A DNA stretch of 64,000 bases from Octopus sinensis (taxonomy: Eukaryota): the NCBI RefSeq assembly GCF_006345805.1, contig NC_042999.1, positions 121,892,001 through 121,956,000 of the forward strand, given 5' to 3'. Numbering within the stretch: position 1 is the stretch's first letter; each line of letters opens with the position of its first letter. Positions 1 through 64,000 of this stretch are shown in pieces. The notes below the pieces were generated by a model, which was not told the DNA's origin, did not search any database, and was given only the letters and a program-made list of their open reading frames with translations. The position numbers were made by a program, and so were the translations under genes.

Positions 1-71
1 GGTCTCTGGGTGAGACTTGGAGCCAACTTGTACAGACATAAAGCAAAAGTCAAACATAGAATAATAATAAT

Positions 72-257
72 AATATCGAAAAATACCTTAGGAATGAGAA
101 CCCAGGTTCGAAATTTCCCCAAGGCACCTGATGAAGGCTGGAAGGTATATCATCCAAAACATTGTGTTAACAACAAACAAGATGAGGACAAATATCTGTC
201 AAGTGTAAATAGTGTAAATAATGTACATAATTCCTCATCTCTTAAATATAGAACTGT
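72..257 (+). mobile_element. Hammerhead-bearing short element (3' part), same family as 37866-38014 and 39376-39550
   Basis: Near-identical to the other two copies. Degenerate hammerhead GGCAC-CTGATGA-A-GGCTG..CATCC-AAAAC-ATT-GTGTT at ~123-168, in which GAAA has become AAAA. Preceded by (AAT)n. Confidence 0.8.
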
Positions 258-1235
258 ATTAACATAGTTGTTTCCCATATTTTAATTTTGGTTTTGATAT
301 TTATATTTTTCTGTTGAATTCATTTATTTTCTTGTTAGAATAGGATCCTGGTTAATTTTCTGGGAACTTGTATGCTGTTTGGAATTCAATATTTTTGGAA
401 TAATTTTTCAATGTATGTCATTTCAGATGACCTTTAGTCTTTCTACCTGTTTCATATTCGACTTTAACACAGCTTGATGAGCTCTTGTTTTTTTTTTTTG
501 CTATCATTTTACCTGTGCTGAACACTATTTGGAAAATTAATTTCTTAATGGGTTGATTGGTTTAGATATTTTGGTACAACTCGCAATAACTTCATATTTT
601 GATTGAAAGCAATTATTTTGATAGCTGCAGGCTTAAGCACAATCAAAAGATCTAGAGAGTTTAAATAGAATTTATTTATCAGTACACAAAGTATATGTTA
701 CATGCAATTTTAAAATTGCTATTTCAGTGACATTACATGCTGTTAATAAAATAATATACTGTTTAATTCTACATGATTTTCTTTAATGTTTAATTATCCA
801 TATAGACAAGAGACATTAATGTCTCTATTTTATTTTGTTTCTGCATATGAGCTGCCTGGAAGTGTCTGAATGTGAAAATTTTCATAATAGATAGTGATAC
901 TGTATTATTTATATTATTATTATTTTTTGCATGTAATATTTTTTCTCTAAGCTGACCCATTTAGCAACCAAATGAATTCTGTTCATTTTTATATTAATTT
1001 TCAAAAGTAGTATAGGATTTGTATTGTTATGATACAATAAGTTGACAATATGTTCTGAGTGCAATATGGTGACAAGTAAGATAGCAGTAAACATATTTCT
1101 AAAACAGTTTTATTCTCACTCATTTGATATATCAATATGTGTGAACCTTCCATTTCTCCTACTTTAAGCTATACAGGTGTAATGCTCATACAAAATAACC
1201 AATATTTTTCTCATATATATATATATATATATATA

Positions 1236-1411
1236 ATTAATCCAAAAATGGAGAAGACAAGAAAAAACAGCAACATCAAGACGTAGCACATATAAAGTAT
1301 TAATAAGACACTCAGAGAAGAAAAAGAGTGGTTGTTTTACATTTCAAGCAAAGCACTTTTTCAGAAACAAGAAACGTAGGAAGGTCCAATGGAAAAGGAA
1401 GAAAGAGGAAA

Positions 1412-1412
<1 letters not shown>
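1236..1412 (-). mobile_element. PLE-type terminal repeat fragment with degenerate hammerhead-like motif
   Basis: The minus strand reads TTTCTGAAAAAGTGCTTTGCTTGAAATGTAAAAC, similar to the end of the GIY-YIG element at 8288-8417. Flanked on both sides by (TA)n. Confidence 0.5.
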
Positions 1413-1448
<36 letters not shown>

Positions 1449-1944
1449 TGTCAAGCAGACCAAAAGAAAAATTCTTTCCTTCTTCTTCCCTCTCCCTTCC
1501 CCTCTTTCTCTTTAGCACTCACCTCAGATACAAACACACACACACACACACACATACATACACATACACACATGTTCTCTCTCTCACTTTCTCCTCATCC
1601 ACCTCACCCTCTTGTACTGTCTTATATTCCTCCCCACCACTACGAAACTATAAAATGATTAAAATTCCCCACAAAGGAAAATATTTTGATTTGAAAACCC
1701 CACTAGAATGGGAGAAAGTGCTAATGATCTAAGTGATATGATATATATATAAAAAATGTAATATATAAATAAATATCTGTAAATATAAACCATCCGATCT
1801 TCTGATTACCTCATTTCTTCTAATATATATATATATATATATATACGTAATAATGAAGGGTGAAATTAATTAATTTGGAATAATTATCAATTACACCAAG
1901 TAGTCTTCGGCATGTAAAAGCCTCATTCGAGGAAAATTTAAGTA

Positions 1945-2171
1945 ATACTAAGCAATAAAGGGTTTAGCAACGAATTGCCTTACCACATACCGAATTTAGA
2001 AATAGCAGTCAAAGAGTTATAGCTATTTCTTCTACTAAAAAGGGAGATCTCAGTTGCTGTCTTTACTGAGATCTCCCTTTTTAGTAGAAGAAATAGCTAT
2101 AACTCTTTGACTGCTATTTCTAAATTCGGTATGTGGTAAGGCAATTCGTTGCTAAACCCTTTATTGCTTAG

Positions 2172-2174
<3 letters not shown>
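1945..2174. repeat. Perfect 110-bp inverted repeat with 10-nt loop
   Basis: Arms 1945-2054 and 2065-2174 are exact reverse complements and the loop is TGCTGTCTTT. The whole insert (~1848-2174) sits between (TA)n tracts. Confidence 0.97.
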
Positions 2175-2202
<28 letters not shown>

Positions 2203-2236
2203 ATATATATATATATATACATACATACATACATAC

Positions 2237-2268
<32 letters not shown>

Positions 2269-3737
2269 AAATGTGTGTGTGTGTATCTGTTTGTGCAAAG
2301 CTAATGATGTGAAGTAAATTGTTAGGGAATAATAATTCAAACTGCTTTCATTATGGATTAAATATGTTGATTGATTTGTTGCATTTTAAAATGCATTCAG
2401 GCATTTTCTTGATATTTTTAGTTTATGACTTTTTTAAATGTGCTGGCTTTAGAACCTGTTTGCATACTTTTTCTCTATTTTATTAATGCCAGTGGTAATA
2501 TCATTATCCAGCTTTTAGGTATTGTACTTGTTTGTGCTTTGAATTATTTGAACTTAGATAATTTATGCAGTTCATTTTCATCTAGTAATATTTAATTTTT
2601 GCTTTAATTATAGTATCAGAGCAGTATTCTTCAATTTCTCCATGAAGCAAGTGTAAAAATATGTTAAAAAATAATCTTAGAATTAACTTTATTTTGTTTA
2701 AAAATTTGTTAATGATAGCAAATTTTCCAAAGCAAAATGCTGTCTAATTCATCATTGAAGTTTAAGTATTAGCTTTATGGGTCAACTGGACAACAGATTT
2801 AATATTTATTGGTTTTGACACTTTGAAAAATATTTATCTTTGCTTTTACATGTAAAAATTGAAATAGCTAGAATGATTGTTTAACACTGAGTCAGTTCAT
2901 AATCAACTGATTGTCAAATTGTAACTGCTGATCCTTAAGCGGAAAACATTTGATAAATATAGCTATAATTATAACTCAAAATTTTGTCTGAGATCAATTA
3001 TTTGGTATTTCCTACTTTTTCTAAAAATGCATGTCTTCTAACAGAAATGGAATATAGATTTTCTTTCTTTTTTTTAAGATAAGAATAGAATTCTGCTTCC
3101 TTGATTGAGTTTGTTATCATATTGTTTTGATATAGTTAAATGAGACAATTATCGAAGATCTTTTATAAGATCTAAAACTAGTTTTCATGTAGAAGATATT
3201 TACAGCCAAATAGCTAAATAATATTGCTGTGTAACTTTACTGAATCACTTTAATCATGAAGTCAAAATACCATGATAATATCTTCTAATAGATGCAGTTC
3301 TATATTTGGAAATTATAACTGTTTATACCAGGATGTTTTTGGCTATGTTGAAAGAAAACCTACCTAGTATATGTAGATTTCCAATGTATGTGCATAATTC
3401 TGGCTCTAAGTCTTAGTATATCATAATATATCTTCAACTGAATTTTTTAAATGCAAAAAATATCATCTAAACAGCAAATATGTTTAATATCACATTAAAA
3501 ACAAATAGACAAAATTTTATGCTTTGTAAAGATTTATCTTACTAAACTTTCAAAGTTAAATTTCTGTGTATATAAAGTAATATATTCATTTGAATATAAT
3601 TTAACAATATACAAATCAATTCTAAAGAGAAAGTGAAATTCAAAATAGATTCTCACTTTTATCATTTAAATCTTTATTGAAATGATTTCATTTCTGATTT
3701 TATAAAATGTTCATACCAATTGCCCTTATGTAAAAAA

Positions 3738-4011
3738 ACGGAAACTGAAAGAAGCCTGTCGTATATATGTATATATATGTATGTATGTGTATGTATATGT
3801 TTGTGTGTCTGTGTTTGTCCCTCTAGCATTGCTTGACAACCGATGCTGGTGTGTTTACATCCCTGTCACTTAGCGGTTTGGCAAAAGAGACTGATAGAAT
3901 AAGTACTGGGCTTACAAAGAATAAGTCCCGGGGTTGATTTGCTCGACTAAAGGCGGTGCTCCAGCATGGCCGCCGTCAAATGACTGAAACAAGTAAAAGA
4001 GTAAAAAGAGT
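3738..4011 (+). mobile_element. SINE family A, 5'-truncated copy
   Basis: Matches the 3' two-thirds of the full copies at 30839, 37181, 55146 and 55879. Ends in GACTGAAACAAGTAAAAGAGTAAAAAGAG. Confidence 0.9.
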
Positions 4012-4662
4012 ATAGCACCTTTAGGACATCCTATCTTTGTCTTTAATTCAATAGCCTTTCCTTCATTATGAAATTGATTCGAATTCTGTAAACAAATAAA
4101 AAGATGAAAGCAATAGCCAATAATTAACGTTCTTTATTATTCAGAACTATATAACAAAATGAAGTTTTCTTTAATTATTCTTTGAGGTAGAGGAAATTAT
4201 ATGTTGAATTAAAATGATTGATTGATAGTCTTTACTTTCAAAAGTTATTTCTTTTATATTCACTTTCAAAGATATTTCTTGAAACTTCCAGAACTTAAAT
4301 GCTTATAATTATTAGTGTTCTCAAAATAGTTTGGATAATCTGTTCACTGAACTCATGTGGAAACTACAGTCAACAACTTATCACAATATGCTATTTTCAT
4401 ACATATAGAACAAATAATAACCATAAAAATTTTAATGTTTAACATATGGTTAATTTAAGTCCTGTTAAATTTTAGGCTTGTAGAAAATATGAATTCAATC
4501 AAAACCAACAATATATTGATAAATGATAAAGAATTTTTTATTCTAATACCAATAGAGAATGGAAGTACATATAATCTACTCGCTAAGAAGTTAGTTTAAC
4601 TTTGATAAATTTGACTGACAAGATAAAATTATCGCTACATATGAAAGGGCATTAATTCACTA

Positions 4663-4693
<31 letters not shown>

Positions 4694-7084
4694 ATATTTG
4701 AGATAGTATAGATTATTAGCAGTGCAGAGGGTTATACATCTTTCAAGCAAGTTCTGGCAGCATTCAAGTCAACCCTTGCAGAGTATGTCTGACAACAAAG
4801 CCAAGTTCTGATTATTCTTACTATCTGAGAAGCAAAAGCATAAGCTATAAGAATTGACATTAAGTTGCACACTGTTGTTTTCCATTAGGAAGATGAGAAA
4901 GAACAATGCAAGTGTGTAAAGGACGAGAAGCTAATACAATACCCAGACTTCACCATGGTGCAAATGATTGGGAAGGTACCAGTAAATTTGAAGCTAGTAC
5001 TTGTGTTCTCAATAAATATTGCAATAACAAAGCAATGTTTTTCATATTGTTGTCACATAATATTGTTATCACATGGTCTGAGTTGACAAAAGTTTAGATT
5101 ATTAAGCCAGGGTGTCTTGGAAAGGTAATATCCATTGAGGAGAGAAAACAGAACTTGATATATAAATGACTTGGAAAATAATGTGTGGTATGATGAAGAA
5201 GGCAAGGTACAGTGCTTCTAAGAAGTGTTAGGAAACATGGGTTTGTTGCAGATCGAATTTGTTCTACATAGCTGTAGGTCCAGTTTGTCCTACACAGCTA
5301 AAAAAGAACACTAAAGCAGTGTGATTCATGAAAAGAGGAATGAAACCAGAGCAAAAAGAAAGATCCACATATTCACTATAAAAATGAGTATATCTAAGAG
5401 CTCAAAAAATAATGTTCTCATGAACTCTAACTGTAAATATATACTATAATATGAACAAATAAAATAAATTTTATCTAGATTTGATCTTGATCATCAGAAT
5501 TTTTACAGATTTGTTATTGCCATTGGTATTTGGTAAGATGAGAGACTTAAAAGACTGTTCTTAAATAATGAACATACTTAATAGTAAAGTTGATATTTGT
5601 TGGCAAGTAGTAGATAATATTACTCACAGTGTGTGTAAATAAATTGTTCTAATACTCTTTATGGTCATATAATCTATTTAGTCATATCTCTTTCCTTGTG
5701 GTTTAAATTCTGAATAAAGAAGCATATAATTAGGTGAAGGCCAAACAAGATTTAGAGTACTCTGTTTAATGAGCTAACCCTGTGCTAGCTGAGCACTATT
5801 TGAACAATCAAGTGAAGTAATTGAAGAGGACTAATTTGTTCAAATATCTATAATGACATGGCAAAATTAGGCTTGTAATGATATATGCCTCTATCATTCC
5901 ATTATCATTTATGGTAGTAATAGTGGAAAAATTTTAATCATTAGTATATTTAGGAAATGTGATTAATGAGAAAATGTAGCTAAAAATTTAAAAAATATGA
6001 AATATCGTAATTTTTCTGTGTTTCGACACTGGATTCTCTAGCACCATTTGAATAATTTCTTCATAAATCTAACCTATACATTACCAGTTCCTTCCAAAAG
6101 GATTTGAGACAACCTGTAAAACTGCATCATTTTTTAAAATTGTTCATAATTGGAACTCCATTAGAGTTAGTAATTTGTAACAATTCAGTTTGAACAATTT
6201 TCAGGAATAAACATATAAGTGAATATATTCTTATAAAATTAAATAACTTCCTTTCAGTTCAGATGTTGCTATTTTACTATGTATGAAAAAATCATAAAAA
6301 ATACATATCTATTCTGAATGTTTTACTTGAATTTTTAGAAATAGCCATGTATAACTGACACCACAAACCACTAAAAAAACAAAACCTTGATTTTTTTAAT
6401 GTTGTTATTAGATTGAATGTGTTTTTTCATTTCATTATAATTCAATGCAAAAAAGAATATTTCATTATTCGAACTAAGATGAGAATAAATCTTAAGTTTA
6501 ATGTATAGCAATTTTTCATTTATTTCTGCATAGCCTATTTATCAAATTTGCCACATTTACCAAGAAGCTCCAACAATTGTGTAATTTCTTTATGCTACAG
6601 TATATATATTTCTATAGGATTCTTAACAATATGGACGTTTTTGTTTTTGGTTTCAATTAAGGGCTTTTGTCAGTGATTGTCATAGAATATAGTAATTAAT
6701 GTGTTATGTTAGAAAGTTTTATACCAATAATTTTTTTTATTACGATGGAATCATACAAAGAGAATATAGAAACACACTTGATGGCATAAGGTTGTTTTTA
6801 ATGACTTATATATGTTGTTTCCAAACTAGCAGGAATTCTAAAAATGTATATGAATGAATTTTTTAAATACTTTTTTATTCTCCCACAAGAGGCTTTCCTA
6901 ACACTTAACACTGAAATAGAAATCATAATTATTTTAAGACAGTGGATAAGTTGAATAATGTACCCTGCCTAATGTATGCAATACCATAGCAATTGTAAGG
7001 TTTGAAATAATGATCATATTGGCTAGCTGCTGAAAAGTCTAAGCTAAAAATAGCATGTATGAATGTATTGAACATCGTATTCTG

Positions 7085-8412
7085 CTCATTTTGTTGCCCT
7101 TGCTCCTACCTCTCCAACACCACCAGCCTCAGAGGTACCCATCACTGTCCCTTTCACGTCACCAACTCCTTTAATTGCACCTGTAGTAATGTCATTTACT
7201 GCATCTTTTGTTCTCTTTGTCCTTCCCTCTACATTGGTCAAGCAGGACATCGCTTGGCTGACTGGTTTGCAGAGCACCAGGACATCGGACTCAGCAATGA
7301 CACCCCGGTCTTATGCTCTACCAGTCATTTACTACAACATCTGTCTGTGTTTGGACTATCTCTGCACAAGGGTCATCAAGACTCCCACCTTTAATGTGAA
7401 CAGGAATTAATCTTCTCTATTTTCACTCTTTTGCACCACATGGGCTTAATTCACCACCTCTCTTCATTTGACACCAATTCCACACGAATTCCCACTCACC
7501 TACCACACTCTACACCTACACACCCACATACCACCCACCTTCGTACACTCACCCACGCACACCACTATACACACATCCATACACACTGTTCAACTCATCA
7601 CTCACTTCACATACCATTACACACACACCCACAACATCATCCCACTCCACACACACTAGCACTGACCACTTCTCAACACCCATGCAACACACCATCATCC
7701 ACACACACACAATCTTCAATAGAGTCACCACACATACCACTATATAAGCAGCCACACACACTGTTTAACTCGGTACACACACCACACCATCATGCACACT
7801 CCCACACTCACACAAGCACATAATACCTGAACACAGATAATATATACACATACACACATATACACACATGCAACATGCATAAACACATGCAACATACATA
7901 GACAAAGATAACTTCCACCCACATACATATACTATACACATGCACACTATTTGCTAACAGTGACACACACACATACACATGTACACACACCATGTGTAAA
8001 AGCACACATCAACTGCTACACACAACATGCACATGTCACACATATCTCACGCACACACACATGTCAAACTCACTCTCCCCCATTCACACATACACACTAG
8101 TCTCACATGCACACACACACACACTTGCACACTTTCTCTCATTGTGATTACCCCAAATTATCTCCCCTTCATTCAACCACTCATTATTATTATCTCCCTT
8201 TCATTCAACCTCTTTTTATTCAATCATTTGCCATGTTGGACTACTGAACACAACTTGTTTTTTTCATTATCTATTTATTTCCTCTTATTCCTTTCTGTCA
8301 AAGAGTGTAGGCTCAAAATGTAAAAGATTTTTCCATTTTCCCTGACCGTCCAACTAATACACTTGTTTGTTCTTCCTACACTTGTCTTCATCTTTGTTTT
8401 CCTATAAATTTG

Positions 8413-8417
<5 letters not shown>
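7085..8417 (+). mobile_element. 5'-truncated Penelope-like retroelement: GIY-YIG endonuclease pseudogene, CA-rich tract, terminal repeat
   Basis: Translation FNCTCSNVIYCIFCSLCPSLYIGQAGHRLADWFAEH...PHGLN (7085-7460, frameshifted) fits a PLE GIY-YIG domain with CxxC between the motifs. The 3' end 8288-8417 has a decayed hammerhead-like motif and ends in (TA)n. Confidence 0.85.
7480..8130. repeat. Degenerate (CA)-rich low-complexity tract
   Basis: About 650 bp of imperfect CA/CAC repeats, the source of the His/Thr-rich spurious ORFs. Confidence 0.9.
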
Positions 8418-8473
<56 letters not shown>

Positions 8474-10619
8474 TAATATATCATATATATATATGTGTGT
8501 ATGTATGTATGTATGTTACATTTCAGATTAATGTCTAGCTATATGTTATTTGCATGAAATACCACATGTTTTAACAGTGTACTATTTTTATAGAGATGAA
8601 TACTGAAATAGAGAGAAATAGTTTGGAAGTATATTACTACCATATTTCAAGTACATCTTTTAATGTTGCATGAAACATTCTAAATTAAGTTAATGTCTTG
8701 CTTGCTCAATCTATGATGTGAATAATTAATTAATACTTAAATAAAGATAGTAAATACTTATTCAGTTGTTTTTGCACCCTATTGTTAAGAGTTAGATTTG
8801 ACATGCTGTGATAGAGGTTTAATTACGTCTACGTGTAATAAAATTTAAAAGTACATCTATTCTTTCATACACTCTTCGTCAAATGAAAGAAAGAATAGCC
8901 TGCATTGCATTCTTCCAACGTTAATTTCCTCAGAGAGGTTTGCTATTTAAAGGATTGTATTGATTAAACAGGTTTTCTACAATGCAGCTGTCTAGCAATC
9001 AAAAGAAAGGAATTAGGTTTAATGCAGGGAGGCTGTATTCCTATACATTTCTGCATTTTGATATTCTTTGTACACAGAAACTATCTGGGATTTCTAGCAT
9101 CTATAACACAAGTTGAATGGTGTACAAACTTGAGATTTAATCTGCATTGTCACCTAAAGTGATCTTTAAAGTTTTTTTTTTAATTTAAATGTTCCAGGAA
9201 CAGAACAAAAGAATTACATTCAGCTACAAATGCCTCAATGTAATTTTATAAACGTTTTACATTAACATGCTTGTAAGCATATTTTAACTAAATTAGAAAT
9301 GTTTACCAACATAATACAAAAAATATTAAAGAAAACTGAATACTGAAGCTTGCGATGTTTACATTAATTTCATGATCTAAAACGATCAGTTGTTATTTAT
9401 ACTATCAGGTTTATGTATTGATTCAGTAAGGTAGAGATATGTCAATAATTTTTGAAGGATCTCTTGTAGAGTATGTTTCGAAAGTCTAACTAAATTGTGA
9501 AATAAAAATTTTTTACTTGAACTTATAAAAATACATAAATCAGAAGTTATTTCTAGAATAGCTTCCTGTGAAATCAAGTACAAACAAATATCTTGTAGAC
9601 AATACGAAATATATAAAATATATCTTAGATGAAGACATTATGTCTAGGAAAAACCACAACTGACATATGCATTAAAAGCAGCTGGAGTAGGATTGCAAAA
9701 ATAAAAATATAATGGAGACTCAATGGAGATTGCAATATTGTATGATGTAATACATTTAAATATATATATAAATCAGACTTATCTATGATGGATGTGATAT
9801 TTACTTAGAAAGTCACTGAAGACAGTTGTTTGCGATATATGCAATGAGTGGGTTCAATGAAACTTTGTAACTAAATTCTTGATGAACTTATTTTTCCTTG
9901 AAATTCAGGAAATTCATATTTTACAAGAGTTTAAAATTTTTTATGTTAGTAAATAAAATGCTCATCAGAAGATAGTTCCGAGGATATTATGGAATTAAAG
10001 TGTACTTTGTGGAAATTTGAAATAGTTTTAAAACCACGGCTAAGCTCATTAGTGATTACCACATATAATCATGGAAATTACATCTTGGGAGTGTAAAAAA
10101 ATAAACAAAAGTATATAATTGTATTCAAATTAATTTGATGCTAACATGTATAGATGGTGAATATTTAATAGATAAATATTTTTAGAATATTTTATAGACC
10201 TGAAAGAGTTAAGCTTTGTAGTTAACCAATATCAGAGTGGATGCATGGAAAGGAACACAGTTGAAAAATTTATCGATTGTATTTTGTGTAAATTGAATAA
10301 AAACATAACAAAATTTCCAATTTCTAAGTACCGCTTTAAAATACATCATCCATAAAGTATACAATATAGCTATGTGTGTTTTTATAGTGTTTAACTTTCA
10401 ATTAATTTTAAAGTAGAAATAACTTTAATTCACATGTAAAAAATATTTAAAAGAAAGATAAGTTGTTAAATACAAAATAATGTCTTAAAATGATAATGCA
10501 TAATTTTGAATCTTCTTTATTTCTCACAACTGGATGAGGGAATGAAAAGCAATTGGATTAATAGAATGTATGTCTGCATTGACTCAGTTCTAAACTTATA
10601 CTTTATAAGTGATTCAAAT

Positions 10620-10822
10620 ATAGGCTTAAGGTCTGGATTTAAGGGAGGATTTTTGATGATACTGTTGACTCCAGTACTTAAATGTTACTTTATTTCATTG
10701 ACCTGAAAAGATGAAAGATAATGGTGATCTTGGCGAGCTTTGAACTCAGAATGCAAAGAGCCTAGAGAAATACCATATGACATTTTGCCCAGCACTCCAG
10801 CAATTTTGCCAATCTACTGCCC
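10620..10822 (-). mobile_element. SINE family B, degraded
   Basis: Reverse complement of the TTCTGAGTTCAAA..GCCTTTCATCCTT..GATAAAATAAGTACCAG consensus seen at 17585, 32540 and 40999. Confidence 0.65.
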
Positions 10823-11284
10823 ACAAGTCATACTAATCATTTTTCCTGATTTAGATACAAGATAAGCAAATTTGAGGAGAGAGAATTAGTCTATACTATT
10901 GACCTCAATATTTGGTTTGGACTAGCAGGATTTCAACTTAGAACATAGAGAGGTGCACAAAAGACATAGAGAGGTGTACAAAAGACTATGGTCTACTGCT
11001 TCTGCCAGTTCACTAAGATCATTTCTGCTAGAAATTTTGCAAATGTTTCAACATTTATATATGTTACTGAAAGGTCATCTTCTATCACTCACTGTGAAAA
11101 GGCAGCATGAGCTTCATAAATAGGTCAAAACTTGTATGACCTACATAGCCTATAAATTCACCTATCTCCTCTGAAGATATGGAATAGAAAAGATTTTAAT
11201 TCACACTTTGAAATATTATCAAAACAATGGTCACACATGTTCACTATTTAACAAATATTTCCCTTGTGTACAATCCATTTTTGT

Positions 11285-11560
11285 TATGGACAGTCTTCAA
11301 GCACAATGATTTGATGATGCAGATGAGGTAAAAGTAGTTGTGAAGGCGTGGAGACTAGAGTAAACTTGAACATTAAAAAAAAAAAAAAGATGCATGAGTT
11401 GGGTTCAGTGATGGTGTGAATGCATTTCTTGTCATGGATGCTATGATGAATAGCACTCATGTATGGAGAAAGCATTACCCTATTAAAATGTTCAATCGAT
11501 ATGACCTGAACCACTTGACAAAAAACTTCTACCCACTATTGCATTACATTTGGTAGAACA
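11285..11560 (+). mobile_element. Mariner-like transposase C-terminal remnant
   Basis: Translates to FDDADEVKVVVKAW ... WVQ*WCECISCHGCYDE*, matching the mariner C-terminal pattern F...EV...V..W / RW.KCI...G.Y.E. Confidence 0.6.
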
Positions 11561-11583
11561 ATATATATATATGTATATATATG

Positions 11584-11797
11584 TACACGATGGAGTGCTG
11601 AAAAGTTTTCTGGCTTTGGGTAAAAAGAAAATACAGGAGGATCCATTAACTATGATTTTATTCAACACATTCCACTCTCAGTTTCACACACTTATTGCAG
11701 CAGTTCTTTTTTCTAAGCTCTGTAAAAGAACTTGGAATGTTGAGCCTCCAACCAGGCCTTTCACAATACCTTTAAAGCCAGAAACTTTTGACATGTA
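11584..11797. mobile_element. Mariner-type MITE / internal deletion derivative
   Basis: Inverted termini AAAAGTTTTCTGGCTTT (~11601-11617) and AAAGCCAGAAACTTTT (~11774-11789). The internal sequence resembles the antisense of a mariner 3' end. Confidence 0.6.
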
Positions 11798-12031
11798 ATA
11801 CTGAAATAGTGTAACAGATAAGAGATTGCTCTGGGCTGGCATTAGGGAAGAAGTTGAAAATTTGTTTGACCCATGACACTGCATGGACCCTAAGTAAGGC
11901 ATGTGAAAAAATTTAATGAAATTGTGAGCGTAGTTCTCGAGTTTTAAGGATTCACATAAACAGACTGACATGTAGACAGACACACATTCTCATCTTTATA
12001 AATACAGGTATATATATATATCTAAATTCAG

Positions 12032-12140
12032 AGTCTTTTGCTACTCTGAGTTTCACCTGTGAGTCCATAGAGTCTTCAAATAAGTTACAAGCTTGAAAAT
12101 CCTGTGAACCCACAAGTGAAACTCAGAGTAGAAAGAGACT
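12032..12140. repeat. Imperfect 48-bp inverted repeat, 13-nt loop
   Basis: Arms 12032-12079 and 12093-12140 both contain GTGAAACTCAGAGTAG, on opposite strands. The insert 12023-12216 is flanked by TA microsatellites. Confidence 0.85.
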
Positions 12141-14262
12141 AACACAACTAAAATTAAATATTATTTATCTTTACTATGGAACTGAACACCCTTTTTTCTG
12201 ACAGTCAACACTAAATGTATATATGTGTGTGTGTATATGAGTGTGTGTTTGTGTCTTCCTATCATATTTACATTGTATGCATGTAAAAACATTGCCAATG
12301 TCTATGCAACGATGTCTTAGTTTACAATCTGTTGTGAAAAAAATATCCAATGATTAAGAAGCTTGTTGTTTCAAAGGCTATGGGAGATAGTGCTTTCCTT
12401 TTAAATGAGGAGTATTTGCATGAAATGCATCTGGCTATAGAAATTCTGCCTCTATAAATTTTTTATGGCTTATTTTTGGACATTAAAATGAGTGTTAAAC
12501 TGATAATGAGGAAGAGGTTGAATATAATGATAGCAGCAGGTGTGATGGCAGTGGTTGTGGTAGTGGTGATGATGATTTGTCTATGGAAACCTTCCTTGAC
12601 AACATATTAACATAAATGCATAAGCTAGCTATAGTTTATATTTAGTTTGACATTTGTGAATATGCAAAATCTGAATTTACCTATGAATTGGGTTTTACAT
12701 GTACTTTTATACAGTTTTTTTTTAATATACATAAAGTATTCTAGTTTATTCAATTAGCTTGACTGAATTCAACAACAACAACAAAAAGGAGAATGAATAT
12801 TTGGCAGCAAAATTATCTCAGTGTGCCTGATCCTACCTCAAATTCTGTTAAAACTTCATCGCGAAATTTTATGCAAATCTAAAAAAAGTTTTAATGCGAC
12901 TTTCATATATTTCAATCATCAATTTAACAGCCATGAAGCAAATATTAAAGCATTCTTCATTTGCTCCAATTCCATTTCCATGATACATTAAAAATAGTGT
13001 AAAACATTCAGTAAGCTTTTGTGTATGAAATAGTTTCCATAATATTTCTCTTGATTATAGAATGAAAATATTGAACATAGAACTTATTTCTATGCATGAC
13101 GTAAATTAAAAAAGGGAAGTTATGTTTATGGCATTTTCAGTTTATGCAAAAAACAAATAAATTTAAAATGGAAAATTAGGGAAAAGATGACTAACGATAT
13201 ATAGTGGATATAAAAATAAGTAAGACATTAAATGGTATTGGAATCATAGTGAGAAATATGCTTGCTTTAGATAAGGTTGTTGACATTTTAACTAACTTTA
13301 AAGCTGAAGGTATTCAATCAGTAAAATATTTGGGCATAAATGAGAACTTAAAATTTGAATTAAATATATTTGCATCATTCTGAAGACATATATAATATAT
13401 TTAAATAACTTCTGTGAATGTAAACAAAATTAATAATAGTTTAAACACAAACGAGACATTGGTTTTCCTTTTTCACAGTTCTTAAAATTTGTTTGTTCAT
13501 GAAATATTTACAAATATATTTTACGATTTTACAAATCAATATCTCCTACCTAGAATATGTATTTGAAATCAATATTTCACGACTAATTCATAAGTTCCAC
13601 AGTTATTGAAACATGTTCATCTATTGAAAGGTGCAAGTTCTAATCATCAAATTAATTTTACTATGTAAACGTATTAGGTTGTATAACAACAAAAGCAATT
13701 TTATTAATTCTATACATGTCACTGTTTAAACTAAAAATATTTAAAATAGTATTGTAATAACAGTCTTATAATTTTGTACTGTTTCAGTTCAAATACGTTC
13801 TGATTATAAAAAAAGTAAATGATAACATTTGGTTTTAATATTTAAGAGATGGATTGTATTTTAATACAAACCTATAGAATATATTATAGATACTGGCAGT
13901 CTTGGAGTTACAAGTTTATCATGCATTAAATGCATATCTGCTTAACTTTACCTGTGTTGAAATCATATCAGGTTTGAATGTGAGATGTTAAGGTGCAGAT
14001 ACTATTTCCCTAAAAACACTATGGATTCAACCATAGAAGAAAATACATTATAAAGTGTAATGTATCATAATGTGTTAAAAATCCTGCAATTATTTATTCA
14101 TCTTGGCACATTCCTAGTAATAGAATGTAATATGATTTATATGAATGTTTCAGAACATCTCAGAATTTTAATATTTAATTTTAATATTTAATAGCAAGGA
14201 ACTATCACTTCCAAAATTCTACATCGATATAAGCCAGTTATATTAAATATTTGAAATATTAA

Positions 14263-14373
14263 ATATATGTACTTATACATGCTTGACCACTTGCAAATTC
14301 ACATGCACATATATACATATATGTACTTATACATGCTTGACCACTTGCAAATTCACATGCACATATATACATA
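14263..14373. repeat. Exact 54-bp tandem duplication
   Basis: ATATATGTACTTATACATGCTTGACCACTTGCAAATTCACATGCACATATATAC occurs twice in tandem. Confidence 0.95.
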
Positions 14374-15094
14374 CACAGAAATATATATACATCTACTGTA
14401 TTATTACCATATATATGTATATCAAATAATTATACAGTAGACAGGGTAAGGATAAGTGGCTGAATAATTTGCAAAAATGTGTGGGAAAGTGAAAGATGTG
14501 TGGTGTTATAGCTGAGCCAACAAGGAGCAGTTCAAGGGAGAAAGAGGGAAATAATTGGTAGCACAGAAGGGTGACCAATGCAAAAATACTATCCCAATTC
14601 CCTACCCAGAAGAATTTATATATTTGTTCCTTGCCTATGAGTAGTCAAGCTGGAGCATGTTTCAGTTTTACCTCTTTCATGTAACACATATCTACTTGCC
14701 CCTGCTCTAGCATTTCAAACAGTTCCTTCTATTTTCTTTATATTGTGCCTACATTGACTGTGGCTGCTCCAAAATTAAGGCAACAAGAAGATTGTGTAGG
14801 TCATTGTGGGAAGGCTGTCAGAGTCTGAAATAAAGGTTTGTGTGAACTTTTGCCTGTAAGCAGGGGGCTCATGCACATGTACAATTTTGTTTGTATTACC
14901 ACTTAATGAATTATTATTTTCCTCAGACCCTCATGCCATCAAGGTCAAGAGACAAACAGAAAAAATAATAAGTGAAGCATAAGCTAAATACCATAAAACT
15001 TCTACTGGAATAAAGAAGAAAAAGCAGGCACATAGCTAGCAAAGTCAAAGAATACTAACAGTAATCGTTGTGTGTATATACATATAACATACAA

Positions 15095-15278
15095 ATCATC
15101 ATCATCATCAACATTTAATGTCCATTTTCCATGCTGGCATGGGTTTAATGGTTTGACCAGGGCTGGCAAGCTGGAAGGCTGCATTAAACACCAGTTTGAT
15201 TTTGCATGGTTTCTGTGGCTGGATACCCTTCCTAATGCCAAACACTTTGAGAGCATAATGGGTGCTTTTACGTGCCAC
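15095..15278 (-). mobile_element. RTE-associated short repeat (3' end with (GAT)n tail)
   Basis: Shares CCATGCTGGCATGG..GGTTTCT.TGGCTGGAT.CCCTTCCTAATGCCAA with copies at 35915, 45005 and 62095. (CAT)n at the left end. Confidence 0.8.
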
Positions 15279-15309
15279 TATATCTATGTACATATGTATG
15301 TATGTGCAT

Positions 15310-16850
15310 GTATATATATATATATATTACATCAAAGTCAACGTCAGTGTGTTCATGTGTTCGTGTGTTACTTATAAACTCGAAAACTACTGGACCAGTC
15401 CTAATGAAATTTGGAACACAAAATCCAAGCCTAGAGAGAAGGGTAATGCCATATGTTTCATACAATTTTAAGGGAGCATAAAGGGGGTGCAGAACCCCGC
15501 TGTGAAAATTCATATTCTTCAGATTTTGATGAAATTTGAACCATAGGTATTAGAAATAAATTAAAACATACACCCAAAATTTCCATTTCTTTGGGTGATT
15601 CTAAGACCCACTAATGGGGGCCTTAACTCCCAAATTTTAGTCATTTTTATAATCCAAAACAAGGTCAAAAGTATTGAATGGATCTTTATGAAATTTGGAA
15701 ATTATATTCTATGTATGAGGACAGATGTAATGCAGTATATGTTTGAAAGTGAGGGGGAATAAATGAGGCCATAACCCCCATGAAAATTCATATAATTTTG
15801 CTGTTGATGAAGTTTTAGCCATAGATATTAGAAACAAATGAAGTAATATTCCTAAAATTTCAACTTCTTAGGAGTTAGTAACACCCCTTAATATCCACAG
15901 TTTAGTCATTTTTCCTAAGCCAAGATGAATACAATTGTAGTCTTGAAAGCTGTGAGTCATCCGAGCATACAAGATGAGCGTTATTTGTAATTCAATGGTA
16001 CAACAGTGTAAGAGTTTGCTTTGAAATATACTGAGATTGTGATTTCTGCAATGTTATGCATAAATTGTCAAGTAAAGGAGAGGTTACAAAGGCCTTTCCA
16101 GATAAGTGATTGGTCATTCAAAGAGATTTATAGACTGCAAATTTATTCTGTTAAGTTACCTATCAGCATAGTGATCATTGGCAAACTCAATAGGTGACAC
16201 TTTCATTTCCCCATAGCCCTCCAGTTACACAGTTGTTAATGTTTATTTGAATTGTGTCAAGCCCCTCCAATTGCTATAGATCTGTAATGCACCTTACAGC
16301 TCTGCTGGTCACCTGTATGGTGAGGAATCATACATTGGGGAGTGGTAACGACTATGGTAGGGTAGCTGACTGCTTATTGTGATCATTCGTCTTTTGGTTT
16401 CTTCTAGTTTTGCTCTCTTTCATAAACCCAGTAAACATTCATATATTTTCGATGTCAAAGAAATTTGAACAATAGATATAAGACACAAGTTAAAAAATAT
16501 TCCCAACAATTCAACTTCGACTTTAAGACACCCTCCTCAATAGGGGCCTTAACTCCCACATTTTAGAGCTCCATGTGCTCCATTTTTCAGGAGTAAAAAC
16601 CTTTGAATAGGTTTTATAAGATTTGGATTCTGGAATCTGGGCATAAAGATGAGTAGTATGGGATAAATATGTCATGATTAGAATTTTTGTTAGGGTGTGT
16701 AAAGAGGGAAAGAACCCTCATTAAAACTTTTAATCTCCAATTTTGATGCAATTCAAATCATACGGATTCCAGTTCATTAGAGAAAATATAAAAGAAAAGT
16801 TTAATTCTTCAATTGCATGTGATACAGTGAATGCTGGGTATCTCTGCTAG
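15310..16850 (+). mobile_element. Non-autonomous Helitron-like element
   Basis: The 5' region GTGT..AAAACTACTGGACCAGTCCTAATGAAATTTGG is typical of such elements. The 3' end is GAATGCTGGGTATCTCTGCTAG followed by T. Internal diverged subrepeats are present. Confidence 0.6.
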
Positions 16851-16855
16851 TATAT

Positions 16856-16887
<32 letters not shown>

Positions 16888-17584
16888 GCACACACACAAA
16901 TGTACACACACATACATGCATACATATACACAGCATTAATATAATTACTCTATACAACATGTTGAAAATTTGAAGTATGTTGGTTATGACAGGTTTTCTT
17001 TACCTTGAAACTGAATATCTTATTGAATTGACTTTTGATTTGAATTTTAATCATAACAAATGTTTTCTGAATTCATTTTAATAATATTTTCAAGTATATT
17101 TCTTTCTATATATCTGTCACATGACAATCTCTATCCCTACTATATGTTAATAGACTCTAAATAGTTACTTTGAACGCTAATTTTCAATTCCTAAATAAAC
17201 TCTAATTCTTACAGCAAGTAAGTAATGTGCATGCTTTGGTTTCTATGTAACATTTTATTTGCTTTCTATAAAGTTATAACAGAAACTGATTTTATTTGTA
17301 AGGCGTCATAAATCTTATGGCTGCAATTATATATTTTAGATAACATTAAGACAATAGCAGTGATAAAATTTTGATTGAATATTTCTAAAACTTTGATCAG
17401 TGCTCTGTAATTTAATTGTGATAGTTTATTAAGTTTAGCTTATATATAGATGATATCTTATTCAAAATATGTATGCTTCTTATCAATAATTTGAATACTG
17501 TATTTCAGATAAAATATAGCAGAACATGATTCTATATAGCTGTACCTCAATAAAAGTTTCAAAATTGAAACCTTTTCTTAATTT

Positions 17585-17732
17585 TTGTTCAAATTCTGTC
17601 GAGGTTGACTTCACCTTTCATCCTTTTGGGGTCGATAAATTAAGTACCAGTTGATACTGGAGTCAATGTAATCGATTACTCTCCCCTTCCCCAAATTTCA
17701 CGCCTTGTGTCTATAGTAGAAAGGATTATTAT
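17585..17732 (+). mobile_element. SINE family B, 5'-truncated
   Basis: GTTCAAATTCTG B-box remnant, then CCTTTCATCCTTTTGGGGTCGATAAATTAAGTACCAG and the tail AGAAAGGATTATTAT. Confidence 0.8.
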
Positions 17733-17964
17733 CTCTAAGTGTTCTGCCAGGTCATCTTAAGCCTACAATTATTATGTGTCTCATCCAAATGTTAAGACTA
17801 GTTTTTTACTTTTTAGGTTATCCTAAGGAAAATTTGAAATATAAAAAGAAATAGTATTATTTTTAAATCACCAATAGAATCATTCAAAATTTATTTCAAT
17901 TTTCTATATAACTTGAACTCTTGGTAATTTGATTTACATTCAGAAGTTTGGTATAAACATTGTC

Positions 17965-18345
17965 CTGATGATCATCACTTTGTGTCCATTTTCTCATGTT
18001 TTCATGTGTTTTATGGGTATTCTCCAGCACAGCAGCTATCACTGCTGTGATCTCATGTCATCTCGTCAGGTTCAGCATTTCGAGATCACACTTTACCACT
18101 ACTTTTCATGTCTTCCTTGGTCATCTTCTGCTGATTCCTTTCAATTAGATTGTCTGGCACTACTTTACTGTTAGCTTTCATGCACCACATGTCCATACTA
18201 GCTCAGTCTTCTCTCTTGCACATTGCAGCTGATTCCTTTTATTTCCGATTTTTCTCTCAGTTCATTTGTGCACTGCTATTCATGCACACTGACATTGCAC
18301 TTTCAATGAAGCATGTTCACCTCATTTCTTCCCAACATTTGCTCA
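17965..18345 (-). mobile_element. RTE-clade LINE 3' fragment
   Basis: The minus strand encodes decayed RNE..ML...NV / ELREK / QERRL.*YGHV / GRHEK motifs, homologous to 44460-44760. Confidence 0.7.
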
Positions 18346-19234
18346 TCCTCTACATTAAAATCAAATCATATGCACATGTGCTTCCTGTGGTTTGTAAGAA
18401 AGTTAATTTCTTTGTATAAGTAGGATATTTGAATGAGGAAACTTAAAATGAAAACAGGGCAGAATACTTATTTCGGTTGAAATAACAATTTTGCTATAAA
18501 CTCCAACTGATAATGAACATTCTTACGAAAAGCACTGAGATTAACCAACATGAATTGCAGAAGTATTGAACAGAATGCTTAATATGATGTATAGAGTTAA
18601 AAATCATGGTAGTATTATACAGAGTTAAAGATAATAAGCAGAAAATGTACAAATAACTATAGAAATCAAAAGTTCTTAAGAGTATGAAAGACACTCTCAA
18701 TGTGTGTTTGATTGGACTAATTAAGGTATATAATTTAAATTCAATAGTTTATCTCTTTCTAAAATTAATTTCAGAGTTATAAAATGTAGCACTATTAAAG
18801 CATACTGTTTCATGCTTTAATCTTGTAATAATTCTGCTTGTCATTATGTTACTTAGCCCGTTGGTAACACTTTCATGTGATTAGAGAAAAAGAGGGAGAA
18901 AGAAAAGAAGGGTGGAGAAAAAGACGGCGAGAGAAGTGTCCATGGCATGAGGTAGGAGGAATGTAATTGTAATGCTTTTGCATATTAGTTGAAGGGAAAA
19001 AGAGTATGAGAGAGAAAAAGGAGAGAGGAAAAGGATAAAGTGAAGAGAGAGAAAGAAATAGAAGGAGAAAAGATGGAGAGAGAAACGTCCATGACATGTG
19101 TTGGAGGACGTAATATTTATTATGTTGTTAAAAAAGTAATTTGAAAGTAGTGATAGAGGAGAGTTAGGAATATAATTTTAGCAGATGGGTGATGTTCTGA
19201 TGGTGAGATTAAAGAAGGGCAGAGAGATAGATAG

Positions 19235-19265
<31 letters not shown>

Positions 19266-19394
19266 TGATGGTGGTGGTGGTGGAAGTGATGGTGGAGGTG
19301 ATGGTAGTGGTGGAGGTGGTGATAGTGAATTCATAGTGTAAAGTATTTTTTATTAAATTGAACTGTTTTATATCACCAATCACTTAATGCATGC

Positions 19395-20129
19395 ACGTCC
19401 CAACCTTGCCATTCACTTTAGAAAGAAACCAGTTTCCCATTCACCTGTCATATGCAATGACGATCAGTATATCACAAAGGCAGACATTTGATAAAGGAGA
19501 GGTTGTTCTTGCCTGAGCCTGTATTTGGCCATGGTCAGCTATATGTTGCATTCTCATGGGCTCACAAATTATCTGATGTGAGACTTAAAGTTATCAACAC
19601 TAAGAAACAAGGGAAAAGAAGTGGGAGAACTTACACAAAGAACATAGTCTGTAAAGAAGTATTGGAGTGAAAGGTGTATGGAAATTGACATGTGTATTGG
19701 CTCTGACCCATTGCATTGGTTTATAAGTTACTAACGATGTGGTTTTCATTAAATTTTTACCCACGTGAAATTGTGAGCTCTATATTTTACATATAAAATA
19801 ATTTTCTTTTACTATAAAATTTTTGTTTTCTAGATATGAAATTGTGTAAATTTTAAAATGGAAAAATAAGAATGAATATTCATTTTATGAGTGATGTGTA
19901 TTAAGTCTATAAAATTGTGCATTAAGTATATATATATATATGTATATAAAGTGCATTAAGTAATCATTGTATTCCAATTTCCTTCACTTTTCAATGAATA
20001 GCAGATGAATGACTATATTTTGATACAGACACAACACAGGCTACACTTTCAGGCTTTTTGGATAAAGTTTTCAGGAATGACCCAATAGGTTTACTATTAA
20101 TTCCATGAGATATTCACAGGTCCTACTAG
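19395..20129 (+). mobile_element. Helitron 3' fragment with PIF1-like helicase C-terminal pseudogene
   Basis: 19400-19670 translates, with a frameshift, to NQFPIHLSYAMTISISQRQTFDK / LPEPVFGHGQLYVAFS / TKNIVCKEVL. A terminal hairpin remnant and CTAG followed by T lie at 20103-20130. Confidence 0.8.
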
Positions 20130-21339
20130 TAAAACATTAATGTTTTTCTGTGTATTAATTTCTAGGTAAAAATTTTATTTCATTTCAAAAGTAAAATCTT
20201 GCTTTTGAATAATGTTCACTAAAATATCAATGAAAATCTCTCTATAATTTATAACTGTAAGCATTAAATCAAATTTTCTCTTTTGGGCAATTTATTTATT
20301 GTTATATTTAACCACAAACTATTTACTATGTTGGGAGAATGCTTTTACCTCTTCCCTATAAATGTAGCATTTTCAATGTTCTAAATTATGATATTATCAC
20401 ACATGTTATTGCATTAGCTTACTGCGCTTGATGATAATATCACACTATTCATTTGCTCTGTCAATTAGTAAATTTCTTTATTGAAATATGGTGGTGTGGA
20501 ATATATCTGACATGTGCAGCAAGCTTTACTTCCATCATTTATGCAAATTTGCAAGAAAATAAAACTGAAAATTTAAAATTTCTTGTTATAACTATGGCAA
20601 GTGAAAGTTTGTGTCCTTAATATGTCATAAGAAAATATTGCCGAAAGTATAATTTTATACTGATCCTACAGTAAAAAGGTATAGATTTATTCTGATTCTA
20701 TAGAAAACACTTTATCTATAAATAACATAATCCTTTGGTGTTCATTTCTTAATAGTCCCCAATTTCACAATACATCAATCCATTATCAGGTAGAGCTTCA
20801 ATAGAGAATATTTATTAAATGTTGTATAGGCTAACAATTAAGTATTAATGCCTGCAACTTGCTAACAGACAGTTCAAGAAAACCATTTTGAATATGAAAA
20901 GTATTTTGATTAAGTGCCAATGTAATGAGTTTTCCTCCTTTCCAGCTTTTAATTGCTTTCAAGTTGCCTTTTAAATGCATTTCTAGTGAATTTGGTAACA
21001 CATCCTATTTTCTGTTTGAACAACCTCTGCATCAGCAACAACAATATGTATTTCATCCTCATTTGGGTCAACTTTATTTATAGCAAGTCTAAATGATTTC
21101 TATTTCTGTCACAGTTGTTTCCCTTAAAGCCTTCTTCAACCATCAGTTGTACCAAATTATCCATTCTATAAAAAACAAATACCTGCCTTAAACAAACACC
21201 TGTCATTAAGCTTTTTAAAATTTCTATCCTTCTTTTGCCTCCTTTTCCCCCTCATAGTCTATCTACTTACTTGCTTTGCATTTGGTAATGAATTATGAAA
21301 TTTGTTTCTTCTACAATATTTCTGAGATAAAGGAAAAAA

Positions 21340-21840
21340 TACTGATGAATGCCTTGTATATCCTTCATAGTCTTCTCTACGTTTAATTATACAAAATGTA
21401 GTTGATGATATTTTTATCTCCATTATATAAGAATAATGTTATCCCAATGAAATTATAACATTAATTATATTGGAACTAGCATCAGCAAAGCATTTTAAAA
21501 TTGACATCAGAAGCCTCCTTGAAGTATCTGGATTCAGTGAATCCTTATAACCCAACTGTATTGAATATGATAATGATTCTTCATTAAGCACTGACTACAT
21601 AAAATATTCCAGAGATCAACTCTATTTCTTCCTTTTATTTTTGTGAATAATATTTTCCAATTTATGAATGGTGATATGTATCTAAGTTCCTATGACACAC
21701 CCTACAACTCACACTTATTTCAATGCTTTGTTACTGTCATTACTGACCTCAGTAACACTGTTAGAAATTCACTTCTGTCAAAATCTGGCAATATTTGTCA
21801 GTGCTCAATCACAAACATTATTTATGTCTTATCGTAAGTA
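21340..21840 (+). mobile_element. Possible highly decayed PLE (RT and GIY-YIG remnants)
   Basis: A VDDIFI-like motif at ~21400 and NICQCSITNIIYVLS at ~21790-21834, which resembles the first GIY-YIG motif. Confidence 0.35.
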
Positions 21841-23849
21841 TGGGAGACATATTATTAATAGATTTAATATCTATATTTTATTTCCGCTATTTATATTTTG
21901 ACACCATTTAGATTTTTTATTTGTAGTAGATCTTATAAGTATGTTTATGATATTAACTCAAAAAAACTCCAGATCTGTAATGTTTCAAAATGCATAATGA
22001 TGCTTCAATCTTGTTTCAAAATGCAAATACTAAATTGTGAATGACATTCATTGCAATGAATGATATTCATTTAGAGTATTAGATATCTCATTACATTCCT
22101 ATATTTATTCCTCAAGTAGTAAAATATCTCAGAAACTTCAACAGTAGTCATATATTCTCATTCAAAATTTACTGTGTATGTAATGCCATAGAAAATTTTC
22201 AGTTAAAAAAATTTAGACTCTTAGAACAATTGACACATAATAGTATGAATATAATATAGAAATTGGATTATATTTGAATTGAAAAGTGATTCTAATGAAC
22301 AAAAGAGAGTCAGAAATAAACATAATCTAATAATAATAGGAATAATAAAGATTTTTACTAATGAAAATATGAACATTGTAAATAAAAATAAAATACTGTT
22401 AAATTTATAATTTTGATATATTCTTACAGTTTTTTCTTCTTTTGATATTTGAATTGATTCAGGACTTTTATGGATAATCTCAATTTTTTGTAGCATAGCT
22501 TTTATTTTCTGATATAATCTGATTTAGTTATGCTACTATGAATGAATTTGAAAATATTATAAAAGTAATACTCTTAAATTATAATTAAGAAAGAAATACT
22601 GTACTCAACAAATGATAGTTGCAGATGAGGTGTTTAAAACTCATAGGGCATTATTACATTAAATAGAAAAAGATATGGTTGTAGCTGCTAGTGCAATTAG
22701 TCTAAATATAAAGAAAGTGATTTACTGATATGACTAAACTATTTTCAATGTTATACTATCATTGCCTACAAGAATAACAAAGAGTTAGAAGTTTAAAGTT
22801 GTTCCAATAAATGAAGTAAACAGCTACTTTTATCATAAGGAATTTATCACAATGGAAAAGTAGATTATATATTGTTTGCATTAAAATTGCAATTCTCTGT
22901 AGTATGTGACCTATAGACGATGAAGGTAGAGCGATAACTGAAGCTAATATATTGAAATTTAAATATGATCTGCAGAAATTACTCAGAATACATAAGCTAT
23001 AAATAACATGAGAAGTATAAGAAATGTTTATCAGTAAGTGTGAGGATTAAGTAGCTTTGAAGATACATTCAAAATAAAAGAGAGACCTAATAGCTGTTTT
23101 AAAACCTTTTCTTTTATTTTTAGATGATGTTATGATAATAATAGTAAACTGGAAATCAGGTAACTCAAAATATAAAAAAATAAAAAGATTTTATTGATTA
23201 ATAAGTAAATGCATTGGCAATTATGATATCACTAGCCTGATTATATATATAAAAGTTCTGTTACTTTGAATTATTAAGTACATGTGTATTTCTTACTAAA
23301 ATTATTATGTTAGTGTTAGCTAGAAAACGATAGTGCTTAGCAGAAGCTCTTGCTTTAAACATGGCTAACGAGTTAGCTTTGCAACTATGTGTTTTAGGAT
23401 TAATTCCCACCCTGCAATACTTTGCAAAAGTACCTCCTATCATGAATCGGCAGTCACTTGGAAGGAAAATCTGTTAGAAACTTATAGGAATTGTGCTGGA
23501 GGAACCATTATTGTTCTTGAGTAGTAAAAGTAGTTTGCCTGTTAAAAAGAAGTTTGCCAGTTGAAAAGAAGTTTGTCAGTTAAAAAGCATCTCTTGGCCA
23601 ACTGGTATTGTTGATAAAGTTCCCTTTTCTACATCACTTTGGTAAGGTCTCCAGTCTGATAACATCTCATCTTTTTTCTGCTAGTCTCAAGGACCCTGAA
23701 GCAAATTATTGGTGTTCTTTCTCTTCAATATTTATGTTTGAAATGTTCAAATAAATATATTGTTCACATTTGCTTTTTAGTTATAAGATTAGAAAGCAAA
23801 GAATGCACTCATGACTTTCATTCTTGTAAGACTGGTGATGTTGATTTAG

Positions 23850-24240
23850 TAGACATTCACCTTGAATATACCTTCAGGAAAAACATGAGTGGGAAGGTAA
23901 TTCCAGATGGGAAGAAAGGATTAGATAAAGTAGTTATAGAGTGGCCTGGTTGAGAGATGTACACACTGTATGGATGAAAAGAGATGGAGAGACGAGTGTA
24001 TCAAGAGTGATTCAGGATAAGTGACATGGTGTTAGTTATGTCCTGGACCATGTAAAGGATATGGATTAGGTAGAATGAAGAGATAGCTGATCTGTGATCT
24101 AGAGGCTGAGGTGTATTAGTGAAAGACCCCCTGCTAATTTCTAAGTGGATATTTGTAATGGACTGGGTATGGTCAAGAATGTTTTTGTATATAGCAGTAG
24201 CAGGGCCTCAAATTTGGGAGCAGTGTTCCATTGCAATATT
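23850..24240 (-). mobile_element. CR1/L2-type LINE RT C-terminal fragment
   Basis: Minus strand: MEHCSQI..ILD..Q / QPLDHR / TRLS..HPY.V / WNYLPTHVFP, the typical post-RT region of CR1/L2-group elements. Confidence 0.65.
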
Positions 24241-24759
24241 TCATGATATGCAATTAAAATACATGTACTAATTTTTCACTTTAATTCATATTTAAAAAAG
24301 TAAAAAAAACTGTACTATGAGATTAAAGAATTTTCAAATAGAATACTTTCTGAATAGTCATAAGATTATGTCATTAAATTATATTGGAAAAATCCAATTC
24401 CTTTAATTTCTCATTTCTGTTTGAGAAAATAAGTGGTAGGTTAAGTCTACTAATTCAAATAGGTCATAGTAGGATTTAAATTCACAACACAAAGAGTAAT
24501 GTGAGGTATCTGGGCTGATGTTCTTACAATTCTACAATTTCACCACTTTGGATTGAAGCTTCTTTTGATAAACCCTTAAAGGATGAAAGGCAATGTTGAC
24601 CTCAGGTTGATTTCAACTAAGAGCATAGAGACTTGGAAAAAAAATACCATGAAGGATTATGTCCATTGCTCTAAAGATTCCACTTAATTAAAAAGAAAAA
24701 AACAGGTTAGAGGATAAATAAAGAATAAATATTCTTAGGATATACTTAATCGTAATGTA

Positions 24760-24796
24760 AGTTAACAAATTACTCTTAAAGAGTAATTTGTTAACT
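24760..24796. repeat. 37-bp quasi-palindrome (perfect 18-bp arms, 1-nt centre)
   Basis: AGTTAACAAATTACTCTT-A-AAGAGTAATTTGTTAACT. Confidence 0.95.
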
Positions 24797-27700
24797 ATGT
24801 GTAGTTTTGTAATAAGAATTTTTATTTTTATATGTGTGTAAATAGTTGGGCATAAGTGGAAACATGTAGTGTGTTTTTTTGTACATATATTTATGAAAAT
24901 TTGTATGAATGTGTGTGTGTGTGTATTGGGGTGTGTATACTTTTAGTAATGTACAAATATTACCTATAACAGAAAGGTAAATAAAATTTGCCAAAAGATT
25001 ACTCTAATATGTATCACCTCTCCAATACACATGCAGGCATGAATGCTTATAAGCATGCATGCTAGGGAGCACAGAAGTATAAATACAAAGAATACATAGT
25101 TGTGCATGCACGCATGTACACACACACAGACAGATGTGTTATATAATCTGCTAACATAGCATTTATAGAAATGAACTTTACAGCTTACATGCTTACATTA
25201 CCTAAACATTACCTTACATTATCTAAACTGAACGTAAATGGTAGGCTTTATGAGTAGTAATATTAAACAAATTAAGTAACATTTCCACTGTTGGGACTCA
25301 GCATATATTTACTATTTACCAGTACCATATTATTGATTTTGCTACAGGATTCCTACCATTCTCTCTTTCCAAATTAAGTGATAAAAAGTCATTTCATTCA
25401 TTTTAACTGTTCTATCTCAATAAAAATTTCAGTTGTTTTACAAATAATTTGTTAGGCACTCAGTGATAGTGGGTTAAACTTAATTAATTCAATGCATGAG
25501 GTTAGTTCTGGATGAAATTATCAAACTAAAGTTGGATACCTCACTATGTTGCACAGCCCTAAGTGACTGATGAATTACATGTAAATCAAATGAGATACTT
25601 GTGGAAATACAATAAAGCAAATTAAATAGAAGGAAAGGAAATTAATAGTATCTCGTTTAAGATTAGGTCATGTCAGGCACTTTATAATGTAACCAATAAT
25701 TTAGTTGTCCATCAAACTAGCAGTCTGCATCCTGTCAGCAAGCCCATTGCTTTTTTAGCCTCAAATTGAGGTTTATAATTTATGATATTATTGTGGGTTT
25801 CATTTAATATTTAGCTGGTATAACTGCAGCAAAAACTGAAGAATAGACATAATGAAAACCAGTATACATTCTTCAGAGAAAATGGATATTCTAAATTTGT
25901 TTTGTTTTGTTTTTGTTTTTTCTTTTTAGTTGCTGAATGTATTCCAAACAAAAACAATTTGTTTGTCATGCTACAATACTGTCAAAGTAAGATTTATGGG
26001 GTGTTATGAAGAAATGAAACCAAGTTCCTTTAAATGCTAATTTTTGTTCAAACCAAAAACAGTGTCAACTTTCTTGTAAATAATGATTAAATACATCCAA
26101 CAATAACACTCAGTTGTCATCTAAAAAGAAAGCATTTTTTTTATTTTCAAAACAACATAAGTACTTTTTAATATTATTTTCAGAGCCTGCTAGCTTAACT
26201 TTGACACCACATTGTCTTGTTTTGCGTATATTACAGTACTTTTGATAATCTAAATATTTAACATTGTTTTCTAGTGATATAATGATATAAAAATCTAGGA
26301 TTATAGGATATTAATATTTTCTTTAACAAAAAATTGAAATAGTTCTGTTTTTGAATGTAACTGCATACAAAAACAGCATAGGATTTTAAAATCTAAATAT
26401 TTAAGACAATACATCTGTTACACTATTTGTAAGTAAAAGGATGCTAATTTAGGATATGTAAATACAGGAGGAAAACATTGTTAATTGCTTGTAATATCAT
26501 AGAAAATCAATGTTGGTTTTATATAAAGAATTAACATGATGCACATATTAGAAGAGACATGTTAGTACCAAAGTATAAATAGGGAATGCAGAACACATTG
26601 TACAGATAATAATGATTTAGATACAATCCTTTGCAATAGTTCTTTCTGTAAATACTCTGAATGTAAATGAATTGAGAGAAAATAACTGAATGTTGGCTAT
26701 TTTATAAAAGAGAATTTCTGAACAATTTTATTGTGGATCATTCATACAAATGTGCATTGCAAAGAACACCAAATGACTGGTAAACTGTGTAAAAATTAAA
26801 TAGGAAGGTTTTAGGACAGTTGCAATAATCCTTTCAAAGTTAAATAATTCAGATTAGATAATAATAAACAAGGGCACATGAAAATGTTATATTGGCAAAG
26901 AAAGAATTAAGAATGAACATTAAAGTAAAAACTAATCCCTTTAATAGATGGATTGAACAATTTGCAATTGATTCCCTTCTATCTATACTAGCATCTTCAT
27001 TTCTGCTTCTTCTTAATTACATATATTATAACTTCTTCTATGTCTTGCTATCTACAATATATATATACACAAACACCCACCCACACACACACACACACGT
27101 TCACATATATCTTGAAAGAATGAGATATAGTCTGCAATTTTGCATGTTGTTTCCCTAATTAGAGAGAAAAATTGTTTTAATCAGGCTATTATTCCTGAAT
27201 TTTCCTTCACATACTATACAAGATCCTAATGAGTGAAAAAATTCAATTGTTTTAAATTTAGTTTATTACCTTTTAACTCATCATTAATCTTTTCTATTTT
27301 GAAAACTCTATTGAAAGTGCCACCATTAATGTATCTAAATAGCATTCATTGTTGAAGAATTCTCAGATATTTTCTTTCATCCTTCCACACCCTTTTTGTA
27401 AAGTTGTAAAAAAAATTCTTCTCTTCTGCAATTATACACACTTAAATTTTCCAACTTTGACATTGCATTACATTTAGTTAATAAATCTTTACAGGTGAAC
27501 TGTAATTGTTTCCTTTCTTTTAAAATTATATTAATGCTTCTTGTTAATTAAATTGAGACATACTCAACTAATGGATAGTTATTCATGCTTGCAGAATTAT
27601 CAGACTGATTGCTGCATGTTACTCAGAGAAATTAAATGAAAAGTTATAGGTACCTTTTTTTTTTTTATTAAACCTAACTTACATCTGCCAAAGAATATTT

Positions 27701-28189
27701 TTCTATCTAATTTGACAAGAATAGTAAATAAATAAATAAATAAATAAATGTATTCAGAAACACCATTAGAACATTAAATACTGCAAAGACCTTAGGTCTC
27801 TCTCAAGAGTACAATTACTAGTAAAATAAATGAAAGAAGTCTTCAAGTTTTACTTGAAGGGTTTTATTAAAACAAAAAGGACCTGTTCTCTGCAAAGAGT
27901 GATTGTAATGTTTAATATTATTTACACTAAATTCTGACCTACAAAACTATAACACACACACACACACTTATGTGTGTAAGCATGAGTGCGTGCATATATG
28001 TAAGTCTGTATTTGTTTAATATTTTAAAATTTTATGCATAGCAATTCTTTACTTCCCAATCACTAATAGTTTTTAACTTTACCTTCTGGCTTTCATGTAC
28101 AACTTTCATTAACATGCATTTTAGCAAATTTGAGAATCAGCATGAAATCAAAACACAAAGACTAAACAATAAAGAAATGTTAGTAATCT

Positions 28190-28350
28190 GTAGCTGTGTG
28201 GTAAGAAGCTTGCTTTCCAACCACATGGTCCCACTTACTGAAGGTGCCATGCAATAACACCTTGGACAAATGTCTTCTGTTATAGCCTCAAGCTGACCAA
28301 AGTCTTGTGAGTGAATTTGGTAGATGGAAACTGAAAGAGGCTTGTCAGTC

Positions 28351-28390
<40 letters not shown>

Positions 28391-28843
28391 CTGTGTGTAT
28401 GTGTGTGTGTTTGTGTTTATCCCCTACCACCACTTTGTTGTTTTTGTTATGCAACAAGACGGGTAAGGGAGATTAGGTGATGGTCTAGGGCTTAGGGGCA
28501 GGAGACCCCAGACCTTGGAAAAAAAAACTTTGGTTGTCTTGTTGTAGTCGAGGGCTCTTTGTTGATGCCCGATACCACTGGGAGGTGGTCCTCGAAGTTG
28601 CTGGAAATGGAGATCTCCGGGTCCAAGTTCTTGAACGGCCCTACCACCACTTGACAACTGGAGCTGGTGTGTTTACATCCCCATAACTTAGTGGTTCAGC
28701 AAAGAGACCGATAGAATAAGTAGCAGGCTTTTAAAAAAAATAAGTATTGAGGTCAATTCATTCAACTAAAATATCTTCAAGAATGTGCCCCCAGCATAGC
28801 CACAGTCTGATGACTGAAACAAGCAAAAACTAACAGAAAAAAG
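28190..28843 (+). mobile_element. SINE family A, interrupted by a 203-bp insertion
   Basis: Head, internal TA/TG microsatellite and tail all match family A. Confidence 0.85.
28436..28638 (-). mobile_element. Young 203-bp retroposed insertion with 14-bp target-site duplication
   Basis: CCCTACCACCACTT occurs at 28422-28435 and 28639-28652. The insert is GC-rich with intact CpGs and an A-rich tail on the minus strand. Confidence 0.85.
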
Positions 28844-29946
28844 ATAATGTCAAATAATTATTATTTATAAGCTAAGCCACTAAAATATATTTTATGAAGT
28901 ACAGAAATCTTAAGAAAATCAAGAAGTACATGGTATTTATATGTTCAAGAAGAAAAGCCAGAAGAAATAGAACTGAAAGCACAGCGAAAGTTAGGAAATG
29001 ATTACATGTAAGCATATATAATGGAGTTACCGGCTTATTTTGCTAGATTTGAAAAGCAGAAATTAAAATTTTGTTAAACTCAAAAGCTGTGCACCAAGCC
29101 CATTCATAACTGGAAAATGAATACTATCAACAAGTTTCTGTAATATACTTAGTTATTCAGTTGTAGTAGTATGGATTTTACCATATAACATTCTTCTGTT
29201 TTTTAATCATGATTTCTGTTCTGGAGTGCTGTTACAAAGATTCTGACCATACACACACAAAAGAAAAAAAATGTATGTTATGTATCTGTCTCGTACATCA
29301 ATTACAACAATTTTAAATATGGAAATATTAGCTATGTTGTAGGTAATAATTTTAATATCAGCAATTTTCTTAATATAAAAAGTTCATTAGCAATTGTAGC
29401 ACTTTCTTTACTCTGTGAATTTAAATTGCACATTTAGATTTTAGATGCATGAGAAAGAAAAAAAAAAAAAAATTCACAAATAGAGTTTGTGATGTTAAAA
29501 GAAGTATTTAATCACTCTCTATTATATGTTTGCATATTCATGTGTGTGTGTTTGTTTGTCTGTTTATGTATGTATGTGTATGCATAAATGTATGTATGTC
29601 TGTGTATCTATTTCTCTGTCTGTCTGTCTCTGCCTCTCTCTCCTTCTCTCTTTCTTTATATATATAAACTCAAGTAGAGAGGGCCTTCTTCCTCTGCTTA
29701 GAGGAAAATGAGACTCTTTGATGAAGAACTTTCTATAAATTGTTTTAGTTCTTTTATTCTGCCACATTATTTTTAAGGAAATCATCTTCATTTTATGTAC
29801 ATGTACATACCATAATCGTACATTAAATAATGTCTTTAGCACCGAGTAGAAAATGATATATTATGAGTAAATTGAAATGTTGGGGCAGAGGGAAACATCA
29901 CATCTTGCCAATTTGTATCTTTTATCAGCTTCATACAAGCCTCTAT

Positions 29947-30243
29947 ATTATCATCATCATCATCACCACCACCATCATCATCATCATCATCGTCATCTTC
30001 CTCCTCCTCATCATCATCATCATTTTAAAGTCCACCTTATGTACTTACATATTTGTTGGGGTATATCTCCTGTCGATAACTAGATGCAATTCCTATTGTT
30101 AACTTGCATTTGTTTCCCCATGGCTAGACATGTTTCCACAGAAGATTGGAAACAAGTACTATCGCTTATATGACGGTGATATTTGTTTATAACTATCATG
30201 AAATATGAAGACAAAGAGACACAAGCACACACACACACACACA

Positions 30244-30295
<52 letters not shown>

Positions 30296-30658
30296 CACAC
30301 AAACCAAGTTTCTTTTAGTTCTTGTCTACTGACTCCATTTGCAAAGCTTTGGTTAACCTTGGATATAGTAGGAGGCACTTGCCGAAGTTTTGTATGCCAG
30401 TAGCATGGTTCACTTAAGTGAATGCACCAGATTTAAAGAAGACATTTCAATAATGGAAGCAAAACTTAGTAGCAAAAAGCCCCAATGGTAAGCAGAAAAG
30501 ACAGTACAACTGTCGCCATCTGGAAAGTAGTTATCCTCAGTAGACAACAAATGTGTATGTAAGATTTTGATATGGAACTTTAAATGACAACTACAAGTGC
30601 ACAAAAGATGGAAGTCATAATACCTGTCCATGTTGCCAGATGGCAATATGCATCAAGA

Positions 30659-30689
<31 letters not shown>

Positions 30690-30762
30690 TGTATGTATGT
30701 ATGTATGTATGGCTGGCTGGATGGCTGGCTGGCTGGCTGGATGGATGGATGGTTGGATGGAT
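29947..30762. repeat. Microsatellite cluster: (CAT)n 29947-30022, (CA)n 30226-30300, (TATG)n/(TGGC)n/(TGGA)n 30660-30762
   Basis: Direct inspection of the sequence. Confidence 0.9.
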
Positions 30763-30838
30763 GTATACTCTTGGTGTTTATATGATAACACGGTGTAATA
30801 AATATTTGGCCAAATAATGAAAAAGAGTTATACTTATA

Positions 30839-31225
30839 AGCATAGGAGTGGCTATGCGGTAAGTAGCTTGCTAACCAGCCATATGGTTCCGGGTTCAGTC
30901 CCACTGCATGGCACCTTGGGCAAGTGTCTTCTACTATAGCCTCGGGCCAATCAAAGTCTTGTGAGTGGATTTGGTAGACAGAAACTGAAAGAAGCCCATC
31001 GTATATATGTATATATGTATGTATGTGTTTGTGTCTGTGTTTGTTCCCCCAACATCCCATGACAACTGATGGTGGTGTGTTTACATCCCCGTAACTTAGC
31101 AGTTCGACAAAAGAAACCGATAGAAGCTTATAAAAAAATAAATCCTGGGGTCGATTTGCTCAACTAAAGGCGGTGCTCTAGCATGGCCACAGTCAAATGA
31201 CTGAAACAAGTAAAAGAATAAAAGA
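30839..31225 (+). mobile_element. SINE family A, full length (tRNA head plus CORE-like CCTTGGGCAAGT segment)
   Basis: A-box-like TGGCTATGCGG, B-box-like GGTTCAGTCCC, internal microsatellite and (GAGTAAAA)-type tail. Confidence 0.9.
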
Positions 31226-31274
31226 ATTGTGTATCTTCTTTAAAGAAGATTTTACATGTGAAACAAACAGTTAA

Positions 31275-31500
31275 AAATCCTTTCTGCTAAAGCCACACGT
31301 CCTGAAATTTTTCAGGTGGGATCTAGTCGGTCACATCGACTCCAGTGTTTCACTGGTACTTAATTTATCAACCTTGAAAGGATGAAAGGCAAAGTCAAGC
31401 TTGGCAGAACTTGAACTCAGAACATAGCAACAGACAAAATACTGCTAAGCATTTCACCCAGTATGCTTAGCATTTCACTTGGCATACCAGCTCACTGCCC
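31275..31500 (-). mobile_element. SINE family B
   Basis: The reverse complement begins GGGCAGTGAGCTGG and contains TTCTGAGTTCAAG and TTTGCCTTTCATCCTTTC. Confidence 0.8.
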
Positions 31501-31504
31501 TAAT

Positions 31505-31750
31505 GTTCCTTCTCAAGCCATATCAGGCACATAAGGGCCATTTTCCCGGTTTCAGTGGCATAGAAATTCCCCCACCTGGACAGGATGCTGGTCCGTCACA
31601 GTGTTACTTATTTTTGCCAGCTGAGTGGACTGGAGCAATGTGAAAATGAAGTGTTTTGATCAAGAACACAATGCATCGCCTGGTCCAGGAATTGAAACCA
31701 CAACCTTACAATCATGAGTTTGACACCCTAACCACTAAGCCACACGCCTC
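31505..31750 (-). mobile_element. SINE family C (tRNA-derived)
   Basis: Minus-strand head GAGGCGTGTGGCTTAGTGGTTAGGGTG..GGTTTCAATTCC, followed by CTCCAGTCCACTCAGCTGGCAAAA. Related pieces at 55650-55768 and 62833-62982. Confidence 0.8.
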
Positions 31751-32149
31751 GAAACAGTTAATAATATACACCCCTATAGATAGGTTAGTAAACAAATGCT
31801 ATAAAACAATACAAAAACAAATCCAGCCACACAGATTCTCCATAAAAAAACATACAAACAAGACATACAATGTTCTACATGAACTGAAAGTGTCATACTT
31901 AGAAAAGAATACATTGTTAAAATTCTCATGAAACAGAACACAACTAACTTGTATCTCACCAAGTGTCATGTATATTTATAATATATTATGATAACACCAG
32001 AAGGAAAAATCTTCACATAAACATGAAACCATAAAACTGCAAGGTAAAGAACATAATTGAGCCAACTAATGAAATATAAAAATTGCCATGTAAACATTAA
32101 AGTTATAGACTCCAGCACAAATATTGTTGAACCATTTACACAAGTATTA

Positions 32150-32273
32150 AACACACACACACACACATGTATCTACTTATATACATATGATATGAATTTA
32201 TATACATATGATATGTATGTATATACATATACATATATACACACAAATACACACATATATACATATATATTTA

Positions 32274-32308
<35 letters not shown>

Positions 32309-32382
32309 TATATATATATACATATATATAAATTGATAGATAGATAAATAGATAAATAAATAGATTAGACAGACAGACAGAC

Positions 32383-32448
<66 letters not shown>

Positions 32449-32480
32449 TTATATACATATACATACACATACTTATGTAT
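32150..32480. repeat. Compound (CA)/(TA)/(GATA)/(GACA) microsatellite
   Basis: Direct inspection of the sequence. Confidence 0.95.
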
Positions 32481-32539
32481 GTACATAATATATTTATTCT
32501 ACTATTATCATCATTTTGACTATTGTTACAATTGGTTAT

Positions 32540-32903
32540 TATTAGCACACTGGACAGAAAGCTTAGCATTTTTTTTGGAATTATGTTCTGAATTCAAATT
32601 CTGCTGAGGTTAACTTTGCCTTTCATCCTTTTCGGGTTGATAAAATAAGTGCCATATGAGCATTAGAGTTGAGGTAATTAACTATCCTCATCCCCAACAA
32701 AATTTCAGGCCTTGTGCCTATACTAGAAAGAATTATTATTATTGTTCTTAAGGTGGTGAGTTGACCATATTATTATCATGCTGGATGAAATACTTAGTGT
32801 TCTGGGTTTAAATTCTGCCAAGGTAAACTTTGCCTTTCAGAGTCAATAAAATAAGTACTGCTGGGGTTGAAATCCTGTGCTTATTATAGAAAGGATTATT
32901 ATT
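32540..32903 (+). mobile_element. Two tandem SINE family B copies (32540-32740 and 32748-32903)
   Basis: Both contain AAATTCTGC..AGGT.AACTTTGCCTTTCA and the tail AGAAAG.ATTATTATT. Confidence 0.75.
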
Positions 32904-32939
32904 GTGGTGGTTACCATTATTGTTAGTGTTCTTTTTAAC

Positions 32940-33395
32940 TCAGGTTTTGCTGAAAATCCTGGATTCTTGCATGTGTAGTAGGCTTGCTGCCTGCAGCCTA
33001 TGGTACTATGCTATCTGTTCTTTTCGACTATCTAATACTTTCTTGATTATTCTGGATGTATTGAGGAGGAAAACCTTTTGTAACAGATCTATTGGGCACT
33101 CTATTCTGATTCCCTTTATATTCTTCTAGATGTCTTCTGGTACTGACCCCAAAGACCCAGCAGTAATTGACACTATCTTCACCTTCTTCATTCTCCATAG
33201 CTGGGCTATTTTGTATGTAAGGGGGTTGTACTTTTTTATTATTTTGCCTTCCTTCTTGACTATATTGCACATGTGGTGCATCTTGTCCACCACCACTAGG
33301 TTCAGTTCGTTATGCTCTAGCCTACTGATCTGTTTGGACTGGGAAATCCAACAGGATTTTGCAGGTCTCTGACTTTGCCTCAGAAAGAGCCTCTT
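32940..33395 (-). pseudogene. Decayed R4/Dong-like RLE endonuclease fragment
   Basis: KILLDFPVQTD / NELNLVVVDK / KIIKKY..L..KIAQLWRMK.V.IVSITAGSLGSV, homologous to the ORF at 38165-38518. Confidence 0.75.
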
Positions 33396-34409
33396 GTTGA
33401 CTTTGGAGCAAGAGAGAAGAGTTGTGCTGAAAGCCATGAAGAGCAGTGATTCTGCTGACCCACCAACTGGAGAGTATTACAGTTCTGGGTTGAAACACCA
33501 ATGAACATTGGATACTATTGAAAGCTCCGTTCACTTTGGTGAATGGAAAAAAAACATCTCCATCTAGGTGTTATTAAAAGATATACATCCTTCATATATA
33601 TATATAGTTATTTATATATATATATATATACTTTTTGGTGAAACCTGCAAAGACATCACAAAACTGCAGTTATTTTGTGATGGTTTTGCAGCTTTAATAA
33701 AAAAGTATATTACTCTACCTTTGGTATTTGAGTACTGTTTTTTTCCACCATGTTTTGCATTTATGTGCTTACTCATGTGTATCACACACACACACACATG
33801 CACACACACATATATATATATATTCTGTATGCATCATTATTGCATAAATTTATACTTGTATATTTATAAATATATGTGTGTGTGTGCATATAAATATATT
33901 CACACGTGTGTTTGTGTGTATGCATTATTAAACAGATGTATCTTATTTTCAGCCTTTCTATATTTTCTGTGTACTTAACAGAATATAAGTGCTTAGATTT
34001 TCATGCTTCCAGATGTTTTATTAATTGTACTCATGCGTAAGTGTATATCCAAAAGGAAAGATTTGGTTTATTTTCATCTTATCCTCATGTAAAAGAGGGG
34101 AGTTACATCACTGATTATTTTTTTGTAATCATATCTGCATGATTATGCATAAGTAAATTATCTTATAATGATATTTACTCTTTTTTATACCATCATAGAC
34201 TGACTGTATCCTTAAATTTGGCGTATTTGCAGAAATTCATATAATTATTTAAGCATATCTTTTTAAAAAATTTGCTATACATTCCCATTACCTGAAACTT
34301 AGTCTTATAGTAAGACTTATAAATATTTGCGTTTAGATTTACTACTACCATTATCTACGTTACTGCAGCTAGCATTGGCAGTAGTAGCAGCAACCACAGT
34401 GATATCACC

Positions 34410-35215
34410 ATCACTGTTTTTACATCCATTTTTGCATTCATGCATGTGTTGAATAAATATTTTCCAACATAACGTTCTTGCACATTTTGCATTCCATTGT
34501 CAACTCTTCTGTGAGGTTAGCCTCCTGAAATGGGCTACAAATACTTGCCTATTTTGTCCTTGATCTATCACTGATTCCTTCTACTGTATATTATACCTCC
34601 TGGTATTTTTTGTCCATCACTCATCATCTACATAGATTTACCAATGCACTTGTCTGTCTTTCACAAAACATCTTATTCTTCTTATACAGTTTTTCTCTTA
34701 GTTCATATGTGTCTCATTATTCATGTACTCCACCTTAGCCTGCCAACAGATCATACTAGATTCATTTCTTTCAAGCCTAAGCACAACTTCTGCTTTCAGT
34801 ATTCATGTCTCTTTACTACATTGCATCACCATTCATCAAGGTTTGCCCAGTCTACTCTTTGTTCAGAGCAAGACTCCACTTGTTGTCAGCAAAGGTAATA
34901 TCTCCCTGAATTTTTTTAATCTTTTTCTTATTCTTATACAATTTTTCCATTGAATGAGTCTAACATCGTTTAGCTGAATGCTTTTCTTATCACTGACTAC
35001 TTGACAACATAAACTGGGTGTGTTTTTCATTGTGCCACCAGCATCAGGGAGGCTTCCTGTCCAGGCTAAAGTTTCTTTTCCTCACAATCTCAATTCTTAT
35101 TCTGAGTTTTTGTTCTCCTAGATGCATTGTTTCCACTGTAACTTACAGAGACCGTGTCTTCCATATACAAAAGTCCAGTTACAGACTACAGTGCTTGAAA
35201 TTACTGTTGTATACC
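34410..35215 (-). mobile_element. RTE-clade LINE 3' fragment
   Basis: Minus-strand KKFREILPLLTT and ELREKL..RR motifs, similar to 44300-44760. Confidence 0.65.
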
Positions 35216-35914
35216 ATAGCAATTTATGTGGATAAGAAGGAAGAATGGAGGAGAAGAGAGAGCACATGAGAAAAAAAAGATGACAAAGATAGTCATATAG
35301 GAAATAAATGTGTGGATAAATGATATTAGAGATATCATAGGGTAGTGAGGAGAGGGAGAAGAAAGAGAGACATGTAGAGGATGAATATATAGGGGAAATG
35401 GGAGAGAAGGATATATATTGACTGAAATGAAAGCATTACTCTGGTACTCTTACTGAGTTTATTGTGACATTTGATATGAAATTAAGAAAGGGAAGTTGAA
35501 TGGAGCAGACACAAATATGATAGAAGAATGGAGATATAAAATAATGGTGTATAATATTTGATAATGACAACAAGAATAAGAATTATACCAGTTGTCAAGT
35601 GAGCCTATCCTGCTAGATCTTATGGAAATTGGCAGTGAACGAATGAAGAGGAGGGGTATGTAAAAGAATAAATCAAAAACACAAGAGAGGAGCATGTTAT
35701 CTGAGACTGAGAGTTCTACCGTGACATCAATGCAAAGCTCAATACCCAAAGGAATTAATCTTGAAAGGGAAGCAAGTGATGGAGATCAGAAGTTGTGTGC
35801 TACTTTTGAGTGTTTGGGTCATAAATAATAATTATGAATAATGTGTGTGTACACAAAACACAAGAATAGTAATTTTATTGTCTGTCAGTTGCATCCATTA
35901 ATAGCAATAATTTC

Positions 35915-36210
35915 ATCATCTTTATCATAATCATTTAGCATCTGCTGTCCATGCTGGCATGGCCTGGATGGCTTGACCAGGGCTGAGGGACTGCATTAGA
36001 CTCCAGTCTGATTTGGATTGGTTTCTATGGCTGGATGCCCTTCCTAATGCCAACCACTCTGAATGTAATGGGTGTTTTTACATGCCACCAGCATGGGTGC
36101 CAGTTGTGTGGCATCAGTATCTACCATGACTATGGTTTCACTTGACTTGATAGGTCTTCTTCTCAAGTACAGAATATAACTAAAGGTCTCAATCACTTGT
36201 AATTTCCTCT
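35915..36210 (-). mobile_element. RTE-associated short repeat
   Basis: Homologous to 15095-15278 and 62095-62300. Confidence 0.8.
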
Positions 36211-37180
36211 GTATATAAATAACATAGCTAGCAGTTGCAATCAATTGTTAAACAAAAGAATAAATCAAATCAAAATGTTGTTCTATCTTTACTATGAAAT
36301 TCCAAACTTCAAGTGTGTGAAACAACTGTACCTGATACCCGTCTTTTCTAGACCCAACTTGTTCATTTGACTGTCCTGTCCCAATATGTTATTGACAAAA
36401 TTTGAAGTGGATTTATGTCTTGCTTGATAATACATATCAGGAATCGAAACAGTATAAAATCAGAATACTTTTTAGAGTGATCCATAACTTTAAAGTCAGT
36501 CATTAGACATTTAGAAATTGAAGAAAATAACCTCATATGCTTCAAAATTTTTCTCAGTCAAAACACAATTACAGAACTTCTTTAACTCTATTCAATAATT
36601 AGATTATGTTGAGTTTGTTTGTCTTTTAAACAAAACTAATAAATAAATGAATAAAAAATAAAGAAGAATTATTTTGCTTCAAAATGTTTACTCATTTGCA
36701 CATACATTAGCTATTTTATAATCGTTTTATTTTTATATTTGTTAGTGTTTATAATTTGATTATATTATACATTGCAATTTTTTTTTATTTTTAGGAATTA
36801 ATTTATCTCAATTCTGGCATTAACACTAAGTCCACTTTCCTATGAAGTTAAAACCTTTAATACATGATGAGAAGTTGAATGTAGTACCTGTCTTGTTAAA
36901 GATGATGTATATATCATAGACATCAAATATATCATTGTAACCCTTTTGGTAACAATGAAATTACCCATATTAAAGTGTTTAAACAAAACTTTTGATCAAA
37001 ATCTAACTAAAGATAAATTGTGACATAAGATTACAGCTGTAAACACCAGTATATAAATTTATACATATTTTATTGAACCTTACCAAAGTTTTAAATATAT
37101 ATATGAGACTTATCTATTCTACCAGATTTTCTTTTTTACTGATCAATCATATTGTTTATGAATTGTTTATGAATAATGTA

Positions 37181-37606
37181 GGCATAGGAGTAGCTGTGTG
37201 GTAAGTAGCTTGCTTACCAACCACATGGTTCCGGGTTCAGTCCCACTGATTGGCACCTTGGGCAAGTGTCTTATACTATAGCCCAGGCTGACCAATGCCT
37301 TGTGAGTGGATTTGGTAGATGGAAACTGAAAGAAGCCCGTCGTATATATGTATATATATATACATATATATATATATATACCTATATATATATTTGTGTG
37401 TGTGTTTGTGTTTGTCTCCCCAACATCGCTTGACAACCGATGATGGTGTGTTTATGTCCCCGTAACTTAGTGGTTCGGCAAAATAGACTGCTAGAATAAG
37501 TACTAGGCTTACAAAGAATAAGTGCTGGGGTTGATTTGTTCGACTAAATGCGGTGCTCCAGGATGGCCACAGTAAAATGACTGAAACAAGTAAAGAGTAA
37601 AGAGTA
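37181..37606 (+). mobile_element. SINE family A, full length
   Basis: Same structure as 30839-31225. Confidence 0.92.
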
Positions 37607-37865
37607 ATGCCCAAGACAAAACATCCTCTTGTTATTCAACCTACTAAAAATATCAACTAAATATCCCTCAAATTACATCGTAGAAAAGTAATACAATGCT
37701 TGATGTCATCTTTATTACTCTAAAAGACTTGATGACGATGGTTGAAACACCATTGGTCTGCTTAGTTCAAAGTTGACTTGAGGCCAAACAACAATATCAA
37801 CAAATACAAACTCCAATTTATAATGCAAAAGTGCTTCAATGATAATTTTAAAGCTGTATATATAT

Positions 37866-38014
37866 ATTATTTACATTATTTACATTCGACGGATATTTGT
37901 CCTCATCTTGTTTGTTGTTAACACAACGTTTTGGCTGATATATCTTCCAGCCTTCTTCAGGTGTCTTGGGGAAATTTCGAACCTGGGTTCTCATTCCTAA
38001 AGTATTCTTTGATG
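37866..38014 (-). mobile_element. Hammerhead-bearing 3' part of the left arm of the tRNA-headed element
   Basis: Reverse complement of 39376-39520. The hammerhead at 37920-37965 has GAAA changed to AAAA. Confidence 0.9.
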
Positions 38015-38067
38015 TTATTATTATCATCATCATCATCATCATTATTATTATTATTATTATTATTATT

Positions 38068-39136
38068 CAGTAGTATATTTTTTATATCGTGCTTTCACTT
38101 CACTACCGAGTACAGCTCTGTGTGCCTTGGGTATGTGCTGTGATTTGTTGTGATGCTCTGATGGTTATTGTATGGAAAGTGTTCTGTGTAGGATGTGTGC
38201 AGTGCCTAGTAGTGCAATTTTCTGTATGTTATATGTGTTTGTAAGTCCTGGTGTTTTTGTTATGTATTTGTCTGAATATTTTTTTATCATGCCTAATGCA
38301 CCTACTATGATAGGAATTGTTTCTGTTTTTAGATTCCACATTCTGGTTACCTCTATTTCCAGGTCTTTGTATTTTGAGAGTTTCTCCATTTCTTTTAGAG
38401 ACACGTTGTCATCTGCCGGTATTGATACATCAATTAGAAAGCATTTTTTTTCTTCATGATCTCTGACAACTATATCTGGCCTGTTGGCCTTAATTTCTCT
38501 ATCTGTGTGTATCGGCATATCCCAGAGTATGGTTGCTTTCTCGTTTTCTGTGACCTTTTCTGGTGTGTGCCTATACCATATTTTTTCTGTTGTTATTCCA
38601 TAATGTTGGCATAGCTTCCAATGTATGTAGGTTCCAACTCTGTCATGTCAGTGAATATATTCCTTCTTAGCCAGGACTGGGCAGCTAGAGATAATATGAT
38701 TTATTGTTTCTTGTCCATCTCCACATATTCTGCAGTTACTTGTAATATTTCTTTTCATTGCAAGTTTTTAGTAATTTCTGGTGGGGAGGCTTTGGTCTTG
38801 TGCTGCAATTAAAAATCCCTCTGTTTCTGCTTTGAGTCCTGAGTTTCTCAACCATTGCTGGGATTTTTCTTTGTCTATTTCTTTTGCGTTTAGTTTAGTC
38901 CAGTATTTACCTTGAAGGGGCTTTTCTTGCCATCGTTTTATCATGGTTCGTTGCTGTTCTAGTTTTAGTTTGGATTTCATTTGTTTTATAGCTTTTGTTG
39001 TTTCTTCTTCTTCTTCTTCTTCTTCTTCTTCTTCTTCTTCTTCTTCTTCTTCTTCTTCTTCTTCTTCATATATATTAGGTGGTATGATTTCTTGTTTGTA
39101 TTTGTCAGCTTCCTTAAATACTGAGAACAGTTTTTT
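38068..39136 (-). mobile_element. 5'-truncated R4/Dong-clade non-LTR retrotransposon (CCHC knuckle plus restriction-like endonuclease), inserted in (TAA)n
   Basis: One reading frame with two stops: ETEGFLIAAQDQSLPTRNY*..CRICGDGQETINHIISSC..H*HD..ILWD.PIHTD..NRPDIVV..LIDVSIP..KLSKYKDL..PIIVGALG..LLGTAHIL. About 95 nt of 3' UTR. (TAA)n on both sides. Confidence 0.92.
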
Positions 39137-39148
39137 ATTATTATTATA

Positions 39149-39190
<42 letters not shown>

Positions 39191-39348
39191 GTTCAGATGA
39201 CTGCTTGGAATCGAACTCAGAATCTTGGGGTTAGTAGCCAGCACTCTTAACCACTATGCCATATGCCCACGGGCATATGGCGTAGTGGTTAAGAGTGCTG
39301 GCTACTAACCCCAAGATTCCGAGTTCGATTCCAAGCAGTGACCTGAAC
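39191..39348. promoter_or_regulatory. Head-to-head pair of tRNA-like Pol III heads (78-bp inverted arms, 2-nt spacer)
   Basis: Arms 39191-39268 (-) and 39271-39348 (+) differ by 4 mismatches. A box TGGCGTAGTGG at 39278-39288 and B box GTTCGATTC at 39323-39331. No proper acceptor stem, so this is a SINE-type head and not a tRNA gene. Confidence 0.88.
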
Positions 39349-39375
39349 AATAATAATAATAATAATAATAATAGT

Positions 39376-39550
39376 AACATCGAAGAATACCTTAGGAATG
39401 AAAACCCAGGTTCGAAATTTCCCCAAGACACCTGAAGAAGGCTGGAGGGTATATCAGCCGAAACGTTGTGTTAACAACAAACAAGATGAGGACAAACATC
39501 CATCGAATGTAAATAATGTACATAATTCCTCATCTCTTAACTATAAAACT
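39376..39550 (+). mobile_element. 3' part of the right arm of the tRNA-headed hammerhead element
   Basis: Third copy of the family. It follows the head and (AAT)n and ends at a (TA)n tract. Confidence 0.9.
39427..39472 (+). ncRNA. Minimal type I hammerhead ribozyme (PLE-type)
   Basis: Stem I GACAC/GUGUU, core CUGAAGA plus an extra A, stem II GGCUG/CAGCC, GAAA, and a loopless palindromic stem III ACGU. Predicted cleavage after GUU at 39467. Confidence 0.75.
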
Positions 39551-40998
39551 GCTGTATATATATATATTTTGGAAGTACAGATATTTGGAAACAAGAATAG
39601 TTTCTGGAAAACATACTATTACATATTATTTCTGAGCTATTTTAACATAAAATGTTAATGCATTTTTTGTAGCCTAAGTAGTTACATGGGGATTAAAAAT
39701 ATTTCACTATCATTATATAACTACATAAATCTATGCTTTCTTGTCAGTTGTTAGGCATAACAATTAATAGAGTTAAGTATGGAATAAATCTCTCATAAGC
39801 AGTCTCTTGAGTTTAAAGAAGACTCACATTTAAGAAAGAGGGAGAAAATGTTTTTGTTGTGAACTAATTCTATATTATTTTATTTTAGTTGCCATCCTTA
39901 AATTACAAATTATATTTAATGTTTTTTTGATTTAAATTCATTTCTAACTCTAAATCTAAAGATATTTATTTAAAAAGGAACTAATTTTATTGTAATTTGA
40001 AAGTGATTTTTAGCAAACAGCTGGAAATATAATTAATTTCCCCATTAGTTAGCAATTCATCAAATAAATGTTTTCTCCTTGCTTTGGTTGAATTCTTTGA
40101 ACTAAACGCATCCTATTTAAAAAGAATTTTGTTGCAATATTAAAATAACAGTGGACACTTAGTAAATTGGTATCAATTCATGTTACATGCACTTTTCTGA
40201 CTGATCACTTTCTAAATTACATTTTAAACATCTTAATTAAGAATTAATTAAAATTTAAGAATGAATAGTTAATTGTAGTAAATTAAACTTCATAATATTT
40301 TTTTCAGTTTTATGGACAGCTTAATTCTGTTCACATTACCTCTTTCTTATAGTATTATCAAATACAGCATCTTCCATCTTTTGAGAATCTCTGAAAAGCT
40401 GTTGTCTATAAAAGGTATTACGAGGAATAATTTACTTCTTAGAGAGAAAAAAAATTATAAATAGAGATTGAAATAGTTTAAATTTTATTTTGCTATTTGA
40501 TGTGAATTAAAATGTGAACATATTTTTTGCTAACTATATTATTTATGAGACATTTTAAAAATTAATTAAAAATATAGGCACATCTATAGTAAAGAATAGT
40601 AAATAATTTTCATAAATTTAGAATAATACTTTATGAAGGAATTTACCCATAATACTATCATTCAAAATAAGGGAGACATTTTAAAACTGTAGTGTTATAT
40701 GTCAATTATAATGCCTTTTAAAAACATCTCTGAACTACCAGACCATTAAAATATTCACTGTCTAATACTAAATTTATTTCTTTATAGTGTCCAATAATTC
40801 ATAGAATCAATTTCATCCATAAGCAGAAGCTAATTCCAGTGGGGGCTGGATAATTTCCAATACATTACTAGTATGTCTTTTGATCAAACTCAAAACAAAA
40901 GGCAAAGTTTGCATTAAAAAGATTTAAATTCAGTTTACAAGATTAAGTTAAATACTTTAGACATTTAGTCTATCTAGCTTTAATATTTCTCCCAGTTT

Positions 40999-41212
40999 GG
41001 GCAGTGAGATGGCAGAATCATTAGCATGTCAGGCAAAAATGCTTAGTGGTATTTTCTCTGTCTTCATGTTCTGAGTTCAAATCCTGCCAAGGTCATCTTT
41101 GCCTTTTATACTCTCAGTATCGATAAAATAAAAACCACTTGAGCACTGGGCCCAATGTAATTGGCTCACAGCCTTTTAACTTGCTGGTCCTGAAACAAAA
41201 TTTGTAACCAAT
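40999..41212 (+). mobile_element. SINE family B, near full length
   Basis: GGGCAGTGAGATGGCAGAATCATTAGCA..TTCTGAGTTCAAATCC..TTTGCCTTT. A decayed opposite-strand copy lies at ~40820-40995. Confidence 0.8.
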
Positions 41213-42035
41213 ATTTCAACCAGTTAACTGCCACATCATAATTAATAATACCACAATTAAATCTGTATGAAAACTGTCTTTTTTATATAAACATATCTAA
41301 TATGTTAATAATATATTCAGTATCATTGTAAAGAAGTGTAGCACTAAATTTCCAATATTAAACTAGCACTTAATATTATTCATGAGCAATAACAAGATAA
41401 TATCAGTTTTGAATTTCATTGGAGCAAATGATATGAGTATAACTTTCATTATATGAGGGCTGATAAAAAGGCAAGATTCTGTCATAAACACAGATTAAAT
41501 GTGATTCTGTCTTAAAAATGTTATATTATATAATGTGTAGTGATATCTATAAATAACATTGTATGTTAGTTTTAATTCCTATATATTATAAATGATATTA
41601 TTATAAATTAAATTATGATAGTTTTCTCAGTTTTTTTACATAAATATTCTTATAAATATACTAGACAGAAATTTCTTCACATTAAAATATGTTTTGAATA
41701 TTTAGTATATGCAGTTATATCATACGTTTAATGAATTGATTTTGAAATATGAAAAAATAAGAATAATGAAATAGATAAAAAGTTAATAATGCTAGTACAA
41801 ATATTGTCTCCAACACATATTTCTTAACTTTATCACAATCACACTATTCTAGAAAAGTTCGAAAACAAGCTATGTTTGGTCATTTAGAATAAAGTACTCA
41901 AAGATAAGCCTGAGATTGGAAAGATATTTAATCCATAAATGTTAGTCCAATTACATATTTTGTCAGACTAGTGATTATGGAATACAGGTACATACACACA
42001 CACACACACACACACACATATATGTATATATATAT

Positions 42036-42083
<48 letters not shown>

Positions 42084-42699
42084 TGGTTATTTTGTTTTTT
42101 ATATATGGAACTGTATTGTCCAATGTATCAATGTACCTTTTGATAATTTAAGACATTTGGGTATGATTTCTGGGAAATTTAAGTGCTATTTCTAGAGTTT
42201 CCTGTGCTCAAGAGTTTTTGTTTTCTTGGCTTGAAGTAAACTTTGTTTATTAGTTCCAGATCAATGTTGGTCAAGCAAATTTATGATGAAAGATGTTCTG
42301 GCTATGTCAATGTTGACGTTTTGTATATCCTTTATTTAAGATGATAAAGTGTGATTTGAGAGAGATTTCACTTCTATTTCCAAAGTTGAGTGAACATTTT
42401 GAAACTCTCTTGGAAATGCAGATCAAATGACATTGCTTTACATTCCTCCCCATCCTCTGTCTGTCTGTCACTCTCACTCTCTCCGTCACACACACACACA
42501 TTTTCTGTTTCTTCAGAGAGGTGGTTGGAGGTATGCATTATCTTTATTTGATAAAGTAATTAGTGTCAGAGGTGATGTGAGATATTTATTTCTCTTGCAC
42601 CATCACCAACAAGGAGCTTCTCTTTGTTTTAATTATAAGTCCATTTTCCTTAATTTGTCTTCTTGTATTCATTGACTTCTTAATTTATTTCATTAAAAA

Positions 42700-44837
42700 T
42701 GTTGACATGAAAATATATATTGATGTATTTCAAGCCAAAAGTCGGCCAATTCATGTGGATGATGAGAAAGAAGTGACATTAAACACTTATAACATAGAAA
42801 ATAAACCTGAAATTGTCATGAGCCAATCACTATAAGCAAGAGACCAGATCTGTGGATAGAGCAATGTTTCAGCCAAACAGAAGGCACCGTGGCTGTGGAA
42901 TTGTACTGTCAATAGAGCCTTAAAAACTAAAAGACAGGTTTGCAAATATTACAAGAAAATGGGAACAAGATGCAATCTCAGATAACTAGGAGTGAATCTT
43001 GGTGGTTGGTATACATTGTGAAGATAGAAGTTGAAAGGGATTTGCCTATGCTCTGTGATAAGGTTTGAAGAACAAGGAGTTCTGGATGGCAAAGTAGTGT
43101 ATCAATGTGAAAATGTGAAACAAGATGTCAAAGAAATGCAGAGAAATGTATATAAGGAATAGTGGTGGCACACTTGCACTCATTGGTGTCAAGTAGAAAG
43201 CATTATGGAAATGTTATCATGGGAGGTTACTGAAGGAAGAGAAAATTCAGGAGAGGCGGGTTTGATGGAGACAGAGCCAACAAAGGGACCTGCTACTGAA
43301 GATATTTATATGGGTGAAATGGTCATTAAGGATATGAAATAAGGAAACCAGTTGAACAGTTAGGGACAATTGTTGAGACTCTAGAACTATCCACCAAAGT
43401 CGGTCACATACTAGGTAACTTGCTTAGTCATTCAGTACAGAGTGGTGTTACAGTCAAAAATTAGTATAGTAAAATCATTACCAAATGCTACTTGGGAAAA
43501 GAAGTGGCTCTAGAAAGAAGCAGTGACATCCAACTGATGAACCAGGATGTAAAAGTAACTGAAATTCTATAGCACTTGTTATTAGGAAGAGAATTAGCTT
43601 AGGTGAGATGCAGTTCAAGTGGGGTACAAGTGATAATCTCTTTCTAGTTAGATAACTATAGGAGAATTCCTTAGCCGCTCTACTTAGCATTTTTTTTTAA
43701 ACCTGGAGATAGCTTTTTACAGGATACAACATTCTGTAGCCTTGTGTTCAAGGTGTGGATAGATAGTGTATGAAATCTGTACATGTTATGTGTAGTGATG
43801 CCATTAATAAAGTGAAAGTTGGCAATGACTTCAATGATGAGTATTGTGTGCTCCATCAGAACTCAGTTATTAACCCTCTTTGCTTGTTGTGGTTCTATGG
43901 GCCATAATAGAGTTTAAAACAGTTTTTGCAGGAAACTTCTATATATCAATGGCATAGTTCTCAGAATGGATTATCAAATAAATTAAAGAATAAATTCCTG
44001 ATGTGAGACCAAAGTCTAGAATGGCAAGACTTCAACATAGACCTAGCAAATACTTAAGTATTAGTTCACATGAAAAAATCAGCTCCACTACCACTAGAAG
44101 AGTGGCTTGATCAACATGCTGAAAAGGAGAAGGTAGGGACTCTGCAGTGTGTGCTAAGCATAAATCATAGGTACTCAAAAGAAGCAGTGGAATCCCATTC
44201 AGGTAGGCAGGGAATAAAAAAGTTTGTTTGTTGCATGTATAATGAATACTTAGCAGTGTAAGCTCACATGAAATAGAAGTTTTTTTCAAATGCTTAAAGG
44301 TACCTTAGACGGAGTAGATGATAGATTTTTCTACCTAGGTAACCTGATTAACAAGACATGTTGATGGGAGAAGCAAAGGAAATCTCTCTGATGTTTATGC
44401 ACAAAGTGCAATGTCATATGGTAGCAAAACAGGTCCTCTGAATACAGTATATGTGTAAAGGTTACGAAAGAAATGAACAAAGTATGCTCCAATGGATATG
44501 TAATGTTTATGGGCATGAATGGCATCGTATAAATGTGTTGAGAGAAAAACTGGATGTGATTGGGATCAAATGTAAGCATTTGAGAGTGAGAAATAAATTG
44601 GTATTGACATATGATTCATATGAAGGATGTCAGTTGATTAAAAAAGTGGTAAGTGATCCAAGTGAAAGGAACTTTTGGAAGAGGAAGAGCCAGCTAGAAA
44701 TTGGAAGAAGTGGTGGAAAGTTAATCTAAAGAAACTGAACATCATGAACGAGATGTCAAAAGACACATTGCACAATTGATCTAATTTTAACAACCAAGCA
44801 TGCAAAAACCAATGTAAAAGATGATGATGATGATGAT
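42700..44837 (+). mobile_element. Heavily decayed RTE-clade LINE (RT pseudogene) with (GAT)n tail
   Basis: Fragments RKRISL.EMQF, LEIAF, HQNSVINPL, ERNEQSMLQWICNV, LREKL and GRGRA. (GAT)n at 44819-44837. Confidence 0.85.
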
Positions 44838-45004
44838 GGTGCTAGTAGTTGTCCTAATTGTTGCGTTGGTGGCTTAGTGGCAGCAGCAGTAGTTATGATG
44901 TGGTGGAGTGATGTCACATTTATTCAAACTCATTGTGAATCATACAGCATAAATATTATTTCGTGTTATGAAAATTCACACTCTTTTGATTCTTTTGATT
45001 CTTT

Positions 45005-45250
45005 TTCATCATCATCATCATCATCATCCTCATCATCATCATCCTCATCATCATTATTATCATCATCATCTTTCTATGCCAGTATGTGTTGGTTGGTTGT
45101 CAGTCTCAGTCATCACTTAATGGGAGCTTCAACTCCCAAAGTCTCCGTATCATCTAGCTTAGTTTCTATGGCTGTAAGCCCTTCCTAATGCCAACCACTT
45201 CACAGAGTGCATTAGTTGCATTTTTTCATGACAGCAACACTAGATATTGC
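45005..45250 (-). mobile_element. RTE-associated short repeat with expanded (CAT)n
   Basis: GTTTCTATGGCTG..CCCTTCCTAATGCCAACCAC is shared with 15095 and 35915. Confidence 0.75.
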
Positions 45251-46079
45251 TGAATAGTCTTTGGTGACACATTTTCTCTGCCCATTTTGCCAAAACTTTT
45301 ACCATGTGAACTGCATGTAGGGGGTCCTTGTACACAGTAAAAGTAAATTCAGAAAGGGATCAACGATGGCAGAAAAGCCAGAAATGGCCATTGGAGAGGT
45401 GGGGATAGGATATTAAAAGTAGATGTTAGGGAGTACTTAATAATTTAGGGCATATTTGTCTGTAGAGGTGACCAATCCAGGGGATATTGAAAAGAAAGAA
45501 AAGGTAGAAACAATGACATCAGATGGGCTGGATGGGAGGGGGATAAAGAACAAGTATATGATGGGAAGAAGTTGGGAGGGAGAGATGATTGGCAGTATCT
45601 CATGGACAAAGGTAAAGATGGGTGTTAAGACAAAGGTGAGAGTAAGTAGGGGTAGGTAAGTGATAGACAATAGAGGTAGATAAATGTTGAGGTGGGTGAT
45701 AAGATAAATGCAAGAGTATGTGAAGAGTGGCAATAAATGTGACTTAGAAGGGAGAGAAGGCTGGTATTAAGTTCAGTAAGGTAAAAATCTGATTTTACAT
45801 ATAGGTCTTCTACATATAGGTTTGCTGAAGAGCAAGTAGAGAAAGTGGTAAGGATGGTGCGGCCAGCATAGGTGGTTAGTGAATGAGAGCTATAGAGGCA
45901 ATCACGAAGAGAGTTGAGCAATAGGTAGATGGGAGATGGTTCAAGGATGTGAGTTGAGGGTTGCAACAAATATATTTCTGACAGAATACACATTTTACTG
46001 TGTCTATATGCAACCCTTGAGTTAGAGCATGTGTCTCCATGGTTAGATGGCACTGTATATCACCAGTCAGTCAGATCGT

Positions 46080-46520
46080 TTGTCATCTCTTTGACCTGCA
46101 GAAACAAGACTTCATCACATATCCTTCCTGGTTTCTCTCTTTCATGGGTTTCACTAACCTGGAGTCCTTAACACTCTCTTCTGCAGCAGTCAATCCCCAT
46201 GTGCACCACATACCCATACCAGTGTAGCCTTGTCTCTTGTGCACAACACCTGATTTCCCTTATATCTGGTTTTTATATAAGATCATTTGTATTTTTGAGC
46301 ACATGCTCAATAACATTACAAATCCAATGGAACATGCTTCATTTCTTCCTAGTCTTTGCAAGTCTTCTCTTTTCAGGGTCAACATCTTATTATCTTGCAG
46401 CGTAGCGATTTTAACACAAACATCATATAATCTATTCATCAATTTAAGGGAAAAGATCTGTGTTGACAGCAGAGGTAGTAGCTCTCTGAATTTCCTTCAA
46501 TCCTGGTCACTATACTGTCT
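46080..46520 (-). mobile_element. RTE-clade LINE fragment
   Basis: RKFRELLPLL..RLYDVCVK..EDLQRLGRNEA on the minus strand. Confidence 0.75.
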
Positions 46521-49500
46521 GAGCAATTCAATCCTCTGCTAAGTATATCACTAAATAATAGAAGTTGACTACTTCCAGTGAGCCTACTGAATATTTAAGA
46601 GAGTCTATTTTCAGTGCATATTATCCCAGTGCATTGCACATCCAAAGCTTGACTTCTATGTTAGTACATGAACATGGTTTGAATCGATGATGAATTCTTT
46701 TGGTTATGCCCATCTTTAAATATAATCCTGGTAGCTTTTACATTTCTAAACAGTACAAGTATGATTATTAGAAATGAAGGTTCCTCATTCAAAATCTATA
46801 AGAACAATTTCTATATTCTAGAATAAGGCACCTAATGATTATTAGGCATCAACATTATCATTAGAATGTAAATGCAAGCATTGTAAGTGTTCCCTTTATA
46901 GCTGACAATGACTAATTTTGGACCTAAAGACATGTAATATAAACTGAACGACCTTTTTATATTCTGATTTCCTGCTTCTCATTGTTGAATCAGCCAAATA
47001 AGCTTCAAAATGCATTAGAATCCAAAAATGTGAATGTCAACATGGTAAAGGCCAAAGTATTAATTAGATATAGAGATCATCACAAATTCTTGTATTATTT
47101 GGAAAGTGATCTTATATGATATATAGAAACAGAGTTAGAATGACTATATATTGTACACAAAGATGCAACACATTTACAAAATTCATTAAAGAATTTATGT
47201 CTGACTAATAAGAAACCATTACTTCAAAGACCCAAAAATAATTTGAAGTGGGAGCAATAAATAGAATTCAGAATTCTAAAAACTGCTCATGTTTGTCACA
47301 AGTCATGGGTAAAAATCTTTAGCATTTAAGTATCTCATTTTGGGGAAAGGTCATTGTCATGAAAAAATATTGTAAGTAAAGGGAGAAAAATTATGGTTTG
47401 AGGCTCAGATAATAAAAGGGGTTTTCATATTTGTGGAAAAAAGAGTATATAAAGCATGACTGAACAGTTTAATACATGGAAGTGGTACACAAACATTGAA
47501 TGTAGATTTGCAGAGGTTAAAGAGACTGAGTAAATTATGAATGGTTGGATGTAAAGCATTAATTTGAGTAAAATATAGAGCACAGGTGACATAATGGAGC
47601 AGCTTGCATTAGTGACTTAAGTTGATTTGTTCTGGAGAGACTGGTATGTGATGCAAATAGATGGCAAGTGCTAGGAAAAAGCAGTGAAGACAAGTCTTGA
47701 AATTTGAGTGTTACAAACAGGGTGATATGAGGATGTGATCTGCTTAATTGCAAGCTAATCCAACTCATTAAAAGTTTTTAAAAATTGATCATTGGTGCTA
47801 ATGATAGATGATCCACTCAAAGAGCCTATGTTTTATTCAGTACACTATGACATAAAGAAATACCTCCAATTATTTCTTTAATAATTATATTAAGATTTAT
47901 TTAATTCCTTATGTACAGAAGAACATCTCTTTTAATGTGAACATCCATACCTAGTGTTAACTAAATGACATATACTTCCTTTTTTCTTTCATAATATCGG
48001 TTTGCTTGCTGATTGATGATGTTATTTATCTTGCAGAAATTGCTTTCAGATATTTAGTTACTTTCAAATAAAATCTTTTAATCCATGTTCCTTTAATATT
48101 TATCTTCCATAACTGAAATCTTATGAGATACATCATTAATATTTTATAACACGAAGAATAATTTTATAATCTATATTTCTCTTTTTATATCATGTTATGT
48201 ATCATTATCAAAAAGACATTTTAACAATATTTTTGTTTTATTAATTGAAAGTTTTATGATTATATTTAAAATGACAGAAAGAGTAAATTTAATAAACAGT
48301 GGGCAGTAAACTTGATATTGGTTATGTTAAATAAAAAAAGAATTAAGAACAAATTTTTCAGTCACAGATATTTCCTGATTAATGCTACTTATGAACTCAT
48401 TTATCAACTAGCTTTTGAGTGTGGTTTAGCAGATCATATTTGAACAATATATACTAATAAACTTCAAACTGTTTCATTTTTGGCTTTGGTTTACGCCCAA
48501 TATATTTTATTGATATGTCAAGCTACAAAAAGTAATATCAATGTGAGACGTACATTTTGGTATTTTTTTCACTTTCCAGTGAAGCATAACCAACACCAAA
48601 TTTCTCTTCTATTATGAACACAGAATTTGTATGTAGTTGACAGAATAATTTTCTAAATTGATTTCCACAAAATGAAGAGGTTAAATGTGAAAAGTAGATT
48701 GTAAAAGTACAAACAAAAAAAAAATTGAAATGTCAAGTTGTCTAGTATAACCTAAGAATTCAACTTAGGTTATTTTATTAAAATTGATTGATGTCTTCAA
48801 TGATAAGATGAAATTAAAATCTGTTATATTAACTTTTGCATTAAAAGAAATGTGAAAATCACTAAGCATTAAGCAATGCTGATTTTATTGTGAGAAATTA
48901 GATTATTGTGCAAAATTATGAATAGAAGAAAGAAGTAAGTTTAGGATGGAGTTCGAAAATTTTTCAACATTTTGCATAGTATGTTAGCGACTGTTATGAA
49001 AGAGAAAAAATGTTTGTGAGGTTGAACTGTTATTTTGATCACAAGGTTATAAGTTCAAGTCTTTCTAGCACCATTGTGTTGTCCTTTGAAAAACATCTAT
49101 AAATCTACTTACTTTTGTCCTCTCAGTAATAAGAATGACATCCAACTCTAGAAATGATTAATCTCCCAAAACTATATCACTCATGGTAGCTGGTAAAAAT
49201 GGATGTGAAACAATCTAGCAAAAAATTATATAAATAGTAAATACATTGGTAATTCTTTATTCTTTAATAAATGAGGAGAAAGCAATTTAAACAATATTCT
49301 TAATGTAGTGAATAATATATCATTAAATGAACTTCTGCACTGATAAATGTATAACCCTCTGATTTAATAAAATTCAATGCATATTATGCTGCTAAATCTT
49401 TTTTTTTTTTGATATATCATTGAAATATTTTCAGCAAAATTAAAAATATGAATGAGATAATTTAATGTAACATTTCAAATAACAACACAAAATTGAAAAA

Positions 49501-51730
49501 GAAAACAAATGTGCATTTTATTAAAAGTATAAAGTTAGACATTAATAATTTCTTTGATCTTTATGATGAAGGTCATATCTCTCAACAGCAAAATAGTGAT
49601 ATTCATTTGCATAAATAAATATGTAAAAATAAGAAACTTTTATGAAATATCCAATATTCCTATGCTTTATGAAAAGAATTAATCAATAAATTATATTTTA
49701 CCAGTCCAGTGATTAAATTTCTCTTGTTAATGTTATATGAAATTGATATGATTGCCATAAACTAAAAATAAATTGTTACTTAAGAAGTTCCATCAGCATA
49801 GTATCAAGCAAAATAATTGAAAATGATAAATTTGTGAATGATTGCCTTAGAAAATTTACAGAAATATAGTTTTATGTATCCTCCGAAGTCTAACAGTGGT
49901 TTTGGTATTTTCATACAAAAATATTCTTATTCTATTAATCTTTAGTAAGGACACAAAGGTAATGTTTCTTTATTATATAGTGGAAAAGATGTGTACTGTA
50001 CCAATTGTAATAGCCAGGCATATTGTAATTAGATTATGTAGAATCTATTTTGGAATTTCTTATGTATTTTGCAGTTTAGATGTTGTTGCATTTTTTGGTG
50101 CATATATCTATAAAATAAAGTTTGGAAAATCACACTTTGATTAGAAAATAATTAAATAGAGAAAGAAGACAATGAACTTGGCATACATCTACATTATAGC
50201 TACTGAGTTTAATCTTAACAAACATTCCTTTTGTTATTGACAAAGAATCTTGCTTCCTGTTTTCCCAGGTAGCTGCACTCTTAAAGCTATAATTTCAATC
50301 AAATTACAAGGTTTGTTGAATTGGAACACTTAAGAATAGGAGTTAAAAGATATCTTAAATTTCATTTTCACAATACTCATCCTCTGAAACAATTCTCATT
50401 TATTATCATTCTCTGAAATCTGACCTAGAATAGAATAAAGAATACAATACTGATAATCGTTTCACCCTAGCTGTCTTACATTTACAGGCTCATTTCTTTT
50501 ATATTTTTCGACTGAAATAAAACATCCCTCAACTTTCACATCTTATCAATTCTTGGTGGTATGTTCGTGCTAATTCTTCCTTTTAATTAGATTTTGTAAG
50601 TTGATCCACCCATATTTTATGAATGAAAATGTAGGTGGATTATTCTCACATGTACTACAACTCAAAATTTTCAGTGTCTTATATTTTTAACATGTACTAA
50701 TACACACACACATACACACACACAAGCATTGCAGTTCAAAGAAAGTGTAATAACTTGACAAGCAGAAAAGATATGGTTTGATTCATTTCACTTGTTATCA
50801 ACTTTTTTCTCAAATTGTAATGTTTTCATACACATATTTTGCAATAAATATTTCAACTATTTTCTATGTAATTCATAATTGAATTTTTGTTCTAATCGAA
50901 TTTAGAGTTCTATAAGATAGATTTTAAAAATAAATAAATCGAAAATTACATATGAATGGCAATGTAATCAAAATAATAAAAAAAATTAATAGTGTTTAGT
51001 TTCATGCTACATTTTAAGATGAATTCAAGAAGTACATAATTAAAAAAAAATTTTTACGACCAAAAATTTTATTTTGTCTGAATTATTTATCCACTTTCCA
51101 GTTGTATCACCTAATCACCTTCAATTTCATATTTGTTGATTTTTCTTTTTTTTCTTCTTGACTTAGGATAATATTGTTGTTTTTCTTCAGTTAATGTCCT
51201 TTTGTATCTAATGTTTACTGACCAGTCCAAGCAATTTATATTTCCATCAATTTTATCTTCTTTCATCATTATGTACTATTATGTAAACTGATGTATATAA
51301 TAAGATAGCTCATAGCAAATTCATTTATGTTTTCTTTATATCTTATTACATACAGTGCAGCATTGGATTGTTTTATTTATGAGTTATTTCTAACAATATG
51401 TATTTAACTGAATTTTCTAAAACCTTTTCTGTAGTCTCATTCAGTATTTCTTGCAATTACTTTTATCATATGGTTTGCAAGTCCTCCAAAACAAATAGGT
51501 GAGAGAGAACACAGTATAGGTGACAGAAAAGTAGACAACTGAGTCTAGTAGGTTCAGTGAAAGTGGAATGGGTGCAGAGTTAATGTAGTTGAGGCAAAGT
51601 ATGAAAACAGCAAATCTGGGGGCAAAAGATTGGAATGTGTTTTTGAATATCTTTATACAAATCAGTTAGAAGCCAAACAGAAGCATTTTCTATCAGCGAA
51701 AAGGAAGGCTGGATTTTGTGATGTAGTCTT

Positions 51731-52566
51731 GGCTCTTTGTGGTTTTTGTCACTGTTTACTATTATCTTTAAAAAAAGTCTCTTAATGTATCATATAGATG
51801 TAATTTTTGACACTGAATCCGAATTTGTTATTCATTTACTCCAGAAAAAATTTTGCAAAAATGTTACAGGTGTTCAAAGTTTGATAATTTTCAGAACTTT
51901 CAGCCTAATCAGAAAACAGCATGTTCACTGCCTCTTCCTTCATCAGGAAGGGGGGATCAGCATGTCAAAACATTAAACTAGCTACAGTAAAACGAAAAAC
52001 ATAAAAACATCCATGAGCAAATTAGATATTTAAAAGCTATGAACAAACCAGCAGGAGTTGCTAGAAATAACAGTCAAAACATTGCTTAAAACAGACATTT
52101 ATTTATAAAAAAATTCAAAAACGAAAGTTAGCAATGCACACTAGGATTTTATAAAATAGATTATCTTTCTCATACCTCCATCTCCACATAAACTCACAAA
52201 GATTAGAGTCAACCATGGAATGGTGTGTCCCACACTGGCATTTGTTTTCAGGCTTTAAAGAAGCCCAGGTACTCTCAATTTGTTGATTACAATCAATTTG
52301 GTGGTTACATTCCTTGTGCACATGTGCAGCATTTTTGGTTACTATGGAAACAGAGTTCTTCACCACAGTGATGTGTAAAATACTCACTTCTGATTGGCTA
52401 AAATACCCAAATTTTGCAAATCTTAAAGGCTAATAAATTCTTAATTATGGATTTGTAGGGAAAATGAATTTCATTTTCATAATTAGTATATAAAACTTAA
52501 TCTATATACCAAATTTAAAAACAGTCGGAACAAAATTGTAAACAGTGATGAAAACCACAAAGATCC
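51731..52566 (-). mobile_element. Merlin (IS1595/ISXO2-related) DNA transposon, internally deleted
   Basis: 29-bp imperfect TIRs starting with GG (51731-51759 and 52538-52566). Exact 8-bp TSD GTAGTCTT (51723-51730 and 52567-52574). The remnant QQIESTWASLK..GT..DSNLCEFMWR matches the Merlin transposase C-terminus. Confidence 0.9.
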
Positions 52567-53404
52567 GTAGTCTTTGCTATGAGGGTAATGCACAATTATT
52601 TGGGGGAATCCTCAGTCATGGTGATCCTGAACATTTGTCGTGGCATTGCAGTTTCTAGTTACATGTTGTTCATGTTTAGGGTAGCGTTTACTCGACTGCT
52701 TCCTTGATGTATGTAATGACTGTGTCTGTGCGTTGAAGAAGAAAAGATTGACATGACCCTACAGAAGGATGTGACTGAGCTCCATTATCATGAAGTCAGT
52801 GCAAATCTGATATGAGGGGCCTTGGTTGGATGTAAATGATAACTGGTAGTGGAAGATCAGGAAGGACTGAAGGTTATATCACTTGCACAGCAATGAACAT
52901 AACCGAAGATGAATGTAAGTCAGTTGCTGATGTGTAAATGAAAAAATGTCAGATACAGAACTGAGTCTCAATGAATACCAGGCTTGATTGTGTGTGTCAG
53001 CTCATGAAACGGTGGTGCAATCGCTGGCTCAGGGACCACTAGTTTCATTAAAACTGTACTGTTGATTACTAAGTAGGGAGTCGAGTTAAAGGTGACAGAG
53101 AATATGGTTGTATGGTTAATGAACTCTCTCCATCACTGTAGAGATTATGTGTGTGTGATAGGTCAATAATTAATGTTGGCTGGTGAATTACACTTCTTCA
53201 AAAAAGTTGGATACACTGTAGTATTATAGCAAACACGGAAATATATCTAGATAGATAGATAGATAGAGAGAGATAGAGAGAGAGAGAGAGACTAGCATGA
53301 TTTTGAGGGGAATGAAAAAGATATTGTCAGGAACAGTGGCCTTATTGGCTTGAAGCTATTGAAAGTACTTATGTATTTGGCCTAAAGGTAGTATTATTAA
53401 TTCA

Positions 53405-53580
53405 GACACGTTTTTTTCCCCTCCAGTTTTTCTCTCTCCAACTGTCTTCCGTTCTCATTTCTTTCTGCAGAAGAGTGTAGATTTGAAATGTCAGAGACTT
53501 CTTCCAGTTTTTTCTGAGTTTCAAACTAATAAACCCTGTTTGTTGTTCTTTCACTTGGCTTCATTTTTTGTAATTTTGGG
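53405..53580 (+). mobile_element. PLE terminal repeat fragment related to 8288-8417
   Basis: CTTTCTGCAGAAGAGTGTAGATTTGAAATGTCAGAGAC..AAACTAAT..TGTTTGTTGTTC. Confidence 0.6.
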
Positions 53581-53596
53581 AGGATAGTTTTGAACC

Positions 53597-53628
<32 letters not shown>

Positions 53629-55145
53629 AAGTATTCATGAACCTAGTGAAGAAAAAGAGAGATGATTTTGGAAGAGTCTTACCTTCTATATGTAATGTGA
53701 AGTTTGCTATTTCTTTTTGATTATCATTTCCATGTCTTATTGATTTTCATGTCCTTATTGCTGCTGACTACTGACTGTTTTCTTCTGTTAACCCTTGAGA
53801 TTTAGTTGTGTCACAATTTCTTGTTGAGTAGGTGTTTTTCATTTTGAAAATATTCAGTATTTATCTTTTTCCATTTGATTATAATTATTTCGTTAATTTT
53901 CCAAATATCTTCTGTTGTGTTAGTTTAATGTTGTTTTAGGTTTTATGGTTGGACACACATTTTGTCACAGGGTATATATCTTTTCTATATCATTCCATAT
54001 TGAATTTCATTAGGATGCAAATAATACCTTGGTGATCCTTTTTTTTAACTTAATGGCACACTGTAAATTTGTTTTCCTCGGAGAGTTTCTGCATGTAGTC
54101 TCTTTATATTCCCAAATCTATATGGATTATATTGCCATTAAAAGTTGGCACAGTTATAATTTATGTTCTAATAGCATGTTAGTTATAATCTTCCTCTGAA
54201 GTTTCTAGGAATTTTCCAAGTTTTTAATATGTCTAGTTGATATTTTATCATATAGTTATGAGAAGCTTCATGTTTAAAAGACAGAAATCTGGTGTTGGTA
54301 CTTCCAAGAATAAAATCATTTTATAAATCTGTTATCTGCATATTAATAAGAAAAGAGAATATTACTATGCCTTCAGTTGGTTGAAGATACAGAAAACTAT
54401 ATGTATTTTGAGTTAGACATATATTCATTAGGATTAATTCTTTTCAATGCAAGCTTTATGGAAAAGTAATGTATTTATTATAAAAACAATTTTGTTTGTA
54501 AGATATACTTCCCCGTAAACGATTTTTTTCCATAAATATTATACAGGTTTACCAATATATTTCTGTGTTCTTAAGGTGTGGGAAATATTTTTTTATAAAG
54601 AAATGAATATATATTTTTGTTAAATCAAATATTCAGCATTAGAAGGCTAGATTTTTTTTACATTTTTGTTTATTTGACATTAATGTTTTAGCATTACTGC
54701 TGCTTCTTGTGAAAGTATTCATAACAATAAGAAATAATTGTTTTGAGTATGAGTTCTGAAAGTATTGCTACTGAATTGAGAGGCTAATATGTAAAATGTG
54801 TGCTATGCCAAGAAGAGCTAATTTTTAGATTATGAGCAGTTCCAAAAATCAGCAAGGCGCTTAAAGTTTTAATTTTTCTTATTTATCCAGTGCATCAAAT
54901 ATTACCCATGTCATTGAATTCTCTTGGTATCTCTATCTTGAGGTCTTTGAATTTGGATAGATTTTCAATTTTGTTTTGGACATTTTGTTTATAATAATAT
55001 CAAGATACCTATGAAATTGCTCAGATTTTTCATTTGAATGTAATTAGATTGAGTAACCTTACAGGCATGTGTCACACATAGATAAGAGGGTTGGCTGAAA
55101 AGTTGAAAGGCTGACCAAGATACTCTCATGGAATACGACCAAATA

Positions 55146-55310
55146 GGTGTAGGAGTGGCTGTGTGGTAAGTAGCTTGCTTACCAACCACATGGTTCTGGG
55201 TTCAGTCCCACAGCATGGCACCTTGGGCAAGTAAATTCTACTATAGCTTCAGGCCAATCAAAGCCTTGTGAGTGGATTTGGTAGACGGAAACTGAAAGAA
55301 GCCCAACGTA

Positions 55311-55353
<43 letters not shown>

Positions 55354-55605
55354 ATATATATATATATATGTGTGTGTGTATGTGTGCATATGTTTGTGTG
55401 TCTGTGTTTATCTACCAACATTGCTTCACAACCGATGCTAGTGTGTTTACATCCCCGTAACTTAGCAATTCAGCAAAAGCAACCGATAGAATAAGTACTA
55501 GGCTTACAAAGAATAAGTCCTGGGGTCGATTTGCTCGACTAAAGTTGGTGCTGCAGCATGGCCACGGTCAAATGACTGAAACAAGTAAAAGAGTAAAGAG
55601 TAAAA
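55146..55605 (+). mobile_element. SINE family A, full length
   Basis: Same structure as the other family A copies. Confidence 0.92.
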
Positions 55606-55878
55606 GGTAATGAGGTTTATGTTTTTAACTCGGCTGGCCCTTGGAAATTGCAGGTACAACTCACTTTTGCCAGCTGAGTGGACTGGAGGAAAACCGTGTA
55701 ACAACATGCTGCTGGTTTTCGAACTCATGATCATGAGCCGAATACTCTAGCCTCTAAGCCACACACCAGCAGATACCAGTTGACAATTGCATATCTCCTA
55801 TTGTTACACAAACATACACAGATAACAACATACACACATACACACTCAAACACAGTCACATATTATTACATACACATA

Positions 55879-56047
55879 GGTGTAGGAGTGGGTGTGTGGT
55901 AAGTAGCTTGCTTATGAACCACATTGTTCTGGGTTCAGTCCCACTGCGTGGAACCTTGGGCAAATGTCTCCTGCTATAACCCTAGGCTGACCAAAGCCTT
56001 GTGAGTAAATTTGGTAGACAGAAACTGAAAGAAGCCTATCATATATA

Positions 56048-56102
<55 letters not shown>

Positions 56103-56340
56103 ATGTATATATAAATATGTATGTGTGTTTGTGTGTCTGTGTTTGTCCCTACAACATCGCTTGACAACCGATGCTGGTGTGTTTACGCCCCCCCCCAACT
56201 TAGCGGTTCGGCGAAAGAGATTGATAGAATAAGTCCTAAGCTTACAAAGAATAAGTCCTGGGGTTGATTTGCTCAACTGAAGGCAGTGCTGCAGCATGGC
56301 CACAGTCAAATGACTGAAACAAGTAGAAGAGTAAAAGAGT
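55879..56340 (+). mobile_element. SINE family A, full length
   Basis: Same structure as the other family A copies. Inserted in a CA-rich tract. Confidence 0.92.
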
Positions 56341-56439
56341 ATACATACACACAGTATATTCATTTTATATATAAACATATGCATACATGTATAAGCACAA
56401 ACACACATATGCAGAGATATCAGCAGGCAGTTATAGTTT

Positions 56440-56789
56440 TATATTGTTACACAAACGTACACAGATAACAACTCACACACAGTCTCACGCAGCTATGTGC
56501 ATAGACACAAGCACATACACTGCGTTTCTTACAGTTATGCGCACACACACACAAACACAGTCTCATACAAGTATGCATGCATGTATGTACACAGTCTCAT
56601 ACAGTTACATTAACACACACAAATACATAGTCTCATACAGGTATGCATGTGTGCATGCACACACAGTGTCTCATACAGTCATGTGCACACACACAAACAA
56701 ACACAGTCTCATACAGTTATGCATACACACAGACAAACACACTCGAACACACTGTCTCATACAGTTGCATGTGCACACACACACACACA

Positions 56790-56831
<42 letters not shown>

Positions 56832-56846
56832 AACACACACACACAC
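56440..56846. repeat. Degenerate minisatellite built on ACAGTCTCATACAGTTATGCAC plus (CA)n
   Basis: A GTCTCATACAG-like core recurs about 8 times at roughly 30-50 bp spacing, ending in pure (CA)n. Confidence 0.85.
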
Positions 56847-56989
56847 TGATATCAGCAAACAATCTGCATCATGTTTTCCATTTATTTATTATCTATTGGA
56901 ATGCTAAAATCTTTGTAGTTGAGGGAGGAGGAAGGTGTAGTGACTATAGCAGATTGACACATGAGTCTTACCAAACCAATTTATTAATA

Positions 56990-57805
56990 TAGATATAGTC
57001 TTCCCTTGCAGGCTACACACTTCTTCCACTGGTGTTACAGTGCTTGCATCTCTTTTGTGAAGAAGCTTTCATCCTGTTAGTTTAAAAAGTCATCAACAGC
57101 AGATATGACTGCAATACTGGTTCTCAGCCAAGCGATCTTTCATGAGAATAGAGATGATGATCAACCAGTTCAAAGCCAAGCCACCCACAGCAGTCATTGA
57201 AAGCAAGGACTTGTGAACCGGAGCATTGTCCTAATGAAACAAGACCTCTTTCATCAGTTTTCCTGGGTGCTTGGTCTGGATTGTGTTTCGGGTCAGCAAG
57301 TTGTCATAGTACTTTCTATGAAGGTAGCCAATAAACACAATGCCTTTTGTATCCCAAAAGGTTGAGGTCATTATCTTCACTGCAGATGAAATGACCTTGG
57401 CCTTCTTTGGAGCAGGCGAGGAGGAATGTTACCACGGCATGGATTGTCTTTTTGTCTCTGGCTGAATGTGATGAAACCAACACTCATCCTGAGTTAGGAA
57501 ACATTCAAGAAAACCAACTGGATCTGCCTGAAATAATGTTAGATTTTCTTGTGATGTGGTCAGCCTGTGTAAGTCAATTGCTTGTCATCAATCCCCATGA
57601 GGTGAATGCAACCAATGTTTTCTTCAGTGGTAACAGTTGCAGGACTTCTCTTCTCCTCCTAAATTCAGCTGCCCACTTTTGCACTGTTGATATAGCTGGA
57701 GCATCTTCCCTAATGTAGCAACCATGTCAGCATGAATGTTCTTAATGGGCTAAAAGTTTTTACTACAGGTATTTGATAACACCATGTGGCCAAATTTTGT
57801 TGATT
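56990..57805 (-). pseudogene. Decayed mariner transposase
   Basis: Minus strand: GVIKYL / IHADMVATLG / TVQKWAAEFRR / DECWFHH..ETKRQSMPW / DNAPVHKS / AVDDFLN.QDESFFTK..W.KCV..KGDY-like. Confidence 0.85.
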
Positions 57806-58379
57806 TTGAAGAGAAGTCATTACTAGTTACTTCTTATGTTATCTTCAAACAGTCAGATATCAGCTTACCTGGAAAGAACCAAGTTATCTAGAAAGGAATA
57901 ATTCTGAATAAAAACTAGTTCAGACTATAAGATATCTAGATCATGCAAGAATGGAAAAGTGGAAATGATGATGATGGTGATTTTCACTTTGACATTATGA
58001 TTGCTTTTAAAATTGGACTTATTCTTCATCTCTTCATTTTTGTAGGTTTTGTCTCATCAGTTTCCTTTATATCTAAATACTTGTACAGGTAGTTCATTTT
58101 AGTTCACTAATTTTTATATAAAAATTTAACTTAATATTTTGAGTTTTAATCAGTTCGCTCTAAGAGTAACTGTGGTGCACTCTTAAAATTCTTACATTGA
58201 TTTTGATATTATTACTGAATCCATGTTCAGTTTTAACAGGTTTTCAATCTGCATTTACTTTCTTTTATATGGTTTGAATTATTTGTAAAAGGGAGGTTTT
58301 GTACATTATCCATGGGATTTGTAGGCACTGGGGATTTGCTTCTAGAAGTTTGTTAGCAGAGTCAATGGATTACTGTAGA

Positions 58380-61300
58380 ATTGTAGGGATAAAGACTCTA
58401 ACAAAGAGAGAATGGTTTCTTTCTTTTGAGGTGGGGTGGGGATAGGGATGTTTTTTTTATTGTATCCACTTTATCTTGCAAAGATATTGATATTTTCTGT
58501 TTTAACATGTTGTGATTGATATACATACTTAATATAGGAGATATTTCTTTATGTATAGTCTTTCCACTATTCCAGAATGTTCCAGAATGTTGTAAATATT
58601 TTGGCAATCATACCACACTGTGATTATGATTATGGTTTGTACTTACGTGGTTTTTAATTACTAATTGGTTTACTATTATTGCTTCCTTGAAACCATTCAG
58701 TACTTTTTGTTAAGATTTGTTAAGATATCCTCTGTCAGAGAGAATAGATGTCAGATTTTGCATATTCTTGGTAAACAGTTATTAGTCAATAGGATTTTGA
58801 AGGGGTTGGGTTGAATAAAATTGCATCCCTTTCTAATGATCTCAGGTTTTTATTCCATTCTGGTTAATGTATTATGAATTCATTGACTCTAATTAAGTAG
58901 TTTAACCAGAAATTGACGACATAATCAATTTGCAATAGCATTTCCAAGTTCCCATATAATTATACTTAGATTCTTTTTCATCATGCATCAGTTTTCTTTT
59001 GTAATTTTGACCCAATATTTTCTTATAATATAATTGAATTGAGACTTAAGGGTATACCAAGAATGAGATATTTGGATCATATCCATAGTTTCAGCTGGTC
59101 ATGCTTGGAAATCCAACCAGAAAGTGTAATGACAGTTGCTTCTGGTTTAACCATATGGAGGAGGTGTCTGATAACTCTACTCCCACAAACTTCCCAAGAT
59201 TAGTGGGTGGAGAAGATGGATATATTAACCCGATATAATTTCTACATATTTGTTTCAAATACAAAATTTAATAGAAGTGCTCAAATTTTTTAAAGCATCT
59301 TAGTTTGCATATCATTTCTAGAATAAGTTGTTTAAATTTTTTTCCTTTCCTGAATATCTTCCAGCTTCTTACTGCTGTATTTTCTAAATATAATTCCCAT
59401 TTTTGTCTTTGCTATTTCATGTTCCACCTACTCTGCAAACATTTTCTCTTTGTTGAGTGATAGCTTTTTTCTCTTTTTGTTGATCTCATACTGTATTTTC
59501 ATTCCACTGTATCTTTGAAAGGACTGGGTGAGGAGTGATTTTGATCCAACCCAGTCTTCTTTGATATTTCCATGGCTGCTGAGTAATTTAAGTTATTTAG
59601 CATATTAATATATGGATTTTCTTCTGTGGAAATATTTTCTTGGGGAGCATAGTTGTATTTTGATAATATTTTCTACCTTTTTTGTTGTTTCATTCAGAAG
59701 GTGTTTTCATTGATCCATGGTGATTGATTTTATTATAGTTGGTTCTTTTCCTATTGTGTTTACTGTTTCTGTTTATTGTGTATTGTTTCCTCCTGATTTT
59801 TCCTATTGTGATATATTTTATTATTCTGTTGTTATGTGGGAGAAGAATTATGTTTTTGTTTTGGTTATGAATTCAAATGCTTGTTCCTGAGTGATCATAA
59901 GCTTCAATTTTTATTTTTTCCTTTTGTTTGTTTCTCTCTCTGTGTCTGTTTTAATTCAGTTATAATGACTTGTCGTTTTCATATGCGGACAGTTATATTG
60001 CATTATTTTCTGAGGGATGTGAGGGCTTATCTACTTGTTCTATTTGTCTTATTGTATGGCTTTTCTTGGTTTGTAGGTGCTTTATTGTATGGTAACTTCT
60101 TCTGTTTTATGTAATCTTCATATGAGTTGATTGCAATTTTTTTGTTTCTGAGATAACATTTTTGTTTATATAAATCAGCACACATTAGCTAATTTATCTG
60201 AGTTTACTTATTGTCTAAAATATACATTTCTTTCAACTCCAAATCTCATTTGTTTATGATGCTAGTTTTCACTGTATATAATATAGTTGGGGTGGTGTAT
60301 TTTTAAAACTAACAAATATTTATCCTATTAATCTACGTTCACTTTTAGCTTTCATAACATTCTATGGATATTAGAAGTAAGAAACAGATATTGGAAGGGA
60401 AATGTAAACCTTTGAGCAGATGCTGTTTCTGGTACTCTTTTTGTGAATACTTTGTTGCTTGAACATATGCTAAAGCATTTATCATAAACATCTAGGCTAG
60501 AATGATTAATATTATCATTGCTTGTATTGTTTATTCATAACCATTGTCTTGCATAGCAATGGTTTTCTTCAAAGTTAGTTCATTTTGTTTTGTCTTGATA
60601 TTCAATTTCTGGGAATATCAGGTTGTTGCATATTTTCATATAGAGCTGGTAGAAACAACATTTTTTTTATCATCAGAATTTAGATATCTTTATTTCCAAA
60701 TCCTTATATTTCAATACTTCTTTAAACTCCTCCATAGCGACATTATCATGAAGATAGTAATGTATGTTAATAGACATGATTTATTCTTATTTTATTTAAT
60801 GTGTTGTACAAATGATATAAAAGTTGCATTACAATAATTATCTAATAGTCGGTGAGAGAAAGTAACATTCCTTATTGTTCCAAATCAATGTAATTTATTT
60901 TGTTCCATGCTTTTTACTCATGCAGGTGATTTGACATTATCAAATTCACCTTTAACATATTCAATTATTCATTTCAAAAATCAAAGCTATTTTTGATAGT
61001 TTAAATATCACCGGTTTAGTATAAATTTTTATTTCTTAATAATTGGTTAACTAGGCAAGCAAAAAATTATGGATCTAATAACAAACTTCATAGGCAGTTA
61101 AGTGATTAGATTTTAGGATCTTTATATAAGGAATATATAGTTCACATGTTGTGTGTAAATTCTGTCAAGACCTCTAGGTAGTGCTGTTGGGAAATTTCCC
61201 ATTGCTTCTTGAGCATATATATTTTAAATTTTATGTGAATTTCATTTCATATTCACTGCTAAACTTTGATCTCAATTTCTTCTGAAATGAGTAAATGTAT
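58380..61300 (-). mobile_element. Possible very old L1/Tx1-like LINE remnant
   Basis: Long stretch that is A-rich on the minus strand, with faint RT-like motifs (PRGLD near 61170 and a QGCPLSP-like remnant near 60850-60880). Confidence 0.35.
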
Positions 61301-61719
61301 TGCTTCATTAAAATGAAAATAGTCTGTCATTGCATATATTTATGTTACAAACTTTCTGTTGATGATTTAAAAATATTTTGTTGTGTTTGCCATTTGAAAG
61401 TAAATCAAATTGATGATTTAGAATTTACATTTTCTGTTTAATTTATGAAAGGATACGAGGTTTTTCTTGAATCTTTGTTAAGTTTTGAATGTAAATATAA
61501 ACTTTATTATTAATGACGCCCTTTATCACATCTTTATTAAAGTTGCGATAGGCATTGACAGCAATTATCATAAAATACTTATATGTGTCTTTTAGGTTTG
61601 GTATATTTTGATGAGTTGTCTGGTGTGAATTATGAAATTTTGTTTCAGATTGTTAAGTTCTTGTTAGTATAATAATAATAATAATAATAATTATAATTAT
61701 AATGCTCTATGGTAGAGAG

Positions 61720-62300
61720 ATATAGGGCCTGGATGCAGAAGACATTCAAAGGAATGAAGTGAGTATGCTCTGCTGAATGTGCAATCCCAGTGTACATGTG
61801 TGACAGAGCATTAGTGTTTTGAGGGAAAAGTTGGGCAAAAGAGGAATTGGATACAGTATGCAAGAGAGAAGACTACACTGGTCTAGTCATGTGATATGTA
61901 CAGATGCAGACAGTTGCAACAGAAGTGCTTAAAGTGGATGGAACTTGTGGCAGAGGAAGACTCAGGAAGATATGGGTCAAAGTACTGAAGGCTGATATCA
62001 AGACACTGAGCCTTATGAAGGAGATGACTAAGGACTGAGATATCAAGAAGACTCATCTACCACAGCTAAATCGATACTGGTACTGATCCCACATAAAAAG
62101 CACTCATGTTGGTAACATGTTAAAAGCACCCAGTACACTCTGTGGTGTGGTTGGCGTTAGGATGGGCATCCAGCTGTAGAAACCATTCCAGAACAGACAA
62201 TGGAGCCTGGTGTGTCTCTTGACCTTACCAGCTTCGGTCAAATTACCAGCCTATGCCAGTATGAAAAAAGGATGTTAAATGATGATGATGATGATGATGA
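61720..62300 (+). mobile_element. RTE 3' fragment followed by the RTE-associated repeat and (GAT)n tail
   Basis: RNEVSML / LREKLG / QERRLHW.SHV / GTCGRGRLRKIW, then GGTTGGCGTTAGGATGGGCATCCAGCTGTAGAAACC..(GAT)n. Confidence 0.85.
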
Positions 62301-62649
62301 ATAATGATGATTACTCCTATCACTTTCAACATGTGAGTGTTTGAAGGTGAGAACTTTAAAAAAAAGAAGAAAAAATCAACTTTAAAAATATAAGAAGCTG
62401 AATCTATTTGTGATGGATGTGTGAATGTAATTTGAAATTTGCTATGACGTCACAGTGGGGACATTGCTGATTTAGATTTTGCTTGGGATTGGGAAAATGT
62501 GTCTGTTGATTGCAGGATATAATTCTTCTATGGTTCTGTTTCTTCTACTCAAATTGTTTTGACACATCATGTCACATTTTTTACACCATGCAGATCAATC
62601 TTGGCAATAAATTTCCCAAAGTTTTCCAGAGTGCCTCACAATTCACTGG

Positions 62650-63066
62650 TTTCAAAATTTGGCACATAGCTAGCAATTTTGAGGGAGGAGTAAGTTGATT
62701 ATATCGACCCCAGTGCTCAACTGGTTATTATTTTATTGAGCTTGAAAGGACAAAAGGCAAAGTCAACCTATTCTTTTATTCTTTTACTTGTTTCAGTCAT
62801 TAGACTGTGGCTATGCTGGGGCACCACCTTGGAAAGCTGTGGTGAAACAGTCAGCAGAAGTTTTGCCATTAGCTTCTACCAGAGGTTTCACTCATAAACA
62901 CACACATCACCCGGTCTGAGATTCAAACCCATGATCCTTCAACCGTGAGTTCACTGTTCTAACCACTAGGCCATGTGCCTCCATGTGAAATTTGAACACA
63001 AAATGTAAAAATGGATGAAGTTCCTCCAAACATTTTGATTGTTATGCTAACCATTCTGCCAGCTCA
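62650..63066 (-). mobile_element. Nested SINEs: family B split by a family A tail (62770-62832) and a family C head (62833-62982)
   Basis: Family B sequence resumes at ~62983 after the inserted pieces. Confidence 0.7.
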
Positions 63067-63072
63067 TCACTT

Positions 63073-63105
<33 letters not shown>

Positions 63106-63565
63106 AACAACAACAACAAACTGCTACCTTTGTCTCAGAAATGGCATGTTAGTAAATTCTATATTTTATGGAAGAGAAATATCATATTTTGAACTTTTAT
63201 GCTATGTATATTTGGTACTTAGTCTGTATTGTAAATTTGACCAAATAAATAAATAAATAATATTAAGTATAATATTTAAGATACTTTTATTCACATTCTC
63301 TCCTCATAAATAAATTGGCTTAGCTATAACAAGCTGTGATCTAACTCAATACAATAAAATAAAATAAAATAAAAATAAAATATGTATGATATGAGGTTTC
63401 ATTTACAATATCAAGAAAGTAATGCACATAAAAGATGGATGCTTCAGATACATTCAAAAGAAGTGAACGTTACAGATATACTCAAAGGAGTAAATGTTAC
63501 ATATATAGAGATGAACACAGCATTATACAAGTTTGCTAAGAATGCTTGAGTGTGCTTGTGTGTGC

Positions 63566-63596
<31 letters not shown>

Positions 63597-64000
63597 TGTG
63601 TGTGTGTGTGTATGCAAGCATGAAGAAGTAGATGCTTAAACAATGATGGTAAAGAGGAGAAGGATGTCTGGTACGTATACATGGGACTGAGTTGGCAAAG
63701 CAACTGTCAGAACTCTTTTATGTGTGAGCAATCATACAATAGGTTGGTGTGGATATGATATGTCATGTATGTATGTGCAAGATGCAAGTGCATCTGTATG
63801 ACATATGCATAAGATGTAAGTGGATCAGCATAATTTAAGCATAAGGTGCAGTTGTGTTGGCATGATGTGCATGCTTTTGTACAATTAAGTCTGTGAAAAT
63901 TCTGTAGACATGAATTACACAAGACAGGAACATATGATTTTATGTTTCTTGTAGTAAATAAGCTTTCTCGATGAGAATCAAGTTAACTTGTAAAGCGAAT

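What the first reader, a model, noticed from the sequence alone, without database searches (positions are those of the whole stretch)
37866..39550. Palindromic dimer of a tRNA-headed, hammerhead-ribozyme element: a candidate Penelope-mobilised SINE or retrozyme
Seen: after removing the Dong insert, the locus is a mirror image centred on 39269-39270. Each arm is a tRNA-like head with A and B boxes, then (AAT)n, then a 150-175 bp body containing a hammerhead, ending at (TA)n. A third body copy lies at 72-257. Known: minimal hammerheads with a palindromic stem III and inverted terminal copies are hallmarks of Penelope-like elements, and Schistosoma Sm-alpha and newt satellite 2 are precedents for short ribozyme-bearing repeats. 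Inference: this is a non-autonomous, Pol III-driven element that borrows PLE enzymes instead of a LINE 3' tail and can integrate as a divergent pair. I cannot tell whether it has been described already.
Basis: partly seen in the sequence, partly recalled or inferred. Interest (0 to 1): 0.82.

Follow-up and report, generated by a model that had tools for sequence, protein, structure and literature searches.

The report
Penelope retrotransposon with tRNA-like promoter
The mirror-image repeat is one head-to-head insertion of the terminal repeat of a protein-coding Penelope retrotransposon, not a separate SINE; what is unusual is that this terminal repeat begins with a tRNA-like sequence that likely serves as the element's RNA polymerase III promoter.

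Summary
The palindrome is real, but it is not a stand-alone SINE. Head, (AAT)n and hammerhead body together are the pseudo-LTR of a ~2.8 kb Penelope/Poseidon-type element (RT plus C-terminal GIY-YIG-type endonuclease) with roughly 12,000 insertions. The head follows the endonuclease in 27 of 29 other loci, and the body is the ORF's N-terminus. The (TA)n 'tail' is a 15-nt target duplication around the whole dimer. Such inverted pairs, one arm lacking a ~25-nt tail, are the family norm (44 of 58) and a known PLE trait.

The new part is the head. It has A and B boxes, is absent from the distant relatives examined, and marks where copies end: 54 of 70 and 27 of 39 stop at its start, close to where two host SINEs begin. 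A full-length copy starts there too. The sense strand has no conserved TTTT (Pol III terminator) over 2.6 kb (0 versus 3-3.8 expected in the longest copies; modest significance).

Best reading: the RNA starts at the head, reverse transcription starts ~300 nt inside on both strands and runs off that 5' end. Pol III transcription is untested; RNA-seq was uninformative.

The parts
37853..37867 (+). Left copy of 15-nt target-site duplication
37866..38016 (-). Short arm of the pLTR body (ends at body position ~149, no tail; hammerhead core G12 mutated)
38017..38067 (-). (AAT/GAT)n linker, outer part
38068..39135 (-). Later insertion: 5'-truncated non-LTR retrotransposon 3' end (Dong/R4-like; name not tested) in the AAT linker
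39135..39190 (-). (AAT)n linker, inner part
39193..39268 (-). tRNA-like head, left arm
39269..39270 (.). Mirror centre (AC); matches the two bases that precede the head in the parent PLE
39271..39346 (+). tRNA-like head, right arm; A box 39278-39288, B box 39322-39332; best match tRNA-Arg(TCT) among 33 host tRNAs
39347..39377 (+). (AAT)n linker
39378..39552 (+). Long arm of the pLTR body; from ATG at 39398 it is the N-terminal coding region of the PLE ORF
39427..39472 (+). Minimal type I hammerhead (CUGAAGA 39432-39438, GAAA 39460-39463, palindromic stem III; predicted cut after 39467)
39527..39551 (+). PLE 'tail', present on one arm only; continues into the ORF in full-length copies
39551..39565 (+).
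72..256 (+). Long arm of a second inverted dimer of the same family (rest in L091, upstream of the window)
1..60 (+). 3' end of a second, different Dong-like LINE inserted in that dimer's AAT linker

Best explanation
The locus is a single head-to-head insertion of two terminal-repeat (pLTR) pieces of a protein-coding Penelope/Poseidon-type retrotransposon, likely made when the element's own reverse transcriptase copied an RNA that likely starts at the tRNA-like head under an RNA polymerase III promoter. Shown: the head lies ~25 nt after the ORF stop and again at the very start of a full-length copy; the body is the ORF's N-terminus with the hammerhead inside it; one duplication flanks both arms; one arm has the tail and the other does not; both arms usually carry the same subfamily variants; most copies that reach the head start end there. 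Inferred: the endonuclease nicks both strands ~10-15 nt apart; each nick primes cDNA at one of two internal sites (body ~145 and ~174), as shown in vitro for the anole PLE (PMC11167929); both cDNAs run ~300 nt to the RNA's physical 5' end and stop, like retroviral strong-stop DNA; the two ends are joined, helped by the quasi-palindrome around the head start. Longer copies would need priming in the 3' repeat, a template jump, or a tandem or circular RNA. A LINE later inserted into the AAT linker.
For: Parentage: endonuclease C-terminus directly upstream of the head; head follows it in 27 of 29 other EN-selected loci, the other two having the body directly; RT match E 1.2e-9; full-length natural copy L171 = head, AAT, body, ORF, RT, EN, head; body frame matches the N-terminus of relative P0005, 11 of 20 identical, E 5e-05 and reads in frame into the ORF in L414. 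Single event: exact flanking repeats of 10 nt or more in 17 of 36 pairs against 0.16% of 1260 mismatched pairings; arm concordance 60 of 71 (0.85 vs 0.58 expected) and 24 of 31 (0.77 vs 0.47) at two variant sites; of 39 inverted partners with a body, 35 end at 139-150 and none has the tail. Start site: 55 of 70 position-ordered head copies end within 7 nt upstream of the head (54 after inspecting L191), 15 run on 14-697 nt; in a separate tail-selected sample 27 of 39 arms that reach the head start stop there, against 20 of 59 over the 71 nt inside the head; 36 of the 54 stops are not palindromic, so fold-back alone does not explain them; ends fade at -9/-10 from the A-box T, and two host SINE families begin at -11/-12. 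Terminators: no sense-strand TTTT shared by more than 10% of copies anywhere along 2.6 kb; L172 has 0 sense and 32 antisense; synonymous-codon shuffles expect 3.1-3.8 where L414, L419, L423 have 0 (P 0.014, 0.006, 0.009). No relative has both boxes after its ORF (0 of 80 loci).
Against: No transcript evidence: three RNA-seq runs gave equal depth on both strands, 74-81% of reads ran on into unlike flanks, there was no start site at the head and no depth step there (short heads beside AAT map poorly). Raw pattern counts differ only 1.6-fold (1315 head start vs 803 just upstream); this fits only because the head 25-mer is rarely intact (5 of 74 upstream matches on C1, hand comparison of the two lists). 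The TTTT test is one family: the 12 copies are not independent, shorter copies are not significant (P 0.04-0.56), one headless relative family is also depleted (about 0.6 of expected) and three Dong-like controls are low too. Two other variant sites showed no clear arm concordance, and overall arm distance is only slightly lower within loci (0.095 vs 0.104). The head does not fold as a tRNA. Pfam's GIY-YIG model did not match this family's endonuclease. D. virilis Penelope uses a LINE-like internal promoter (PMC2377424), and Pol III processivity is argued to limit such RNAs to about 1.3 kb (PMC10886601).
Confidence: 0.6

Rival explanations
1. The head is a passive tRNA or SINE relic in the PLE's 3' UTR. 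The element is transcribed by Pol II or by read-through, and copies pile up at the head start because of the small quasi-palindrome there or because a Pol II start happens to lie there.
For: 18 of 54 stops are palindromic at this site. Head does not fold as tRNA. Known Penelope promoter is LINE-like (PMC2377424). TTTT depletion is modest and partly shared by headless relatives. No RNA start seen.
Against: 36 of 54 stops are not palindromic and mostly keep A at -2 (24 of 36); an RNA hairpin would be expected to stall RT at its 3' foot, not its loop (inference); register is close to host SINE starts; both boxes match consensus while the cloverleaf is lost.
Confidence: 0.2
2. One reading: short head-AAT-body copies became their own Pol III masters, a SINE mobilised in trans by the PLE protein.
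For: Short copies outnumber long ones among arms reaching the head, contain promoter boxes and both inferred RT start sites, and are less diverged in my (selection-biased) sample, 0.065 vs 0.088.
Against: No position separates 127 head-terminated from 61 EN-linked heads; the one clear non-CpG split (position 64, A/G) is about even in both classes. In the anole PLE the protein needs ORF sequence beyond the tail (PMC11167929), which short copies lack.
Confidence: 0.17
3. Two independent insertions side by side, or an assembly artefact.
For: Arms differ by 5-6%.
Against: One duplication flanks both arms; same form in 44 of 58 loci; a LINE sits in one arm only.
Confidence: 0.02

Closest known systems
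Penelope/Poseidon PLEs, e.g. PAc of Anolis carolinensis (PMC11167929, parts 1-2 of 4 read; PMC8557442, passages)
   Same: Single ORF with RT and C-terminal endonuclease; ORF start overlapping the hammerhead; tail between two ends inside the ORF's first ~150 nt; inverted 5'-truncated copy; AT-rich targets.
   Different: pLTR begins with a tRNA-like A/B-box segment and an (AAT)n linker; 5' ends concentrate there; sense strand lacks conserved TTTT. None of this appears in the passages read.
TRIMp3: Cassandra, Helenus, Ajax (PMC10886601, passages)
   Same: Small-RNA-derived Pol III promoter inside a terminal repeat; terminally redundant transcript (Cassandra).
   Different: Those are non-autonomous LTR elements of 311-1263 bp; this is an autonomous-type, protein-coding PLE of ~2.8 kb. 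That paper states their autonomous partners must use Pol II.
Schistosoma Sm-alpha/Sj-alpha hammerhead SINE-like repeats (as reviewed in PMC6765202, passages; original PMC108972 not held)
   Same: Pol III promoter followed by a hammerhead.
   Different: Those are tandem, non-coding repeats; here the hammerhead is the minimal PLE type inside the ORF and the unit is part of the autonomous element.
Animal non-LTR retrozymes (bioRxiv 10.64898/2026.07.22.740005, parts 1-3 of 5 read; PMC7761336, passages)
   Same: Short pLTR-derived sequences with type I hammerheads.
   Different: Retrozymes are head-to-tail tandems with a hammerhead per unit; these are head-to-head pairs with one duplication.
Octopus tRNA-derived SINEs (OK, OR1, OR2 of Ohshima and Okada 1994; seen only as a reference entry, names partly recalled)
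   Same: tRNA-derived head with A and B boxes; the head is 64-75% like heads of other SINEs in this genome.
   Different: No CORE/Deu-type body or LINE tail here. Their sequences could not be compared, so identity with one of them is not excluded.

Membership tests
EN+ Penelope-like element | RT domain in a single long ORF | tested here: met
   RVT_1 E 1.2e-9 in L118; homologs at 52-68% carry PF00078 and PF26215; all copies seen are interrupted, longest open stretch 551 aa
EN+ Penelope-like element | C-terminal GIY-YIG endonuclease with CCHH motif | tested here: met
   Motif YSIPCSC..Y.GET..H..H read by eye; homologs of P0005 carry PF01541 or a GIY-YIG name. Pfam PF01541 itself did not match L130 or L112
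EN+ Penelope-like element | pLTR formed by partial tandem, with minimal hammerhead | tested here: met
   L171 map; core conservation in 287 bodies
EN+ Penelope-like element | Inverted 5'-truncated copy and tail on one end | tested here: met
   44 of 58 inverted; no inverted partner has the tail
Penelope/Poseidon clade | No CX2-5CxxC finger between RT and EN; CCHH present | tested here: met
   Translation against the definition in PMC8557442
Penelope/Poseidon clade | RT phylogeny with named reference elements | not tested
   No named reference PLE proteins were returned by the searches
tRNA-derived SINE | tRNA-related head with A and B boxes | tested here: met
tRNA-derived SINE | Non-autonomous lineage distinct from its partner | tested here: not met
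   Sequence is contiguous with the PLE ORF; no diagnostic positions
tRNA-derived SINE | Transcribed by Pol III | not testable with these tools
   RNA-seq uninformative; only indirect signs
Non-LTR retrozyme | Head-to-tail tandem units each with a hammerhead | tested here: not met
   No such tandem in the window; head-to-head form dominates
Non-LTR retrozyme | Self-cleavage and circular RNA | tested here: inconclusive
   No circle-type joint among the RNA joints listed (114 rows not shown); cleavage needs an assay

The most novel reading that the evidence does not exclude
An autonomous, protein-coding 2.8-kb retrotransposon switched to RNA polymerase III: it captured a tRNA-like promoter into its pseudo-LTR, lost every TTTT terminator from its sense strand, and its thousands of SINE-like short copies are strong-stop cDNAs that record the transcription start and the two-strand mechanism behind PLE inverted repeats.
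Probability: 0.4. Interest if true: 0.82.

Novelty: new variant of a known kind. Interest (0 to 1): 0.6.

Why it matters
Autonomous retrotransposons are held to need Pol II or Pol I read-through because Pol III transcripts are short and stop at T runs; a PLE run from a tRNA-type promoter would be an exception, and its uncapped RNA would still have to be translated. It would also show a route from an autonomous element to SINE-like copies without a separate SINE. Independently, the family gives a large natural record for an open question stated in the PLE literature, how inverted repeats and tails form: one duplication, one tail per pair, arms from the same source, and 5' ends at a defined point all fit two cDNAs primed on opposite strands. 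For annotation: automatic pipelines could file these short copies as tRNA-SINEs.

Tried and rejected
Rfam (gathering over the window, E-value over 37800-39620) and ARAGORN: no tRNA or hammerhead match. Looking for the partner through Pfam GIY-YIG: 30 top loci and 19 extended ones showed no match to head or body; they are other PLE families and served as controls. The parent was found only by reading upstream of head copies. Viral contigs held no relative. Sequencing-run search: no RNA holder listed; the lay of three same-species RNA runs was uninformative. The search of earlier findings returned nothing. RNase P-type cutting at the head: considered and set aside, since the cloverleaf is not kept and most ends retain bases upstream of +1. 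'(TA)n tail': rejected, it is the duplication. Literature searches that found no PLE with a tRNA-derived or Pol III promoter: 0 papers; 0 papers; the library lacks most subscription papers, and Dfam, Repbase and SINEBase could not be searched. The supplement of PMC13282606 has no hammerhead or Poseidon entry; its repeat library was not seen; supplements of the bioRxiv preprint are closed and those of PMC8557442 were not opened.

Full report
Observation. The mirror is there: arms 39162-39268 and 39271-39377 are 95% complementary around two bases, and 37866-38046 pairs with 39346-39526 at 91%. Each arm reads head, (AAT)n, body; a 1068-nt LINE fragment lies in the left linker. Rfam and ARAGORN score nothing, but the hammerhead core and stems I and II are readable and kept across 287 bodies, and the head aligns best to tRNA-Arg(TCT) among 33 distinct host tRNAs of 10 anticodon types (z 11.9; not all isotypes were in the set). 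The window lies in a 2.7-Gb genome, G000; that the host is an octopus is my inference from recall, not a call result.

One event. The (TA)n is part of a 15-nt direct repeat on both sides of the whole dimer. Among 36 inverted pairs, 17 have exact flanking repeats of 10 nt or more and 22 of 8 or more, against 0.16% and 3.7% of 1260 mismatched pairings (two of the 36 are one locus seen twice). Body ends are bimodal: 54 at 165 or beyond, 37 at 140-151, 7 shorter, none between. In 58 tail-bearing arms taken in order along C1 (three duplicates dropped), 44 have an inverted partner; of 39 partners with a body, 35 end at 139-150 and none has the tail. The two arms share the same state at two variant sites more often than chance (60 of 71 and 24 of 31), though two other sites are uninformative. 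This is the inverted, one-tailed insertion described for PLEs (PMC8557442, passages); opposite-strand hammerhead pairs 100-700 bp apart were already noted as probable truncated PLEs (PMC4209133, passages). The copy at 72-256 is the long arm of another such pair (L091).

The parent. Some heads continue upstream into the C-terminus of a PLE endonuclease. With that stretch as query, the head follows in 27 of 29 other loci and the remaining two go straight to the body. Walking upstream gave RT and a full-length natural copy, L171: head, AAT, body, ORF, head. The body is coding: from the ATG at 39398 it matches the N-terminus of the 847-aa relative P0005 and reads in frame through the tail into the ORF in L414, as the anole PLE's ORF also starts in its hammerhead (PMC11167929, parts 1-2). 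There is no extra zinc finger before the endonuclease, which fits Penelope/Poseidon; no tree with named references was possible, and Pfam's GIY-YIG model missed this family. All 30 best loci for a protein of this type belong to this one family; none seen has a whole open frame. Exact 25-mers number 4183 (tail), 1315 (head start) and 803 (just upstream); 20 of 57 long arms keep the tail 25-mer, giving about 12,000 insertions.

Is there a separate SINE? No base separates 127 head-terminated from 61 EN-linked heads, and the A/G split at position 64 is even in both. So short and long copies come from the same sources. This does not exclude some copying from short loci.

What is unusual. First, copies end at the head start. 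Of 70 head copies in order along C1, 55 end within 7 nt upstream (54 after inspecting L191; two are duplicates of each other) and 15 run on 14-697 nt. In the separate tail-selected sample 27 of 39 arms that reach the head start stop there, against 20 of 59 across the 71 nt inside the head, about 15-fold more per base by hand calculation. 18 of the 54 stops are palindromic like the window's; 36 are not, and 24 of those keep A at -2. The ends fade 9-10 nt before the A-box T; two ordinary host SINE families (24 and 18 copies) begin 11-12 nt before theirs. L171 starts at the same point. Second, none of 80 loci of distant relatives (31-48% identity; about four independent families among the 17 longest) has both boxes after the ORF. 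Third, the sense strand has no TTTT in more than 10% of copies at any position over 2.6 kb. Codon shuffles expect 3.1-3.8 where three long copies have 0 (P 0.006-0.014); pooled 7 vs 33 over 12 non-independent copies, against 65 vs 94 in 17 headless loci. Other PLE ORFs in this genome have 2-18.

Against. RNA-seq from three same-species runs shows both strands equally, reads running into unrelated flanks, no start at the head and no depth step; mapping of a 76-nt head beside a repeat is poor, so this neither supports nor refutes. Raw 25-mer counts differ only 1.6-fold, which fits only because the CpG-bearing head pattern is seldom intact (5 of 74 on C1 by hand). The T-run result rests on one family, and Dong-like controls and one relative family are also low. 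Penelope of D. virilis has a LINE-like promoter (PMC2377424, passages), and Kojima argues that autonomous partners of Pol III TRIMs must use Pol II (PMC10886601, passages).

Mechanism. In vitro the anole PLE protein cuts and extends both strands, starts cDNA at two internal sites that bound the tail, does not need hammerhead cleavage, and is predicted to be a dimer. Applied here (inference): an RNA beginning at the head is copied from two sites ~300 nt inside; both cDNAs run off the 5' end and are joined head to head, the quasi-palindrome around the start favouring the symmetric form seen in the window. I put the PLE-pLTR identity at about 0.95, a Pol III start at the head at about 0.6, and Pol III transcription of the whole coding element at about 0.4.

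Known and new. PLE membership is met; SINE and retrozyme membership are not. The closest analogues for the promoter are non-autonomous (TRIMp3; Schistosoma repeats as reviewed in PMC6765202). The 2026 retrozyme preprint (parts 1-3 of 5) treats tandem pLTR derivatives and does not mention tRNA heads in those parts. Eight searches found no PLE with a tRNA-derived promoter; passages of three cephalopod or mollusc repeat papers do not describe it. Dfam and Repbase were not searchable, so the family itself may well be catalogued. Verdict: new variant of a known kind, interest 0.6.

Noticed in passing
AAT linker in window 38068-39135, L091 6330-8060, L013, L016, L017, L028, L120, L188, L370, L393: The (AAT)n linker is a landing site for at least three Dong-like LINE families and a shared ~500-nt element (L017, L028); in L052 it holds a tRNA-like sequence plus a SINE 3' end.
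   Followed up: partly
window 39002-39067: A (GAA)22 run sits in frame inside the LINE fragment and reads as a poly-Glu stretch; probably a later microsatellite expansion.
   Followed up: no
L092, L094, L098, L101, L103, L105, L106, L109: At least seven other PLE-associated hammerhead variants in this genome, mostly with palindromic stem III but different stems; several belong to families with an extra zinc finger before GIY-YIG, one with 781-aa open frames in many copies.
   Followed up: partly
body position 59 (window 39436) and 90 (39467): Two subfamilies differ at core position 7 (U in 194, A in 83 of 287); the cleavage triplet is GUU, usually a weak one (recalled).
   Followed up: partly
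L165-L167, L420; L386, L387, L389, L390; L012/L023; L204/L205: Near-identical copies with shared flanks, i.e. segmental duplications or carriage inside other repeats; dropped from counts where noted.
   Followed up: partly
P0001-P0007: The nearest protein relatives (52-68% identity) are unnamed records from public assemblies; several sit on ~2.7-kb contigs, about one element unit long.
   Followed up: no

What the first reader, a model, noticed from the sequence alone, without database searches (positions are those of the whole stretch)
39427..39472. Intact minimal hammerhead that could probably cleave only as a dimer
Seen: all core nucleotides are present (CUGAAGA, GAAA, GUH) with paired stems I and II. 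Stem III is only ACGU, within the palindrome AACGUU, with no loop. Known: such minimal PLE hammerheads are reported to self-cleave through dimerisation. The two other copies (123-168 and 37920-37965) have G-to-A at the catalytic G12 in a CpG context, so CpG decay appears to inactivate older copies.
Basis: partly seen in the sequence, partly recalled or inferred. Interest (0 to 1): 0.7.

Follow-up and report, generated by a model that had tools for sequence, protein, structure and literature searches.

The report
Octopus tRNA-headed Penelope fragment with hammerhead
The small self-cutting-RNA motif is really there, but it is the already described "minimal hammerhead" of Penelope-type jumping genes, sitting here in one arm of a head-to-head insertion of a very abundant, likely octopus repeat; the unusual part is that this repeat carries a tRNA-like promoter head, so it is likely a SINE-style passenger of Penelope enzymes, and its ribozyme is predicted to cut rarely, if at all.

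Summary
Observation confirmed. 39427-39472 holds a complete minimal type I hammerhead: CUGAAGA plus an extra A, a 6-bp stem II, GAAA-CG-UU, a 5-bp stem I and no loop III (0 of 200 shuffles). This class is described for Penelope-like elements (PLEs; PMC4209133).

The motif sits in a ~280-nt unit: tRNA-like head with A and B boxes, (AAT)n, then a PLE end-module. The unit lies here twice, head to head, inside one 15-bp target duplication, with the PLE 'tail' on one arm only.

The 37920 copy is the sister arm of the same insertion, not an older copy. About 27,500 contigs of one public run carry the module. G12 is mutated in 11-14% of depth in the two DNA runs, close to a CpG outside the ribozyme (11%), so this copy is not special and shows no sign of selection.

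No same-strand partner lies nearby, and folding predicts that the active fold is disfavoured in context. Cleavage was not testable (no raw RNA reads).

The lead worth keeping is a Pol III-headed non-autonomous PLE. It is shown at this locus and in one outside protein record, but was not counted genome-wide.

The parts
39427..39472 (+). Minimal type I hammerhead motif, all core bases present, stem III = ACGU without loop; predicted cut after 39467
39271..39348 (+). tRNA-like head of the right arm: A box from 39278, B box 45 nt further on; begins 7 nt before the A box, where a tRNA's first base would lie
   Evidence: 2 A+B pairs in the window, the two arms; 0.005 per shuffle; box consensus recalled; no ARAGORN or Rfam tRNA hit
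39349..39372 (+). (AAT)n spacer between head and PLE module
39375..39551 (+). PLE end-module (pseudo-LTR-like) holding the hammerhead; 39527-39551 is the optional 'tail'
   Evidence: 3' ends of other copies cluster at 39520, 39526, 39545, 39551
39269..39270 (.). 2-nt centre of the head-to-head junction
39191..39268 (-). tRNA-like head of the left arm (4 differences in 78 nt from the right head)
39149..39190 (-). (AAT)n of the left arm, upstream part
38068..39148 (-). 5'-truncated 3' fragment of a non-LTR element with an R2-like (REL) endonuclease, likely R4/Dong, nested in the left arm's (AAT)n
   Evidence: weak match to R2 proteins in PDB, E 0.017; Dong targets (TAA)n per PMC7998251; the clade name is inferred
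38021..38067 (-). (AAT)n/(GAT)n of the left arm, downstream part
37866..38020 (-). PLE module of the left arm, without tail; hammerhead at 37920-37965 with G12A, stem III intact
37853..37867 (+). Left copy of the 15-bp target-site duplication GCTGTATATATATAT
39551..39565 (+). Right copy of the target-site duplication; first TTTT after the head follows at 39567
60..256 (+). Separate, more decayed copy: (AAT)5 + module with tail; hammerhead 123-168 with G12A, G16.2A and a broken stem II pair; no head in the 59 nt before it

Best explanation
The motif is a minimal hammerhead inside the end-module of a very abundant repeat that lies here as a head-to-head pair within one target duplication, and that repeat is likely a short non-autonomous Penelope-like element: a tRNA-like head likely lets Pol III transcribe a ~300-nt RNA, Penelope enzymes likely copy it into AT-rich DNA, and the hammerhead is predicted to ride along mostly uncut.

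Shown: the motif; the unit head + (AAT)n + module in both arms; the 15-bp duplication; the tail on one arm only; clustered 3' ends; very many copies; G12 decay near the CpG rate.

Inferred: Pol III transcription from 39271 to the TTTT at 39567; mobilisation in trans by an autonomous PLE, whose RT starts at the internal sites that give the four 3' ends; that most family members carry the head.

Predicted for the ribozyme: no cleavage as a monomer (no stem III). At most slow cleavage after U39467, through a two-molecule double hammerhead (4-bp ACGU/ACGU helix) or with help from the PLE protein. Low activity would suit such an element, because a cut would part the promoter from the 3' part that the RT needs.
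For: Class: the motif has the traits listed for metazoan PLE min-HHRs, namely an extra nucleotide between 9 and 10.1, G10.1-C11.1, palindromic 15.2-16.2, stem I of 4-5 bp and a long stem II (PMC4209133).

One insertion: arms 37866-38046/39346-39526 (91%) and 39162-39268/39271-39377 (95%). The 15-mer GCTGTATATATATAT occurs only at 37853 and 39551 in the window; 0 of 3000 random flank pairs 1.7 kb apart share 15 nt.

PLE signature: an inverted 5'-adjacent copy and a 30-40-bp tail at one end only (PMC8557442); tail = stretch between RT start sites, AT-rich targets (PMC11167929). Here the left arm ends at the 39526 equivalent and the right at 39551. Loose ends into unlike AT-rich flanks cluster at 39520/39526/39545/39551: 177/175/88/317 contigs in X1, 134/106/81/273 in X4 (705 rows not shown).

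Abundance: 27,518 and 29,958 contigs laid in X1 and X4; 3 modules in 64 kb.

Head: the only 2 A+B-box pairs of the window; both arms start at the head's first base; no TTTT in 39270-39566. 3 of 3 window modules follow an (AAT)n tract.

Outside copy: P0001 reads head-3'-half + N-run + module in one frame, 83% identical over 42 aa to 39313-39432, preceded by the inverted tail (8 of 8 residues match copy 1's reverse frame).

Passenger: G12 G>A in 11.3/14.1/6.0/7.2% of depth against 11.1/11.0/12.4/7.3% at CpG 39414 outside the ribozyme. Predicted pairing of stem I is about 0 in the 300-nt unit and at most 0.02 in the module, and the motif is wholly paired with the sister arm in a read-through transcript.
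Against: The head-module link rests on 2 independent events: this insertion, and one predicted protein, P0001, whose DNA I could not see and which could be spliced. Copy 1 has a different sequence in front of its (AAT)n. The read-laying tool skipped 39271-39384 as repeat, so no genome-wide linkage count exists. No autonomous PLE sharing this module was found. The head scores neither with ARAGORN nor with Rfam. The target duplication is mostly (AT)n and was picked after the arms were known. Folding numbers ignore tertiary contacts and proteins. In both runs guessed to be RNA, G12A (6-7%) is lower than in the two DNA runs (11-14%), but the outside CpG is as low in X20 and X15 is another organism label.
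Confidence: 0.68

Rival explanations
1. Ordinary 5'-truncated PLE end-pieces. The module is the pseudo-LTR end of an autonomous or long PLE; the head is a separate AAT-tailed SINE (perhaps moved by R4/Dong) that lodged in the (AAT)n of a few source copies, so head + module is a minor chimera and not the family's structure.
For: Copy 1 lacks the head within the window. An (AAT)n tract attracts insertions, as the nested REL element shows. Head and nested element both end in CTGAA-type letters before (AAT)n. An earlier unchecked note found a similar SINE-PLE inverted pair to be a one-off in another genome (e1-7811937).
Against: Both arms begin at the head's first base inside one duplication, so the copied template held the head. 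P0001 shows the same join elsewhere. Depth does not fall steeply from 39470 to 39411 (9.6 to 7.0 million in X1, 7.9 to 7.4 million in X4), so most copies reach near the AAT tract. No ORF lies directly upstream of the module in 3 of 3 window copies.
Confidence: 0.25
2. One reading: the hammerhead is an active processing site. Abundant element RNAs pair in trans, or tandem copies pair in cis, cleave after U39467 and may circularise as non-LTR retrozymes do.
For: The core is intact in most of the depth. A nested double hammerhead can be drawn, at -22.3 kcal/mol. One joint in X1 runs from 39500 back to 39399 at depth 1587, against about 50 for single contigs, which hints at a tandem ~105-bp unit holding the motif (table 5c). 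Min-HHR dimers and trimers show some cleavage.
Against: There is no same-strand intact partner in the window. Two monomers (2 x -12.0) score slightly better than the dimer. Stem I is out-competed in context. Published activity is low; 8 of 9 Xenopus dimers did not cleave; PLE insertion did not need cleavage in vitro and no RNA-seq reads began or ended at the site in Anolis.
Confidence: 0.15
3. This particular copy has been kept by the host as a working regulatory ribozyme.
For: Only that it keeps all core bases while two neighbours do not.
Against: An intact core is the majority state (86-94% of depth keeps G12). The copy has its own decays elsewhere, for example 39497 and 39502. The sister arm would pair with it in any read-through RNA.
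Confidence: 0.02

Closest known systems
Minimal hammerheads (min-HHR) of metazoan Penelope-like elements (Cervera and de la Pena 2014, PMC4209133)
   Same: Type I, loopless palindromic stem III, extra base after A9, G10.1-C11.1, short stem I; mostly solitary copies from truncated elements; opposite-strand pairs are also reported there.
   Different: Octopus examples did not appear in what I read; here the motif lies behind a tRNA-like head and an (AAT)n spacer; stem II is 6 bp (7-8 bp in Schistosoma, 6 bp in D. virilis).
Insertion units of EN+ PLEs (Penelope/Poseidon, Neptune; PMC8557442, PMC11167929)
   Same: Inverted copy adjacent at the 5' end, tail on one end only, clustered 3' ends, AT-rich target.
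   Different: No RT or GIY-YIG ORF in the unit; arms end at a Pol III-type head, not at a random point in an ORF; the autonomous partner was not identified.
Schistosome Sm-alpha/Sj-alpha SINE-like hammerhead elements and non-LTR retrozymes (PMC6765202 passages; PMC7229834 passages; bioRxiv 10.64898/2026.07.22.740005)
   Same: Short, non-coding, Pol III promoter followed by a hammerhead (Sm-alpha); proposed to be PLE-derived non-autonomous elements (retrozymes).
   Different: Those are head-to-tail tandem repeats processed by cleavage; this locus is a dispersed head-to-head pair with PLE tail and target duplication, and the hammerhead is the minimal form.
tRNA SINEs, and TRIMp3 (Helenus, Ajax, Cassandra; Kojima 2024, PMC10886601)
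   Same: Captured small-RNA promoter at the 5' end plus a part recognised by an autonomous element.
   Different: Those depend on LINEs or LTR elements; here the 3' part and the insertion marks are PLE-type. That paper has 0 occurrences of 'Penelope'.

Membership tests
PLE minimal hammerhead (min-HHR) | Core CUGANGA, GAAA, UH with stems I and II | tested here: met
PLE minimal hammerhead (min-HHR) | No loop III; palindromic 15.2-16.2; extra base between 9 and 10.1; G10.1-C11.1 | tested here: met
   against the list in PMC4209133
PLE minimal hammerhead (min-HHR) | Covariation in stems across copies | tested here: inconclusive
   No compensatory pair among the 3 window copies; one search lists single-site variants of 4% or more only, with no phasing
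PLE minimal hammerhead (min-HHR) | Self-cleavage as dimer or with protein | not testable with these tools
   No raw RNA reads were offered; contigs cannot show ends
Penelope-like element insertion | Inverted copy adjacent at the 5' end | tested here: met
   PMC8557442
Penelope-like element insertion | Optional tail at one end, clustered 3' ends, AT-rich target | tested here: met
   the tail is 25 nt here (31 nt from 39520) against 30-40 in print
Penelope-like element insertion | Module homologous to the pseudo-LTR of an autonomous RT + GIY-YIG element | tested here: inconclusive
   No linked ORF in the window; protein searches with the module's frames gave only P0001 and P0002; no genome or repeat library on hand
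tRNA-derived SINE | A and B boxes at tRNA spacing at the 5' end | tested here: met
   (consensus recalled)
tRNA-derived SINE | Similarity to a tRNA by covariance model | tested here: not met
   degenerate heads often fail such models (own knowledge)
tRNA-derived SINE | Head and 3' part travel together in many copies | tested here: inconclusive
   2 independent events for, 1 copy without a head in view; region skipped
tRNA-derived SINE | 3' tail derived from and moved by a LINE | tested here: not met
   The 3' part is a hammerhead module with PLE-type ends
tRNA-derived SINE | Pol III transcription | not testable with these tools
   No T4 run within the unit is compatible, not proof
Non-LTR retrozyme | Head-to-tail tandem units, each with a hammerhead | tested here: not met
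   Not at this locus; one back-joint in X1 hints at a tandem form elsewhere
Non-LTR retrozyme | Circular RNA | not testable with these tools
   No raw RNA reads

The most novel reading that the evidence does not exclude
A high-copy octopus family of Pol III-promoter-bearing, non-autonomous Penelope-like elements: a SINE equivalent moved by PLE machinery and not by a LINE, alongside SINEs and TRIMp3. It keeps a minimal hammerhead because the motif cannot cut as a monomer, and its (AAT)n spacer serves as a landing site for R4/Dong elements.
Probability: 0.4. Interest if true: 0.6.

Novelty: new variant of a known kind. Interest (0 to 1): 0.33.

Why it matters
The hammerhead as flagged matters little: it is one of very many copies of a described motif class.

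If the head + module unit is the family's normal form, it would show that PLE enzymes move Pol III transcripts in trans. It would supply a natural ~300-nt minimal substrate for the PLE in vitro system (PMC11167929), with four natural RT start sites. It would also let the open question of what PLE hammerheads do be tested by sequence counts alone, by comparing core decay in source and dead copies. Octopus annotations count 11.6% SINE and 6.83% Penelope-like DNA (PMC13282606); a hybrid family would be split or mislabelled between the two.

Tried and rejected
- No whole genome is held, so there is no copy count or linkage count from an assembly.
- Rfam: 0 hits at gathering score in the window; at E<=10 in 39180-39600 only 2 chance hits. 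ARAGORN: 0 genes.
- Collection scans: viral contigs 0; bacterial and archaeal genomes 0; metagenomes 6 loci, all chance 18-20-mers with no further likeness and no hammerhead context, dropped.
- Protein searches with frames of the unit: 1 of 12 candidates (P0001), 0, 1 of 4 candidates (P0002, an Octopus sinensis gene model that starts in the module's frame), and 1 hit in 1.84 billion (P0001 again). None is an RT.
- Sequencing runs: no RNA holder listed. I laid 4 of the 24 runs; two are only guessed to be RNA and all four are contigs, so they say nothing on expression or cleavage. No pile-up of molecule ends was listed. Summed depth over single-contig depth (about 8 million over about 50) would suggest an order of 100,000 copies, but the tool states this is no copy number, so only 'many thousands' is claimed. 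X1 may be the window's own source.
- 'Older copies are inactivated' is rejected for the 37920 copy (same insertion). 'This copy is under selection' is rejected.
- The GIY-YIG-like fragment at 7137-7391 was considered as the partner; it has no DNA match to the module.
- Earlier findings: nothing by sequence, genome or relatives.
- Literature: 10 searches showed no description of a tRNA-headed PLE derivative or of this octopus family. Repbase, Dfam, SINEBase, the octopus genome paper, the 2016/17 dimer paper of Lunse et al. and Ohshima and Okada 1994 on octopus tRNA retroposons could not be read, so absence from print is not established.

Full report
Observation. The motif is as described: stem I 39427-39431/39468-39472, core CUGAAGA 39432-39438 plus an extra A, 6-bp stem II 39440-39445/39454-39459, G12 at 39460, then AAA-CG-UU with the predicted cut after U39467. 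A descriptor scan finds it as the only G12-bearing site in 64 kb; 200 shuffles gave 0 strict sites, and 0 of 100 shuffles matched a core pattern. The isolated 46-mer folds into stems I and II, though not unusually well (z -1.27). Two more copies lie at 123-168 (+) and 37920-37965 (-), both with G12A in a CpG; the first has also lost the stem III palindrome and a stem II pair. Rfam has no model for it.

Class. PMC4209133 (parts 1-2 of 4 read: results and discussion) defines the minimal hammerhead of Penelope-like elements by exactly these traits. It reports thousands per genome, mostly solitary, some as opposite-strand pairs, no monomer activity and low dimer or trimer activity. PMC11167929 (parts 1-2 of 4) adds four points. 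The anole PLE hammerhead cuts only with the PLE protein present. Cutting is not needed for insertion in vitro. No RNA-seq reads began or ended at the site. RT starts at internal sites that explain the optional tail. So the ribozyme is a new member of a known class.

Anatomy. The hammerhead sits in a ~175-bp module (39375-39551) behind an (AAT)n tract and a 78-nt head (39271-39348). The head has an A box and a B box 45 nt apart; the window has only 2 such pairs, against 0.005 per shuffle (box consensus recalled). The second pair belongs to an inverted copy of the head that meets the first across 2 nt at 39269-39270. Read on the minus strand, that copy runs head, (AAT)n, a 1.1-kb fragment of a REL-endonuclease non-LTR element, (AAT)n, module. 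The fragment matches R2 proteins weakly (E 0.017); R4/Dong elements target (TAA)n in molluscs (PMC7998251 passages), so it is most likely a later Dong insertion into the spacer (inferred). The whole structure is bracketed by GCTGTATATATATAT at 37853 and 39551, found nowhere else in the window; 0 of 3000 random flank pairs share 15 nt (caveat: largely AT repeat, chosen after the fact). The left arm stops at the 39526 equivalent and the right at 39551. An inverted 5'-adjacent copy and a tail on one end only are the marks of PLE insertions (PMC8557442 passages). Hence the focal and 37920 hammerheads are one insertion event and the same age; the arms differ at 13 of 229 aligned bases, 5 of them CpG-type.

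Family. No genome is held. Of 24 runs listed, 4 were laid on 39271-39570 at 80% likeness. 27,518, 29,958, 2,844 and 3,587 contigs fit the module. Their 3' ends break into unlike AT-rich flanks at 39520, 39526, 39545 and 39551 in X1 and X4 (705 rows not shown), as expected from several RT start sites. G12 is A in 11.3, 14.1, 6.0 and 7.2% of depth, against 11.1, 11.0, 12.4 and 7.3% at a CpG outside the ribozyme (39414), and 8-18% at the other CpG positions of the motif. N7 is U in 74-87%. The source elements thus had an intact core, dispersed copies decay at about the CpG rate, and the focal copy is unremarkable. These are depth-weighted shares over contigs, not copy counts; X1 may be the window's source. 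The tool skipped the head and spacer as repeat, so linkage was not measured. A named Octopus sinensis gene model begins in one of the module's frames (89% identity over 61% of the 59-aa query), which places the family in octopus; the window's species is inferred only to that level. A second predicted protein, P0001, reads the 3' half of the head, an Asn run and the module start in one frame (83% over 42 aa), preceded by the reverse-complement tail. That is one outside instance of the same join with a PLE-type inversion, seen only as protein. Against generality, copy 1 has an unrelated 59 nt before its (AAT)n; this may be another nested insertion, but the window ends there.

Mechanism. Shown: structure, single insertion, PLE-type ends, abundance, decay rate. 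Inferred: Pol III reads from 39271 through the unit, which has no T4 run until 39567; an autonomous PLE's RT and endonuclease nick AT-rich DNA and copy the RNA from internal start sites, giving the inverted pair. Both arms ending at the head's first base fits a full-length Pol III template; it counts as one observation if the pair arose by fold-back. Predicted: the ribozyme has no stem III as a monomer. A double hammerhead with a 4-bp ACGU/ACGU helix is drawable (-22.3 against 2 x -12.0 kcal/mol). In the 300-nt unit stem I pairs with probability about 0 and stem II at most 0.2, and in a read-through transcript the motif is wholly paired to the sister arm. The window holds no same-strand intact partner. 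So cleavage, if any, would be slow and in trans or protein-assisted. A cut would sever the promoter from the RT-recognised end, so an inactive monomer suits the element.

Comparison and novelty. Nearest are PLE min-HHRs and PLE insertion units, Sm-alpha-type Pol III hammerhead elements (PMC6765202 passages), non-LTR retrozymes as PLE derivatives (bioRxiv 10.64898/2026.07.22.740005, parts 1-3 of 5; PMC7229834 passages), and small-RNA-headed SINEs and TRIMp3 (PMC10886601 passages and part 1 of 6). Octopus repeat papers (PMC13282606 passages and a term search of its one supplement; PMC8967140 passages; PMC6962438 passages) did not describe this element in what I saw; PMC13282606 has 0 occurrences of 'hammerhead'. 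PMC3899998 passages added nothing. Ten searches found no tRNA-headed PLE derivative, but Repbase, Dfam, the octopus genome paper and the 1994 octopus retroposon paper were out of reach, and the supplements of the bioRxiv preprint and of PMC4209133 were not seen; the family may already be catalogued. Earlier notes of this scan (unchecked, seen after my reading was formed) report the same head-to-head PLE ends in other genomes, and one SINE-PLE pair that proved a one-off, which is the main rival here.

Verdict. The hammerhead is real and ordinary (alone about 0.15). The carrier, a likely Pol III-headed non-autonomous PLE of high copy number, is a variant worth one assembly-wide count. Overall interest 0.33.

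Noticed in passing
window 38068-39148 (-): 3' fragment of a REL-endonuclease non-LTR element, likely R4/Dong, nested in the element's (AAT)n; it holds a long GAA repeat and in-frame stops.
   Followed up: partly
window 7137-7391 (+): Decayed GIY-YIG-like frame with a Cys-rich lead, as in PLE endonucleases; Atlas score 0.94 to clusters in which 20-35% of members carry PF01541, no Pfam hit; no DNA likeness to the module.
   Followed up: partly
table 5c, run X1, joint 39500 to 39399: Back-joint at depth 1587 against about 50 for single contigs: hints at a tandem unit of about 105 bp holding the hammerhead, which would be retrozyme-like.
   Followed up: no
run X15, 39417-39510: Excess of T>C and A>G differences (6 and 3 places; U4 of the core at 14%) in a run guessed to be RNA; could be A-to-I editing of inverted copies or simply another species' alleles.
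   Followed up: no
window 1-59 (+): Sequence in front of copy 1's (AAT)n has no match elsewhere in the window; may be the 3' end of another AAT-targeting insertion.
   Followed up: partly
window 33126-33476 (-), 54771-54988 (-), 60676-60771 (-): Further decayed REL-type non-LTR fragments (the first judged by eye only).
   Followed up: no
window 31729-31748 (-) and 62960-62979 (-), with the ~450-bp family at 30830-31225, 37179-37607, 55140-55602, 55873-56341: Other tRNA-like SINE heads and a multi-copy SINE-like family unrelated to the hammerhead module.
   Followed up: no
P0002 (Octopus sinensis LOC115224785 isoform X2), residues 1-37: A gene model starts in a frame of this repeat that spans the hammerhead; may be a mis-predicted exon or an exonised copy.
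   Followed up: no
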